Part shown: positions 1 to 64,000 of the stretch, piece by piece
How the letters are laid out: every line of letters starts with the position of its first letter
How positions within the stretch are numbered: position 1 is the first letter of the stretch
From: an uncultured Chloroflexia bacterium
GTDB taxonomy: Bacteria; Chloroflexota; Anaerolineae; JAAYZQ01
Reading direction: 5' to 3'
Length of the DNA stretch: 64,000 nt
Assembly: GCA_963700285.1 (NCBI GenBank)
Contig: CAVOXA010000010.1
Span: forward strand, 1,856,001-1,920,000
The notes under the pieces: generated by a model
Seen by the model: only the letters and a program-made list of their open reading frames with translations
The model's database searches: none
What the model was told of the DNA's origin: nothing
Program-made: the position numbers and the translations under genes

Positions 1-1
1 T

Positions 2-124
2 GCCCCAACGGAGCCGCCTCCCATAATCATGAAGATCGATAGACCGTTCATGTTTCTCATCCGTGACGTCAAGACGGGTACCATCCTCTTTGTTGGGCGC
101 GTCATGAATCCAGCCAGTGAATAG
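2..124 (+). CDS. Serpin (serine protease inhibitor), 3' end only
   Basis: Frame from base 2 reads APTEPPPIIMKIDRPFMFLIRDVKTGTILFVGRVMNPASE*, the serpin C-terminal signature (DRPFxFxI...ILFxGRVxNP). Confidence 0.9.
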   Translation, partial: APTEPPPIIMKIDRPFMFLIRDVKTGTILFVGRVMNPASE

Positions 125-398
125 GGGTTCTTTAGCAGGTTGAGGTATATCATGGCTGGAGCAACCTGTCCTGGCCGGATACTCCTAGTCAATCATCAGA
201 CAGAAAGCCATGGCTCGCGGGATGTGCTGGTTTGTTCACAACGTCGTCACCCGCCACGCATGGTCACCCTGGAGGTCAGAGGTTACCTCGAACCCCAACA
301 GAAGTGTAGTCTTGTTGCTATCCCCGCCCGTCTCCCCAGCCAATGAGACGCTATGCAAGCACAAGATGGGCAGTCAAGGCAAACTGATCTTTTGACTT

Positions 399-943
399 GT
401 GACCAGGTACATGAGTGCACCTGCTCCAACAGCATGGTCAGCCGCTACCAGAAGCGAGTTCCTTCGGCTTCACTCAGGACAAGCTCTGGGCCGTTGTTAG
501 ACCGCTTTGACATCCACATCGAGGTCCCCCGTGTGGAAGCCGGCTCAGAAGCCGGACGAAAAGCTCTCCGGCGACCGGTTGGGGGAGCCCTCGGCCCTGT
601 TGTCGCCGAGAACAGGCGTCATCCAGGGGCGGGTGGAGGCGGCGCGAGCGCGACAGCGCCAACGATTTGAGGGGACGAGCTTGCTATCCAATGCCGACGC
701 CCTTGCCAGGCAAGCGTTGGCGCGGCCGAGGTGCGCAACTTTTGCCAGGTAGACGAAGCCGGCCGGAATCTTCTGCGAGCGGCCATGCAGCAGCTCCACA
801 TGAGCGCCCGGGCCTACAGCGAACTCTGGGTTCGCCGCATCCTCAAGCTGTCCCGGACGATTGCTGACCTGGCCGGCAGCGACGCCATCGAAACGGCGCA
901 CCTGGCGGAGGCGATCCAGTACCGGCCGCGGCGGCAGGGCTGA
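399..943 (+). pseudogene. comM: comM/yifB (Mg-chelatase-like AAA+ ATPase) 3' relic, copy 1, interrupted by 5 short insertions
   Basis: Pieces across frames: HECTCSNSMVSRYQKR, SGPLLDRFDIHIEVPRVE, EKLSGDRLGEPS, RVEAARARQRQRF, MSARAY..RILKLSRTIADLAGSDAIETAHLAEAIQYR; no 5' half. Confidence 0.9.
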
Positions 944-1003
944 GGGCACGGAAACCTACACTGGCCGATATCTCTCTGACTGGATATACCGGGGGCAACA
1001 TAG

Positions 1004-2831
1004 GTGGACGATCAGGCTGTTGAGGCAAGACTGCGGCCCGGCTCGGAGCGGGTATTGGAGGCCGTAGCTTCCGGACGTTTCGCCGGATGGCTACCGTATT
1101 CCCTTCGGCTACAGGCCGAGCGGCTGGCCCTCGTCGCCGGCTTTGACGAGCTGGTCTGTCTGGATATGCTCAACTTTGCACCGTTTGACTATCAGATCCG
1201 AGCGGCCCAGATCGCGCTGCGCCGCTTCCGCGGCCGGGGCCTGCTGTGTGACGAGGTCGGCCTGGGCAAGACCATCGAGGCCGGCCTGGTGCTCAAAGAG
1301 TACCTGGTGCGCCAGATGGTCGGCCGCGTGCTGATCGTCACCCCGCCGGCGCTGGTTGAGCAGTGGCGAGAGGAGCTGAGCAGCAAGTTCGACCTGGCCG
1401 ACTTTGTCGACCAGCCACGATCCATCGTTCCGCGACCTGGGCCCGGAGGCGTGGGCCGCCTTTCCCCGCGTCATTGCCTCCCTGGCCACGGCTCGCCGTC
1501 CCGAACACCGCCGGGCGATCACCGACATCGTCTACGATCTGGTGATCGTGGACGAGGCACACCACCTGAAGAACCGCGCCAGTGTCTCCTGGAAGTTCGT
1601 CAACGCTCTCCAGAAAAAGTACATCCTGCTGCTCACGGCCACGCCGGTACAGAACAACCTGGACGAGCTGTACAATCTGATCACGATCCTCAAACCCGGC
1701 CAGCTCAAGACACCCCGCGAGTTCCGCCGCCAGTTCGTAGTGCGGGGCGACCCGCGGCTGCCCAAGAACCGGGGGCGGCTGCGCGAGCTGCTCGCCGACG
1801 TGATGGTGCGCCACGCGCGGGGACAGGTCGGTGTTCAACTCCCACCCCGCCGCGCCCACACCGTGCGCCTGCAATTGGCGGCCGGACGAACGGGCGCTCT
1901 ACGACGACGTGAGCCACTTTGTTCGACGCTGTATCGGCCTGTCGCCGGCCGCTGACAGCGGCCGGCCAGGTACCTGCCAACGGGCCGGAGGGGGCTGAAG
2001 CGGCGCTGCCGGCCGTCCACCGCTTCACCCTGCGCACGCTCCAACGGGAGATCGGCAGCTCTCCGGCCGCCGTCCGCCCGACCCTGCTGGCGCTGGCCGA
2101 GAAGCCGGCGCTGTCCTCCCAGCGCGAGGCGCTGCTGGGCCTGGCTGATCGCGCCGGCAGCCTCGCCTCCTGGACCAAGGGCCAGGCACTGGAGCGGCTC
2201 CTGCTCTCGAAACTGGCGGCCGACGGCCAGGAGAAGCTGATCATCTTCACCCACTTCCACGCCACTCTGGATCTGCTGGCAGACCTGCTGCGGGGAATGG
2301 GCGTGGACGTGGTGACTCTACCACGGCCGGCTCTCGCGAGCGGAGAAGGACGAGGCCATCCGCCGCTTCGAGCAAAGCGCCCAGGTGCTCCTCTCGACCG
2401 AGGCCGCCGGTGAGGGACGCAACCTTCAGTTCTGCCGCCTTGATGCTCAACTTTGACCTGCCCTGGAATCCGCAGCGCATCGAGCAGCGCGTCGGCCGCA
2501 TCCACCGCGTCGGCCAGACCCGCCCGGTGGAGATTTGGAACCTCTCGGCCGAGGGCACGATCGAGGACTATCTCCTGGAAGTGCTCGACCGCAAAGCTGA
2601 ACATGTTCGAACTGGTCATCGGCGAGATGGACATGATCCTGGGCCACCTGGAGGATGAGCGCGACTTTGAGGAGATCGTGCTGGATACCTGGGTCGCGGG
2701 CCCGAACGCCGGAGGAGGTGGCGGCTGGCTTTACCCGTCTGGGCGAGGCGTTGGCCCAGGCCCGGGATGCCTATCGGCGCACCCGCGAGTACGACGAGGC
2801 GTTGTTCGGAGAGGACTTGTCTACGCTATGA
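1004..2831 (+). CDS. SNF2/DEAD-H helicase (YqhH-like), split by several frameshifts
   Basis: LCDEVGLGKTIEAG (motif I), IVDEAHHLKN (II), LLLTATPVQNNLDELYNL (III), NFDLPWNPQRIEQRVGRIHRVGQ (V-VI); last frame ends EYDEALFGEDLSTL* at 2829-2831. Confidence 0.85.
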
Positions 2832-4649
2832 GTGAGCTGGCCGACTTTGTCGCTCAACGCTCTCCGCCAGGCAGGAGGTCTCGTCGATCCGCCGGCCTTT
2901 GATCAATACGACGTGCTTTTGCCTGAGGGGTCGCCCGCCGCTGGCAGGTGCCCGCCTTTCAGCGCCTGACCTTTGCCACCGAGACCCCGGAGGCCGGGAG
3001 CGACGGCGAACCGGTCACCGCCATAGGCTATGGCCACCCGCTGGTGGAGACGCCTGGTGGAGGAGATCCGCGCCGAGCCTGCCCGCATGCAGGCCTTTAT
3101 CAACAGCGTGCGGACCGACAAGCGCGGGCTGTTCTCGCTGGCCCGCCAGGCGCTGGCCTTCCCCAACGCCCGCCTCTCGCGAAGCGCCTCGCCAGAGCGA
3201 GGTCGTGGCGACCTGCCACTATGGCGCGCTTCAATTTCAAGGCCGCCCTGATCACCGATGAGAAGCGGGAGCAGTTGGTCTCGGTGGTGATGGACGTCCA
3301 GGCGGGTTTTGCCGTGCCCGAGCTGGCGCAATTGGAGCGGCTGGTGCGCCTGGAGGACGAGCCGGCGCCAGACTGGCACCTGCCTGCGCCGGTGCGCTGG
3401 CTGCCGGGGCAGACGCCCCTGAGCCGTCCGGTGCTGGACAGACTACTCGAGCGGGCCGTTGACGCTGCCATGCAGGAATTGGCAGCACCGTTGGGGGCAC
3501 TGCGCCATCGGGCTGCCCGCTACCTGGAACTGGATCGCGCCCGTCTCCACGAATATTACGACGACATCAGCCGTGACCTGAAGCGCCGCCTCGATCGCGC
3601 CGGCGACCTGCCTCAGGACCAGGCACAGCGCCGGGCTTCTCTGGAGGACAAGCTGGCCGCGACTGACGCAGAGCGGGAGGCCAAACTGGCCGACGTCGAG
3701 GCCAAGTATCGCCCAGAGGTGGAGCTGGAACTGATCAACCTCCAGGTAATCCACCAACCCAAGGTACTCCTGCCGGTGCACATTGGCACCCGCTCGACCA
3801 CCGTCGAGCGCACCGTCGTCTGGGACCCGCTGCTGCACCGCATTGAGCCGCTGGCATGCGACGTGTGCGGGCAGTCGGCGACGCGGCTGATGCTGTGCAG
3901 CGGTGGGCACCTGGCCCACGAGCACTGCCTGCTGCCTGAGCAGTGCGTAGATTGCAAGCGGGTCTACTGCCGCCTCTGCTCCGTTCGGATGGGCCGCTGT
4001 GCGGTATGCGAGCGCCCGGTGTGTGTCCCCAGCCTGAACCGCTGCGGTGAATGCGGACGGGCAACCTGTCGCGAACACGTCGGGCTGTGTCACGCCTCTG
4101 CCGGGCTCCCGGCACGCCCCTCTCCAACCCCTACCCCCGAGCCACCGAAGAAGGAGGAGGGGCTAGACATCCCACCCCCGGCTGCCCAGCCTGCGGTGAA
4201 GGAACAGCCCGTTGCGCCCAAGGGCAAGGCCCGCCAGACCGCCAGGCCCGCCCCGAAAACGAGACAGCGTCCCATCGCCAGGGCGCCGGCCAAGGTGACT
4301 CCCTCCAAGATCGAGGTGTACGTCGAATCTGAGGAGCCCGTGGTGAATGCTTTTGTGCTGACAAAGGGAGCCAAGCAGCTGGCGGTTCGCTCCTGGAAGT
4401 GGACCGGCCAGGCCATCGCGGTCACGTGCCTCTGCGAGTTGGGGTACGCTTGCCCGTTGAACGGGAGGCTGTTGGAGCCGGACAGATGCCGCCGGCGTCG
4501 AAGCGCAGATCAGGGCCCAGATCGAGGACCTGCGCCGGGACTATGGCATTTCCACGCGGCGGGTACTCTACTATGCTTTCGTCCATGGCGTGCCTCGGCA
4601 GGTACCACGCCTGACCCTCTCGGGCGAGTGGAAGGCGAAGCAGGAGTGA
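2828..4649 (+). CDS. YqhG-like helicase partner with coiled coil, Cys-rich Zn-finger cluster, Pro/Lys linker and C-terminal CxC..C domain (frameshifted)
   Basis: ATGA overlap with helicase stop; coiled coil RARLHEYYDDISRDLKRR; CDVC/CSGGH/CVDC/CRLC/CAVC/CGEC/CREH; after an indel near 4485 the frame continues to GEWKAKQE* at 4647-4649. Confidence 0.65.
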
Positions 4650-4730
4650 CCAGGCGTCGACCTTTGCCGAATTCCGTTGGCTCAAGCTCCGCCGCTACAT
4701 ATCGGGGTACCACGGGTGGAGGTTTAGTCA

Positions 4731-5155
4731 CTGGCGGACGACCGGCTGGGCGAGCCGTCGGTAGCGATCCGGGTGCGGGTAGAGGCGGCGCTGGAGCGCC
4801 AGCACCAGCGGTTTGAGGGTACGAGCCTGCTGTCAAATGCCGACGCGCTTACCAGGCAAGCGTCTGCGCGGCCGAGGTACGCAACTTTTGCCAGGTAGAC
4901 GATGTCGTGCCATACCCAGGCACGGGCGCCGGAACCTGCTGCGGGCGGCCATGCAGCAGCTCCACATGAGCGCCCGGGCCTACAACGAACTCTGGGTTCG
5001 CCGCATCCTCATGCTGTCCAGGACAATCGCCGACCCTTCGACAGACTCAGGGCAGGCCTGGCGGGCAGTGAGGGGATCGAGACGGCGCATCCTTCGACTT
5101 TGCTCAGGACAGGCCTGCGGAGGCGATCCAGTACCGGCCGCGACGGCAAACTTGA
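4731..5155 (+). pseudogene. comM: comM/yifB 3' relic, copy 2 (direct repeat of about 565-943), interrupted by 5 short insertions
   Basis: LADDRLGEPSVAIRVRVEAALERQHQRFEGTSLLSNAD...RNLLRAAMQQLHMSARAY...RTIAD...EAIQYRPRRQT*; long identical stretches with copy 1 (e.g. gcggccatgcagcagctccacatgagcgcccgggcctac). Confidence 0.9.
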
Positions 5156-5277
5156 GACACAGGGAGAGATGTGGTGAATGAGCCTGAGCCGTTGATGCGA
5201 CTTTGGCAGTAAAACTTGGAGCAATTGGCACCACGGACCCGCCTGCTGTTGGTGTTGTCGATGGGCCGGCGTTTGCC

Positions 5278-5946
5278 TCAGTCGATGGGAATGACGTCGG
5301 CGTAGGCAAACCCACCCCGCTGCACGACCTCCCCAATCTCGACCTCAATGCGTTTCTCAAACATCGGCCCAGCAACAACGATGGTGTGAATCTCTCCGTT
5401 CTCTCCACACGGGTCAACTCCCGGGGGAAGCTCCTTCAGCAGGTCGCGTGACCACCGGCGGCCCGCGAAACTCGCTGGTAGCTTTTTGAGATCCACACTG
5501 CTGATGTATGCTTCCAGATCGGCGGCGAGCATCTGTTCGGCCAACTCGACAGTGGGGATCTGCCACAGTGGAAAGAGGGGCTCAATCCCACTACCCGCGA
5601 GCTGTCCCTCACGGTACCGACGCACGTCCTCAAGAAACAGGTCGCCGAACGCAATGCACTCCGTCCCCATGGCTGCAGCCCCGGCAACAAACTCGCCCAT
5701 GAGCTCATCGGATCGCTCGATCGTGCAGGGATCTGGTAGATTGATCGTATGGAGCGCCAGGCCAGCTGCCTCCGCTTGCCGAGAAAGCAGCTCTGTTCTT
5801 GTCGAGTGCATGGACACGCGGTTGTACCGCTCGTTCACTACGCTGAACAATCCAACAACATCAACTGTGGGATCCAGTCGCAGGACGTACAGTGCCCAGG
5901 CACTATCCTTGCCGCTACTCCAACTCAGTAACGTTTTCTTTCTCAT
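5278..5946 (-). CDS. Adenine nucleotide alpha-hydrolase / diphthamide synthase-like PP-loop ATPase
   Basis: LSWSSGKDSAWAL PP-loop; IAFGDLFLEDVRRYRE; DPCGENGEIHT. Confidence 0.9.
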   Translation of the reverse strand: MRKKTLLSWSSGKDSAWALYVLRLDPTVDVVGLFSVVNERYNRVSMHSTRTELLSRQAEAAGLALHTINLPDPCTIERSDELMGEFVAGAAAMGTECIAFGDLFLEDVRRYREGQLAGSGIEPLFPLWQIPTVELAEQMLAADLEAYISSVDLKKLPASFAGRRWSRDLLKELPPGVDPCGENGEIHTIVVAGPMFEKRIEVEIGEVVQRGGFAYADVIPID

Positions 5947-6330
5947 GGTATTCTTTGTCGAACAGCCAAGCTCATCCACCAACACAGCTTGCCGCTAATC
6001 TATCCAGCAACGTGCCTCTTCACCACCAGCGTATCAAACAAGTGCTGAATCCCGCTGGGTGCGAGAATAAGGGCAGCACCTTCTCGCCGCAGCCTGATCA
6101 AGCCGCCTCCGTAGTCAACAGCCACCTGGTCGGTTGCCTGGATGGTGTCAAAGTCTTCACCGATCAGCAGATCGCTGACGCCGTTGGGGTACCGTGCCGT
6201 CCTGGCCTTGATGATAGGTCTCGCCCAGGAGGATCAGCCGAAAGTAGTCGAGGCAGTGCTCTGGGTTGACTGTAGTCAAAGGGATGGCGTGATCGGCTGC
6301 AGCTTGCTTCACAGGTGTTTCTCTCTGTGC

Positions 6331-7731
6331 TCATACGTGGAGCCTGCTCTCCCCCAGATAGTGATATAGATGCACTGCCCTCTCGATACCGAGCCCAAAG
6401 TGGTCCAGAAGCAGATACTCGTTGGGTGCGTGGCCGTTGTCGCCAACGCCAAGACCAAAGTCCAGCATGGGAATCCCCAGTTCGCTGTGCAGCATACCTA
6501 ATACCGGTATCGAACCCCCATGCCGGAACAGGACCGCCCGCTGTCCCCATGTCGCCTCGTATGCTCGCTGCAATGCCGCAAGGGCAGGACCCTCGCTAAG
6601 CAGCTCGGCTGGCTTGCTCCTATCCACAATCTCCACCCGGATCTCCAGCGTCGGGCACTCGAAACTCATAACAAAGTCGCGGAACTTCCGGGCGATGTCG
6701 TCGGGAGCCTGGTCGGGGACGATGCGCATGCTGGCTTTCAAACCGGCCATGGCAGGGATGATGGTCATCTGACCCTCATCTGTGTAGCCGCCGTAGACGC
6801 CGGTTACATCCAGTGTCGGCTGCATCGTCGCCCGCTCCAGCACCGAGAACTCTGGTACACCCCAGAATTCAGCCACCCCAGATTTCGCCTGGAAGGACGG
6901 GATGGCGATAGGTTCCCATGCCTTCAATTGCTCCAGGACAGATGGAGAACCCTGGCGAACGTCATCATAGTATCCTGGAATCTGAATCCGTCCTTCATCG
7001 TTGTGAAACGCGGCAATGATCTTGCCAACCATGTGCGCAGGATTGTGAACGATCCCGCCAAAGGATCCCGAATGCAGGTCCCGCCGGGGCCCGGTGATGA
7101 TGACGTCCCCCGCCACAATGCCGCGTGTCGATGTTGCACACAAGGGCTGATCGGGCAACGGACCGCCATCGGAGACGAGCAGCAGATCTGCCGCTAGGAG
7201 TTCCCTGTGCTCGGCGATGAAGGCTCCCATGCTCGGTGAGCCAGCTTCCTCCTCTCCCTCAAAGAACACTTTGACGTTGACGGGGAGTTCCCCCGCGGAT
7301 CCGAGCATCGCCTCCAATGCCTTCAAGTTGATATAGGCGCCGGCCTTGTCGTCTATCACCCCACGGGCATATAGCTTGTCGTCCCGGATCGCCGGCTCAA
7401 AGGGAGGGGACTCCCACAATTCAATGGGGCCGAAAGGTTGGACGTCGTAGTGCGCATACACCAACAGCGTTGGCTGATCAGGACCTGCTTCCAGCCACTC
7501 GCCGTAGGCCACGGGATGACCTTCACTCGGCAGTACCTGGGCGTTCCTTAGCCCGATTCTGGTCATCTCGGCCACCAGCCACTCTGCCGCACGCAACACA
7601 TCGCCTGTGTAGGCCGGATTGGTGCTGATAGAGGGGATGCGCAGCAGCTGTTTAAAATCTTCCAGAAATACCCCGTAATTCTCCTGAGCATAGGCAACTG
7701 CATGCTGAATCGTTTCTTTTTGCCCTGTCAT
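6331..7731 (-). CDS. M20 family dipeptidase (DUG1/CNDP-like)
   Basis: YAHYDVQP, ARGVIDDKAG, EGEEEAGSP, DLHSGSFGG, HAPNE; start taken at MTGQKE. Confidence 0.9.
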   Translation of the reverse strand: MTGQKETIQHAVAYAQENYGVFLEDFKQLLRIPSISTNPAYTGDVLRAAEWLVAEMTRIGLRNAQVLPSEGHPVAYGEWLEAGPDQPTLLVYAHYDVQPFGPIELWESPPFEPAIRDDKLYARGVIDDKAGAYINLKALEAMLGSAGELPVNVKVFFEGEEEAGSPSMGAFIAEHRELLAADLLLVSDGGPLPDQPLCATSTRGIVAGDVIITGPRRDLHSGSFGGIVHNPAHMVGKIIAAFHNDEGRIQIPGYYDDVRQGSPSVLEQLKAWEPIAIPSFQAKSGVAEFWGVPEFSVLERATMQPTLDVTGVYGGYTDEGQMTIIPAMAGLKASMRIVPDQAPDDIARKFRDFVMSFECPTLEIRVEIVDRSKPAELLSEGPALAALQRAYEATWGQRAVLFRHGGSIPVLGMLHSELGIPMLDFGLGVGDNGHAPNEYLLLDHFGLGIERAVHLYHYLGESRLHV

Positions 7732-8238
7732 GCTAAACTCCTCTCCGAAAATCATATACGCTCCCACTGTACAAAAATCACCGGCCCGCTTACGGCTGCA
7801 GGTTAGCGCAACAGCTTGACCTCTTGGAGCATCGGTCGCAGCCAACGACCTGGAATCGGTCATTGAACATCTCCCTGCCGTCGAGGTCCGTTGGTATTGT
7901 AATCTAGATTGTAGAAATGGACAAGGCTCGAACCCCGATCAAGGCCGACATGACATGCAGAATCAGGCCGCCTGCCAACTTCCAGTGGGTGCAGTCGGTT
8001 CTCGTTCGGCCCGGGCCAAGCCAAATCCAAGGTGATTTTACCAAGTCGGCCAGGTGCTAGCAGCCTTCGTCACTTGTCAGCCTGGAGCAGCTCCAGGTAT
8101 TTGGAGTCCATTCAGCTCATGAGATGTCCCCTGTCTTGGCAACACTTTCTCATGGGTCAGCGAGTCTGCCATGGTAACATTCATTCGTGAGTCAACGAAT
8201 CCATTTCGGTAATATTCTGAATGAGTCAAATCGGCCCC

Positions 8239-8267
8239 TTGCTCGTACTCCCCACCCGTGGTATACT
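8239..8267 (+). promoter_or_regulatory. sigma70-type promoter
   Basis: TTGCTC-17bp-TATACT with extended -10 TG, about 70 nt upstream of the 8337 ATG (AGGAGG RBS). Confidence 0.55.
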
Positions 8268-8336
8268 ATGGCAGTCAAAAGAGTGGAGAGTATACCAAGT
8301 ACGGTAAGTGACTCCCTCTCAGCCTAGGAGGCAACG

Positions 8337-9173
8337 ATGCCCTATTCCTTCCAACCCGGCAAGATGTATCGCATGCCAACCCACTTTGGGCCTCGAACCG
8401 GGCCCAGGCAGGGTGCGGATGGCCTGAGTTTTGAGAACAAGGATACCCCAAAAACCACAACCGTCGCCGTCAGCTTTCTGACCAACGCGGATCAGCTTGA
8501 GGCATTACTGCCTCCAGGCTTCGAACTCGCCGGAGAGCCTGTCGTGACCGTTGAGGCGTCCTACATGACCGAGATCGAGTGGCTAGCAGGTCGCGGTTAT
8601 AATATTCTTGGCGTCTCGTTTCCCGCCACCTTTCATGGAGAACAAGACCACGTAACCGGCAGCTTTCTGACCGTCCTCTGGGAGAATCTGGCCGACCCGA
8701 TCATCACCGGCCGCGAAGAGTTGGGTTTTGCCAAGATCTACTGCGAGCTGCCAGAGCCTGTCGTCTTCCGCGGCGAAACGCACCTAACCGCCAGTTGGCT
8801 GGGCTTCAAGTTCCTCGATCTCAAGGTCAACCATCTGCGCCAACAATCCGCCGAGGAGATTGAGCGCCTGGCAAAAGTCCAGACCGGCGCTGGGATCCTC
8901 CACTACAAGTACATGCCCAGAACCGGCGAATGGGGCGCCGCCGACGTGGCCCATGCTACCCTGACGCCAGCGGCTACACCCCACCGGGTGGTCAAAGAGC
9001 GCTGGGTTGGCCAGGGCAGTGTGCAGTTCCATCAAGCCCGCTGGGAAGACATGCCCACCCAGTACAACATTGTAAACACCTTCTACGATCTGGAAGTCAT
9101 AGAACTTTGCGGTGCGAGCGTTACCAAAACGGTGGGCGGCAAAGATCTCAGCGATCAGCGGATCCTGCGATAG
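8337..9173 (+). CDS. Acetoacetate decarboxylase-like (ADC) family protein
   Basis: YRMPTHFGP N-terminus; PIITGREELGFAK Schiff-base lysine motif. Confidence 0.85.
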   Translation: MPYSFQPGKMYRMPTHFGPRTGPRQGADGLSFENKDTPKTTTVAVSFLTNADQLEALLPPGFELAGEPVVTVEASYMTEIEWLAGRGYNILGVSFPATFHGEQDHVTGSFLTVLWENLADPIITGREELGFAKIYCELPEPVVFRGETHLTASWLGFKFLDLKVNHLRQQSAEEIERLAKVQTGAGILHYKYMPRTGEWGAADVAHATLTPAATPHRVVKERWVGQGSVQFHQARWEDMPTQYNIVNTFYDLEVIELCGASVTKTVGGKDLSDQRILR

Positions 9174-9274
9174 GATCCCAGTTGCGCCACGCCTGAATCA
9201 ACGCCCGCGCCGGGTAGCCCCATGGACTGTGTTCCGGTAGAACCGGCGCGAGCGTCCTGGACAAGGAGGAGCCT

Positions 9275-10105
9275 ATGTACGATCTCAACGGGAAAGTAGC
9301 CCTGGTGACTGGTGCTGGTGGCCAACAGGGTCTGGGACGGGCCATCGCGCTGCGTCTGGCCCAGGAGGGGGCTGACGTGGTCGTCAATGACGTGGTCGCG
9401 CGACATACAAGATCGCCGGACTGGGCCGGTTTGCCCGACGTCGTCCGCGAAATTGAGGCCCTGGGCCAGGATGCCTGCGCCATTGTGGCCGACGTCTCTG
9501 ACGCGCAGCAGGTTGGAAGGATGGTCGAGCAGGCCCTACAGCGCTTTGGCCAGATTGACATTCTGGTAAACAACGCCGGCGCCCCCGCCGGCCGGGATCG
9601 CGTGCCTGTGATTGAGTTGGAGGAAGACGCCTGGGATCTCATCCAGCGTGTGAATGTCAAAGGCACATTCCTCTGCTGCAGGGCCGTCGCCCGGGCCATG
9701 ATAGCGCAGGGGCAGGGGGGCAAGATCATCAACATATCGTCGTTGGCGGGCAAGCAGGGGATGGCGCGCTTTGCCGCCTACTGTGCGTCAAAGTTCGCAG
9801 TCAGAGGTTTCACCCAGGCGCTGGCCCTGGAACTGGCCCCCCATCACATCAACGTGAATGCCATTTGTCCCGCCCTGATAGAGACGGAGCGTGTCGGCGA
9901 CATGGCGGCAGCGCTGGCGCCAGAGGGCATTTCTACAGAGGCCTACCGTGAGCAGATGCTGGCCGATGCGGCCTCGGCGACTCCGCTGGGCCGTATGGGC
10001 CAGCCCGCGGACATCGCTCAATTGGCCGCGTTTCTTGCCTCAGCGCAGTCTGATTTTCTCACCGGCCTGGCAATCACCGCCGCCGGCGGGTCCTATATGG
10101 AGTAG
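9275..10105 (+). CDS. Short-chain dehydrogenase/reductase
   Basis: VTGAGGQQGLG, NNAG, YCASK catalytic motif. Confidence 0.95.
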   Translation: MYDLNGKVALVTGAGGQQGLGRAIALRLAQEGADVVVNDVVARHTRSPDWAGLPDVVREIEALGQDACAIVADVSDAQQVGRMVEQALQRFGQIDILVNNAGAPAGRDRVPVIELEEDAWDLIQRVNVKGTFLCCRAVARAMIAQGQGGKIINISSLAGKQGMARFAAYCASKFAVRGFTQALALELAPHHINVNAICPALIETERVGDMAAALAPEGISTEAYREQMLADAASATPLGRMGQPADIAQLAAFLASAQSDFLTGLAITAAGGSYME

Positions 10106-10215
10106 GAGAAGGAGATACTCCCTCCGGGAGCGTACGGAGCCCCCCTGGGCGCCAGGGGGCAGGTAGGCTGGCGGGTCACCGTTCCCGCCAGAAAGAATCT
10201 CACAAGGAGTGAAAA

Positions 10216-11940
10216 ATGTCTACGCACAGATGCAAATGGCTGTTGTCTATCCTGGTACTGGTGGCCTTGACGCTGTCGCTGCTGCCGGTGGCTTGGGCCC
10301 AGGGTCCGTTTACCCTGACGATCCTGCACACCAACGATACGCACGCCCACTTGGAGTCCTTTCAGCCCTTCAACGAGCCTTTGCAAGGGGGCGTGGCGCG
10401 GCGCTACACGGCCATCCAGCAGGTGAAGGCTGAGGGCGGCAACGTCATCCTGGTGGATGCGGGCGATGCCTTCCAGGGCACGCTTTTTTTCAACCAATGG
10501 CAGGGTGAGGAGGAATCTCACTTTATGAACGCTCTGGGCTACCAAGCCATGGCCGTTGGCAACCACGAATTCGACCTCGGCCCGGCCGGACTGGCCAGCT
10601 TTGTCCAGCAGGCCGCTTTCCCAGTCTTGAGCGCCAACCTGGACGCTTCGACGGATCCCGATCTGGGCGGCCTCATCAAAGCCTACACGGTCTTGGACGT
10701 GGCCGGTGAAAAGGTGGGCGTCTTTGGCCTAACGACGCCGGACACGGCCTTTATCTCCAGTCCCGGACCCAACGTTGACTTTGGGGATGCCACCGACGCC
10801 GCCCAGGCCATGGTGGAGGCTCTGGAGGGTCAAGGGATCAACAAGATCGTGGCCTTGACCCACCTGGGCTACAGCGTGGACCAGAAGCTGGCCACTGCCG
10901 TGGATGGCGTCGACGTCATCGTAGGCGGGCACAGCCACACGCCGCTGGGCGATATGGAGGGCGCCCAGGGACCTTATCCCACCGTGGTCACGGCGCCTGG
11001 GGGTGACCCGGTGTTGGTCGTCACCGCCTATGATTGGGGCAGGTATTTGGGCCGCCTGGACGTTTCGTTCGACGCCAATGGAAAGATCGAGACGTACGAG
11101 GGCAAACCGATCTTCATAGACGAGAGTATCCCGGAGGATGTCGGCATCGCGGCCGACGTGGCCAAATATGCCCAACCCCTCGAGGAACTACAGAACCAGA
11201 TCGTCGGACAGGCAGCCGTCAATCTGGAGGGGGATCGGGAGTTGGTGCGCAGCCAGGAGACCAACCTGGCGGACCTGATCTGCGACGCGATGCTGTGGAA
11301 GTCGGCGAGCGAGGACACCCAGATCTGCATTGTGAATGGCGGAGGCATCCGGTCCAGCATCCCGGCCGGTGACGTGAGTATGGGCCAGGTTTTGGAGGTG
11401 CTGCCCTTTGGCAACCAGATTTCCACGTTTGGCCTGAAGGGTTCTGACCTTTGGGCGGCTCTGGAGCATGGCGTCAGCGGCTACGAGGATCAAAATGGTG
11501 CGTTCCCGCAGGTCGGCGGGATGCGCTATACCTTTGATCCCAATCAGCCCGCAGGCTCGCGCATCACCAGCGTCGAGGTCAAGAGCGCCGATGGTGGTTA
11601 CACTCCCATCGATCTGGGCGCGGTCTACAAGATGACCTCCAACGAGTACATGCGCGGCGGAGGGGATGGCTATGACATTCTGGCCACCAACGCCATCGAC
11701 CCCTACGATGGCGGCGCGCTACTATCCGACGCGGTGGCCGAGTACATCGGCGCCCATTCACCTGTGAGCCCGGCCACGGAGGGGCGCATAACCATAGGGC
11801 AAGCAGGGCTGCCGACGGCGGGCGGGAAATCGTTCGAGGGCTTTATGGCTGGCTTTGTTGTCCTGCTCGGCGCTGCGCTGATCGTCGCCGGTGTGCGTAT
11901 GCGGCAGGAGCTGGATGGCGGCCTGCCGCCTCAGGACTAG
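10216..11940 (+). CDS. Secreted 5'-nucleotidase/UDP-sugar hydrolase with sortase-type C-terminal anchor
   Basis: Signal peptide; HTNDTH, DAGDAFQG, GNHEFD, GGHSHT, NGGGIR; LPTAG + TM helix + RMR tail. Confidence 0.9.
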   Translation: MSTHRCKWLLSILVLVALTLSLLPVAWAQGPFTLTILHTNDTHAHLESFQPFNEPLQGGVARRYTAIQQVKAEGGNVILVDAGDAFQGTLFFNQWQGEEESHFMNALGYQAMAVGNHEFDLGPAGLASFVQQAAFPVLSANLDASTDPDLGGLIKAYTVLDVAGEKVGVFGLTTPDTAFISSPGPNVDFGDATDAAQAMVEALEGQGINKIVALTHLGYSVDQKLATAVDGVDVIVGGHSHTPLGDMEGAQGPYPTVVTAPGGDPVLVVTAYDWGRYLGRLDVSFDANGKIETYEGKPIFIDESIPEDVGIAADVAKYAQPLEELQNQIVGQAAVNLEGDRELVRSQETNLADLICDAMLWKSASEDTQICIVNGGGIRSSIPAGDVSMGQVLEVLPFGNQISTFGLKGSDLWAALEHGVSGYEDQNGAFPQVGGMRYTFDPNQPAGSRITSVEVKSADGGYTPIDLGAVYKMTSNEYMRGGGDGYDILATNAIDPYDGGALLSDAVAEYIGAHSPVSPATEGRITIGQAGLPTAGGKSFEGFMAGFVVLLGAALIVAGVRMRQELDGGLPPQD

Positions 11941-11950
11941 GGCGCAGAAC

Positions 11951-11987
11951 AACCCTCGACCCAAGGCAACCGCCGAGGGATTTTTGT
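11951..11987 (+). terminator. Probable intrinsic terminator
   Basis: ccctcg...cgaggg stem followed by a T tract (attttt), just after the nucleotidase stop. Confidence 0.5.
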
Positions 11988-12355
11988 GAGCCTTTTGTAC
12001 ATGAAAGGCCCAGACAAGGGCCAAGGCTCCCGCTATTCTGGGTCTTGGTCCTTGTTTGCCGCAGTAAAAGCGTATCCATTTCGATGGAAATTGTACTGGG
12101 GGAAAAGGCCTGACCCTGATCCTGGCCAGAGTTGGTGTGATCGGGCCTTGTGTCAGCGCCCAACGATACGGGAATCGAAGGCGGGAACGATGCATCTCAG
12201 CCGGTTTCAACCGGCGCTGCTCAGTAGCCTTGGGCCTTTAGCCCAGGGCAATCTGTGCCACCCAAGACTCCACTCGACAGGGTACACTTTTCTCCCAAAT
12301 GTTCTCGCGTTGCACATCATCTCGCGGTACAATGGGTCGAGGGTGGAGACAGACT

Positions 12356-12907
12356 ATGAGGCTATTAGCTGACATCTTGACGGCAGTGCGGTTGGTCTTT
12401 GCTGCCGTTATCGTTTACACGGGTCTGCAATACGGCGCCCAGGCATTTGGCGCCGTGGCGGCCGTCTTTCTCCTGGGCTGGACCCTGGATACGCTGGATG
12501 GCCACCTGGCCCGGGCGGATACCAGCCGCCCACCCAGTTGGCTGGGCCGCAACGAGCGCCAGGTGGATGCGGTCATGGTGGTAGCGGGTTTTGTCTACCT
12601 GACTCTAATTGGCATCGTACCCGCGTGGTTGAGTATTGCTTATCTTGGCGTATCCACCCTTCTGCTGATCAGGTTCCGCTCCAAGGCCGTGTTGACGCTG
12701 CTGGAAGCGCCCCTGGTCATGCTCATGGTGGCAACAGCATTCTTTCTGGAGCCGTTGTGGGGCTGGCTGTACGTGGCCTGGGGTACCGGTGCGTTGATCG
12801 TGGATCGACGCCGGCTAAAGATCCGGGTGGAAATTCTCTGGGACGATGCGCGTCGGCTTCGCGGCCGGCTTGCCAGTGGGGATGCCGAGGACGCCGAAGA
12901 ACGGTAG
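12356..12907 (+). CDS. CDP-alcohol phosphatidyltransferase family membrane protein
   Basis: ADILTAVRL...DTLDGHLAR...WLG...D motif; several TM segments. Confidence 0.8.
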   Translation: MRLLADILTAVRLVFAAVIVYTGLQYGAQAFGAVAAVFLLGWTLDTLDGHLARADTSRPPSWLGRNERQVDAVMVVAGFVYLTLIGIVPAWLSIAYLGVSTLLLIRFRSKAVLTLLEAPLVMLMVATAFFLEPLWGWLYVAWGTGALIVDRRRLKIRVEILWDDARRLRGRLASGDAEDAEER

Positions 12908-12953
12908 CACATGTGGGCGATTTCGATCGAGTCTGCTGAGCGTTCCACCAGAA

Positions 12954-12990
12954 GGGCCGCCCGCGCAAAGCGGGCGGCCCCCGATTTATT
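12954..12990. terminator. Strong hairpin between convergent genes
   Basis: gggccgcccgc-gcaaa-gcgggcggccc perfect 11-bp stem. Confidence 0.6.
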
Positions 12991-13011
12991 CTAGATCCCA
13001 GTACCTGGGCA

Positions 13012-14910
13012 TTACACGCCGATCTCATCGGCCACCCAGCCGATGCCCAGTTCCTCCAGTTTGCCCCGCGTAGGAACGCCCTGCGCATCCCAGCCGGACA
13101 TGGCATAGTAGGTGTCCTTGGCTTTTTCCAGTTCGGCCGGATCGATGTAGAAGCCGTGGGAGGGGCCGCCCTCCTTCGGTTTCGTTAGTTTGGCCGGAAG
13201 TACGTCGTCCTCGCGGGTGAACCCGGCCCGGACATTGAAGGCCCGCATCATGTTGATGCGTCGCTCGCCAACCTTCATCAACTCCCACAGGCTCACGTCC
13301 CAGCCGGTAACCGCTTTCACCATCTGCACCAACTGGTTACAGTCATAAAGTTGCCAGGCCGGTCCCCAGACGAACTGGCAGACGTTGACGCTGTCTGCCA
13401 GGCTGTAGAATCGCTGCGTGTAAAGGGCAAAGCGGATCTTTTCCGCGTCAAGCCCATACTTTGGCTGTCCATCCAACAGATCCAACTGTGCCAATCGCCC
13501 CTGGAAGTCCTCAAAGTCATCTTCGTAGGCGCCATCGTGCTCTGATGACTGGTGGTCGGCGCCAAAGGGATTGACGGCGTAGATGAGTCCCAGGCTACGC
13601 TTGACCTCGGGCATGTGCGCTGGCAGGTCGTGGCCCTTGACCACTACCGCCAGGTCCTCGGCCCCATTCCCGATCTGCTTTGCCGCTCGCAATGCTCCCT
13701 CGGCCAGGACGTTGCCAAAGCCTTCCCGTTTGGCGATCTGCTCCGCCATCTGGGTCATGGCTGCTGCGTTGCCAAAACGCAGTTCAACCCCGCCCGTGTC
13801 CTCCAACGTGAGCAGGCCTTGCTCAAAGCAGTCCATGGCAAAGGCGATGGTTGCCCCGCAAGCGATGGTATCCATACCGTACATGTTGCACACTTGGTTG
13901 GCATAAGACACGGCGGCAAGGTCGTCGATCCCACAGTAGGAGCCAAAGGTAGCCAGCGTCTCGTACTCGGGACCGCCATAGCGCGGGTCCACCTTTTTCC
14001 CCTGCCATTCTGTTTCCACCACGCGCTTGCAGCGTATCACGCAGGCGTAGCAGGTGTCCCGCTCCTTGAGGATGGTGTTGCTCATGACCTCGCCCGTCAG
14101 CGATTCGTGGCCCTCCAGGACCCCGCTGGACCAGTTGTTCGTGGGCAGCCCACCCGATTCATGCTGGAAGGCCAACACGTCGGCGGTACCATCCATACCC
14201 AGGCTATAGACGTCCGAATCCTCAAAGTTCTGCGCACCCCAGCGGGCCAGCTCCGTCAGTGCCTTGCGGTCGGCGATCTCCGGCTTGCTGGTTCCGCGCA
14301 CGGCGACGGCCTTCAGGTTCTTGGAACCCATCACCGCGCCCATGCCGGTTCGCCCGTTGGCCCGGTTGCTCATGTTGATGATGCAGGCAAAGCGCACGCC
14401 CTTTTCGCCGGCCGGGCCGCACTGCAAGACCTCTACCTTGGCATCGTCCAACTCTTCCTCGATGGCGGCCTGGACCTCGCCGGTGACCTTGCCCCACAGG
14501 TGGCCGGCATCCCGCAACTCGGCCTCGCCGTCGTGTACCCAGAGGTAGACGGGCTTTTCCGCCTTGCCCTTGATGACAAATGCGTCAAAGCCAGCGTTCT
14601 TGGCCTCGGCCGGCCAGAAACCACCCGCCTGGGCGTCGCCGATAGCGCCGCTCAGAGGTGATCTGGCTGTGGCCGTCACGCGGCTTTGGCCCGAGACCGC
14701 TGCACCTGTGGTCACGCCCAGGCTCAGCACCAGGACGTTTTCCGGTTCTAGGGCATCGGCGTCAGCGGGAATGAGCTTGAGGGCGTAGTGCATGCCCAGG
14801 GCGCTGCCGCCCATATACCTGCGGAAGAACGTCTCGCCCGGCTCTTCCACCTCTAGCTTGCCTGCCGTCAGGTCCACGTGCAGGATCTTTCCGTTGTATC
14901 CGTTCGGCAT
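13012..14910 (-). CDS. aor: Aldehyde:ferredoxin oxidoreductase (W/Mo-pterin, AOR family)
   Basis: GYNGKILHVDL, GRTGMGAVMGSKNLKA, CYACVIRC, PEYETLATFG, GVPTRGKLEELG. Confidence 0.95.
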   Translation of the reverse strand: MPNGYNGKILHVDLTAGKLEVEEPGETFFRRYMGGSALGMHYALKLIPADADALEPENVLVLSLGVTTGAAVSGQSRVTATARSPLSGAIGDAQAGGFWPAEAKNAGFDAFVIKGKAEKPVYLWVHDGEAELRDAGHLWGKVTGEVQAAIEEELDDAKVEVLQCGPAGEKGVRFACIINMSNRANGRTGMGAVMGSKNLKAVAVRGTSKPEIADRKALTELARWGAQNFEDSDVYSLGMDGTADVLAFQHESGGLPTNNWSSGVLEGHESLTGEVMSNTILKERDTCYACVIRCKRVVETEWQGKKVDPRYGGPEYETLATFGSYCGIDDLAAVSYANQVCNMYGMDTIACGATIAFAMDCFEQGLLTLEDTGGVELRFGNAAAMTQMAEQIAKREGFGNVLAEGALRAAKQIGNGAEDLAVVVKGHDLPAHMPEVKRSLGLIYAVNPFGADHQSSEHDGAYEDDFEDFQGRLAQLDLLDGQPKYGLDAEKIRFALYTQRFYSLADSVNVCQFVWGPAWQLYDCNQLVQMVKAVTGWDVSLWELMKVGERRINMMRAFNVRAGFTREDDVLPAKLTKPKEGGPSHGFYIDPAELEKAKDTYYAMSGWDAQGVPTRGKLEELGIGWVADEIGV

Positions 14911-15008
14911 TGTCAACACCTCCTCGTGATTTTTACTCTAGTCTCCGCGCAAAGGCGGCAGTCCGTGTGACGGGCGGGTCCGAGTTTCCCGAAATCTCCT
15001 GCTGCAGC

Positions 15009-15302
15009 CTACCCGCCGACGACAAATGGGAAAACCCGAACCGAGTCACCGTCATGCAGGACGCGGTTGAGGTCCCTCTCATGTTCGCCGTTGACAGCGC
15101 ACAGCTTCACGCGCCTGTGGATAGCGAGTTGCTCCACCAGGTCACCCAAGGTGGCGCCATTGGTCAGCTCGATGTCGGCTTCCCCCCGCGCCTCCGGAGG
15201 CAAATGCGCCCGGAAACGGGACATGAGCTGTACGTGAACGCGCACACGGCCCTCAGTTCTTTCTGTGGCCGGGGTAACAGTCCCCTGATCAACACTTGAC
15301 AT
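15009..15302 (-). CDS. MoaD/ThiS ubiquitin-like sulfur carrier
   Basis: AVNGE...LHDGDSVRVFPFVVGG C-terminal GG; directly upstream of aor; start uncertain. Confidence 0.85.
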   Translation of the reverse strand: MSSVDQGTVTPATERTEGRVRVHVQLMSRFRAHLPPEARGEADIELTNGATLGDLVEQLAIHRRVKLCAVNGEHERDLNRVLHDGDSVRVFPFVVGG

Positions 15303-15498
15303 GCTGGCATTATACTCCAAAAACCGCCAAACAGCAAGCGGTCATAGGCCGCTACGCCAATAGGACAAGCTACCCTGCCATCCCGCTTCTTCCGTTGATT
15401 TTTGCCATAGGGACAAGGTGTGCTAAGATAGCCTATTCCAAGAGATGGCCGCTGCAAGCAGAGCACTTCTCTGCCAGGAGACCAGGGAGGGGGTGGAC

Positions 15499-16518
15499 AT
15501 GAGATTGACGCACAAAGAGCGGATGCAGCGGGCCCTGGGTCACGAGCCGATTGACCGCTTGCCGACGCAGGTCAATTATACATCGTCGATGGGCCTTCAG
15601 TTGGCTGAGTGCTTGGGTGTGTCCCTGGAGGATCTGCCTGCTCGTCTGGACAATCACTTTCTGCGGGTTGACATTTCCCACGAGCGTGCCTACAGCAAAG
15701 ATGGGCGTATCGCCTTCGACTGGTGGGGCGTCGGGTTCGATACCCGTGAGGAAGGCTATTTCGCTGCCACCAACCCCTTGGCGGAAAGCAGGGATCTTGA
15801 TGCCTTCCCCTGGCCCGATCCTCACGCTCTGGGTTTGCTGGATGGCGCCGGCAGGGCGATCCATGATGATGGCGGCCAGCACTTTGTCGCTCCCAATTTC
15901 GGCTTTGCCCTCTTTGAGAGAGCCTGGACGCTGCGGGGTTTTGACACCTTCCTGCTGGACATGGCGCTGGATCCCACGTTTGCCCAAGATCTATTGGAGC
16001 GGATCACCGAGATCCAGTTGGTGCTCATCCGGCGCTTCCTGGCCTTGGGTGTGGACGGTGGGTATTTCGGAGATGATTATGGGGCCCAGAATAATATGCT
16101 GTTTTCACCCAAGATGTGGCGCCAGATGATCAAGCCCCGGCTGGCCCGGATGTTCGCGCCCTTCCGCGAGGCGGGCCTGCCGGTAATGATGCACTCCGAC
16201 GGGCAGATCGCCGACATCCTCCCCGACCTGGTAGAGATCGGCTTGACAGCCTACAACCCGGTCCAGCCAGAAGTCGTCGATCACGGCTGGCTTAGACGCA
16301 CCTTTGGGCAACGGCTGGCCTACTATGGCGGTATTTCTACCCAGACCGTCTTACCCCAGGGTTCGCCACGGGATGTCAGCCGGGCCGTTTCCGACTGTGT
16401 GGCAACGCTGGCTCCCGAAAATACCGGCCTCCTGATCGCCCCCTCCCATCGCCTGATGAGCGACATCCCCCTGGAAAACATTGATGCTTTGTTGCAGTCT
16501 TTTGCCACACTTCCATAG
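15499..16518 (+). CDS. Uroporphyrinogen decarboxylase (URO-D)/MtaA-CmuA-like protein
   Basis: LFERAWTLRG, GDDYGAQ, HSDG, NPVQPE, YGGISTQTVLPQG, APSH. Confidence 0.85.
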   Translation: MRLTHKERMQRALGHEPIDRLPTQVNYTSSMGLQLAECLGVSLEDLPARLDNHFLRVDISHERAYSKDGRIAFDWWGVGFDTREEGYFAATNPLAESRDLDAFPWPDPHALGLLDGAGRAIHDDGGQHFVAPNFGFALFERAWTLRGFDTFLLDMALDPTFAQDLLERITEIQLVLIRRFLALGVDGGYFGDDYGAQNNMLFSPKMWRQMIKPRLARMFAPFREAGLPVMMHSDGQIADILPDLVEIGLTAYNPVQPEVVDHGWLRRTFGQRLAYYGGISTQTVLPQGSPRDVSRAVSDCVATLAPENTGLLIAPSHRLMSDIPLENIDALLQSFATLP

Positions 16519-16645
16519 ACCTGCTTGGTAGGGTCAGATGTCCATCGCGTTCAAGTTCAGGGTTTGACAGTGCCTCAACGATGTGGTAAAACCAAACTGA
16601 AAGAGTAACCGGAATACCGCGTCCAAAGAGGTGAGGCCACTGCCT

Positions 16646-17815
16646 ATGGATGTTCAAGCAAGAAGAGACCTGGTTGCCGGCCAGTTTGTTGAGCGGTTCG
16701 GCAAACCGCCTTCGGTATGGACCCAGGCGCCCGGCCGGGTCGACCTTATGGGCAGCCATACCGACTACAACCTGGGCTACGTGCTCACCCAGGCCATCGA
16801 CCGCAATACCTGGATCGCCGCCAAACCGCGGGAGGATGGCAGGGTTGCCATCCAGTCCCTGAACCTGGAGGGCGGTGTCGAATTCAGTCTGGAACAGATT
16901 GAATACGACCCTGTTCTTCCCTGGACGAACTATGTCCGCGGGGTGGCGGCGGCTCTACGCCAGAAAGGCTACCTTCTCCAGGGCTTTGATGGGCTGATTC
17001 ACAGTACCATTCCCTTTGGCAGCGGCCTCAGCTCGTCGGCCGCCCTGGAGGTCGCTGCTGCCGTCTTGTTCAACGTCCTGGGCGATCTGAAGATCGATCC
17101 TGTCCAGATGGCGCTCCTCTGCCAGCAGGCAGAGAACGAGTTCGTGGGCCTGAATTGCGGCATCCTGGACCAGTATTCGTCCGCCATGGGCAGGGCAGGC
17201 AGTGTGCTGTTGCTGGACTGCCGCGATCTCAGCAGCCAGACCAAACCACTGGCTGACGGTATTCGGGTGATCATTTGTGACACCCGCGCCAAACGAGAGT
17301 TGACCGGATCCGAATATGCGGAGCGGCGCGCCCAATGCGAGGAGGGAGTCCGTATTCTCGCCGGCTTTCACCCTGGTATCCAGGCGCTGCGGGATGTGGA
17401 CCTGGAACAATTAGAGACCCACAGACCTGATCTGCCCAGCGTGGTCTATCGGCGCTGCCGGTTCATCATCGAGGAGAATCAGCGTGTACTGGATATTGCT
17501 GATGCGCTGGCCCAAGGCGACCGAAGACAGATCTCCGCCCTGGCAGCCGCATCATACGCCGGCGCACGGGACCTGTACGAGATCAGTTGTGGCGAGATGG
17601 AGATGATGATCGCCGCCATGCTGAACGCCCCCGGCGTCATTGGCGCCCGGCAGGCAGGTGCTGGCTTTGGCGGATGCATGGTTGCCTGCGTGGAACAACG
17701 GCAGGTTGATGCCTTTGCCCGGCACGTGCGCGACTACTACCAGACAAGCTCGGGCCTCGAGCCCCACGTGTATCCGGTCTTGGCTGCAACTGGTGCTGGG
17801 CTCCTGGTGTGGTAA
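16646..17815 (+). CDS. galK: Galactokinase
   Basis: PGRVDLMGSHTDYNLG, PFGSGLSSSAA, CGILDQ, GAGFGGC. Confidence 0.9.
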   Translation: MDVQARRDLVAGQFVERFGKPPSVWTQAPGRVDLMGSHTDYNLGYVLTQAIDRNTWIAAKPREDGRVAIQSLNLEGGVEFSLEQIEYDPVLPWTNYVRGVAAALRQKGYLLQGFDGLIHSTIPFGSGLSSSAALEVAAAVLFNVLGDLKIDPVQMALLCQQAENEFVGLNCGILDQYSSAMGRAGSVLLLDCRDLSSQTKPLADGIRVIICDTRAKRELTGSEYAERRAQCEEGVRILAGFHPGIQALRDVDLEQLETHRPDLPSVVYRRCRFIIEENQRVLDIADALAQGDRRQISALAAASYAGARDLYEISCGEMEMMIAAMLNAPGVIGARQAGAGFGGCMVACVEQRQVDAFARHVRDYYQTSSGLEPHVYPVLAATGAGLLVW

Positions 17816-17829
17816 GGAAGGAATCGGGA

Positions 17830-18744
17830 GTGAGAGAAGTACCGAACACCGTCGATATCGTTGCCAACGCCTCCCGGGTAGGTCTGGTGGTACCGGCTTT
17901 CAATGTGCCATACCTGCCCATGATTGAGCCGGTCATACGTGCGCTGGTCGATCAGGATTCTTTTGCCCTGATCGAAGTTGCCCGCCTGGAGTGGATGAAA
18001 TTCGAGGCTCAGGGCCCGGCCGCGGTCATGGAAGAGTTCCAAAAGTGGAACCAGCCCGCTTATGTGCGGCTCCATCTCGATCATGTGCCCGTCATCGATG
18101 AGGATGACCTGTGGGTGGACTACTTGGACATCATCAAGGGTGCCATCGGCCTGGGTTTCCATTCGGTCATGGTGGATGGTTCGCGGCTGAGCCTGGAAGA
18201 CAACATTGAGGTCACCCGGCAGGTAGCCGGTCTGGCGCACAAGGCAGGCATCCCGTGCGAGGGCGAGCTGGGCGCGGTCTTGGGACACGAATCGGGGCCG
18301 CTGCCGCCCTACGACGAGCTTTTTGACTCGGGTCTGGGTTTCACCGACGTCGGGGATGCACAGCGTTTTGTCCAGGAAACCGGCTGCGACTGGCTTTCGG
18401 TGGCGATCGGCAACGTCCATGGGGCCGTATCCGGCGTGCTGAAAGACCAGAAGAAGGTCGAGGCCCGGTTGCACCTCGACCATCTGGGAAAACTGCGTCA
18501 GGCGACGGGCGTGCCGCTTGTACTACACGGCGGCTCTGGAATACAGCGGGACTATTTACTGGCGGCCATCAAGCTGGGCATTGCCAAGGTCAATGTTGGC
18601 ACCGAAATCAGGCAGGTGTACGAATCAGCCCTCAGGCAATCGAGCAGCGTTGCCGCTGCTCAGCAGGCAGTATACGGTCACACCTGCTGGCTGATCCGCG
18701 ACTACTTTGGCCTCGCCGGTACCAGGGAATTCGTGTTGAGCTAG
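17830..18744 (+). CDS. Class II fructose/tagatose-bisphosphate aldolase
   Basis: HLDH, SVMVDGS, EGELG, AIGNVHG, VLHGGSG, KVNVGT. Confidence 0.9.
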   Translation: MREVPNTVDIVANASRVGLVVPAFNVPYLPMIEPVIRALVDQDSFALIEVARLEWMKFEAQGPAAVMEEFQKWNQPAYVRLHLDHVPVIDEDDLWVDYLDIIKGAIGLGFHSVMVDGSRLSLEDNIEVTRQVAGLAHKAGIPCEGELGAVLGHESGPLPPYDELFDSGLGFTDVGDAQRFVQETGCDWLSVAIGNVHGAVSGVLKDQKKVEARLHLDHLGKLRQATGVPLVLHGGSGIQRDYLLAAIKLGIAKVNVGTEIRQVYESALRQSSSVAAAQQAVYGHTCWLIRDYFGLAGTREFVLS

Positions 18745-18772
18745 TCCCCCCCGTAAACGTGAGGAGTACAAA

Positions 18773-20308
18773 ATGAGCCTGCTAGGAATTGATGTAGGAA
18801 CGACAGGCTGCAAGGCAGTTGTTTTCTCTGTGACTGGGGATCCACTCGCGTCTGCCTACGAGGAATACGACGTCCAGAGACCGGAGGCCGGCTGGGCGGA
18901 GTTGGACGCAGTCGATGTCTGGGCCAAGGTCAAGAGGACCATCGCCACGGTATGCGCCGACTGTGCCTCGGATCCCATCCAGGCCCTCGCTGTATCCTCG
19001 TTGGGCGAGGCCATGGTACCAGTTTCGGCCAGCGGCCAGTTGTTGGGACCATCCATCGTCGCCAGCTTTGACCTGCGCGGCGCCGAGTACCTCCCCAGCC
19101 TGGGGAGTGTCCTGGGGAATGAACGCCTGTACCAGATAAATGGCAACACGCTGGGCAACAATTACAGCCTGACAAAGCTCAAATGGATCCAGGAATACGA
19201 ACCGGGGCTGTACGAGAAGACAGACAAGTTTCTGCTGTGGGGCACCTTTGTCTCTTTCATGCTTGGCGCGGAGCCCGTAGTAGACTACTCTCTAGCAAAT
19301 CGGAGCCTGCTTTTTGACATCAACCGGGAAGCCTGGTCGGAAGAGATCCTCCGAATCACTGGTCTTGACCGTGCCAAGTTGCCTGACACGGCTCCGTCGG
19401 GTACCGCAATCGGCACGGTCTCCGCACGAGTCGCGGAGGAACTGGGCCTGCCGGCCGGCGTCCGCATCATCGCTGGCGCGCACGACCAGTGCGCCAACGC
19501 CGTGGGCTGCGGGGTGGTCCAGGAGGGCAGCGCCGTGTACGGCATGGGTACCTTTACCTGTATCACACCCCTATTCAGCCAGCGTCGTAAGCCTCAGATC
19601 ATGATCGAGCGGGGGCTGAATACGGAACACCACGCCGTGCCCGAGCGGTATGTGAGCTTTATTTACAACCAGGGAGGGTCTCTGGTCAAGTGGTTTCGGG
19701 ACACATTTGCCGCGGTCGACCATCGCCAGGCGTTAGCCCAGGGACGGGACACCTACGGTGACCTCATGGCCGAGATGCCAGATGAGCCAAGCGGTCTCAT
19801 GGTCCTACCCCACTTTGCGACAACCGGACCCCCAGATTACATCTCCAATTCCTGTGGCCTCATCGCTGGTTTGCGGTTGGAGACGCCCCGGGGAAGTATC
19901 TTGAAGGGTATCATCGAGGGCGATGCATTTTATCTGAAAGAGTCGGTCGAATCGCTTCCGCCCACCGGGATCACGATCACCAAGTACCACGCAGCGGGTG
20001 GCGGAAGCCAGTCGGATGCCTGGGTTCAAACCTGTGCCGACATTTTGGGCCGGCTCTTTGTGCGACCGGCTATTACCGAAGCTGGCGCCCTGGGGGCGGC
20101 GATCATCGCCGGCGTTGGCAGCGGTCGATTCCTTTCCTTCCAGGACGGCGTGGAGGCCATGGTGCGCTTGGAACGGACTTTCGAGCCGGATCCCTACAGG
20201 CAAAAGTGCTATGCCGATTGGTTTGAGCTGTACAAGGAGTTGTGGCCCACCACTGCTGCCTACCTTCAAGAATTGGCCTCAGCACAGTCGAATCTATCAG
20301 ACGGCTAG
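18773..20308 (+). CDS. FGGY-family carbohydrate kinase (xylulokinase-like)
   Basis: GIDVGTTGCK, GAHDQCANAVG, GGGSQSDAW, ALGAAIIAGVG. Confidence 0.9.
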   Translation: MSLLGIDVGTTGCKAVVFSVTGDPLASAYEEYDVQRPEAGWAELDAVDVWAKVKRTIATVCADCASDPIQALAVSSLGEAMVPVSASGQLLGPSIVASFDLRGAEYLPSLGSVLGNERLYQINGNTLGNNYSLTKLKWIQEYEPGLYEKTDKFLLWGTFVSFMLGAEPVVDYSLANRSLLFDINREAWSEEILRITGLDRAKLPDTAPSGTAIGTVSARVAEELGLPAGVRIIAGAHDQCANAVGCGVVQEGSAVYGMGTFTCITPLFSQRRKPQIMIERGLNTEHHAVPERYVSFIYNQGGSLVKWFRDTFAAVDHRQALAQGRDTYGDLMAEMPDEPSGLMVLPHFATTGPPDYISNSCGLIAGLRLETPRGSILKGIIEGDAFYLKESVESLPPTGITITKYHAAGGGSQSDAWVQTCADILGRLFVRPAITEAGALGAAIIAGVGSGRFLSFQDGVEAMVRLERTFEPDPYRQKCYADWFELYKELWPTTAAYLQELASAQSNLSDG

Positions 20309-20324
20309 GTGGTGTTTTCGCAGG

Positions 20325-21281
20325 ATGGCCATGATCATTACCCTGACCCTCAACCCTGGGTTGGATCGCACGCTGACCGTGCCGCGCATCCTGCTAGACG
20401 AGGTGTTGCGCGCCACCAAGACGCAACTCGATTGGGGTGGCAAGGGCTTTAACGTCTCGCGGGCGCTGATGGCCCTGGGGATGGACAGCCTGGCCATGGG
20501 TTTGGCGGGTGGAGCGACGGGTCAGATGCTGGAGCGGGGACTCGGCGACCTGGGCATTGCCACCGATCTACTCCAGATTGCTGGCGAGACGCGCACAAAT
20601 ATCGTCGTCACCGATGCGGGTGCGAAACGGCATATCAAGGTGAACGAACCCGGCCCCGCGGTGCAGCAGGAAGAACTGGCTGCGTTGCTGGACCGGGTCC
20701 GCGAGCAGGTTCGCTCGAGGGACCTGTGGGTGCTCTCCGGCAGCTTGCCGCCCGGAGTGCCGCCGACCATTTATGCCCAACTCATCGACATCATCCATGG
20801 GGGTGGCGCCATTGCCTTCCTCGATACAAGTGGCGAGCCGCTGCGGTTGGGCTGTGCGGCCCGCCCCTTCCTGATCAAGCCTAACGTCGCCGAAGCGGAG
20901 GAGATGGTGGGGAAGGCCATCGAATCGGATGCCGATGCCCTGCAGGCTGCGGCGTTCTTTCTGGAACAGGGTGCCGAGTTGGTGGCCCTGTCACTGGGGG
21001 CCGGCGGTCTGCTTTTGTCCTCAGGTCAGAAGGCCATACGGGCCATACCCCCACAGGTGCAAGCGCGGAACTCTGTCGGCGCGGGGGATGCGCTACTGGC
21101 TGGAATAACCTGGGCACTGGAACGAGGGCTGCCTCTGGAGGAGGTCGCCCGCTGGGGTGTCGCAGCCGGCACAGCCGCTGCTATGGGTGAAGGGGTGGGC
21201 GTCGGCTCATACGCCGAGGTCCAGGGATTGTACAAAGTAACGAGTGTCCACAGCGGAAGCGGACCGAGCATCACTACATGA
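20325..21281 (+). CDS. PfkB-family 1-phosphofructokinase / tagatose-6-phosphate kinase
   Basis: TLTLNPGLD, GGKGFNVSR, SGSLPPG, IKPN, NSVGAGD. Confidence 0.9.
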   Translation: MAMIITLTLNPGLDRTLTVPRILLDEVLRATKTQLDWGGKGFNVSRALMALGMDSLAMGLAGGATGQMLERGLGDLGIATDLLQIAGETRTNIVVTDAGAKRHIKVNEPGPAVQQEELAALLDRVREQVRSRDLWVLSGSLPPGVPPTIYAQLIDIIHGGGAIAFLDTSGEPLRLGCAARPFLIKPNVAEAEEMVGKAIESDADALQAAAFFLEQGAELVALSLGAGGLLLSSGQKAIRAIPPQVQARNSVGAGDALLAGITWALERGLPLEEVARWGVAAGTAAAMGEGVGVGSYAEVQGLYKVTSVHSGSGPSITT

Positions 21282-21655
21282 TGCCTCGGACATATCCCCC
21301 ATCCACCTGGATCGTCGTCCTGGTGATAAAGCTAGCCCGTTCGGAAGCCAGGAACGCCACCAAAGCCCCAAGTTCTTGGGGTCTGCCCATGCGTTTCATG
21401 GGAAAGCCAGCCGAAATGGCAGCCAGTTCCTGCTCTGTGCTTGTTCCGTGATCAGCGGCGTGGGCCTCGAATAGCTCCCCGACCTCTTCGGTCCGCGTAT
21501 AGCCTGGCGCCACGTTGTTGATAGTGATGCCCTCGGTCGCCAATTGTGTCGAGTAGGCCTTGGCCAGCCCTATCACCCCAGGGCGGTAGACGTTGGAAAA
21601 CAGCAGATCGTCGATGGGCTGTTTGACCGATACCGAGGTGGCGTTGACGATGCGA
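21274..21655 (-). pseudogene. SDR oxidoreductase, 3' half only
   Basis: RIVNATSVSVKQP..SNVYR..GLAK..GITINNVAPGYTRT..PMKRMGRPQE..QVDGG; Rossmann N-terminus absent. Confidence 0.75.
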
Positions 21656-21858
21656 CCTCACCAAAGGCACCTATCCTCTCCTCTCATCACCCCTTCTGCT
21701 TCAAATCCCCGCAGCTCACCGCTGGCAAGAGGCGTTCCACGAACTCTGGCATGTCAACTCATTCGAGGAACAGAAGGGAGCAGCACGTAAATCACCGTGC
21801 TGCTCCTGGCGAAGGATCTGGAGACTGTGGGGGCGGGCCCCCTACGACGGTTGGCTGC

Positions 21859-23187
21859 CTAAAGGCACTCGCCTGCTCCGACGTCCATCGCCACCATGCC
21901 CGTGATCATCTTTGGATAAAAGTCGGTGGACTTTTGCGGCATTTTGGCTCCCAAGTCGGAACAGGCTTTCACCTCGGCCATGCGCGTGGGATTCATGACA
22001 TAGACACACACGGCCTTGCCCTCGTCCACGTTGGCGATGGCTAGATCCAGGTCGCGGTGGTAGTCGATATTCTCCTTGGCGGCGACTCGTTCCTTGCTGA
22101 TGCCCATCACCCGCTCGATGAGCACTTCGTGGAGAATACTCGCGTCGAGCATCCTCCATTCCTCGGCACTGTCAGGCAAGATCTGAGCCATCACTTCTGG
22201 GCCTCTGAGCCGAAGCAGGTAGTAGTTTCCGTCGTAAAAGCCGATGCGACGGTCTGTAGGGGTCTCCTCCGCCAATGCCTGCGCAAGGGCCGCCTGGCCG
22301 GCGACGGGGCTGACCTCAAAGTACTCGGCAGCGTCAGCCAGGATCTGCGACGTGGTTTTGGTCGAATAGTCAAGCATCTGCCGGTGGGTAGGCAGGATGG
22401 TCAGCCCCGGATCGTCCATGCTGACCAGAGCGACCATTCGGAAGTTGAACGCTGCACTCGCTTTGGCGTCGGGGTAGATATCCCGCATCTCGTCCCGGTA
22501 GTTGAGTGCGGTCTCGTAGCGGTGATGACCATCAGCGATGATCAAGCCCGTCTTTGGGGCCATCTCAGCCACCACGTCTGCGACCACCGCCGGGTCGGTG
22601 ACTGCCCATAACTGTTGGCGTACGTCTTTCTCAAAGAATTCCCGCACGTCGACATCGGGAGGTCGACCGGCAACGGCAACATCAAAGAGCTCGTTGATCT
22701 TGTTGTCCGGATCGGGGTAGAGCATAAAGATCTGCCCGAAATTGGCTGCTGTAGCGCGGAGCAGATTCAAGCGGTCCACCTTGGGCCCGGCGAGGGTACG
22801 TTCGTGAGGCAAGACGATCCCCTCGTCGAATTCAGCCAGCTCCAGGGCGGCGATGAAGGCTTTGCGTGTCCGTTGTGTACCATCGGGCAGGGTAAAGGTC
22901 TGGTGATAGACATAGAGGGTAGGATCTTTGTCCCGCAGCAGGTAGTCCTCCTCCAACCAGGTCTGATAGTAGTCCGAGGCACGGGTATACACGTTCTCAC
23001 TATCCGGTGAATCGCCTTCCATCTCCCGTCCCTTGATGATGCGCACAATGTTGTGGGCGTCCAAGTCATAGTACTCGTCCTGCAGACCGTAGCGGACACG
23101 GTCATATGGCTGGCTGACTACCTTGCTCAGATCGTCAACCTTTTCACGATTGTAGCGGATCCCTCGAAAGGGAACGATTTTGGCCAT
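21859..23187 (-). CDS. DUF1015 family protein
   Basis: IVPFRGIRYN, PYD, LPHERTL, IIADGHHRYETA, MPQKSTDFYPK. Confidence 0.9.
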   Translation of the reverse strand: MAKIVPFRGIRYNREKVDDLSKVVSQPYDRVRYGLQDEYYDLDAHNIVRIIKGREMEGDSPDSENVYTRASDYYQTWLEEDYLLRDKDPTLYVYHQTFTLPDGTQRTRKAFIAALELAEFDEGIVLPHERTLAGPKVDRLNLLRATAANFGQIFMLYPDPDNKINELFDVAVAGRPPDVDVREFFEKDVRQQLWAVTDPAVVADVVAEMAPKTGLIIADGHHRYETALNYRDEMRDIYPDAKASAAFNFRMVALVSMDDPGLTILPTHRQMLDYSTKTTSQILADAAEYFEVSPVAGQAALAQALAEETPTDRRIGFYDGNYYLLRLRGPEVMAQILPDSAEEWRMLDASILHEVLIERVMGISKERVAAKENIDYHRDLDLAIANVDEGKAVCVYVMNPTRMAEVKACSDLGAKMPQKSTDFYPKMITGMVAMDVGAGECL

Positions 23188-23276
23188 GGTCCCAACCTCC
23201 AATGCCGGTACAGCCCTAGACGTCAGACGCCATGGCTGATCCGTGATGCAAGAGGGCGCGTGACACGCTGCGTCCT

Positions 23277-24215
23277 CTAGAACTCGTTGTTATAGTATTC
23301 GATCAGAATTTCGGCGACTTCGGTGCCCACGCGTGCTTGTCCCTCGACAGTGCTGGCTCCGATATGAGGCGAGCCGATGACCTTGCTGAACCCATTCTCG
23401 TCCTTCAGTCCGTAGAGCTTGGCATTGCCCGGGTTAACTTTTTCGTCCAGGTAGACGTCCAGCGCCGCGCCGGCCACCTTGCCGCTCTTCAGGGCATCGT
23501 ACAGAGCATCTTCATCGATGACGCCACCCCGGGCACAGTTGACGACATACACGCCATCTTTCATCTTGGCAAATGCCTGGGCATCCAGCAGGTTCTTGGT
23601 CGCCGGCAGGAAAGGTACGTGGAGCGAGATATAGTCGCTCCGAGCCAGTACTTCCTCAAGGTCAACCTGCTTTGCCGGGCCTGGGTCGGGGGGGGCAACT
23701 ACGTCATAGAAGATCACGTCCATGCCCAGGACCGCGGCCTTCCGGCCCAGCAGGCCGCCGATGTTGCCAAAGCCGATGAGCCCCAGGGTTTTGTCCGCAA
23801 TCTCGGTACCCTTGAGTTTGTTCTTTTGCCACTCGCCGGCCGTCATGCTCATCGTCGCTTGGGGGATGTGGCGAGCCATGGCCAGCATATAGCCCAGGGC
23901 CAACTCGGCCACGGAATTGGAGCTGGCCTTGGGTGTGTTGCGTACGGCAACTCCCTTCTCCCGGGCATAAGCCACATCGATGTTGTCCAAGCCGACGCCG
24001 CCACGGACGACGATCTTGAGATTCTTGGCCGCGTCAATGACCTCTTTTGGGATCTTGGTCCGGCTTCGGACCACCATGCCGTCATAGTTGGCGGCGTCGC
24101 TCAGCAATTCCTCCGCCGAGATGTCCGGTCTGTTCTCCACCTCAATACCTGCATCGAGCAAGGCCTGGACTGTAACAGGCGCAACAGCATCACAGACTAG
24201 TACTTTCATGGTCAT
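23277..24215 (-). CDS. serA: D-3-phosphoglycerate dehydrogenase-like 2-hydroxyacid dehydrogenase (no ACT domain)
   Basis: RGGVGLDNID, GLIGFGNIG, NCARGGVIDE, SPHIGASTVEGQ. Confidence 0.8.
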   Translation of the reverse strand: MTMKVLVCDAVAPVTVQALLDAGIEVENRPDISAEELLSDAANYDGMVVRSRTKIPKEVIDAAKNLKIVVRGGVGLDNIDVAYAREKGVAVRNTPKASSNSVAELALGYMLAMARHIPQATMSMTAGEWQKNKLKGTEIADKTLGLIGFGNIGGLLGRKAAVLGMDVIFYDVVAPPDPGPAKQVDLEEVLARSDYISLHVPFLPATKNLLDAQAFAKMKDGVYVVNCARGGVIDEDALYDALKSGKVAGAALDVYLDEKVNPGNAKLYGLKDENGFSKVIGSPHIGASTVEGQARVGTEVAEILIEYYNNEF

Positions 24216-24285
24216 TTCACCTCTCGCGTTTGAAACGAGATGCGTGGCAGCAACCGCCCTCGCGTTTCACGCATCGCGCATCACA

Positions 24286-25353
24286 TCATAGTCCCAGTAT
24301 GTCGTTGATCTGCGTTAGCAGCCACTGGATATCCGATAGCTGGAGGTCGCCCATGTGGGCAATGCGGAAGCACTTTTCCTTGAGGGTGCCGTAGCCGTTG
24401 GAGATCATGGCCCCTCTTTTTCCGAGTTCCTCGTTCAAGCCAGCGACACTGATACCCCGGGTGTTCTCGACGTTGGTTACGGTGTTTGACAAGTACCGTT
24501 CGTCGCCATACAGAGCAAAATTCTCACGCGCCCAACCGCGGACGACCTCGGCCATCTCGATGTGCCGCTGCCAGCGGTGCTCCAGTCCCTCTGCAAGGAT
24601 GTCGTCCATCTGCGTGTTCAGGGCCTGGATCAGGCTGATAGCCGGCGTGGCCGGAGTCTGGTGGGCATCGTACTTTTTGTCCATCTGATCATAGGCAAAA
24701 TAGAGGCCCCGGTTAGGCACCTGCAGGGCGCGTTCCCGCGCCCGGTCGCTGACGGCGGCCACGGTCAGGCCTGGCGGCAGCGCAAAGCACTTTTGCACGC
24801 CGGCCAGGCAGACGTCCAGTCCCCAGGCGTCGAACTCGATTTTCGTGCCGGCCATGCCACTCACGGCGTCGACCAGGATCAGCACGTTGGGGTATTTGGC
24901 GTGGATGAGTTCCGCGATCTCTGGGATGGGATTCATGACACCCGTGGAAGTCTCGTTGAGGCACACGGCAAGGGCGTCGTACTCGTCTTTGGACAGCGCC
25001 TCGTCCACCAGCTCGGGGGTAATGGCCTGGCCCATGGGCACCTCCAGTTTGTCACGGGGAATGCCATTGGCCACGATCATTTCGTCCCACCGCTTGGAAA
25101 AGGCGCCGCATACCGTGCTGAGCATTCTCTTGGTTGAGGCCTGTCGCACGGATCCTTCCATGACTCCGCTCGAAGACGAAGCATACAGATAGACGCGCTG
25201 CTGGGTATAGAGCAGCTCTTGAAGCTTGGGGGTTACCGCAGCCTGCAGGTCCGAATATTCTTTGGCGCGATGGCCGATCATTGGCACGGTCTGAGCCTGC
25301 AGTATTTCGTCCCGCACGTGAGTAGGACCCGGAATGAACAGTTTTTTGTACAT
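24286..25353 (-). CDS. Class V PLP aminotransferase (serine-pyruvate / phosphoserine aminotransferase-like)
   Basis: LFIPGPT, NETSTG, VDAVS, GVQKCFALPPG, FRIAHMG. Confidence 0.9.
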   Translation of the reverse strand: MYKKLFIPGPTHVRDEILQAQTVPMIGHRAKEYSDLQAAVTPKLQELLYTQQRVYLYASSSSGVMEGSVRQASTKRMLSTVCGAFSKRWDEMIVANGIPRDKLEVPMGQAITPELVDEALSKDEYDALAVCLNETSTGVMNPIPEIAELIHAKYPNVLILVDAVSGMAGTKIEFDAWGLDVCLAGVQKCFALPPGLTVAAVSDRARERALQVPNRGLYFAYDQMDKKYDAHQTPATPAISLIQALNTQMDDILAEGLEHRWQRHIEMAEVVRGWARENFALYGDERYLSNTVTNVENTRGISVAGLNEELGKRGAMISNGYGTLKEKCFRIAHMGDLQLSDIQWLLTQINDILGL

Positions 25354-25485
25354 GTCTTACCTCCTCGTAAAGACCTTGTAGGTTTTCTGCCTTTCGGTTA
25401 AACTAGGTGCTGGAGGTGTCCTCAAGCGGGCCAGGGCGATGCAACAGATTTCTAGATAGCGCCTCCAGCCTGAACCACAGGCCCT

Positions 25486-25562
25486 ATTGTACCAACTTTC
25501 GCCAAAAGGGGCAACTTGAACGCCAACATTTGCTTGACGTCAAACCTTTTATCTGGTATTAT
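25486..25562. promoter_or_regulatory. Back-to-back divergent sigma70-type promoters
   Basis: Minus strand TTGCCC-17-TACAAT (about 25486-25514); plus strand TTGACG-17-TATTAT (25534-25562); both with extended -10 TG. Confidence 0.6.
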
Positions 25563-25618
25563 CCAGTCCTGAAGGACGCTCCTTCAAAATCCTGGAACCT
25601 ATCAAGGAGGATGGAGTC

Positions 25619-26200
25619 ATGTCAGAAATCAATACATCGTGCGTGTATTTTACGCAAACTGGCCCGGCCAACACGGACCGCACGCTGGAACTGGCCCGCG
25701 CTCGCGCCGAGGAATTGGGCATTCGCTGGATTCTTGTGGCGACCACCAGGGGGACAACTGGCCTGAAAGCGACCCAGATGTTCCAAGGATTGGAGGTCAT
25801 CGTCGTGAGCCACTCCACGGGCTTTGGTGGACCAGACACCCAGGAGTTGACCGATGAGAACCGGGTTGCCATCGAGGCTGCAGGAGCCAAGATCCTGACC
25901 TGCCAACACGCCTTTGGTGGCGTGGGCCGGGCCGTACGCAAAAAGATGGGCACATACCAGCTAGATGAGATCATGGCCTTCACCTTGCGTACATTCTGTG
26001 AAGGGATCAAGGTCGCTGCCGAGATGTCGCTCATGGCCGCCGACGCGGGCTTGGTGCGGACCGATGAGCCGCTGATTGCCATTGCCGGGACGGGCGGTGG
26101 TGCCGATACGGCGGCCGTCCTCAAGCCGACCAACGCCCAGACCTTCTTCGACCTGCGTTTCCTGGAAATCATCTGCATGCCTTCGCCTGGACACCCATAA
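25619..26200 (+). CDS. Pyruvate kinase C-terminal alpha/beta domain protein (COG1751-like)
   Basis: YFTQTGPANT, VATTRGTTG, GIKVAAEMSLMAADAG, AGTGGGADTA, EIICMP. Confidence 0.8.
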   Translation: MSEINTSCVYFTQTGPANTDRTLELARARAEELGIRWILVATTRGTTGLKATQMFQGLEVIVVSHSTGFGGPDTQELTDENRVAIEAAGAKILTCQHAFGGVGRAVRKKMGTYQLDEIMAFTLRTFCEGIKVAAEMSLMAADAGLVRTDEPLIAIAGTGGGADTAAVLKPTNAQTFFDLRFLEIICMPSPGHP

Positions 26201-26283
26201 CAATCAAGCTGTGATAAGAGAAAACTCGGGACGTTGATCGGAAAGACATCTGATTCAAGCCATGGGGGCCTAGGAGGCGGCGT

Positions 26284-28008
26284 ATGGACATTGGTCAGAT
26301 TACCACTATGAACGCAGAAGAGATCATCCAGTATTTTCAGCAGCTCATTACCACCGAAGCCATACGGCAGCTAGCAGTCTTTGTGCTGGTTCTGATTGTC
26401 GCCTATATACCAGCCAGGCTCATCGAGTGGCTCCTTCGGCGGGTGCTGGCCACTTGGTTGGAGAGATTATCCTGGCTCGACATCGCCTACAGGATCCTGC
26501 AGGCTGTGCTGTATCCCCTGCTGGCATGGGGCCTGATCTTGCTGAGCATTCCAGCTTTTGAGAGCCAGGGCTGGGCCAGCGATATCTTGGCCTGGCTGAT
26601 CCCTCTCTTACCAGTATGGCTGATCTACCGTCTGGCCAAAACTGTGACGTACATCGCCCTACCACCCGATCGGGCCAGACTAGTCTACCGCCGCGCGGTA
26701 GTTCCCTTGATCCTGCTTCTGGTGGTTCTGCACCTTGTTGGTGTACTGAACCATATTTGGGACTATCGCTCTGAAATCCTGCAGGCGGTGGTTCTGGCCC
26801 TGATCTTTTTTGTGTCCAAGCTTCCCGTGGAGCCCCTGCGCCGGCAACTGGACCGGGTGCAGATGCGGGTACTGGGATCGTCGATCCTTGAGATCCTACC
26901 CCTGGCCAGGCACATGATCCCCGTCCTCATGTGGGCCCTGCAGCCCCTTATTGCTTGGATTCTGGGGATGGGGGTCCTGGCTCTCTATGGCGTCCTCGGC
27001 GTGGACAGTAGTTTCTCGGCCTGGGCGGTTCCTTTTTTCCTCCTGTGGTTCGCATACGAGGCGGCCCAGGCTTTTCTCACCCTGTACCTGTCGCCCTCAA
27101 ACGGAAGGCGCTCGGTCCGTGTCCTGCAGATTGTGGTACTTGTGATTGCAGCCCTGCACAGCATTGATTCCTTGAATGTTATCTGGAGCTGGGGCGTCTG
27201 GCAGGTCGGTGAGAACGCCTGGGTCGAGATCGGCGGGCTGCTTATCGGCCTGGTGATCCTGGTCCTGACAGTGTTGCTCTCCAGGACCACGCGTGTCTTT
27301 CTACGAGAGCGGCTACCCGACACAGGGCTCAACCCTTCTTTAGCCCAGATTGTGACCACATTCGCAGGATACGTCATCATCTTTGCCGGGCTGATGCTCG
27401 CCCTCAACCGCATGAATATCCCGCTGACGAGCTTAACCGTCATCATTGGCGGCCTCTCTGTTGGAATTGGCTTCAGCCTTCAAGACATCCTAAGCAACTT
27501 TATCGCTGGCATTGTCCTGATGTTCGAGGGTTCCATTGTTCCGGGTGCTGTGGTGGAGGTCGACCAGACCACTGGTGTCGTCACCGAAGTCGGTATCCGC
27601 GCCATGCGCATGAGGACCTACGACAACGTGGACATTGTCGTCCCCAATTCGCGTTTCCTGACCCAGGAGGTGACCAACTACAGCAGCGGTGACCCGAGGG
27701 TCCGCATCCGCCTCCCGATTGGGGTAACCTCCAACGCCGATCCTCGCCAGACCGAGGCTGCCATCTTGCGGGGCGCCCGCCATCCAGAGATCCTGGATGA
27801 TCCGCCCCCCTCTGTGTTCTATACTGATTTTTCCAGCGACAATCACGATTTCGAGCTGTTGGTCTGGACCGATGACGCAACCAAGATCCCCCGCATCAAG
27901 AGCGATCTGCGCTACACCGTGTGGGACGAGCTTGTGGCCGAGGACATCGGCATGCCGCTGCCGGCCCTCGACCTGTACGTCAAGGCAATGCCAGAGGAGA
28001 CGCAATGA
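26284..28008 (+). CDS. MscS-family mechanosensitive channel with extended N-terminal TM region
   Basis: GGLSVGIGFSLQDILSNFIAG, G.VTEVGIR, VVPNS, VTNYS. Confidence 0.9.
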   Translation: MDIGQITTMNAEEIIQYFQQLITTEAIRQLAVFVLVLIVAYIPARLIEWLLRRVLATWLERLSWLDIAYRILQAVLYPLLAWGLILLSIPAFESQGWASDILAWLIPLLPVWLIYRLAKTVTYIALPPDRARLVYRRAVVPLILLLVVLHLVGVLNHIWDYRSEILQAVVLALIFFVSKLPVEPLRRQLDRVQMRVLGSSILEILPLARHMIPVLMWALQPLIAWILGMGVLALYGVLGVDSSFSAWAVPFFLLWFAYEAAQAFLTLYLSPSNGRRSVRVLQIVVLVIAALHSIDSLNVIWSWGVWQVGENAWVEIGGLLIGLVILVLTVLLSRTTRVFLRERLPDTGLNPSLAQIVTTFAGYVIIFAGLMLALNRMNIPLTSLTVIIGGLSVGIGFSLQDILSNFIAGIVLMFEGSIVPGAVVEVDQTTGVVTEVGIRAMRMRTYDNVDIVVPNSRFLTQEVTNYSSGDPRVRIRLPIGVTSNADPRQTEAAILRGARHPEILDDPPPSVFYTDFSSDNHDFELLVWTDDATKIPRIKSDLRYTVWDELVAEDIGMPLPALDLYVKAMPEETQ

Positions 28009-28772
28009 GTACCGCGACGATTGAGCAGATCTACCGGCACTACACCGTCCGGGACTACAAGCCTGATCCAGTCCCTGCCGGATTGGTCGAGAGCATTGTC
28101 GCTGCTGGCCAGCGCGCTTCGACCTCGTCCAACTTGCAGGTCTACAGCATTGTGGCCGTAATGGATGCAGAAAAACGGAGCTGCCTGGCCGAGCTGTGTG
28201 GGGGTCAGAGACAAATTCTACAGGCCCCGGTCTTTCTGGCCTGGTGTGCTGACCGGAGCCGCTTGGACCGGATCTGCCGGAGGCGCGGCTACGACCAGGT
28301 GACAGACTATGTTGAGAGCTTTCTCGTGGCAGCCATGGATGCAGCACTAGCCATGCAGAACGCGGCCCTGGCCGCCGAGTCGCTGGGGTTGGGGGTGTGC
28401 TACATCGGCGCCATCCGCAACCAACCAGCGGAGGTGATCGAGCTGTTGGATCTGCCTCCGCTGGTATTCCCTGTCTCGGGCATGACTCTGGGCTGGCCCG
28501 CTGTCGAGCCCTTCATCCGGCCCCGCTTGCCGCTGAGCGCAGTACTCCACTGGGAGAGCTATGATCTGGATGGTGAAGCGGAAGCATTGGCCGAGTACGA
28601 CCAGACGATGATCGATACTGGGATCTACGACGGGCGCCAAGTCCCGGCACCCGGTCGCGAGGATCGAATGGAGGACTATGGTTGGCAGGAGCACTCGGCC
28701 CGGCGTGTCTCCAATCCGATGCGCCCTGGCTTGCGCCAGGTGCTGAGTCGGCAAGGATTCGCGCTGGAGTGA
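28005..28772 (+). CDS. NADPH-dependent nitro/flavin reductase (NfsA/NfrA family)
   Basis: HYTVRDY, ASTSSNLQVYS, AAESLGLGVCYIGAIRN, RPRLP. Confidence 0.9.
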   Translation: MSTATIEQIYRHYTVRDYKPDPVPAGLVESIVAAGQRASTSSNLQVYSIVAVMDAEKRSCLAELCGGQRQILQAPVFLAWCADRSRLDRICRRRGYDQVTDYVESFLVAAMDAALAMQNAALAAESLGLGVCYIGAIRNQPAEVIELLDLPPLVFPVSGMTLGWPAVEPFIRPRLPLSAVLHWESYDLDGEAEALAEYDQTMIDTGIYDGRQVPAPGREDRMEDYGWQEHSARRVSNPMRPGLRQVLSRQGFALE

Positions 28773-28874
28773 GCGACAAGGAGCAAAAAGACGGACCACA
28801 TACCGGAGCCATCCTCTCTGCCTTTGGCGTGGTGATGGCGTGATTGTCCAGGTCCTCCCGTTTGTACCTCCATT

Positions 28875-28903
28875 TTGATTCCCCTTCTCTTCCGTGATAT
28901 AAT
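28875..28903 (+). promoter_or_regulatory. uvrA promoter
   Basis: TTGATT-17-TATAAT with extended -10 TG. Confidence 0.6.
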
Positions 28904-28950
28904 AGCAAGTCGGCCTCTGGCATCGTTCCAGATTGCGGAGGAGCTAAGGT

Positions 28951-31908
28951 ATGTCGCAGGAAGAAAAGATAGTGAGTACTTCCGATCTGAAGAAAATCGT
29001 TATTCGGGGCGCACGGGTACACAACCTGAAAAACGTCGATGTCGAGTTGCCCCGCGACAAACTGGTTGTCATTACGGGCCTATCGGGCTCGGGCAAGTCG
29101 TCGCTGGCCTTTGATACCCTCTACGCTGAGGGCCAGCGGCGCTATGTCGAGTCACTGTCGGCCTATGCCCGCCAGTTCCTGGGCGAGATGCAAAAGCCGG
29201 ATGTAGACCAGATCGACGGTCTGAGCCCGGCGATCAGTATCGACCAGAAGGGTACCAGCCGAAACCCCCGGTCCACCGTAGGTACGGTTACAGAGATCTA
29301 TGACTATCTGCGGCTCCTCTACGCGCGCGTCGGTGTGCCCCATTGTCCTCGCTGCGGCAGGGAGGTCCACCAGCAGACCGTGGGCCAGATCGTGGAGGCC
29401 ATCGAAGAGATGCCCGAGGGCAGCCGCATCCTGGTCATGGCCCCGCTCATCAAGGACCGCAAGGGCGAGCACCGCAAGATCTTTGAGGATGTTCGCAAGC
29501 TGGGTTATGTGCGGGTACGTGTGAACGGCGAGGTTCGTGACGTCGACGAAGAGGTTGAGCTGGACCGCTACAAGATGCATACCATTGAAGCCGTAGTGGA
29601 TCGGCTCATTGTGCGTCACGGGGGCGGGAACGGAAACGGTGACGGCGACAGTCGTGGCATGGACCACACCCGGCTGGCCGATTCGGTGGAAACGGCGCTC
29701 AAGCTGGGTGGCGGGGTGATGATGGTGGCCGACATCACCCAGGAGCCTCCTCACGACCACCTATTTTCTGAGCATTTTGCCTGTGTCCATTGCGGTATCA
29801 ACCTGCTCGAGATCGAACCTCGTACCTTCTCCTTCAACAGTCCCCATGGTGCATGCCCAGCCTGCACTGGCTTGGGTACTGAATTGGAGATCGATCCCGA
29901 CCTGGTCATTCCCGATCGCGGCAAAACGTTGGCACAGGGCGCCATCGAACCCTGGACCCGCGAGCGGTCGGGCGATAGCTATTACCGCCAACTCCTCGAA
30001 GCAGCAGCGGCGCAACAAGGCATTCCGATGGATGTGCCGGTACGCGATCTGCCGGCGAGCCAGTTGAACCTCGTCCTCTATGGTGGGCGGCGAGGCGAAA
30101 AGGTTCGCCTGCATTACAAGACCTCACAGGGACAGCAGCGGACCTATGAGACTCATTTTGAAGGAGTGATTCCCAACCTGCAGCGCCGGCACCGGGAAGC
30201 CTCATCCGATCACGCCAAAGAGCAGATCGAGCGTTATATGGCCGAGCGAAACTGTCCAGCTTGCCGAGGGCGCAGGCTCAAGCCAGAGGCACTGGCCGTG
30301 ACGGTTGGTGATAAGGCTATCGACGAGGTTACGGCCATGTCCGTGACCGAAATGTTGGTCCTGTTCGATGAACTTGAGAGCCCGAGTGCGACAAGGGGGG
30401 AAGGAGAGGGGACTGAGGGGAGATTGCTCACCAGTCGCCAGCGAACCATCGCCCGCCAGATCCTCAAGGAACTGCGCGATCGCCTATCCTTTATGGCCAA
30501 CGTCGGCCTTGACTATCTGACCATTGACCGCCGGGCAGCCACCCTCTCAGGCGGCGAGGCTCAGCGGATTCGCCTTGCCACCCAGATTGGTTCCCGGCTG
30601 ATGGGCGTGCTTTATATCCTGGATGAGCCAAGCATCGGCCTGCACCCCCGCGACAACGGCCGCCTGATCCAGACCCTTCTGGGCATGCGCGACCTGGGCA
30701 ACAGTGTCATCGTCGTCGAACATGACGAGGAGACCATGCGCGCTTCGGACTGGATCCTCGACCTGGGTCCTGGAGCCGGCGAGCATGGAGGCGAGGTGGT
30801 CTGCTCCGCCCCGCTGGAAACATTCCTAAAGTGTAGTGAATCGTTGACCGCGGCCTTTCTGCGGGGCGAGCGCAAGATTGCCGTGCCAGAAGCCCGCCGC
30901 CCGGGCAACGGCAAGTACCTGGATGTGATAGGCGCTGCCGAGAACAACTTGAAGGAGGTCGACGTTCGCTTCCCGCTGCAAAAGTTCGTCGCCGTGACAG
31001 GCGTGTCGGGTTCGGGCAAAAGCAGCCTCGTGGTCGAGGTACTTTTTAAGCGGATGAACCAGTACTTTTACCGGGCCAAGGCCAAACCGGGCAAGTACGA
31101 TGTGATGCAGGGCTTGGACCTCATCGACAAGGTGGTCAACATCGACCAGAGCCCCATCGGCCGTACACCCCGCTCCAACCCGGCGACCTACACCAACGTC
31201 TTTACCCATATCCGAGAACTCCTTGCACAACTGCCCGAGTCCAAGGCGCGGGGTTACAAGCCCGGCCGCTTTAGCTTCAACGTCAAGGGCGGGCGTTGTG
31301 AGGCCTGCCGGGGCGATGGGATTATCAAGATCGAGATGCAATTCTTGCCCGACGTCTACGTACCGTGCGAAGTATGCAATGGGCGCCGATACAACCGCGA
31401 GGCGCTAGAGATCCGGTACAAGGGCAAGAACATCGCCGAGGTGTTGGACATGACGGTGGAGGAGGCGCTAGAGTTCTTTTCCAATGTTCCGCGCATCCGC
31501 AACCAACTCCAGACGTTACATGACGTGGGCTTGGGCTATATTCGCCTGGGCCAGCCGGCCACGACCCTCTCTGGCGGCGAGGCGCAGCGGGTCAAGCTGT
31601 CCAAAGAGCTTTCACGCCGGGCCACGGGCCGTACCTTCTACATCCTGGACGAACCGACCACCGGCCTCCACTTTGTCGACATCGAGAAATTGCTGCAAGT
31701 TCTGCACCGCCTCGTAGACCAGGGGAATACGGTAGTGGTCATTGAGCATAACCTGGATGTCATCAAGGCCTCAGACTGGATCATTGACCTGGGGCCCGAG
31801 GGCGGCGAGGGTGGCGGCTGGGTGATAGCCGAGGGTACTCCCGAGGAGGTATCTCGGGTTCGCAGGTCGTACACAGGCCAGTTTTTGCGCAAAGTACTGA
31901 ACAAATAG
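28951..31908 (+). CDS. uvrA: Excinuclease ABC subunit A
   Basis: [22 protein letters not shown], two LSGGEAQR signatures, Zn fingers, GVSGSGKSS. Confidence 0.99.
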
Positions 31909-32070
31909 GGGGCAGACAGCATCTGGCAGCTTTTGCTGCTATGATGATAGTTTTTGACAGGCCACTTGTGCTATAGTGTAGGCGCCCAGGCGGAGAATAG
32001 GGGCTCTACGGAGCCCCTTTGTGCTGGGTGGAGGTGGTATCGACAAGAATTTGGAGCGGATGCTATCGTT

Positions 32071-33123
32071 ATGTTATTAAAGCCAACTCGCGACGTGGGT
32101 ATTGCCGGCTACGGGGCCTATGTGCCCCGCTACCGCCTGCCTGGAAGCGAAGTGGATAGGGTGTGGAAGGACGGGGGAGGGGGCTCACCCATCCGGGAAA
32201 AGGCGGTGCCAGGCCCGGACGAAGACACAGCCACCATGTCGGTCGAGGCCGCCCGCAACGCATTGGCCAGGGCCGGTATAGTCCCAACTGCCCTTCGCGC
32301 CGTGTGGGTGGGCAGCGAATCCCATCCCTACGCCGTCAAGCCTACGTCGACCATCGTGGCCCAGGCCGTCGGTGCCGTGCCGGCTACCCAGGCCGCTGAT
32401 TGGGAGTTTGCCTGCAAGGCAGGCACCGAGGCGTTTCAAGCGGCGGTGGGTTTTGTCGGTTCAGGCATGGCAGATTATGCCCTGGCCATTGGCATGGATA
32501 CAGCCCAGGGGCGGCCGGGCGACGCGCTGGAATACACGGCGGGGGCCGGTGGAGCCGCCTACATCGTCGGTCCGGCAGAGGATAGCTTGGCGATTGTTGA
32601 GGGTTCCTTTTCCTACGTGACCGACACACCCGACTTTTTCCGGCGGCCGCACGAGCACTATCCCCAGCATGGCAGTCGTTTCACCGGTGATCCGGCTTAT
32701 TTTACGCATGTGCTGGCTGCCGGCCGGCAGTTGATGGAGGCGCTAGGCAGCGCACCGGAGGACTATGCGGCGGCGGTTTTTCACCAGCCAAACCCCAAGT
32801 TCCCGGAACGGGCGGCCAAGATCTTGGGCTTCAAACCGGAGCAGACGCGTGCCGGCCTCCTGTGCCCGATGGTGGGCAATACCTATGCCGGCTCCTCACT
32901 GCTGGGCCTGACGGCCATCCTGGATGGCGCCCAACCAGGAGATCGTGTGCTGCTGGTCTCTTTTGGCTCAGGGGCAGGTAGCGACGCCCTTTCCTTGCGG
33001 GTCACAGACAAGATCGAGGCGCGCCGCGACCGCGCACCCCGCACCCAAACCTACGTCCAGCGGCGCAAGGCCATAGATTACGGCATCTATGTACGCTACC
33101 GCAAAAAGTTACACATGCACTAA
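32071..33123 (+). CDS. Hydroxymethylglutaryl-CoA synthase, archaeal type
   Basis: [56 protein letters not shown]. Confidence 0.92.
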
Positions 33124-33198
33124 TCTCCAATCCCCGCGATTGGGCCTATGATAGTGGTCCCGAAACGGAGATTGGACATTGGATACTCGAGAACCTGA

Positions 33199-34365
33199 AT
33201 GAGAGATGTAAGCATCATTGGCCTCGGCCAGACACAAGTTGCGGAACACTGGGACCGGTCGCTGCGGCACCTGGCAGCGGACGCGGTTCTGGCGGCGATG
33301 AAGGATGCCGGCATGGATCCAGGAGCGGTAGATGCCCTGTACGTGGGCAATATGCTCTCCGGCTTGCTCACCGGGCAGGAGCACCTGGGAGCGCTCATTG
33401 CTGATTTTGTGGGACTGCGGGGCATTGAGGCCCTCAAAGTGGAGGCGGCCTGCGGTTCTGGCGCGGCGGCGCTGCGCCAGGGCTACATTGCTGTGGCCGG
33501 GGGGCTGCACGATTTCGTCATCATCTGCGGTGTAGAAAAGATGACGGACACGGTCAACGCCGAAACGACTACGGGCCTGGTGATGGCTGCCGACGCCGAT
33601 TATGAGTCGATCCACGGCCTGACCTTTGTCAGCATCAACGCCTTGTTGATGCGGCGCTACATGTACGAGTATGGCGTCCAGCACAAAGACTTTGCCGGAT
33701 TCGCCGTCAATGCCCATCGCAACGCGGTAGGCAACCCCAATGCCCTGTACCGCCGGCCCATCACGGCCGAGCATTTCGCCGGCGCCCGGATGATCGCCGA
33801 TCCCATCAACCTGCTCGACTCATCGGGCATCGGGGACGGGGCCGCGGCGGTGGTGCTTTGCCCCAGCAGCATGGCCCGCGAATATAGCAACGGCCGCGCG
33901 GTACACATCAAGGCCTCATCCATGGCCACCGACGCTGTGGCAGTCCATGACCGTCCTGACCCGCTCTGGCTGTCTGCAGCCGAGGCGTCGGCCTTCAAAG
34001 CATACCAGCAGGCGGGTGTCGGGCTGCGCGATATCGATCTGTTCGAAGTCCATGATGCTTTCACCATCATGTCGGCCTTGAGTTTGGAGGCGGCTGGTTT
34101 TGCCGAGCGGGGCAAAGGCACCCAGTTGGCCCTGTCCGGTGAGATAACCCGAGAAGGCCGGATTCCCACTTGCACCATGGGCGGTCTGAAAGCGCGAGGC
34201 CACCCCGTGGGCGCGACCGGCATCTACCAGGTAGCCGAAGTGGCCCAGCAGTTGCGCGGCCAGGCTGGCGACAACCAGATCCCCAATGCCCGGCTGGGTA
34301 TGGCCCAGAACATCGGGGGTAGTGGGGCCACCGTGATCACACACATTCTTGAGGCACAGAATTAG
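33199..34365 (+). CDS. Archaeal-type acetoacetyl-CoA thiolase
   Basis: VEAACGSGA, GVEKM, DGAAAVVL, EVHDAFTI, GGLKARGHPVGATG, QNIGG. Confidence 0.92.
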   Translation: MRDVSIIGLGQTQVAEHWDRSLRHLAADAVLAAMKDAGMDPGAVDALYVGNMLSGLLTGQEHLGALIADFVGLRGIEALKVEAACGSGAAALRQGYIAVAGGLHDFVIICGVEKMTDTVNAETTTGLVMAADADYESIHGLTFVSINALLMRRYMYEYGVQHKDFAGFAVNAHRNAVGNPNALYRRPITAEHFAGARMIADPINLLDSSGIGDGAAAVVLCPSSMAREYSNGRAVHIKASSMATDAVAVHDRPDPLWLSAAEASAFKAYQQAGVGLRDIDLFEVHDAFTIMSALSLEAAGFAERGKGTQLALSGEITREGRIPTCTMGGLKARGHPVGATGIYQVAEVAQQLRGQAGDNQIPNARLGMAQNIGGSGATVITHILEAQN

Positions 34366-34438
34366 GCGTCACTGGCGCAAAGGTTTGGAACCTTTCGCAA
34401 CGGTGATCCATCGGAGAACTGATACAGGAGGGTACAAA

Positions 34439-34843
34439 ATGAGTATTCCAAGGCACTGGCGACTGCGAAATCAGCGGTATTCCATGGTCGGCGAAGAATG
34501 CCACACCTGTGGGGCCAAACTTTTCCCGCCCCGCGACGTCTGCCCCGAGTGCAGCAAACCGGCCTATGAGCCCTATACATTCAGTGGCAACGGCAAGGTC
34601 TATTCCTATTCGACCGTCTACCAGGCGCCCACCGGCTATGAGGATTTTGTTCCCTACACGGTGGCCTTGGTGGAACTCGACGAAGGGCCGCTGGTGACGG
34701 CGCAGCTCACCGATGTGGACCAGGACGAGGTCGAGATCGGCATGCCCGTGGAGATGGTGACCCGTAAGCTTCGGGAAGAGGGCGAAGACGGGCTCATCGT
34801 CTACGGCTACAAGTTTCGAAGGCCCATTCACGAAGCAGCGTAG
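34439..34843 (+). CDS. DUF35 Zn-ribbon/OB-fold scaffold protein
   Basis: CHTC...FPPRDVCPEC, GKVYSYS, IGMPVEMVTRKL, YGYKFR. Confidence 0.92.
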   Translation: MSIPRHWRLRNQRYSMVGEECHTCGAKLFPPRDVCPECSKPAYEPYTFSGNGKVYSYSTVYQAPTGYEDFVPYTVALVELDEGPLVTAQLTDVDQDEVEIGMPVEMVTRKLREEGEDGLIVYGYKFRRPIHEAA

Positions 34844-34855
34844 ATAGATTGAGAC

Positions 34856-34890
34856 ATCCCAGGGCCACAGAAGTGCCCTGGGGATCTTTG
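34856..34890 (+). terminator. Intrinsic terminator after the HMGCS operon
   Basis: atcccagggc...gccctggggat stem followed by cttt. Confidence 0.55.
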
Positions 34891-34895
34891 CGTTC

Positions 34896-34925
34896 ACAAG
34901 CCACTGTCGCGCGACAGTGGCTTGT
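34896..34925. repeat. Perfect 30-bp palindrome with no loop
   Basis: ACAAGCCACTGTCGC|GCGACAGTGGCTTGT. Confidence 0.9.
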
Positions 34926-35053
34926 TGTGTTCTTTCCTCAGTTTGTGGTCGGTACCCAGCCTCCCCGATTTCTCCGAAGACCAGGCCATCGGGTTCATGT
35001 GGTTTGATGCTGGGTGTGTTTCAGATTTCTGGACAACACAAAGCCCGGTGCAC

Positions 35054-35250
35054 GTCATTCCGAACGAAGTGAAGAATCTCGCTTGCGCCCAACCGAGATC
35101 CTGCGCTTCGCTCAGGATGACGACTACCCAAGGGTGACTTTCTTGTACATAGAGTGGCACCCCGCGCCATGGAACACTCAGCATGACGGGCTGAGGGGCA
35201 AGTCTTCGCAAATCGAGAGGCTTTCTGCATTATGGGCCGCTCAGAATGAC
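35054..35250. repeat. REP-like inverted repeat pair plus degenerate copies
   Basis: GTCATTCCGAACGAAGTGAAGAATCT ... AGATCCTGCGCTTCGCTCAGGATGAC (35054-35121); further CTCAGCATGAC and CTCAGAATGAC ends at about 35177 and 35240. Confidence 0.7.
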
Positions 35251-35407
35251 GGCATCTCTGCCCAAGCCACCCAAAAAGTTGGACTACCCCCTTTGATGCT
35301 TGGGGATCTTTTGCAATTTGACAAGGCCGCCGGATCCCGGTACGATACAGCCACATGGAAAACCGCCAACTCATTTCTGTTATCTGGGACGATGGGAGTC
35401 TAGGCTG

Positions 35408-36100
35408 ATGAGGATCCTGGCCATCCAGAATTGCAGCGCCGAAGGTTTCGGTCTGTACGAGCGGGCCCTTCAGGAACTCGGGGCTGGCTACAGGCTGGTT
35501 CACGCCTACAGGGATGAATCCCTTCCACCCCACGAGAACTTTGACGCGATACTGGTCGGCGGCACGCCTGTTTCGGCCTATGAAGCCCACGCCCACCCTT
35601 TCCTGCAGGCAGAGCGCGAGTACCTGCAGGACGCGGTGCAAAAGGGAAAAGCCTGCCTCGGCATCTGCTGCGGCGCCCAGATCCTGACCCAGATACTGGG
35701 TGCAGACGTGCGTCGCTGTCAGCGGATGGAGATCGGCGTCTATAAAGTACAGCTCACAGAGGCGGGCTGCAAGGATGGCCTGCTAAAGGGCTTTCCCCCT
35801 CGTTTTCCGGTTTTCCACTGGCACGGGGATACCTTTGACATCCCGGAGGGCGCTGAATTGCTGGTCCAGGGCCAGGACTGCCCCAATCAGATGTTCCGCC
35901 GGGGCAAGGTAGTAGGTGTACAGTTCCACCTTGAAGTGACCAGCAGCACCGCAGGCATCTGGGCCGACGAGTATCGAGATGAACTGGCAGCCTTTGGCAA
36001 GAGCAAGGCAGAGGTCGTCGCCGAATGTCGGAAACGAGAGCAAGAGATGAACACCCTGGCGGCACGATTGCTGGAAAATTTCCTTGAGATAGCTCTATGA
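35408..36100 (+). CDS. Type 1 glutamine amidotransferase (GMP-synthase-like)
   Basis: LGICCGAQI, FHWHGDTF, GVQFHLE triad. Confidence 0.9.
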   Translation: MRILAIQNCSAEGFGLYERALQELGAGYRLVHAYRDESLPPHENFDAILVGGTPVSAYEAHAHPFLQAEREYLQDAVQKGKACLGICCGAQILTQILGADVRRCQRMEIGVYKVQLTEAGCKDGLLKGFPPRFPVFHWHGDTFDIPEGAELLVQGQDCPNQMFRRGKVVGVQFHLEVTSSTAGIWADEYRDELAAFGKSKAEVVAECRKREQEMNTLAARLLENFLEIAL

Positions 36101-36744
36101 AAGCAATCGATGGCCTATGCATTTCGAAGGCACAACCTGGGGGTGACCGTATGCACGTCTACATCCTGTTCGCTCACCCAAGCAAAAAATCCTTTAGTCA
36201 GTCTGTGCTGCAAGCTTTCACACGCGGTCTGGCAGAAGCGGGACACAGCTTTCAAGTCGGCGACCTGTATGAAATGGGCTTCCAATCGGAACTGGACGAG
36301 GATCAGTATATCCGTGAACTGGGGCTGGACCCTCGCGCCCCCGTGCCCGACGATGTGGCGGCAGAGCAAGCCAAGATCGACGCGGCCGGCGCCCTGGTCT
36401 TTATCTATCCGGTCTGGTGGAGCGACTGTCCGGCCAAGCTGAAGGGCTGGTTCGACCGGGTACTGACCTACGGCTACGCCTATTTCTACGACACGGACGA
36501 GCAGCGCTTGTCCCGCATCTCCATCGAAAAGGCCCTCGTGCTCTGTTCGGCGGGCCACACCGTCGAACACCTGGAAGAGACCGGCATCGCCGAGAGCATG
36601 CGCTGCATCATGCTCAACGATCGCCTGCTGGGAGTCGGCGTCAAGGCCACCCAGATGGAGATCCTGGGCGGCATGATGCCGGGGGATGACACCCACCGGC
36701 AAGAGAATCTGAGCAGGGCTTATGAATTGGGCCGTACGTTCTAG
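36097..36744 (+). CDS. NAD(P)H dehydrogenase (quinone), flavodoxin-like fold
   Basis: AHPSKKSFS, DLYEMGF, YPVWWSDCPAKLKGWFDRV; start could be 36151. Confidence 0.9.
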   Translation: MKAIDGLCISKAQPGGDRMHVYILFAHPSKKSFSQSVLQAFTRGLAEAGHSFQVGDLYEMGFQSELDEDQYIRELGLDPRAPVPDDVAAEQAKIDAAGALVFIYPVWWSDCPAKLKGWFDRVLTYGYAYFYDTDEQRLSRISIEKALVLCSAGHTVEHLEETGIAESMRCIMLNDRLLGVGVKATQMEILGGMMPGDDTHRQENLSRAYELGRTF

Positions 36745-36780
36745 CCTACCCTTCCCCCCGGACTGGGCCGCGGCCTCCGC

Positions 36781-37167
36781 CGCTGCGACGTCGACAGTCA
36801 CAGCCAGACCGCCACCGCCCCCGACGGCCGCACCCTCTATTTCGACCTGGAGAGCTGGGCGGCGCTGAGCCGCTACCTGGCCGCCCGGGGCGACGCGGTC
36901 AACTATCCCCTGCTCCAGTGGAACCTGCCGCTCTTTGCCCGCCACAACTCGGCCAGCGTCGGCCAGCCCCTGCAGGCACTGAACCGGGCATCTGTCAAGA
37001 GCGTCATCGTTGCCCTGTAGCCCTCTGCCGGGCTACAGGCCCGCAACCTCAGGACCCGCTTTGCCCACCTCGTCCTGGCCGCCACAAAAGACGAAGCCGG
37101 CACCGCCAAGCTCCTCGGCCTCCGCAGCCCCGAAAGCATCCGCCGCTACGTCCCCGAAGACGATTGA
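36781..37167 (+). pseudogene. Degenerate tyrosine recombinase/integrase C-terminal fragment
   Basis: Not in the ORF track: DGRTLYFDLESWAALSRYLAARG...PLFARHN...*...NLRTRFAHLVLAATKDEAGTAKLLGLRSPESIRRY resembles H-LRH-FA...LLGH-S-T-Y; in-frame TAG at 37018. Confidence 0.6.
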
Positions 37168-37266
37168 CCCCCAACCCGCCAAAACCCGCTCGAGTCTGGC
37201 ATGACCCTCCCCATCATCCCCTCTGCCTGGGCCACACGCACCCTCTCTCGGTCTCCCCCTCACCCC

Positions 37267-39758
37267 TCACCCCCTCTCCCCCTCCGCGTCCAGCTCCTCT
37301 TCCACCAGCTTCTGGCGCAGGACCTTGCCCACAAAGGATCGGGGCATCTCGTCGCGAAAGCGTACCCTGCGCGGCACCTGGTAGGAGCGCAGCCGATCCT
37401 GGCAGAAGGCGATGATCTCCTCGGCCGTGGCCTGCTGGCCGGGACGCAGCACGATATGGACCCGGACCTCGCCGCGCCCGTCGTCGCCCGGAACGCCAAT
37501 GGCCGCGGCTTCCTGCACGCTGGGATGCTCGTACAAGCACCTCCTCCACATCGCGGGGATAGACCTGGTGGACGCCAACACGGATCAGGTCGCGGATGCG
37601 GTTGATGATCCGGAAATAACCATCGCTGTCCATCTGGGCCAGGTCGCCGGTGTGGAGCCAGCCATCGCGCAGCGCCTCCTCGGTCTCTTCGGGCCGGCGC
37701 CAGTAGCCCTGCATCACCTGAGGTCCGCGGATCACCAGCTCGCCGACTGGCCCGGCTTGAGCTCGCGCCCGCTGCGAGGGTGCACGATGCGGGCGTCGGT
37801 ACCGGGCAGGGGGATGCCGATGGCTGCCCACCTTGCGCTGGCCAAAGAGGGGGTTGGCGTGGGTCACAGGGCTGGCCTCGGTCAGGCCATAGCCCTCCAC
37901 CAGCCGCCCCTTGGTCAGCTTCTCAAAACCCTCCTGCACTTCGATGGGCAGCGGGCTGGCCCCGCTGATGCAGGCCTTGATGCTGGCGATCTCATAGTCG
38001 CGCACGTTGGGGAACTCGTTGATGGCCGCGTACATCGCCGGCACACCGGGGAACAGGGTGGGATGATGGCGGCGGATGGCCTTCAGGACCGCCTCGGTAT
38101 CGAAGCGTCGGAAGCAGCACCACCGCCGAACCGCTGAGCATCGCCAGGTTCAGGCAGGCGGTCAGGCCATAGGAGTGGGAAAAGGGCAGCACGCCCAGAA
38201 ACCTCTCCTGTCCCTCCCGCAGGTCCGCGAACCAGGCACGGGTCTGGATGGCGTTGGCCACCAGGTTGCGGTGCGAGAGCATGACCCCTTTGGGCTCGCC
38301 CGTGGTGCCGCCCGTGTAGAGCAGGACCGCCAGGTCGTCGGCGATGACCGGCACAGGCTGGTAGCTCGCCGGGACGTGCGGCGCATCAGCCGCTCCCACC
38401 AGAGGACCTTTTCCGCTTCGTAGGCCGGCAGGCGGTGTCCTTCCTGCCGCTCGCGGGTGAAGCGAAAGATGGTCCGCTGCAGCCAGGGCAGATAGGTCTT
38501 GACGTTGGTCAGGATCACGTTGCGGATCCTGTCCCTCCTGCTGCAGAGGGCGGACCACGTCGGGGTAGAAGCGGCTGAGGGTGAGTACCGTCTCGGCGCC
38601 AGAGTCGGCCAGTTGGCGGGCCAGTTCCTCTCGGTCGGACAGGGGATTGACCAGCACGGCCACTGCTCCGGCCATCAGCGCGCCGTACAGACCGATGACT
38701 GCCTGGGGGACGTTGGGCAGCAGGATGAGAAACCGGTCGCCCTTGCGTACGCCCAGGTCGCGCACAATGCCGGCCCAACGCTGCGCTTCCTCGGCCACAA
38801 ACCGGTACGACAACGGGCGACCGCCATAGATGAGGGCTGGCCGATCGGGCCAGCGGCGGGCCGATTCCTCCAACAAGTGGTGCACGGGTTGATCGGGGAT
38901 GGTGATCTCGGCAGGGACGCCCTTTTCATAGTGTTCCAGCCAGGGCCGCTCGTGGGCCACGGCCTTGGCTTCCTCCACGCCGCTGCGCCAGGAGCGCAGG
39001 CCCGTTTCCAGGAAACGTTCCAGGGCACGGTTGACGGCCGCCGGCCGTCTCCAGAGGCGACTGGTGGCCTGCCGCCCTGATGATCTCCAGGCGGGCGCGG
39101 GGCATCTCGTAGGCGGTGCGGCGCGATAGCGAAGGGCGCACGTACCAGTCGCGCTGGCCGGCGATGACCAGCGTCGGTGTGGTGATCTCGGGCAGCAGAT
39201 CCCAGCCCTGCCACGAGCCGACGCTGTTCTCGACAAAGTTCTTGAAGACGTGGGGCGGCGCGTTAAAGCGTCCCCGGCGTTGCAGGAAGGGACGGATCAG
39301 GACCATGAGCACGGAAGGAATGCGCAGCGCCAGGCGCATCGCACTTGGAAAGGGGCAGACTGGGCAGCCGTGTTGACCAGGGCCAGCTTGGTCAGCCGCT
39401 CCGGATAGCGAGCGGCAAAGTTGATGCCCAGCAGCCCGCCGGCCGAGTGGGCCAGCAGCACCACCGGTTCCCGGACGTCCAGCCCATCCAGGACTGCCAC
39501 CAGATCGGCTGTAACCTGATCCACGGTATAGCCATCGCGGGGCTTGTCAGATCGGCCGTGGCCCCGCAGGTCGGGAGCGATACAGCGGTGGCGCCGGGAA
39601 AAGTGGCGGAGCTGGTTGACCCACTGCAATGCATGGCCGCCAGCCCCCTGGACGAAGAAAAGGGCCGGTCCATCACCACGCGGCCCGGCGTCGATCACGC
39701 TCAGACGGACAGATGGTTGGACCTGTACCTGGATCCGGTCTGAATCAAACTCACTCAT
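37267..39758 (-). CDS. Alpha/beta hydrolase fused to long-chain acyl-CoA synthetase (frameshifted)
   Basis: APDLRGHGRS, AHSAGG, AGHQSPLE; then in one frame ALERFL..RPWLEHYEKGVP, YTGGTTGEPKG, EGYGLTE, GWLHTGD, PRSFVGKVLR. Confidence 0.8.
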
Positions 39759-39864
39759 CCAGCGGAAATCCCTTTTTCGGAGATCAGGGCCTTTGAAAAG
39801 TCAACGCTGAGGATCCTACCCCTGGTACCGTGGCTCATACTTCACCTCCGTCAGGACCAACTAG

Positions 39865-39892
39865 ATTATACCATAGCAAGTACAGATGTCAA
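39865..39892 (-). promoter_or_regulatory. sigma70-type promoter for hydrolase-ligase gene
   Basis: Minus strand TTGACA-16bp-TATAAT. Confidence 0.55.
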
Positions 39893-40144
39893 CGGCTTCT
39901 CCTTTGCGGTAGCGTATCACTTTCGGTGGAATTACCGCCAAGCCGACCTGTCATTCCCGCATGCTTTTAGCGGGAATCCATGCCACCAGCAACCGTCACC
40001 GCTACAGAGTAGATGCCCGCTAGAACCATGCAAATACAAATGTCAACGGGTTCTCTTTCACGACAGCCCATCACTTTCGGTGGAAGATTAGCCCAGCTGA
40101 CCTTTCATTTCCGCACGCTTTCAGCGGGAATCCATGCCACCGGC
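39876..40144. repeat. Imperfect tandem duplication (period about 154 bp), each unit carrying a REP-like hairpin
   Basis: gcaagtacagatgtcaacgg...atcactttcggtggaa...tcattcccgcatgcttttagcgggaatccatgccacc (from 39876) repeats from 40030. Confidence 0.85.
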
Positions 40145-41918
40145 GTATCATCTCAATAACTGGGGGTAAGTTAGGCAGCGCGACCATGAAGCACTGAGCC
40201 TCAGCTCACTGGCACGTGCTTCGATCAGGCTCGCCAACGATGGAATCTGGTTCGACTTGGAAATCCGATCGTGAATGTACTGGTAGAAGCTAATGCCCAG
40301 TTTCCTGGTCGTGGCGACCAGGCTCATAAAGGTGTCCCACGCTCTGACACCATCTTGCGTGCGCGGGCCGAAGCTGACGTCGCGCTTCCGCACCCGTTGA
40401 CGCGCTTCCAGCTCGACCGGATTGTTATGCAACGGGATCTCCGGGTATTTGAGCACCATCAGCAAAGACGCTTTCTTTGCCCGCGTCTTGGCAATCCGGG
40501 CATCCAGGGCATCATAGCCGGTGCAGGTCGAAAACAGCCGGTCAAACTCCGTTTCCAACCGGGCACTTTCTTCTGGGGTTGGGTGCTGTTGGTAGGCCAA
40601 CAACTCGTCGTAGAACTCCCAGAACTGCTTTCGAAAATCGCTCAGCAGTTCCAGATGGTGGACGAAAACCGGCATCAGCTTCTTGTAGTGTCGCCCCTCA
40701 TGCACCCAGCACAGGGCCAACTCTTCCGCGAGCCAGTTGAACTGCGGCGCATCGTCGCAGACCAGCAAGCGCACAATGGGGCATGCCCTCTTCGGCGTGA
40801 TAGGCCGCCACGGCTGCCGCACTCAGAATCGCCTGCCGCTGTTGCGCGTTCAGCTTCGGCCATCTGCTGTCCAGCCGCTCCACAAAGGTCTGCTCGTCCC
40901 AGTCCTGGTCACTGCACTCGGCCGACAACCAGGTGCGCGTGGCTTTCGACAATGGAACAGACTCCAGATAGCCCAGCGCCTCCTCGTTCAACCGAAAGCG
41001 ACGCGCTCGACCGTTGCGCAGCACGTCCAGCACGCTCAAACGATCCTTGCTCGGCGTGGTCGTGTAGACGGTGTACAGCGGGTTGCAGACAATGTTGCAG
41101 TGCTGGTTCTGTCCGTCTACCCGCGTGCTGGTTTGATCGATATGTTGAAAGGGGCTGCTCCCCAATCCCGCTTCGCAGACCTCTGCCTTCTCGGCGTGAA
41201 ACACCTCTTGTCCTTTGATCAACAGATTGGACAGTTGGCCCGTCGAGATCTGGACGCCCATGTTCTCGTACAACTCCAGGATCTTGGGCTCGCTCATCCC
41301 GCCGCCAAAGTACAGGGTCACGGTCAGGGCTTTGAGCCCCGGCCCAAACTGCCCCTCGTACCCGAGTGGCAGCGGGGCCAGAAAGGTTTGGCCCGTCGAC
41401 GGCGCCCAATACTTCTCCTTGTGGAAGCATACGTTGTCGGCGCGAAAGATGAGATCCTGCACCACAACGTCTTCGTAGCCCTTGAACTCGGCATCCGGCG
41501 GCAAGCTGGCTTTGTCCACTTCCAGCGTCTGTTCGCGATGAATCTCGAGGTTTGCTTTCTTGGCTCGCTTCTGACGGGGCTTGGGTTTGCGCCGCTCTTG
41601 CTCCGACGAGTAATCAACCCGAGGCGGCTTGGGCGTGTTGGCCTTGATCTTGGGCTTTCCTTGCTCGCCTTTCAACCGATTGTTCTCGTCCCGCAAACGC
41701 TGAATCTCGGCCTGTGCATCCCGCAAGTCGGCTGGTCACGGCTTCGATCAGGTTCATCAACCGGACAATCAGTTGCCGGGCATTCTCGTCTTGGATGTTG
41801 CTCAGGTCAATGTCTTCCAACATAATGGCGCTATTCTATTCACTTTTGCTCAAAACGGCAAGTTTGCTCCTGCGTCTGTCCTTCGGGGGCTTTCCCCCGG
41901 TTTATTGAGATGATACGC
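40143..41918 (-). mobile_element. IS66-related insertion sequence (single long transposase, frameshifted near 41725 and 40795)
   Basis: Terminal IRs GCGTATCATCTCAATAACTGGGGG (40143) and CCCCCGGTTTATTGAGATGATACGC (ends 41918); EIQRLRDENNRLKGEQG, HIDQTSTRVDG, LVCDDAPQF, LCWVHEGRHY, PLHNNPVELEAR. Confidence 0.88.
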
Positions 41919-41932
41919 TGAACTCAAAGTAT

Positions 41933-41961
41933 TTGACCGAAAGATGGAAATATGATATAAT
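41933..41961 (+). promoter_or_regulatory. Near-consensus sigma70 promoter for the STAND pair
   Basis: TTGACC-17bp-TATAAT with extended -10 TG, 41 nt before the 42003 ATG. Confidence 0.7.
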
Positions 41962-42002
41962 TAGACTATAACAGAACGTAAATCGCTTGAATTATCTATG
42001 CC

Positions 42003-43160
42003 ATGAAGCTTGGAAGTGAATTTGTGGGCGTCCGCTACACAAACGAGAGAGCGCTGCTCCCTGCCCGTGGCACCATGGCGCACAGGCAACCCCGGGGCGC
42101 GGAGCAAAGCATTTCCGCTGGCTATGACCGGGGGCTATTTGTGATTCCGGGGGACATCTACCAACGCGTGCTTGCCAAGCTGCGGGGGTGGAAAGGATCT
42201 GAGCGGGATGGGTCCAACAAATCCGGGGACAGGGCCGTAGAGAATCTCGGCCCGCGGCTGTCGCCGGTGGACCAGGTCCTGCGCCTGGTGGGTGAGCGCG
42301 GGGTGGGCAAGACCTGGTTGCTGCGACACTTGGCGGAGGACGACGAGCAGGTGGTGCCAGCCGCAGTATACGTTGACCTGCTTGAGCGATGTGACTTTGG
42401 GACACCGGAGGACTTTTGCGACGCGGTCCAGCGACAGATAGGGCTTCGGTGTGGGTCGAAGAGCGCCATCTTGCTACTCGATACCGTTCCCTTGCATCTG
42501 GATGATCACCTTAGAGCACTGGAGAACAAGGTTCTCCGTCCGCATCTGTCTCAAAGGGGGTCGATGGTGATCATGGCCCTGAGCCATCCCTCGCGCGATG
42601 GCTGGCGCGCGCCCATTCTCAGGGGAGGCGAGAGCCTCTGGCTGCACTCCTTTGTACAGCCGCAGACCCTTAGCCAGTTACAGCGTCTAGAGAAGGCCGG
42701 TCAGGTCAAGGTCCGCTTGAACGCGGCCGCTGTTCAAGATCGTGGCGGGGGACTGCCACTTCTCAACTATCTTTTCACCCAATACGAACAGGATGTGGCC
42801 TTCGAGTTCCTTCTAGAGTACGTTTTTCGGCAGATTCCAGCCCAAGAGCGGGCCGCGGTACGGAGCTATCTGGACGCAGTCTGTGTCCTGGAGTCTCTGG
42901 AGCGTACATCCATTGAAGGCGCGCTTCGGGTATACCATCGCGGGCAGCCCCAGGCTGGGCCATACCACCCTCATGCCAGACGAGCCCACAATACTCTCCG
43001 CGAATATGGGCTGGCCCGATCATCTCCCGATCTGCCTGGCAGAATCGTACTGGTTGAAAGCGTTCGACGTGCTGCCAGGGAGGTCCTGCAAGTACGTGCG
43101 CCCAGTTTGTACGCGGCGATGAATGAAGCTGCCCACGGTGCAAGGAGAGGAAAGCCGTGA
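42003..43160 (+). CDS. Short STAND-like P-loop NTPase with helical/winged-helix tail and no sensor or effector domain
   Basis: Walker A GERGVGKTWLL, Walker B ILLLD, GxP-like GGGLPLL; stop overlaps the next start (GTGA). Confidence 0.7.
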   Translation: MKLGSEFVGVRYTNERALLPARGTMAHRQPRGAEQSISAGYDRGLFVIPGDIYQRVLAKLRGWKGSERDGSNKSGDRAVENLGPRLSPVDQVLRLVGERGVGKTWLLRHLAEDDEQVVPAAVYVDLLERCDFGTPEDFCDAVQRQIGLRCGSKSAILLLDTVPLHLDDHLRALENKVLRPHLSQRGSMVIMALSHPSRDGWRAPILRGGESLWLHSFVQPQTLSQLQRLEKAGQVKVRLNAAAVQDRGGGLPLLNYLFTQYEQDVAFEFLLEYVFRQIPAQERAAVRSYLDAVCVLESLERTSIEGALRVYHRGQPQAGPYHPHARRAHNTLREYGLARSSPDLPGRIVLVESVRRAAREVLQVRAPSLYAAMNEAAHGARRGKP

Positions 43161-46100
43161 ACCCATCGGATTTCACCGGTGCCCGACGTATCCCTTTGGT
43201 TGGGCGCCATAGTTTCCTGGAAGATGCCCGGCAGCACCTCAGGCAGGGAGGGGCTTACCTCCTCTATTTTGAGGGGGATGGCGGCATTGGAAAAACGGCT
43301 CTCCTCGAGACCATCATGGAGCGCAGCCGGCGCGAAGGTGAGGAGCGCGTCCGTTACTCTGGCCGCGTCGCCGACGAGATCATTGATCTGTACCACATTG
43401 ACGTCCACACGCCAGAGGGCCTCATTCGCAGGATCGTTCAGGTGCTGGATGCTACCTCCTTCAGAAGGACCCAGAATCTACTGAATACCCTCGATTGGGC
43501 CCGCAGCATTGGCGATGTAGATGTGGCCAGCGAGGAATCGCGCGCCCTCCATGCAGCATTCCTGGAGGAGTTCGGGTTTCTGGCAAAGGATGGGGTTGTA
43601 CTGGCATTTGACACTATGGAGGTGCTCGAGTACGAGCGCGATGCCTTCCAGGAAGAACTGGGTACAGAGGTCCCCATCCTCAGTGCGGGGCAGTGGTTGT
43701 TCGAATCCTTCTTTCCAGCAGTTCAAGGCAATGTTTTGCTCCTCCTCGCCGGGAGACCAGACAGTCTGAGGCAGAGACTCCAGACGCTTCGTGAGCGCCG
43801 GCCCCATGTCCGGGTACGTTATGCCAGGGTGGATGCGCTTCAAGAAAATGAGGTCATCCAATATCTACAAACAGTCGCCCAAGCCGAGGGCGAGCAGGGT
43901 GATTTTGATGCCGCTGCACGGCTGTGGGATTTTGCTGACGAACGCGGTGACGTTGTGCACCGTTTGACCGGGGGCAGGCCCATCCTCCTGGCCTTGGTAG
44001 CTGACTTGGTGGCCCATGGCTGGGCGCTGCCTACCTCGTTTGGACGCACACTGGAAGATCTGAGCGAACAGAGCCCACAAGTATGGTCGCGGGAGATCGA
44101 GTCGGCGCTGGTTGTACGCATCCAGGAAAGCCCCTCACCCATTGGAGAAGCCATCCACGCCCTGGCCTGGCTCCGCAAAGGGGCCACGCCCGCTCTCCTG
44201 GCCCGCGTGATGGCTCTGAACACAGCCGATGGTAGCTGGGATTTGGGAACGGCCCAGGAGTACCTGGAGGAGGTGGCGCGTCTGACCCTGGTCAAGGTCC
44301 GCTCCGGCGACGGCCGAGTCTTTCTCCATGACGAGCTTTATGCGCTCATGGGCAATCATATCTTGCAGGAATGCAGCCAGGCGGAGCGAGATCGAGTCTA
44401 CCAGGCAGTGTTGGATTACTATGACGATCTCGTCGCCGACCTTGGGCGGCGCGTGGACCGGTCTTCAGTTATCCTGCCCCTCATACACGCCCGCCTTCGC
44501 CAGGCCTACGTCGAACAGATGCATTACAGACTCTGTCATCGCCCTGCCCTGGGCTTTGCCATGTATTTCTGGCTAGCGGAGGAAGCCTTGGGCGGTCGCG
44601 ACGCTGAGATGGATATGCTGCTGCACACGGAACTCTTGCGCACGGTCCGTCTGCTCGACCAGTCTGGCTCTCTTGACGGGCTGGATCCCAAAGAGCTGCA
44701 GTTGGATGCGGCTGTGCGCTGGGGGATGCGAGCGCTATTTCTTGGTAACGATCCAGATGGAGCGCTCGAAATCTTTGACAAGCTGTACCAGGATAGAAGA
44801 GGGGATGCAGAGGATCCGAGTCCGGCGTGGACCCACATGCGTCTCTATCAGGCCGCGGCGAGAATAGAGCGAGCGGGAGAAGGAGACTGGCAGAAAGCCA
44901 GACAACTACTCTGTGGCGTAGTGCAAGAGATGGACGAGATACCCGCTGGCCTTGCAGCACCATCGCCTATGAAGGGAGTATTCTGGTGGGCTCAAGCCAA
45001 TGCAGTTCCTGCAGGGGCGTCGGTGGCAGAAGGCAGGTATTGGCTATCCCGAACACTGGGAGCGCTGGCCCTCAACTACGAGGGGTATCTGGACCAGCAG
45101 CAGGGACGGTATACGGAGGCCATGGCTCACTATCAGGCATCTGCCATGCTCCAACGGCGCCTGGCTATGGCCGGATTGGCTCCCACGCTGACCAATCTTT
45201 CCCATACCATGGCGCTGATAGGCCAGTTTCAGAATGCTCGCCTTCTGGCTCAGGAGGCTGAACGGTGGGCAAGGCACAGCGGCAAAGAGTACGTGCTGGC
45301 CCAGGCCCTGAATGCCCGGGCCCTGGTAGAAATCTACGACAACCACCACAGGGATGCGCTGCGCTACACCGATCAGGCGCTCAAAATCGCTGAGGGGCTG
45401 CGCGCTCCCCGCGTGCGGGGGATGCTTTTCCTCACCAGGGCCAGAGCCCAACGCTATTTGCTGCTTGGGGAGGAGACCAAGATCCCCGAGCCCCAGGTCC
45501 TGGACGAAGCTCTGAAGGAAGCCAATCAGGCCGTGAATCTTCTGAAGAGCAGTCCACCAGACAGAGTGCTGGCCCTTGTCGAGCGAGGATGCCTGCTTCG
45601 GGAGGTAGCCCGTGGCTACTATTTGCAGCAGCGCTACGAACAGGCGGACAGAGCGGCACACAACAGCCAGCGAGATCTGGAACGAGCGGCGGCGCTGGCA
45701 GAAGCCTTGGGCCTTCCCGACCAGCAAGCTCTGGCCTTGATCGGTCTGGCTTGGCTGTGGTATCAGACTGGCCAGATAGATCAAGTGGATGAGGCTCTGC
45801 GCCAGGTGTACCCGGTTGTCCCATCAGGGTACAGATTCCCCCGGGAGGGGGAGCTTCCGCCCATGGCCTGGGCTGACCGCAAGTCGCAAGCTTGCCTGCC
45901 TTTCTGGAGCGTCCTGGGCAAAGCGGAAATGCTCAATGCCTTTGTCGCCCTCGATCAGGCCCAATCCGCCTCGCGCCATATAGAGCAAGTGGGGAGGCTT
46001 CACCAGGCCGTGAGGACCATAACCCTGTCCTTGGCCTACGAAGAGCAGATTGCCGACGCTCACTTTGATATGACCCGCGCGGAAGCCAGCCTGCACCGGC

Positions 46101-46240
46101 GCATCCTTCATGACAGGCTTAGTATCGCTGGCCTGCACCAACATGCCCAGCAAGTCGCTGAAGAACTGAACCTGTCCCGCCCCACCCGTTTTCAAAGGTT
46201 TTTGGATCGGCTGTTTGGGCCGGCTGACTTGTGGGTATAG
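43157..46240 (+). CDS. STAND NTPase with C-terminal TPR-like repeats (NLR-like), no N-terminal effector
   Basis: LVGR start, GDGGIGKTALL, VVLAFDTME, LTGGRPILLAL, FLHDELY (MHD-like); helical repeats LALNYEGYL..QGRYTEAMAHYQAS, TLTNLSHTM..GQFQNA, ALIGLAWLWYQTG. Confidence 0.85.
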   Translation: MNPSDFTGARRIPLVGRHSFLEDARQHLRQGGAYLLYFEGDGGIGKTALLETIMERSRREGEERVRYSGRVADEIIDLYHIDVHTPEGLIRRIVQVLDATSFRRTQNLLNTLDWARSIGDVDVASEESRALHAAFLEEFGFLAKDGVVLAFDTMEVLEYERDAFQEELGTEVPILSAGQWLFESFFPAVQGNVLLLLAGRPDSLRQRLQTLRERRPHVRVRYARVDALQENEVIQYLQTVAQAEGEQGDFDAAARLWDFADERGDVVHRLTGGRPILLALVADLVAHGWALPTSFGRTLEDLSEQSPQVWSREIESALVVRIQESPSPIGEAIHALAWLRKGATPALLARVMALNTADGSWDLGTAQEYLEEVARLTLVKVRSGDGRVFLHDELYALMGNHILQECSQAERDRVYQAVLDYYDDLVADLGRRVDRSSVILPLIHARLRQAYVEQMHYRLCHRPALGFAMYFWLAEEALGGRDAEMDMLLHTELLRTVRLLDQSGSLDGLDPKELQLDAAVRWGMRALFLGNDPDGALEIFDKLYQDRRGDAEDPSPAWTHMRLYQAAARIERAGEGDWQKARQLLCGVVQEMDEIPAGLAAPSPMKGVFWWAQANAVPAGASVAEGRYWLSRTLGALALNYEGYLDQQQGRYTEAMAHYQASAMLQRRLAMAGLAPTLTNLSHTMALIGQFQNARLLAQEAERWARHSGKEYVLAQALNARALVEIYDNHHRDALRYTDQALKIAEGLRAPRVRGMLFLTRARAQRYLLLGEETKIPEPQVLDEALKEANQAVNLLKSSPPDRVLALVERGCLLREVARGYYLQQRYEQADRAAHNSQRDLERAAALAEALGLPDQQALALIGLAWLWYQTGQIDQVDEALRQVYPVVPSGYRFPREGELPPMAWADRKSQACLPFWSVLGKAEMLNAFVALDQAQSASRHIEQVGRLHQAVRTITLSLAYEEQIADAHFDMTRAEASLHRRILHDRLSIAGLHQHAQQVAEELNLSRPTRFQRFLDRLFGPADLWV

Positions 46241-46247
46241 TCGTTGC

Positions 46248-49028
46248 TCAGCCCTGCTTGTTCTGAACGTCCAAGATCACGCCGTCGGGCGCGCGCATGT
46301 ACAACGTGGGAATGACCCAATCTACAAACCTGTTCCACTCAGCATCGAGTACGGTCATGATACCGCGCCGCCCCTCTTGCACGGCGGCATCGACAGGCCA
46401 GCCGCTGGCCAGTGCGCCATAGAACTCGCGACTGAAAGCACCCGCAGTTTGGTCGGCGATGGGCTGCTGCATGGCCACAACTGCAGGGATCCCGCCCTTG
46501 ACCAGTTGTTGCGCCGCGCCACCCAAGGTGATCTCGGAACCGTTGGACGAAGTCTCACAGGCGTTCAGTACAACCAGTCGCAGCTCACTATCAGCAACCA
46601 TCTGGCCCAGCAGCAAAGCTGAAACCGGATCAGCCCGTCCCTCCGAGTCCTCTAGCATCAAGTAGCCATCCTCGCCCTCAAAGGTGCCGTGACCAATATA
46701 GTGCAGTACGTGATAGCCGCCGCGCAACCTGCTCAGCAACTGCTCACGGCGGGTACCCTGCATTACGTCCACTTCTATCCTATTGGGTAGCCGGGCCAGT
46801 GCCGTCTGAATATGACCAAGCTCATCCTCCACATCAAAGGGCCTCAGGTCCTGGGGTTGCGATACCGCTATGAGTACGCGTAGGGGTGGGCGGACGGCCA
46901 GCGGCTTTGGAGGATGGGGTAGATCAAGATAGCGCACAAGGGGAAAACGTACGCGCAATGCCAGGTATTCTTCCTCAAAGATCAACTCCCAGGGCAGACT
47001 CATCAATTCCAGCGGCCCCACGTGCAGCCTGATACGGAGGCCCATCCCCTCTTCCAGACTGCCCACGGTCCGCAGCCAGAGCTTCAGGACGCGTGTCGGA
47101 AAGAGGGCATCAAACAGGGTCACCCCAACCGCCTGCATGTCCTCTGCCGTCGTGTTCTGGCGCTGGATACCTTGCAGGCGCCGCTGGAGCGCGCGGTCGG
47201 GCGGAAAAACGAGTGGCTGCGGAGACACACTGCCAGCCCCCAAAGTATCAGCCTCAACCGTATAGCCCGTGGCGATATCGCCGCGGACACGCAGGTCAAA
47301 GTTCCTGTAGACCTTGAGCCCAGTCTCATTCTGCGCGCCAGGTGCTCCCTGCTCGTCAGCAGGCATCTGGGCATCGTAGGCCGGCTCAGCGCCGCTGACA
47401 AACTGGTCACCGCGACCGGCATGGACCTGTCCGCTCACCGGCTCCCAAAAGTTGTTGATGTAAGTCTGGACAACAGAGGGCAACGGCGCTCTGTATACGC
47501 GATTTCTGCGCAGTCGATACAGCGTGCTTCCTTCAATGTAAAAGTAGTCGTCCTTCTCGCTCCAAGGCCGGCCGACCTCAGCAAAGATGCTTGCCATCCG
47601 TTTCTGGAACCAATGATTGGGCGCTATGCTCCAGACCTCTTCCCTGGGTACCGTCGTGACATGGCCATTGAGACAACGAAGCACGACAGACTCCCCATCA
47701 GATATGGACGCCCTACACTCCTTGCATCTGAGCTGTGGTCCATTGAGATCAAGCTTCTCGCTTTCGCACTTGGGACAAAGGTCTGCTGTCTCCTCGCACT
47801 GACCACATTGCACGCGGAGATATGGGCTAAAGTACTTGCCTGCCAGTGCCTCATAGATGGCCAGCGCGGACTGGGGCACTGTCACACTGGTCAATTCCTC
47901 CCGCTCCGTCTGGAGCAGCGCCTCGACGATGCCCATGATGGCTCCCTTGCCCGCTGAGCGCATCCGCATGCGCTGGATCGCGTCAATGGAGCGATAGAAA
48001 GAGCCCGGCTGGCTGGCCCTCAATTCCTTCACATCGCGTACCAGGTCGGGCAGTCGCTGTATCCCCCAGGCCCGTACCACTGAGGTTGGCAGCTTCTTTG
48101 TAAAATAGATCTTGCCCTTGTTCGAGGTCACACCCAGCCCGCTGGTCATGCCGTTGCCGAATTCCTCCTCGTAGAGGGAACTGGGCCGGGCGTAGATTTG
48201 CTCGCGGTTCAATAATTCTTGCTCGTGAGACTGCCACAAGCTTCGTCCAGAGATGGACTGTCGCACCCCGCTGCCGGGGTCATAGTGAGATACCCTTTTG
48301 ACCTTCTCGATGGAAAAGTGCTTGTCAACAAGCTCCTTCGGGAAACTGACCCGCAGGGGAAAAGCCCTCAGACAGGTGCCCAAGGCTTGTGTCAGCAAGT
48401 CATTGACCCGTTCGTCGCGGGAGAGAATGACGAGATAGCCCAGGTCCAGATCGAGCCATAGGAAGCCGTAGCGGCTCTGAAGAACCTGGTCGGACTCCTC
48501 GTCGGCATTGAGGAAACGATGGGCGACATAGTAGCGGAAGCGGACTTCGCGGATGCCATCGAATCTCTCCTCGTCGAGCAGTACGATCTGACCTGGTGCT
48601 GTCTCGGCCTCATAGTCTTCGCCCGCCACAGACAGCTCAGCCAGCTCAAGGTGATTTGAAGTGCCTAGCCCATCCAGAGCGTCCTGGACAGGTTCCATCG
48701 CCGGTGAGGTCAAGCCATCCGGGAGCAAGTAGAGGTAGAAAGAAAACTGCCGTCCATAGCGATAGTTCTCGTACAGGGTTTCGACGTCAGCAACCGAAAT
48801 GGCTGGCAGCCTATCAGCTTCGGCCACCAGGTCAGCCTGGCTCACGTGACCCAAAGTTGGTTCTGACTGGCGGCTCTCCAGCAACTCACGGAGGGCAAAG
48901 ATGGGTATGTGGTAGAGTTTTTGGAGGTTTGGGAGGCGAGGTCTTTCCGCGAGCCTTTCAGTCTCAACATCGGCAGGCGTGCCTGCTCCCCTGTCTTCTT
49001 CTATCTTTGGCAGGGGCTGATCAAGCAT
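46248..49028 (-). CDS. CHAT (caspase-like) protease with unknown N-terminal domain and double Zn-ribbon
   Basis: LPWEL, PLRVLIAVSQP, HVLHYIGHG (His), LVVLNACET (Cys), GIPAVVAMQ, FYGALASG..VDAAV, W.IPTLY; CGQC/CPKC/CKEC/CLNGH mid-protein. Confidence 0.88.
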   Translation of the reverse strand: MLDQPLPKIEEDRGAGTPADVETERLAERPRLPNLQKLYHIPIFALRELLESRQSEPTLGHVSQADLVAEADRLPAISVADVETLYENYRYGRQFSFYLYLLPDGLTSPAMEPVQDALDGLGTSNHLELAELSVAGEDYEAETAPGQIVLLDEERFDGIREVRFRYYVAHRFLNADEESDQVLQSRYGFLWLDLDLGYLVILSRDERVNDLLTQALGTCLRAFPLRVSFPKELVDKHFSIEKVKRVSHYDPGSGVRQSISGRSLWQSHEQELLNREQIYARPSSLYEEEFGNGMTSGLGVTSNKGKIYFTKKLPTSVVRAWGIQRLPDLVRDVKELRASQPGSFYRSIDAIQRMRMRSAGKGAIMGIVEALLQTEREELTSVTVPQSALAIYEALAGKYFSPYLRVQCGQCEETADLCPKCESEKLDLNGPQLRCKECRASISDGESVVLRCLNGHVTTVPREEVWSIAPNHWFQKRMASIFAEVGRPWSEKDDYFYIEGSTLYRLRRNRVYRAPLPSVVQTYINNFWEPVSGQVHAGRGDQFVSGAEPAYDAQMPADEQGAPGAQNETGLKVYRNFDLRVRGDIATGYTVEADTLGAGSVSPQPLVFPPDRALQRRLQGIQRQNTTAEDMQAVGVTLFDALFPTRVLKLWLRTVGSLEEGMGLRIRLHVGPLELMSLPWELIFEEEYLALRVRFPLVRYLDLPHPPKPLAVRPPLRVLIAVSQPQDLRPFDVEDELGHIQTALARLPNRIEVDVMQGTRREQLLSRLRGGYHVLHYIGHGTFEGEDGYLMLEDSEGRADPVSALLLGQMVADSELRLVVLNACETSSNGSEITLGGAAQQLVKGGIPAVVAMQQPIADQTAGAFSREFYGALASGWPVDAAVQEGRRGIMTVLDAEWNRFVDWVIPTLYMRAPDGVILDVQNKQG

Positions 49029-49262
49029 CGTTGTATTTTCCTTTCATCCTCACGAATGGCCCTGGCAAGGTATTCTGACTGTCACACCCGAGGCATCTGC
49101 ACATTCTGGAGCACCCTTCGCATACCATGCTACCATCCATGCGGCGCCTGCGCCCGGGGACCGTGGAATTGGCCCAGTCACGATCCCGGCTGAAATCCGG
49201 CCTAGAACATTCTTTTCTTCTAAAATAAGAGACAAGTAAGGTGAACTAGCTTCTTTATACTG

Positions 49263-49291
49263 ATTATACCACGTTTCTATCTTTTTGACAA
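49263..49291 (-). promoter_or_regulatory. sigma70-type promoter for the CHAT gene
   Basis: Minus strand TTGTCA-17bp-TATAAT with extended -10 TG, about 230 nt upstream of the start. Confidence 0.6.
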
Positions 49292-49319
49292 ATCAGACAG
49301 AACCCAGTCAGCGGCAAGG

Positions 49320-49350
49320 AAAAGGCCACTCATGAATGAGTGGCCTTCTG
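49320..49350 (-). terminator. Intrinsic terminator of the small secreted-protein gene
   Basis: aaggccactca-tgaa-tgagtggcctt stem with a U-tract on the minus strand. Confidence 0.65.
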
Positions 49351-49409
49351 CTACCGGCTGTCCTTGAACGCCAAGCGTCTGGACGCACATACTCCCCTTT
49401 CAGTTGGGG

Positions 49410-49739
49410 CTAGCGGCCTGGGGCGTGAAACTCCAGGCTTCCATCCTGGTAGAGGGCAAGCAGGGCGCTGTATTGCCCGCAAGCAGCCTCAAGGGCTCCG
49501 GGGCCTGACGTACCCACAGAACCCGCTGCAGCGCAACTCGATGCAAAGCCAGCCGATGAACTGGGGGCTGCCTCATTCTCCACCGCTACGATCTCGAACT
49601 GAGACTCATGATGGGTCGAGGCGTGGTCAGCCCAGGCAAACTGGACCGATACCACTGTCATAAAGAGGACAAGTGCCAGTGCTATTGACAGCGCCAGAAT
49701 CCTCTTTTTGTCCTGGCTAAGAATGTACAGATCGCTCAT
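49410..49739 (-). CDS. Small secreted/membrane hypothetical protein
   Basis: AGGAGG RBS; KKR + hydrophobic stretch + AWA signal peptidase site; two Cys. Confidence 0.65.
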   Translation of the reverse strand: MSDLYILSQDKKRILALSIALALVLFMTVVSVQFAWADHASTHHESQFEIVAVENEAAPSSSAGFASSCAAAGSVGTSGPGALEAACGQYSALLALYQDGSLEFHAPGR

Positions 49740-50021
49740 TTCTATTCCTCCTCTCTGTTTTCTGTAATACGCTATGGCCAGAATATCACGTGTGATCCTA
49801 CAAAGTGTGTACAGATCTTAACAGGGCCATCAACCGTCTGGCGGGGTCTTGTGTAAGGTTTGTATCGATGCTGTGCCCAAGCAGCCGCGGGGAACCTGGC
49901 AAGGGGGCTTGTTGACATTTGCTGCCTGCTGGCTTTTTGGGTATAATCAGCCAACATCTCTGGCCTGTGCCAAGTGGAACAGTCCAAGATCTGGGACCTC
50001 AAGGATCCATGGGAGTAACTT

Positions 50022-52781
50022 ATGGCTGACCCCGCCAAATTGGTGCTGATTGATGGCCATGCGCTGGTATACCGCGCCTACTTTGCCCTGCCTTCCACCA
50101 TGGCGACCGCAAAAGGAGAACTGACCAACGCGGTATTCGGCTTTGCCTCGATGCTGCTCAATGTCCTGCGCGACGAGCAGCCCGATTTCTTGGCCGTGAC
50201 CTTTGATCTGGGCCGCACCTTTCGCCACGATGATTATGCCGAGTACAAGGCCAACCGGGCCGAGATGCCCGACGATCTGCGCGTGCAATTCAGCAGGATC
50301 GACGAGCTGCTGGCAGCGATGGACATTCCTACCTATTCGGCCGAGGGCTACGAGGCTGACGATGTGCTGGCTGCCCTGGCCCAGCAGGCGGAGGCCGAGG
50401 GCGTAGATACGCTCATTGTAACCGGGGACACCGATACTTTCCAGCTTATCGGCCCCCACGTACGTGTGCTCGCCCCCCGCCGCTCCTTTGGCGACACGCT
50501 AATCTATGACGAGGATGGCGTCCGCGAGCGATACGGGTTGGAGCCCAAACAACTGATCGATTACAAGGCCCTCGTCGGCGATACAAGTGACAACGTGCCC
50601 GGCGTCCGTGGGATTGGGGCCAAGACAGCGACCAAGCTGTTGCAGGAATATGGCAGCGTCGAGGCCATTTATGACCATCTGGAAGAGATAAGCAGCCCCC
50701 GCTTCCGGAGCGCCCTGGAAAAGGGCCATGATGATGCCTTTCTCAGCAAACACCTGGTAACGATCGTCACCGATTTGCCAGTAAGCCTAGACTTGGGGGC
50801 CTGCCGAGTAGGACGGGTCAACCGCGAGCAGGTTGTAGAGCTTTTTCGCGAACTGGAGTTTAGGGCGTTGTTGGACCGCGTGACACCCACTGCTGAGGCA
50901 GGTACTCCGGCACAGCTCTCCCTGTTTGATGAACAAGCCCCTGCTCCTGCTAGGAAAGTGGGGGACTACCAGATCGTGGACAGTGTGGCAACGCTGGAGG
51001 CAGCGGCAGCCGAGTTGGGGCAGGGGAAGGCCGTCGTTGTGGACGTCGAGTCCACGAGCACGGATCCCATGGCAGCCAAGCTGGTAGGTATTGCCATCAC
51101 TGCCCAAGAGGGCAAGGGCTACTATGTCATTGTAGGGCATCGGGACGCTGCCAATCTCTCACTGGAGACGGTCGGCCAGGTGCTTGCACCACTGCTCCAG
51201 GATCCGGCCATACCCAAGTATGCTCACAACGCCAATTATGATTTGACGGTGCTGGCCGAGCATGGTCTCGACGTGACTCCCATGACCTGTGATACGATGA
51301 TCGCCGAATGGCTGCTGAACCCAGCCAGCCGGAATCTGGGACTCAAGAACCTGGCCTGGAACCGCCTGGGTGTTGAGATGACGCCCATCAGCCAACTCAT
51401 CGGCAGCGGGAAAAAACAGGTCACCATGGACCGGGTTGCGGCGGAAAAGGCCGCACCCTATGCTTGTGCCGACGTGGACATGACCCTGCGCCTGGCAGGC
51501 CAGCTCCTGCCAGAATTGCACGAAAAGGAACTGTGGTCCCTCTACTCCGAGGTTGAGATGCCGCTGGTGCCGGTCATCGTCGATATGCAGCGAGCCGGCG
51601 TCAAGCTGGACGTGGTGACCCTGACCAGGATGAGCCGCCAGTTGGGCGAGCGGTTGGGTGAACTGCAGACAGAGATCGAGGGACACGTGGGCCGCGCCAT
51701 CAACATCAATTCGACCCAGCAGCTCAGCGTGGCGCTCTTTGATGAGATGGACCTGGCCTTGCCCTGGATGCGCCGGGGAGCATCGGGGTACTATTCCACC
51801 GCTGCCGATGTCCTGGAAAAGATACGGGACAAGCATCCGGTCGTCGAGTTGATCTTGGAGCACCGCCAACTGTCCAAGCTCAAGGGCACCTACGTGGATG
51901 CCTTGCCCGCGCTGGTTAACCCGCGCACAGGACGCGTGCATACTTCTTACAACCAGACCGGCTCGGTTACTGGGCGCTTTTCGTCGTCCAATCCCAACTT
52001 GCAGAACATTCCCATTCGTACCGAGCAGGGGCGCGAGATCCGCCGCGCCTTTGTGGCTGATGATGGTTGGTTGTTGCTGGCCGCCGACTATTCGCAGGTC
52101 GAGCTGCGGGTCCTGGCTCATATCTCTGGCGACCCGACCATGCTGGACGCCTTTGCCCGGGGAGAGGACATCCACGCCAGCACGGCGGCGGCCATCTATG
52201 AGGTGCCCCTGGACGAGGTGACCTCGGACCAGCGCCGGGTAGCCAAGATGACCAACTTTGCCATCAGCTATGGTGTGACCGGTTTTGGCCTCGCAGAGCG
52301 GACGGGGTTGGACCCGAAGGATGCCGAGGCCTTCATTCAGACCTATTTTGCGACCTATCCCAGGGTCAAAGAATACATTGACCGGACTCACGAACAGGCC
52401 CGGGACCAGGGCTACGTCGAAACGCTATTGGGGCGCCGCCGCTACTTCCACGAGTTGGGCACCACGTCCCGTGCGCACCACAATGCCCGCCAGCAAGCCG
52501 ACCGGATGGCCATCAACGCCCCGATCCAGGGCACGGCCGCCGACATCCTGAAGGTGGCCATGAATAGGTTGTGGCGTGAATTGCGGGCGCGTGGATTACG
52601 CAGTCGCATGATACTGCAGGTGCACGACGAACTGGTGCTGGAAGTACCCAAAGAGGAACTGGACGAGGCGGCGTCCCTGGTCATCGAAATGATGGAGGGG
52701 GCCTATACCCTCGATGCTCCGCTGAAAGTGGATGCCAAGATAGGTCCAAACTGGCTGGAGATGGACGAATACAGACGATAG
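50022..52781 (+). CDS. polA: DNA polymerase I with 5'-3' and apparently intact 3'-5' exonuclease domains
   Basis: IDGHALVYRAYFA, GDTSDNVPGV, DVE/HNANYD/YACAD, DYSQVELRVLAH, QVHDELV. Confidence 0.99.
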   Translation: MADPAKLVLIDGHALVYRAYFALPSTMATAKGELTNAVFGFASMLLNVLRDEQPDFLAVTFDLGRTFRHDDYAEYKANRAEMPDDLRVQFSRIDELLAAMDIPTYSAEGYEADDVLAALAQQAEAEGVDTLIVTGDTDTFQLIGPHVRVLAPRRSFGDTLIYDEDGVRERYGLEPKQLIDYKALVGDTSDNVPGVRGIGAKTATKLLQEYGSVEAIYDHLEEISSPRFRSALEKGHDDAFLSKHLVTIVTDLPVSLDLGACRVGRVNREQVVELFRELEFRALLDRVTPTAEAGTPAQLSLFDEQAPAPARKVGDYQIVDSVATLEAAAAELGQGKAVVVDVESTSTDPMAAKLVGIAITAQEGKGYYVIVGHRDAANLSLETVGQVLAPLLQDPAIPKYAHNANYDLTVLAEHGLDVTPMTCDTMIAEWLLNPASRNLGLKNLAWNRLGVEMTPISQLIGSGKKQVTMDRVAAEKAAPYACADVDMTLRLAGQLLPELHEKELWSLYSEVEMPLVPVIVDMQRAGVKLDVVTLTRMSRQLGERLGELQTEIEGHVGRAININSTQQLSVALFDEMDLALPWMRRGASGYYSTAADVLEKIRDKHPVVELILEHRQLSKLKGTYVDALPALVNPRTGRVHTSYNQTGSVTGRFSSSNPNLQNIPIRTEQGREIRRAFVADDGWLLLAADYSQVELRVLAHISGDPTMLDAFARGEDIHASTAAAIYEVPLDEVTSDQRRVAKMTNFAISYGVTGFGLAERTGLDPKDAEAFIQTYFATYPRVKEYIDRTHEQARDQGYVETLLGRRRYFHELGTTSRAHHNARQQADRMAINAPIQGTAADILKVAMNRLWRELRARGLRSRMILQVHDELVLEVPKEELDEAASLVIEMMEGAYTLDAPLKVDAKIGPNWLEMDEYRR

Positions 52782-52834
52782 TGGATGTGGCCCCGAGGAG
52801 CCAAATCACACCTGTAACTAGGCAAAGGATACAC

Positions 52835-54535
52835 ATGATTAGAGACGAACTTGCTGAACTGATCTACAACGCGGCGTACAAAGCCCAGAAGAAAAAGAGC
52901 TTGCCCCGGACCGAGATCCCCGAGGTGCTCATCGAACGGCCCCGGCGGGAAGAGCATGGCGACTATGCCACCAGCCTGCCGCTCAAAATGATCGCCGACG
53001 TCAACCGGGAACTCAAAGCTGCCGGGAAGCCAAAGCTGAGCCCCATGCAGGTGGGCAAGAGCATTGTGCACCGAATGGAGCCAGTCCCCTTTGTCGGCCA
53101 GATGGACGTAGCGCCACCCGGTTTCATCAATGTCACACTGGACCAGGGCTGGCTGGCCCAGCAGGTGGAGGTGATCCTGGATGCTGGCGAGACCTTTGGA
53201 AGTGTGGATCTGGGCCACGGCAAACGTGTGCAGGTGGAATACGGGAGCATCAACCCCACCGGTCCCTTACACGTCGGGGCCGGTCGCAACCTGGCGCTGG
53301 GCGATACCATCGCCAACGTCCTGGGTGCCGCCGGGTACGACGTGCAACGCGAGTACTATATCAACAATGCTGGCTCGCAGATGGAAAAGCTGGGCGAGAG
53401 TCTGTACGTGCGCTATTGCGAGCTGTTGGACCGCGATGCAGGCGGGATTCCTGAGGGCGGCTACGTAGGCCTGTATGTCATCGATTGGGCAAAGCAGGTA
53501 ATAGATGAGGAAGGGGACCGCTACCTGCGCCTGCCGCGCGAGGAAGCCGTGGCCCTGATGCGGGACGTGGCCTACCGGTTGGCCATGGAGGACATTCGCG
53601 CGGATTGTGCCCGCATGAACGTCCACTATGACAATTGGTTCTCCGAGCAAGCGCTGTACGACGAGGGCCTTTTTGAACACGTCATGAGCATTTTGCGCCA
53701 GGGAGACCATCTCTATATGGCCGACGGTGCAGTTTGGTTCAACGCCAAAGCCTTGGGCGCTGATAAGAATGAGGTGATCATCCGCTCCAACGGCCAGCCT
53801 GGCTACTTTGTCTCGGACGTCGCCTATCATTACAACAAGTTTGTGCAAAGGGGCTTTGAGTGGGTGATCGACGTCTGGGGCGCCGACCACCAGGGCCATG
53901 TGCCGCGCATGAAGGCCATGATGGAAGCCCTGGGCTTGGATCCGGAGAAACTGACGCTCTACATATACCAGATGGTGACCATCCTGGACTTGGGGGAGCA
54001 GGTACGTCTCTCTAAACGGGCAGGTACCTCGGTGGATCTGCGCGAAGTCTCGGACGACATTGGCCCCGATGTCCTGCGCTTCTTCCTGGTGGCCCGAGCT
54101 GCCGACAGCCAGATGGATCTAGATCTGGGTCTTGCCCGCCAGGAGTCGGACGAGAACCCGGTTTACTATGTGCAGTACGGCCACGCTCGCATTGCCAGCG
54201 TCCTGCGCTACGCCGAGGAGCAAGGCTACACTGATGAGGGGGCCGATGTGTCTTTGCTCAGCCATCCCTCGGAGCTGGCCCTGATCCGCAAGATGCTCGA
54301 GCTGCCCGAAGTCGTGGCCCTGTCTGCCGAGAACCTGGCGCCCCATCACCTGGCGCACTATGCCCAGGACCTGGCGTCCACGTTCCACTCTTTCTACCGC
54401 GACTGCCGGGTTGTCAGCTCGGAGCCTGCTGACACCGAATTGACCAAGGCCCGCCTGAGGTTGGCCAAGGCAGCCAAACACGTACTGGCACGTACGCTCA
54501 CGCTCATAGGAGTGGCCGCGCCAGAGAGGATGTAG
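52835..54535 (+). CDS. argS: Arginine--tRNA ligase
   Basis: HGDYAT, NPTGPLHVGAGR (HIGH), GADHQGH, LSKRAG, NPVYYVQYGHAR, APERM. Confidence 0.98.
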   Translation: MIRDELAELIYNAAYKAQKKKSLPRTEIPEVLIERPRREEHGDYATSLPLKMIADVNRELKAAGKPKLSPMQVGKSIVHRMEPVPFVGQMDVAPPGFINVTLDQGWLAQQVEVILDAGETFGSVDLGHGKRVQVEYGSINPTGPLHVGAGRNLALGDTIANVLGAAGYDVQREYYINNAGSQMEKLGESLYVRYCELLDRDAGGIPEGGYVGLYVIDWAKQVIDEEGDRYLRLPREEAVALMRDVAYRLAMEDIRADCARMNVHYDNWFSEQALYDEGLFEHVMSILRQGDHLYMADGAVWFNAKALGADKNEVIIRSNGQPGYFVSDVAYHYNKFVQRGFEWVIDVWGADHQGHVPRMKAMMEALGLDPEKLTLYIYQMVTILDLGEQVRLSKRAGTSVDLREVSDDIGPDVLRFFLVARAADSQMDLDLGLARQESDENPVYYVQYGHARIASVLRYAEEQGYTDEGADVSLLSHPSELALIRKMLELPEVVALSAENLAPHHLAHYAQDLASTFHSFYRDCRVVSSEPADTELTKARLRLAKAAKHVLARTLTLIGVAAPERM

Positions 54536-54561
54536 CAATCGGAATCATAAGCCGGATGCTA

Positions 54562-54601
54562 GAGGGCCTGAAAGGAGTAGCCAGTTCCCGTCAGGCCCTT
54601 T
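54562..54601 (+). terminator. Probable terminator after argS
   Basis: agggcctga...tcaggccct stem followed by a T tract. Confidence 0.45.
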
Positions 54602-54669
54602 GCTGTGGATCGGATAAAGCCCAGGAAGTGAGCCATCTGCCCATACAACAGAACAAAGGAGTTGAATCA

Positions 54670-55872
54670 GTGTCCAACAATCGAAGCCCAGTGATTGTCA
54701 GCGCCGCACGGACAGCCATCGGTAGTTTTGGCGGGACCCTTGCCACCATCCCGGCGCCCGAGTTGGGCGCGGCAGCGATCCGCGCCGCTGTAGAGCGGGC
54801 TGGGATCGACCCTGGCTCCATCGACGAGGTACTGATGGGTTCCGTGGTCACAGCCGGCCAGGGGCAAGCGCCGGCGCGCCAGGCGGCCATCAAGGCCGGC
54901 ATTCCTGCCCGCGTCGGCGCCGTGACCTTGAACAAGGTCTGTGGTTCAGGCCTCAAGACGGCGATGCTGGCTGCTGGCTTGGTCAAGGCCGGAGACGGGG
55001 ACATCTATGTCGCCGGTGGGATGGAGAACATGAACAGAGCGCCTTACCTGCTGCCGCAGGGGCGCACAGGTTACCGGTTGGGCCATGGTCAGGTGCTGGA
55101 TGCCTGCGTGCGTGATGGGCTGTGGTGTGGTTTTGAGGATCAGCACATGGGACTGGCTGCCGAGTGGATCGCCAAGGAAGTTGGCGTCAGCCGCGAGGAG
55201 CAGGACCGCTTCGCTCTGGAAAGCCACCGGAAAGCCGTGGCAGCCCAGGATGCCGGGCGTTTCACAGAGGAGATTGTCCCGGTTGAGGTGCCCCAGAGAA
55301 AGGGTGAACCCCTCGTCTTTGATGTCGACGAAAATCCTCGCCAGGACACCTCGCTGGAGAAGCTGGCGCAGCTCCGGCCGGTCTTCAAGGTAGATGGAAC
55401 CGTTACCGCCGGCAATGCCTCAGCCATCACCGATGGTGCGGCCGCCGTCGTCATCATGAGCCAGGCAAAGGCGCAGGAGCTTGGCATTCAACCGTTGGCC
55501 CGCATTACAGGCTATTGCTACGGCGCGGTCGAGCCGATTGAGATTTTTACTGCGCCTGTGCTTGCGCTGCGGAACCTCATGCAAAAGACCGGAACAAAGC
55601 TGGATGACTATGATCTCTTTGAACTCAACGAAGCGTTTGCGGCCCAGTGCCTGGGCGACGGCAAACTTCTGGCCGGTGAGGGCTGGAATTGGGACAAGGT
55701 CAACGTGAATGGCGGAGCCATTGCGCTGGGCCATCCCATCGGCTGTAGCGGTACGCGGGTTCTGGTAACCCTGCTCAACGCCTTGCGGCAGCGCGACCTC
55801 CAGACCGGCATTGCCAGCCTGTGCTTGGGTGGCGGCGAGGCCGTGGCCATGAGCGTTGAAATGCTGAGCTGA
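54670..55872 (+). CDS. Acetyl-CoA C-acetyltransferase (bacterial thiolase)
   Basis: NKVCGSG, ELNEAFA, GGAIALGHPIG, SLCLGGG. Confidence 0.95.
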   Translation: MSNNRSPVIVSAARTAIGSFGGTLATIPAPELGAAAIRAAVERAGIDPGSIDEVLMGSVVTAGQGQAPARQAAIKAGIPARVGAVTLNKVCGSGLKTAMLAAGLVKAGDGDIYVAGGMENMNRAPYLLPQGRTGYRLGHGQVLDACVRDGLWCGFEDQHMGLAAEWIAKEVGVSREEQDRFALESHRKAVAAQDAGRFTEEIVPVEVPQRKGEPLVFDVDENPRQDTSLEKLAQLRPVFKVDGTVTAGNASAITDGAAAVVIMSQAKAQELGIQPLARITGYCYGAVEPIEIFTAPVLALRNLMQKTGTKLDDYDLFELNEAFAAQCLGDGKLLAGEGWNWDKVNVNGGAIALGHPIGCSGTRVLVTLLNALRQRDLQTGIASLCLGGGEAVAMSVEMLS

Positions 55873-55903
55873 TTGTAACATCTCATCTCCAATGGAGGGT
55901 GGA

Positions 55904-57058
55904 ATGGCTGGAACAGAGTACTATGAGATCACCCGCGATGATCTAGGCCGCTTTTCGAACCGGGGGCCGGCTTTTGTAACCTTTGGCGAGGTGATGGTTC
56001 GCGACACCCCTGCTGACCTGGAACGCCCGGAGCGAACTCGTTTGGTGCAGCTTTCCATGGCGGGCAGCGAGTATACACTGGCAATGGGCCTGAGCCGTCT
56101 CGGGATCCCTTCATCCTTTATCACCCGCGTTCCCGACAATCCTTACGGCTGGGCGCTGCGCAACATCGCCCGCGAACAGGGTATCGACACCAGTCACATC
56201 GTCTGGGCTCCCAAGACCGAGCCCCTTGGCCGCCTCATCTACGAGATCGGGCGCACGCCTCGAAAGAACACCGGCGTGTATCAGCGAATGTATTCGGCTG
56301 CCTCCCGTCTGGATGCAGGCATGGTTGATTGGCAGGTCGCGCTAAAGGATGCCATGCTCTTTCACAGCTCGGGCATCACCTTCGGCCTGGCAACCCACAG
56401 CAATTACGAGCGCAACTACTGCCTTGATGCCTTCAAGGAAGCCATCGCCAACAAGCCCAAGGGCTGTCTGGTGGGCATGGACTTTAACTACCGCGGCACA
56501 TTGTGGTCGCCTGCTCAGGCCCGCGAGATCCTGACTCCGGTCATCACCGATCATGTGGACATCCTGATCACGACTATCGAGGACATGGCCAGGCTGTACG
56601 ACATCGGCTGCGGGCAGTATTCGGCCAAACAGGTTGTCGATGGAGAGTTGGGGCAGATCGGAGACGACGACATCCGAGTATTTGCGGCACAGGTGCGCGA
56701 GCTGTTCGAGGTCAGCATCGTGGCCATCACCATTCGCTACCCCGATTCTTTTGAGCAGCACCGTTGGGAATCGGCGGCGATGGATGACCAGGGCACTTTT
56801 TTCCGTTCGCCCGCCGTCAGGCCGATCACCCTATGGGACCGCCTGGGCGGAGGCGATACGTGGAACGCGGGCTTTTATTACGGTCTTCTCACAGAGGATT
56901 CCGGAAGTGAGGGCCTAAGAAAGGGAGTACTTGTGGGCGATGCGGCTACCCGCTTGAAGCAGACGCTGATGTTCGATCTGCCCATCGTTGACAAGACCGA
57001 GGTCGAAGCGTTGATGAAGGCTGAGGTGTTAGGCGGCGGCAAGAGAACGTCGCGATAA
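55904..57058 (+). CDS. PfkB sugar kinase (2-keto-3-deoxygluconate kinase-like)
   Basis: VTFGEVMVR, SGIT, DFNYRGTLW, DRLGGGD; adjacent to eda. Confidence 0.85.
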   Translation: MAGTEYYEITRDDLGRFSNRGPAFVTFGEVMVRDTPADLERPERTRLVQLSMAGSEYTLAMGLSRLGIPSSFITRVPDNPYGWALRNIAREQGIDTSHIVWAPKTEPLGRLIYEIGRTPRKNTGVYQRMYSAASRLDAGMVDWQVALKDAMLFHSSGITFGLATHSNYERNYCLDAFKEAIANKPKGCLVGMDFNYRGTLWSPAQAREILTPVITDHVDILITTIEDMARLYDIGCGQYSAKQVVDGELGQIGDDDIRVFAAQVRELFEVSIVAITIRYPDSFEQHRWESAAMDDQGTFFRSPAVRPITLWDRLGGGDTWNAGFYYGLLTEDSGSEGLRKGVLVGDAATRLKQTLMFDLPIVDKTEVEALMKAEVLGGGKRTSR

Positions 57059-57069
57059 AGGGGAAAACC

Positions 57070-57720
57070 ATGGACAAGGTTGACATACTCAATATCATTC
57101 GCGAGACCGGCATCATTGCCATTATGCGCGCCCAGTCCTCTGGTCAGCTGATCGCAGCGGCCGATGCCATCAAGCTGGGCGGCGTGCGGGCCATCGAAGT
57201 GACCATGACCACACCGGGTGCTCTGGACGTCATCGCCAAAGCCAAGGACAGATACGGCTCCGACGTCATCTTTGGTGCCGGGACGGTTCTGGATGCCGAA
57301 ACAGGGCGGGCGGCGATCCTCGCCGGCGCCGATTTCATCGTGTCCCCCACCCTTAATCTCGATCTGGTTGCGCTCTGCAATCGCTACGGCATCCCGGTCG
57401 CGCCCGGCTGCTATTCGCCGACTGAGGTGCTCGCCGGCTGGCAAGCTGGCGCCGATTTCATCAAGCTCTTCCCGGCCAGTGTGGGCGGCCCGGGGTTGAT
57501 CAAAGCGATCCTGGCTCCTCTGCCCCAGGTGCGCATCATTCCGGTAGGCGGGGTAAATTTGGATACGGCGGCCGATTTCATCCGGAACGGCGCGGTCGCC
57601 CTTGGTGTTGGCAGTAGCCTGGTCAGTCAGAAGTTACTGGACAGCGGTGACCTGGACGAACTGACGCGTCGGGCGGGCGCCTACGTCGAACAGGTGCGAG
57701 TGGGAAGGGGACTGGACTGA
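57070..57720 (+). CDS. eda: KDPG/KHG aldolase
   Basis: IEVTMTTP, GAGTVLD, FIVSP, IKLFPA, IPVGGV. Confidence 0.93.
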   Translation: MDKVDILNIIRETGIIAIMRAQSSGQLIAAADAIKLGGVRAIEVTMTTPGALDVIAKAKDRYGSDVIFGAGTVLDAETGRAAILAGADFIVSPTLNLDLVALCNRYGIPVAPGCYSPTEVLAGWQAGADFIKLFPASVGGPGLIKAILAPLPQVRIIPVGGVNLDTAADFIRNGAVALGVGSSLVSQKLLDSGDLDELTRRAGAYVEQVRVGRGLD

Positions 57721-57791
57721 GCGTTGCCCAGCGATAATTCCTTGTCTTTGCCAGTGGGGCCCTCAAGTGGATACTATAAAAGCGCGGAACC

Positions 57792-59181
57792 TCAAAGCTG
57801 GCCCGACTCGTCCCAATCATCCAGCAGGGTTCGGTAGCTTGGATCCTCGTACCGCTCCAACAGGAACCAGTGCGCGTACGGTGGCACATCGCCCCCCGTC
57901 ACGTGGGCGGCCAGCAGCTCGCCTGCGCCGCAGCCGGCCATGATGCCAAAGCCTGACAGTGCCCCGATGATGTAGGCTCCTTCGACGGGCAGGGGTCCGA
58001 TCAGAGGCCGGTTCTCGCGCGTCTTGGCATAGTAGCCGCCATCCACCACCGGACGCGGAAGCCGATCAAAGTAGCCCCGCAGCCCAGGGATCATCCTGGA
58101 CAGGCCACGCAGTACAACCTCAAAGTAGTGGGGATCGTGCGGAGGCAGCGGCACTACCGGCTCCACCGTCTCGATATCGTAGGTCCACAGGCAGAGCTGG
58201 CTCCGGCTGCCCGGGGTGCCCTCCGGCAGTCCATGTGGGCCAGAGGGAAACGGCTCCAACAGCCACTGCATCTCCTCAGACTCGGCCAGCAGCTCCCGCT
58301 CTTCGTCCGACCAGGGCAGTCTGCTGGGGATCGGCCCAGTAGTACAGGGGCGCGCTCTGGGGGATGATGCCCAGGGAGTCGTTGTAGGCGATCTTGGCGT
58401 GCAGCTCACAGATAGATGGGCAGGTCCACGCCCACCATCTCGCCCACCTGCTTTGACAAAGGGTCCGGCGGCGTTGACAAAGGTATCGGTAGCGATGGTC
58501 TGCGACCCTGAGCCGTCGCTCAGCCGCACCGCCCGCACCCGACCGCCCTGCACATCTACGCCCTCCACACGGGCATGCAAGAGCCGGGTGCCGCACTTCC
58601 GAGCCTGTTCCAGCATGTACATGCCCAACTGCTGCGCGCTCATCCGGCCGCAACGGCGGGTGTGCAGCGCCGCGATGACGTCCTCGGACAGGAAGGGAAA
58701 GTGCTTGTGGATCAGGGGCGGATCGAGGATCAGGTCGGCGCCGGTGGGCAGGTCCTCAAAACCGCTGGTCGGCGCCGGGGTGTAGGCCGGATCGCCAGCC
58801 CGCCCGTCTATGGATGCGAAGCGGTCCAGCTCCCAGCGCACAGGATTCCTCCGCCGCCCGCTCAAAGTCGGGGATGCGGGCCGGGTCCGCTGTAACAAAG
58901 AGGTAGCCCCGCCGGCTCAGGTGGAAGACGTTGTCGCTTTCGCGAGCAAGCTCTTCCATGATGTCGATGCTACGATTCGTCAGTCGCACCATGGTATCCC
59001 CGGGCCCGGGCCACCAGTTTCGGTAGCATTCCGTCGACTTGTCGCTGGTCAGGCTGAAGGGGTCGCGTTCGTCGACCAGGATCACGTTCCTGATGCCCTG
59101 CCGGACGGCCAGATGGTAGGCGGCGCTGATCCCGCCGATGCCGGCGCCACAGATGACGACACTACTGGTTTGAGAGGTCAT
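57792..59181 (-). CDS. FAD-dependent oxidoreductase (DAO/sarcosine oxidase beta-like), frameshifted
   Basis: VVICGAGIGG, FVNAAGP, GGYYAKTRENRPLIGP, ALSGFGIM. Confidence 0.85.
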
Positions 59182-59289
59182 AGCGTTCCCTCGTTTTCAT
59201 CAGAGGTTGCATTGGTCAGACTGATCCGCGGATAGACATGACGAGAAAATGGCCTGTCCTTGGGGTGCGTCAAAGTTTGGCGTACTTGC

Positions 59290-59613
59290 TCATTGCCGCT
59301 CAGGCTTGATACGCCCAAGCCTAAATACTTTGTCGACCATTGCGCTCCGCCAAAGACCTGGTGGCTCTGATTCGAGCTGCTCGTAGATCGCGATATACCG
59401 GGCGCGGACCTGACATAACTGTGGGCTGTCAACCGTCTCTTGGGCCCATCGCATAGCATCCGCATCCCACAACGCCCAGATCTCGGGCGGCACGTATTCA
59501 AGATACTCCTCTTCGGCGTAATTCGAGCCGTGCCAGATGTCCAGTTTGTCTTGCTCCCGGCCAAGGAGACGTGAAATCAGATAGAGATTGGACAAAGTGA
59601 TCGCGGTCGGCAA
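59290..59613 (-). CDS. Hypothetical protein, possibly a C-terminal gene fragment
   Basis: 107-aa ORF with natural composition and a TTG start just after a TTGTCA-18-TATAAT promoter (59630-59659). Confidence 0.45.
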   Translation of the reverse strand: MPTAITLSNLYLISRLLGREQDKLDIWHGSNYAEEEYLEYVPPEIWALWDADAMRWAQETVDSPQLCQVRARYIAIYEQLESEPPGLWRSAMVDKVFRLGRIKPERQ

Positions 59614-59658
59614 CAGTGATTGCGAGGTGATTATACCCTGGGGAGTACCCCTTTGACA

Positions 59659-59690
59659 AAAAAAGGACCCCGAAGGGCCCTTTTTCTTTG
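59659..59690. terminator. Bidirectional intrinsic terminator
   Basis: aaaaaaggaccc-cgaa-gggcccttttt. Confidence 0.7.
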
Positions 59691-59726
59691 ACTGAGGTGG
59701 GCCGAAGCCCAGCTCACATTCCTCAT

Positions 59727-60332
59727 TTAGTCAAAGAGCGCCAAGATCTCGCCGATTACCATCATCATCTGTTCTTGGGCTCCCTGATTATCGGCGCTCT
59801 CCTCGACAAGATAACCACCCTGCTTGGTATGCCAGTTAAAGGGGATAAGCCGACCAGCATCATCCTCGTCGATCAATTCAGCCCTATGACATCCACCACA
59901 GGCTCTTGAAGCTGGACCGGTGATATAAGCCGGTACCTCACCGATGTTACTGTCCCAGCCATTGAGTGGGGAATCAGATGCCGACAACAAACCAGGTAGC
60001 GACTTTGTCTGATCGGGCACATCATAGGTGCCTTCAAGGTGGCAGGACTCGCAGTATTCTGTTCCATGAGTGGGATACGGGAACTCGATGTGATGCTCAT
60101 ACTCCAGGGCCTCCACCGGATCGGTGAAATCGATATCGCCAATATCAAAGGCCTGGCCTGAACGGATCGCGTGGACATAGGAGTCAATCGACCTCGACTG
60201 CATCTCCAAATGAGAACCGTCACTCTTTGTGATGTGACACATCCTGCAGACAACGATACTCCCGCCTCTATCCGGCGAGTGGTAGTTGGTTGCCAGTGCA
60301 TCATGGCAGTTCTGACACTTGTCCACGTCCGC
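59727..60332 (-). pseudogene. Multiheme c-type cytochrome (OmcA/MtrC-like C-terminal part), 5'-truncated at the IS630 junction
   Basis: Four CxxCH motifs (CQNCH, CRMCH, CESCH, CGGCH); no signal peptide; frame abuts the transposase stop. Confidence 0.8.
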
Positions 60333-61421
60333 CTAGACTGCGGCCCAAGTGAGAGCATTCTCAGGCGTCATGTCGCTGAAGAACGCTTCCACAGTCTCGA
60401 GCAATACCTTCATCGAGCCGTATAGCCGATTGGCGGCAACGTGGTTCTTGAGGCGCAGCCAGATGTCTTCAACGGGGTTCAGGTGGGAGCAATACTTGGG
60501 CAGATAGTACAGCTGGAGCTGTGGGTGAATCTCCAACCAATCACGGACGAGGTGGGCAGTGTGGCTGCTGTAGTTGTCCACAATCAAGATAATGGGCTGA
60601 TGGGAATAGACAATCAACAGATGTTCCAGGAAAGCGAGAAGTCCTCTTTGCGTACCCGCTCGCGGACGAGGTAGGTCCATTGTCCCGTGCGGATGTTCAA
60701 TGCACCGAACAAGGCACGGGTCGTGTTCGAGCCTGGCGTCGGAACGCGAACCTGTTGACTGGCCCAGTGCCACATGGCGCGGATCAGTGGCAAGAGCTGG
60801 ATCCGCGATTCGTCCGCATACAAGATGGCTGTTTCCGGTGGTGCTTCCACTGCTGCCTTGACGATTGTCCACTGTTTCTGCGCTTTCTCAGGATCGACCT
60901 TGGCTGGCATTGCCAGTCGAGGACGACCCCAGCGCAATCCCATCTGATGCAGTGTTCTACGCAAAGCGCTCAGGCTGAGGGTTACTTTCAGCTCATGGGT
61001 CAGAGCCAGGGCCAGCGTGGCGACTGTCCAAAAGGTTGCCAGATAGCCTTCCTGCTGTGGATCCTCTTGCATCAGTTGAACCACTATACCTTGCACCTCA
61101 TCGGTGATCTTTTGCGGTCGACCGCTGCGCGGTTGATCATACAAACCGCTCGGACCGTGTTTGTTGAAGCGGTGGATCCAGAAACGGACGGTAGCACGAC
61201 AAACGCCAAAGATGTCAGCGAGCTCGGGTACCTTCTTTCGCCGAGTGGACAACAGAATCATCTGCGCTCGCTGGCTGACTCGTCCGACCTCTTGGCGAAC
61301 CATGCGCTCGAGTTCTCTTTGTTCTTCATCTGTCGGTTCTCGGGCATAAAGCATTTTGCACCTCCGCTATCATTGTACCACCATTGCGGAAAAGTGCAAT
61401 AGACTTTCTGCTACCTACTTA
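60333..61421 (-). mobile_element. IS630-family element (transposase 61354-60333, one indel near 60640); only one end recognisable
   Basis: HTH GLYDQPRSGRP; YADES, LIVDNYSSH, LPKYCSHLNPVEDIW DDE; upstream end TAAGTAGGTAGCAGAAAGTC on the minus strand. Confidence 0.88.
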
Positions 61422-61463
61422 GGGCCATTCGCTGTACCTCCCAAAACCAGTCTCTCGCTACCC

Positions 61464-62630
61464 TCAGCCGAGAGCGGTTTTCATTCTATCCAACGCCTCA
61501 AGCAGCACCGAGCGCTGGCAGGCAAAGTTCAAGCGCACGAATCCTTCGCCCCCCGTACCAAAGCTTGCGCCATCCGTGAGAGCAACGCGAGCTTGCTCCA
61601 GAAAAAAGCGAGAGGGGTTCCCCGGAATTGAGGTCTGGCGGCAGTCCAACCAGGCCAGATAGAGGGCTTCCGGCCGGGTCGTACTGATTCCGGGGAGGTT
61701 GCGTTCGACATAGTCGACGACCAGATCCCGATTGGCCTGCAGGTACTGTAGCACCTGGTCGAGCCAATCCTGGCAATCACGATAGGCTGTCAAGGCAGCC
61801 ACGAAGCCCAAGGTGTTTACCTCGGGAAAATACGCGGACGCAGCCCTTTGCAGTTTGCTGCGCAATGCCGCATCGGGGATGATGGCCATTGAACAGCGCA
61901 AGCCGGGTAGGTTAAAAGTCTTGCTTGGGGCGATCAGGGTAACCGTCTTTCGTGCGATTTCTGGATCCAGGGAAGCGATGGGGATATGTTTGCTCCCTGA
62001 GAAGACGAGGTCGCAGTGAACCTCGTCTGAGCAAATGAGAACATCGTTGCTCAGGCAGATCTCGGCCATCCGTTCCAGCTCCTGGAGCTGGAACACACGG
62101 CCCACCGGATTGTGTGGATTGCACAGAATAAAGACCCGAGTCCGATCCGTGATGGCAGCCTCAAACACCTGAAAGTCGATTCCATAGTTCCCGCTGGACT
62201 CCTGGACCAGTTCTACCTCGTTGCGGACCAGATGATCCAAGCCTGGCATGTCATAGATCGGGCCAAAGACAGGTGGTTGGACCAACACGCCATCGCCAGG
62301 CAGCGCAGACACACGGCAGACGCGCGTGAATCCGAGGATCACACCCGGTTGGAACACGATCCACTCCGGGGATACCTGCCAGCCATATAGCCGCTTCATC
62401 CGATCTGCGATTTCCTCTCTCAATTCAGATGGCTCTGCGCAGTAGCCAAAGATTCCGTGCTCAACCCGAGCATGCAGCACCTCGATCACTGGCTCAGGCG
62501 ACCGGAAATCCATGTCGGCCGTCCAGAATGGGAGTACATCTTGGCCGTAGCATAGCCACTTGGAACTGTCTGATTGGCGCCTATCGACGATCTTGTCAAA
62601 ATCATACGGGGTCTTTGCCTTTGAGAGCAT
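61464..62630 (-). CDS. MalY/PatB PLP-dependent C-S lyase
   Basis: WTADMDFRSP, LCNPHNPVGRV, SDEVHCD, APSKTFNLPGL, FVRLNFAC. Confidence 0.93.
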   Translation of the reverse strand: MLSKAKTPYDFDKIVDRRQSDSSKWLCYGQDVLPFWTADMDFRSPEPVIEVLHARVEHGIFGYCAEPSELREEIADRMKRLYGWQVSPEWIVFQPGVILGFTRVCRVSALPGDGVLVQPPVFGPIYDMPGLDHLVRNEVELVQESSGNYGIDFQVFEAAITDRTRVFILCNPHNPVGRVFQLQELERMAEICLSNDVLICSDEVHCDLVFSGSKHIPIASLDPEIARKTVTLIAPSKTFNLPGLRCSMAIIPDAALRSKLQRAASAYFPEVNTLGFVAALTAYRDCQDWLDQVLQYLQANRDLVVDYVERNLPGISTTRPEALYLAWLDCRQTSIPGNPSRFFLEQARVALTDGASFGTGGEGFVRLNFACQRSVLLEALDRMKTALG

Positions 62631-62685
62631 TGCCTGACTTCCTTTTCTATTTCAGTTTGAACGTGCCCAGGACAAAGCCTGGCGA

Positions 62686-63855
62686 TCACTCAAGCGCAGC
62701 GTTATGCCAAAGCTCCGTCTCAAGGAATCGATCCAGGATAGCCCGGGATTTCTTGAACAGCTCCAGATCGATATACTCGTCGGGTCGGTGTGCTTGAGCG
62801 GGCTGCCCCGGACCAAAGATGACAAAGGGCAAGTCACCTTCAGGAGCCAGTTCCAGGATATCGGAGCCGCCCAGGCCCACACCCAGAGTTGGAGCGCAGC
62901 CCTCTATGGACTCGTAGGCGCGTGCGAAGCGGGCAACCCAAGGGTCGGTCGCCGGCGTCAACAGGGGCTTGGCCTGGTACGATATTTCACTGCGGTACGT
63001 GCCCGGAGACGCTGCCTTTTCGGCCAGCTCTGCCAGGGTTCCAAGGTATACCTCTTTCTGGGCCTGGCTCGCACAGCGCATGTCCAGGTCGGCGTGACAC
63101 TGGGCAGCAACGATGTTTGTGGCGCGTCCTCCAGCAATCGTGCCCACGTTTAGCGTCGCTCGCAGGGTGAGGTCATCCGAGTATTTGTAGACCGGGAGAG
63201 TCTCCACCTGCTGTTCCATGGCCAGCAGGAACCTGGCGCAGGCGAGGATGGCATTGATGCCTTTGGCGGGTGTAGCGGCGTGGGCTTCCTGGCCTTCAAA
63301 CGTGACGCGCGTGAGCACACCACCCATTGAGCCGATCCCCAGTTCTGCGTTGGTCGGTTCGCCAATGATGAGAAAGGTTAGATTGTCTACCAGACCGGCT
63401 TCGCGGAGCGTCTGGGCGCCTCTCAGCTTCGTCTCTTCTGAGGCCGACAACAGGAGCGCTAGCCCTCTTTGCAGGCGACGTCCCGATTTGACGGCGCGCG
63501 CCACCCGGCAGAAGGCCGCCAGCAACATGGCTACACCGCCCTTCATGTCGCTAGCGCCCAGCCCATACAACCGGCCGTTTTGAAGTACGGGCGTCGTGGG
63601 GGGCAAGGTCCATCCGCCGGAGGCAGGAACCGTGTCTAGATGGCCAGACAGGCCAATCCATTCGGGCAGTTCCCCGGGTATCTCGGCGTACAGCGAGGCC
63701 CGGCCGGGTTCAAGGGGCACCAGGCGGCTGTTTATCCCTTGACTGGCCAGGTAGTCAGCCACATAGCGGGCAATCCGTTCCTCGTTGCCAGGCGGATTGG
63801 CGCTATCCATCGAGATCAATTTCCGAAGCAGCCTCGTTTGCTCGTCCTCGCACAT
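62686..63855 (-). CDS. M20 ArgE/DapE-family deacylase
   Basis: SGHLDTVP, GLGASDMKGG, SEE, GEPT, HAATP, AHRPDE. Confidence 0.92.
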   Translation of the reverse strand: MCEDEQTRLLRKLISMDSANPPGNEERIARYVADYLASQGINSRLVPLEPGRASLYAEIPGELPEWIGLSGHLDTVPASGGWTLPPTTPVLQNGRLYGLGASDMKGGVAMLLAAFCRVARAVKSGRRLQRGLALLLSASEETKLRGAQTLREAGLVDNLTFLIIGEPTNAELGIGSMGGVLTRVTFEGQEAHAATPAKGINAILACARFLLAMEQQVETLPVYKYSDDLTLRATLNVGTIAGGRATNIVAAQCHADLDMRCASQAQKEVYLGTLAELAEKAASPGTYRSEISYQAKPLLTPATDPWVARFARAYESIEGCAPTLGVGLGGSDILELAPEGDLPFVIFGPGQPAQAHRPDEYIDLELFKKSRAILDRFLETELWHNAALE

Positions 63856-63913
63856 GGAACACGCTCACCTATCAGAATCGTGAAAGTCTGCCTGGACTTA
63901 TCGGCACGGAAAG

Positions 63914-64000
63914 CTAGCTTACAGGACCAGGCACATACTTGGGGATCATGGGAACATCGAGATTGATGTCCGGCCCAAAGAACTTGAAGATGATCAGATC
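63914..64000 (-). CDS. 3' end of an upstream hypothetical gene (partial)
   Basis: Open frame from the window edge: DLIIFKFFGPDINLDVPMIPKYVPGPVS*. Confidence 0.5.
   Translation of the reverse strand, partial: DLIIFKFFGPDINLDVPMIPKYVPGPVS

Follow-up and report, generated by a model that had tools for sequence, protein, structure and literature searches.

The non-coding duplicate of the comM 3′ end that lies near the start of the window (the whole 64,000-nt stretch analyzed, G000:C10:1856001-1920000, where G000 is the source genome and C10 its contig) has probably collected very small mobile elements of 15-30 nt, similar to REPs and SDRs, that are selective for their sites, and patchy recombination is likely to have kept the flanks of these elements host-like. 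Such elements would collect in the relic, and intact comM would not tolerate them.

The single intact comM of G000 (C10:1852182-1853699), which encodes 505 amino acids, is located upstream of the window and ends 2.7 kb before the first relic. Three 3′ relics of comM are found in this genome, namely relic 1 (window 401-943), relic 2 (window 4696-5155) and relic C7 (C7:50120-50560), and the array on C10 is arranged on one strand, the forward strand of the window, in the order comM, serpin gene, relic 1, SNF2 and zinc-rich genes, relic 2. The serpin gene (PF00079), the 3′ end of which occupies positions 1-121, is the cargo between intact comM and relic 1. The second cargo (1004-4643), a small SNF2 ATPase gene and a zinc-rich gene, is 87.5% identical to a cassette behind comM in G020 and differs from it by 13 single-base indels, which are probably assembly errors; in G020, the pair is followed by Wadjet genes. 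Relic 1 comprises the last ~447 nt of comM through the stop codon, is frameshifted with an internal stop, and is 92% identical to intact comM when its inserts are excluded. Relic 2 carries five inserts (4845-4862, 4907-4927, 4984-5001, 5034-5056 and 5090-5113), the last two of which belong to the dispersed family A described below.

Related arrays were collected by a class-wide protein search of 401 genomes, 359 of which have comM; the 29 genomes with at least three protein matches were re-searched, extra copies were fetched and family members were added, so relic-rich genomes are over-represented in the sample. The cargo of the comM arrays includes haem synthesis genes, two-component systems, Wadjet genes and a RAMP cluster. 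At G327:C30:30400-41300 (L134), it consists of one RAMP-family gene, an EAD7 protein and six proteins without a Pfam match. The second comM copies at G398:C217 (L139) and G356:C188 (L100) extend past the usual junction on its upstream side and likewise contain many inserts. Small open reading frames of the "Mg-chelatase C-terminal" type in such genomes are likely to be relics rather than genes.

Pairwise and multiple alignments of relic 1 with the intact comM of the same genome reveal five net insertions of 24, 16, 21, 17 and 15 nt. Insert 1 (461-484) is a member of family A (CCTTCG-N4-7-CTCAGG), and the same site is filled in relic C7, G019 and G051. Insert 2 (538-555), in which 18 bases replace 2, forms a 6-bp hairpin and has same-site variants in relic C7, G051 and the metagenome contig L203, whereas insert 3 (596-616), also a 6-bp hairpin, is present as a single copy in G000. 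Insert 4 (698-714, or 693-721 with the flanks that extend its stem) has variants in relic 2, relic C7 and L203, and its site accepts family-B-like elements in G184, G076, G394, G398 and L164. Insert 5 (818-832, with a 6-bp hairpin at 819-835) is also found in relic 2; its site harbors longer-stem forms in L203 and in one contig of run X2, and an unrelated double hairpin in relic C7. The first-pass annotation had described insert 3 as absent from relic 2, which proved correct; inserts 4 and 5 do occur there, and inserts 1 and 2 and a variant of insert 4 occur in relic C7.

The same annotation had regarded all five inserts as hairpin or REP-like insertions. Four of the five do form hairpins of 6 bp or longer, but insert 1 is a genome-wide repeat that is not a canonical hairpin; the fold z-scores against shuffled sequences are -2.7, -2.7 and -2.3 for inserts 2, 4 and 5, a weak -1.3 for insert 3 and +0.95 for insert 1. 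No dispersed copies of inserts 2-5 were found in G000, and in 23 family genomes the pattern of insert 2 is no commoner than in controls; mobility of inserts 2-5 in their own right is therefore putative. A pattern like that of insert 5 is repeated in G250 (12 copies) and G146 (6 copies), of 301 genomes, and because in G250 it sits in the centre of a longer REP, its kinship to insert 5 is at most suggested.

The inserts are genuine additions to the relic. They are absent from the intact comM of G000, which had been named at first pass as the place where their presence would undo the claim, and from 49 intact comM C-termini of 47 genomes that are collinear at all five sites; a 50th sequence, a frameshifted second copy carrying a small insert, was set aside. 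Short-read contigs from public run X1, which may be kin of the source sample, match window 502-697 and 699-937 with zero mismatches and zero gaps and span inserts 2, 3 and 5 whole and most of insert 4, with insert 1 outside, so these inserts are not errors of a frameshift-rich assembly. The flanks of inserts 1 and 2 match the intact comM of the same genome at 80 of 81 bases, compared with 64/78 and 64/81 for relic C7, which has the same inserts. Because the flanks resemble those of the genome's own gene although the inserts are common to relic C7, either the inserts were acquired independently or the rewriting of the flanks took place in very short tracts.

Across the comM relics, 103 net insertions of at least 5 nt were cataloged. 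In the 58 relic segments (16.1 kb) that have a reference in their own genome, 44 insertions are found vs 11 deletions, each of at least 12 nt, a count confined to such segments and retaining the junction and loop zones. At least one insert is carried by 21 of the 58 segments, and 37 carry none; G000 is the richest genome, with 14 inserts in 1,123 bp of relic. For the hairpin, recurrence and segment counts, inserts that are shorter than 12 nt, upstream of nt 1060 or within the naturally variable loop at nt 1265-1300 were dropped, and for the first two counts near-identical repeats within a genome were also removed. The first-pass annotation had proposed examining whether insertion sites recur across genomes, and they do: 63 cross-genome pairs lie within 2 nt of each other (64 events in 19 genomes), compared with a null that averages 22 and does not exceed 48 in 2000, although related genomes inflate the observed figure. 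Unrelated elements occupy the same comM sites at nt 1304-1306, 1407-1410 and 1473-1487, and other sites hold variants of one element. The inserts show neither frame preference (21/24/26 for lengths modulo 3) nor strand bias (50 plus, 49 minus), and a perfect stem of at least 5 bp is present in 43 of 100 de-duplicated comM and metG inserts, as opposed to 23% in shuffles. Nesting is seen in G184, where inserts grow from 50 to 73, from 29 to 58 and from 24 to 112 nt. The relic of L203, the upstream end of which is as in this window, carries nine inserts over its whole length, among which inserts 2, 4 and 5, as well as the two that relic 2 has at nt ~1350 and ~1475, are represented by variants.

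Insert density is correlated neither with the family A load of the host (rho 0.14, n=23) nor with the divergence of the relic from its own gene (rho -0.03, n=43), and both were rejected as predictors on these values. Insert-free relics are found in G085, G356, G141 and G001 despite 204, 131, 96 and 46 family A copies, respectively. A plain neutral clock therefore fails, and bursts, travelling relics or homogenization of the flanks would be needed.

Family A, to which insert 1 belongs, has 67 copies in G000, compared with 0-3 in shuffles, and 4 of the 67 are located within 1.44 kb of comM relic. It is present in 24 of 28 genomes (reversed controls, 0) and occupies four sites in comM and several in metG, with both orientations represented. 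Outside REP-like contexts, 40 of 55 genome copies precede C followed by a pyrimidine. The outer pairs of the element covary (T-A 39/40, C-G 23/45), yet it has no canonical fold. Its core is also found in a REP-like doublet repeat of G000 that, unlike the inserts of relic 1, has the tag of REPs (GTAG or CGTC). RAYT/HUH or GIY-YIG genes flanked by the same hairpins, for which a search had been proposed at first pass, were not encountered among those examined: no family A copy lies within 3 kb of the four Y1/RAYT-like, two stand-alone GIY-YIG and two DUF559 genes examined, and the candidates with visible flanking repeats are flanked by repeats other than family A. At G000:C1:499289, C10:1675502, C17:8428 and C10:227032, long perfect REP-type hairpins form net insertions between paralogues, and one of these hairpins matches the repeat flanking a Y1 gene at C10:223250. 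REP-like units of 80-110 bp are repeated in long tandem arrays, with kinship from contig to contig, at G000:C22:208800-211200, 279600-280500 and 292500-293600, C7:157800-160000 and C10:1338000-1340000.

The insert phenomenon is not specific to comM, because 3′ relics of metG show the same pattern, nor is it general to all non-coding DNA. The metG-anchored array of G000 (C10:641545-642182, L127), like the family loci L143-L162, consists of intact metG, cargo and 3′ relics of ~770 bp, with up to 11 matches per genome. The G000 relic, 9 kb behind metG, has four inserts in 542 aligned bp, and of the 32 partial metG segments in the family, 15 have inserts of at least 9 nt, 32 in all, the sites of which recur in 10 cross-genome pairs (null 1.6, maximum 9). 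A reverse-transcriptase-like open reading frame, of the group II intron type by eye, is located just upstream of metG at G000:C10:652556-653725. In ordinary DNA, a 185-kb orthologous alignment of G000 and its congener G001 includes 14.9 kb of non-coding sequence, in which 7 indels of 12-120 nt were counted, with the additional bases on the G000 side in 3 cases; this control is of small size, is subject to selection and misses large indels where the alignment breaks. The 5 inserts in 447 bp of relic 1 are far above these 7 indels in either direction, and relic 1 and the insert-free orthologous relic of G001 are, among the matches listed, five inserts apart. Within the 3,675 bp of the SNF2 and zinc-rich genes aligned to the G020 orthologue, no inserts of at least 12 nt were found, in agreement with the earlier remark that the neighboring genes lack them. 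The accompanying proposal that some mechanism writes or retains hairpins specifically in this repeat is thus supported for the excess and, given the metG relics, not supported for the word "specifically". When G000 was compared with itself (2,460 alignments), the densest among the matches listed were, besides tandem repeat arrays, short repeats and a single pair of paralogues, the comM relics (all three) and the relic of metG. Tandem partial gene copies parted by cargo, some with small hairpin inserts, are also located at G000:C6:10600-22900 (L128) and C14:146-151 kb and 700-704 kb (L129, L130); the repeated genes presumably resemble a thioredoxin-domain protein and DUF1722/ybgA, and the loci are possibly two more gene-anchored arrays.

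In many families, among the matches listed, the relic starts at comM nt 1040-1050 (NPCPCG) behind a common foreign motif that ends in TTG(C/T)GAGTA(C/T), and metG relics start behind a conserved end motif that resembles it, again among the matches listed. Two nested junctions, ~80 bp apart, are found at window 265-412. The first (265-330) is a decayed element end with a junction of the comM nt ~1043 type, and relics of G001 (L126) and L203 have this upstream sequence in front of them as well; the second (397-412), a TTGTGA-type end joined to comM nt ~1069, is common to the orthologous relic of G001. Since this second end is of the metG type, the arrangement hints that a single recombinase family may act on both comM and metG. 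A junction scan of a species-genome collection returned 19 stretches, 18 of which are Chloroflexota records. A match of the junction pattern in Desulfoscipio has no comM match and was taken as chance. Two scans of viral contigs gave 0 matches to the junction motifs. Exact junction patterns also gave 0 matches within G000, because the local element ends have decayed.

The comM array has an intact target, a same-orientation 3′ fragment downstream, cargo between the two, and a fixed crossover position with a conserved element end. It thus bears the marks of an integration that restores the target gene and displaces a fragment of it, and the relic itself may well have originated by such an event, to judge from this arrangement of sequences. 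A cognate integrase is lacking inside the arrays examined. No PF07508 match was found in G000 or G001, no PF07508 or PF00589 match inside the arrays of G000, G134, G327 (C30) and G355 (C1), and no serine or tyrosine recombinase among 95 and 42 proteins neighboring arrays; recombinase matches in G355 (C3) and G388 (C13) are located 16-25 kb from relics. Island finders that require an integrase would overlook such arrays.

Formation of the array probably starts with integration events that would produce the observed series of gene, cargo, relic, cargo and relic in one orientation, with the conserved foreign end motif at the relic start. The relic would then be the old 3′ end of the host gene, replaced by a copy borne on the cargo, and the recombinase may have acted in trans or may since have been lost. 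Several unrelated families of mini-elements are seen to occupy a limited number of sites in the relics, family A mostly before C-pyrimidine, in both orientations, in two genes and sometimes nested within one another. Their insertion is possibly performed on single-stranded or recombining DNA by some enzyme, for which HUH/RAYT-like chemistry is the best guess. Finally, patchy recombination, both among relics and with the intact gene at a distance of 3 kb, would render the flanks host-like and leave the loops in place. If flanks are homogenized while loops persist, inserts would accumulate faster than substitutions. Against this explanation, no mobilizing enzyme was recognized among the Y1, GIY-YIG and DUF559 genes examined, and no recombinase in or beside the examined arrays. 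A bolder version, which we regard as doubtful, is that Chloroflexota possess an integrase-less cassette system in conserved protein genes (comM, metG), in which a recombination-coupled enzyme places hairpins of 15-30 nt, drawn from many families, at fixed sites, every 30-60 bases of the displaced ends, and thereby fixes the cargo.

It is unlikely, if worth serious consideration, that the sites were filled only once or a few times long ago and that the fragments have since travelled with their cargo by homologous recombination, their flanks being gene-converted and their hairpin loops escaping mismatch repair, so that site recurrence would reflect descent. Hairpin loops are able to escape mismatch repair; the literature search found no bacterial paper on such loops. 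Descent would account for the inserts that L203, with the upstream element end of this window, shares as variants with relics 1 and 2, for the 23 of 35 differences between relic 1 and intact comM that affect the third base of a codon, a pattern to be expected if the copy were coding and foreign, and for the independence of insert density from host repeat load, and both MutS and ComEC, which also count for the favored explanation, are present. However, the presence of unrelated elements at the same sites and the spread of family A over many sites, two genes and both orientations require repeated insertion, and conversion tracts would need to end within a few bases of the inserts. This explanation overlaps the flank recombination that forms the last step of the favored one. 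Quite improbable is the proposal that inserts are selected as a lock, in which they interrupt the direct repeat that relic and intact gene form, slow the loss of cargo and make most excisions damaging (lethal for metG), so that surviving relics are enriched in inserts. The far greater richness of relics than of ordinary non-coding DNA, the 4:1 ratio of insertions to deletions and the spread of the nine L203 inserts over the entire relic agree with it, but little would be gained, because perfect identity to intact comM extends over at most 54 nt in relic 1 vs 58 nt in the insert-free G001 relic; moreover, the 37 insert-free segments persist, and retention rather than origin or site choice would be explained.

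Formation of the hairpins in place, by polymerase template switching at fragile sites and with no mobile element, appears a little less credible still. Sequence beside the insertion site is copied and inverted in a few inserts (G280 and G298 at nt 1480; G280/G394 at nt 1377), the right flank of insert 4 is now complementary to its left flank, and direct flank matches are slightly above null (p=0.02), whereas inverted matches are not enriched (p=0.35) and inserts of families A and B copy sequences from elsewhere. Local templating is therefore at most a minor source of inserts. The first-pass annotation had suggested a possible function, with the hairpins as recognition sites comparable to attC or HUH substrates or with the relic as a structured non-coding element. 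Recurring sites, compensatory or G.T changes in some stems and the integrase-less cargo arrays would suit this idea, which we nevertheless consider very improbable: the G001 relic and most other relics are insert-free, the hairpins have no common motif, and the conserved junction is a non-hairpin motif that, among the matches listed, lies upstream of every relic hairpin. Nor is a structured RNA supported, since the whole of relic 1 folds no better than shuffles (z -0.39), an Rfam scan of window 1-6000 gave no match at E<=1, and strand bias is lacking. That the inserts are artefacts of an error-prone long-read genome might be suspected from the single-base frameshifts in many genes of the assembly (among the matches listed), but is refuted by the short-read contigs and by the filling of the same sites in other genomes.

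How repeats of 20-30 nt move is an old question, and empty and filled sites are rarely both in hand. With displaced gene ends, an intact copy lies close by for reference, and filled sites number in the dozens over a bacterial class; the rules of targeting, the ends of the elements and their nesting thus become directly readable, and tests of candidate enzymes become feasible. The recurrent gene-anchored cargo arrays at comM and metG are themselves of interest, with their unusually long replaced ends and no integrase found. A literature search, from which subscription papers were mostly excluded, returned no paper that deals with such arrays or with hairpin inserts in relics of comM or metG.

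Displaced target fragments are known from gene-restoring islands such as e14 with icdC. Islands of this kind leave displaced target fragments (Islander, PMC4383910), and in Dehalococcoides tandem ssrA islands occur, some without integration modules (PMC3146451). The present arrays resemble these in that an intact gene is followed by same-orientation 3′ fragments bounding tandem cargo, with a conserved junction motif; they differ in having protein genes as targets, displaced fragments that measure ~470 bp for comM and ~770 bp for metG instead of ~20 bp, and no integrase in the arrays examined. Elements that target comM are described as splitting the gene, both for large serine recombinases (PMC10083194) and for Tn6022 and Tsy (PMC10293859). 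The likeness lies in the choice of comM and in the position of its 3′ part downstream of the cargo; Tn6022 and Tsy split the gene near Walker B (nt 901-915 here), whereas here comM is whole (505 amino acids) with a junction at nt ~1043, and no recombinase, Tns or TnsF module was seen next to the comM junction in the arrays examined. Unlike in integron attC arrays, where each cassette boundary has one long imperfect hairpin with conserved R boxes and an IntI is present, the boundary is a non-hairpin motif, the hairpins are internal, variable and often absent, and no tyrosine recombinase lies near the array.

The inserts themselves are closer to small repeats of other bacteria. SDRs of Nostoc, which Elhai and colleagues are said to have described in 2008, are reportedly ~21-27 nt long and form several unrelated families with structure-conserving variation, nested copies and precise targets; we know of no enzyme for them. 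The inserts resemble them in small size, several unrelated families, nesting and choice of target. Family A, as a dispersed multi-copy element of ~20-30 nt, is SDR-like in this respect, inserts 2-5 in G000 are not, and empty and filled sites, a target preference and nesting are all observed. The phylum and the sequences are different, and here the elements sit in displaced gene ends, where comparison with an intact gene tells empty sites from filled ones. SDR5 of Nostoc inserts precisely into HIP1, as stated in PMC4390886. CGTC-tagged REPs are reported to lack a dedicated transposase, and REP/RPE inserts are reported inside genes (PMC3733652); the family A core is common to a REP-like doublet repeat of G000. 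Compared with REPs and REPINs (PMC3116915, PMC6006769), the relic inserts are single, shorter than REP doublets, mostly untagged and in several cases devoid of dispersed copies; the five inserts of relic 1 are single and untagged rather than inverted doublets with a GTAG or CGTC tag, and the four Y1 genes have no family A within 3 kb as a RAYT flanked by its own repeat would. The closest known kinds are the SDRs of Nostoc together with CGTC-type REPs that have no dedicated transposase.
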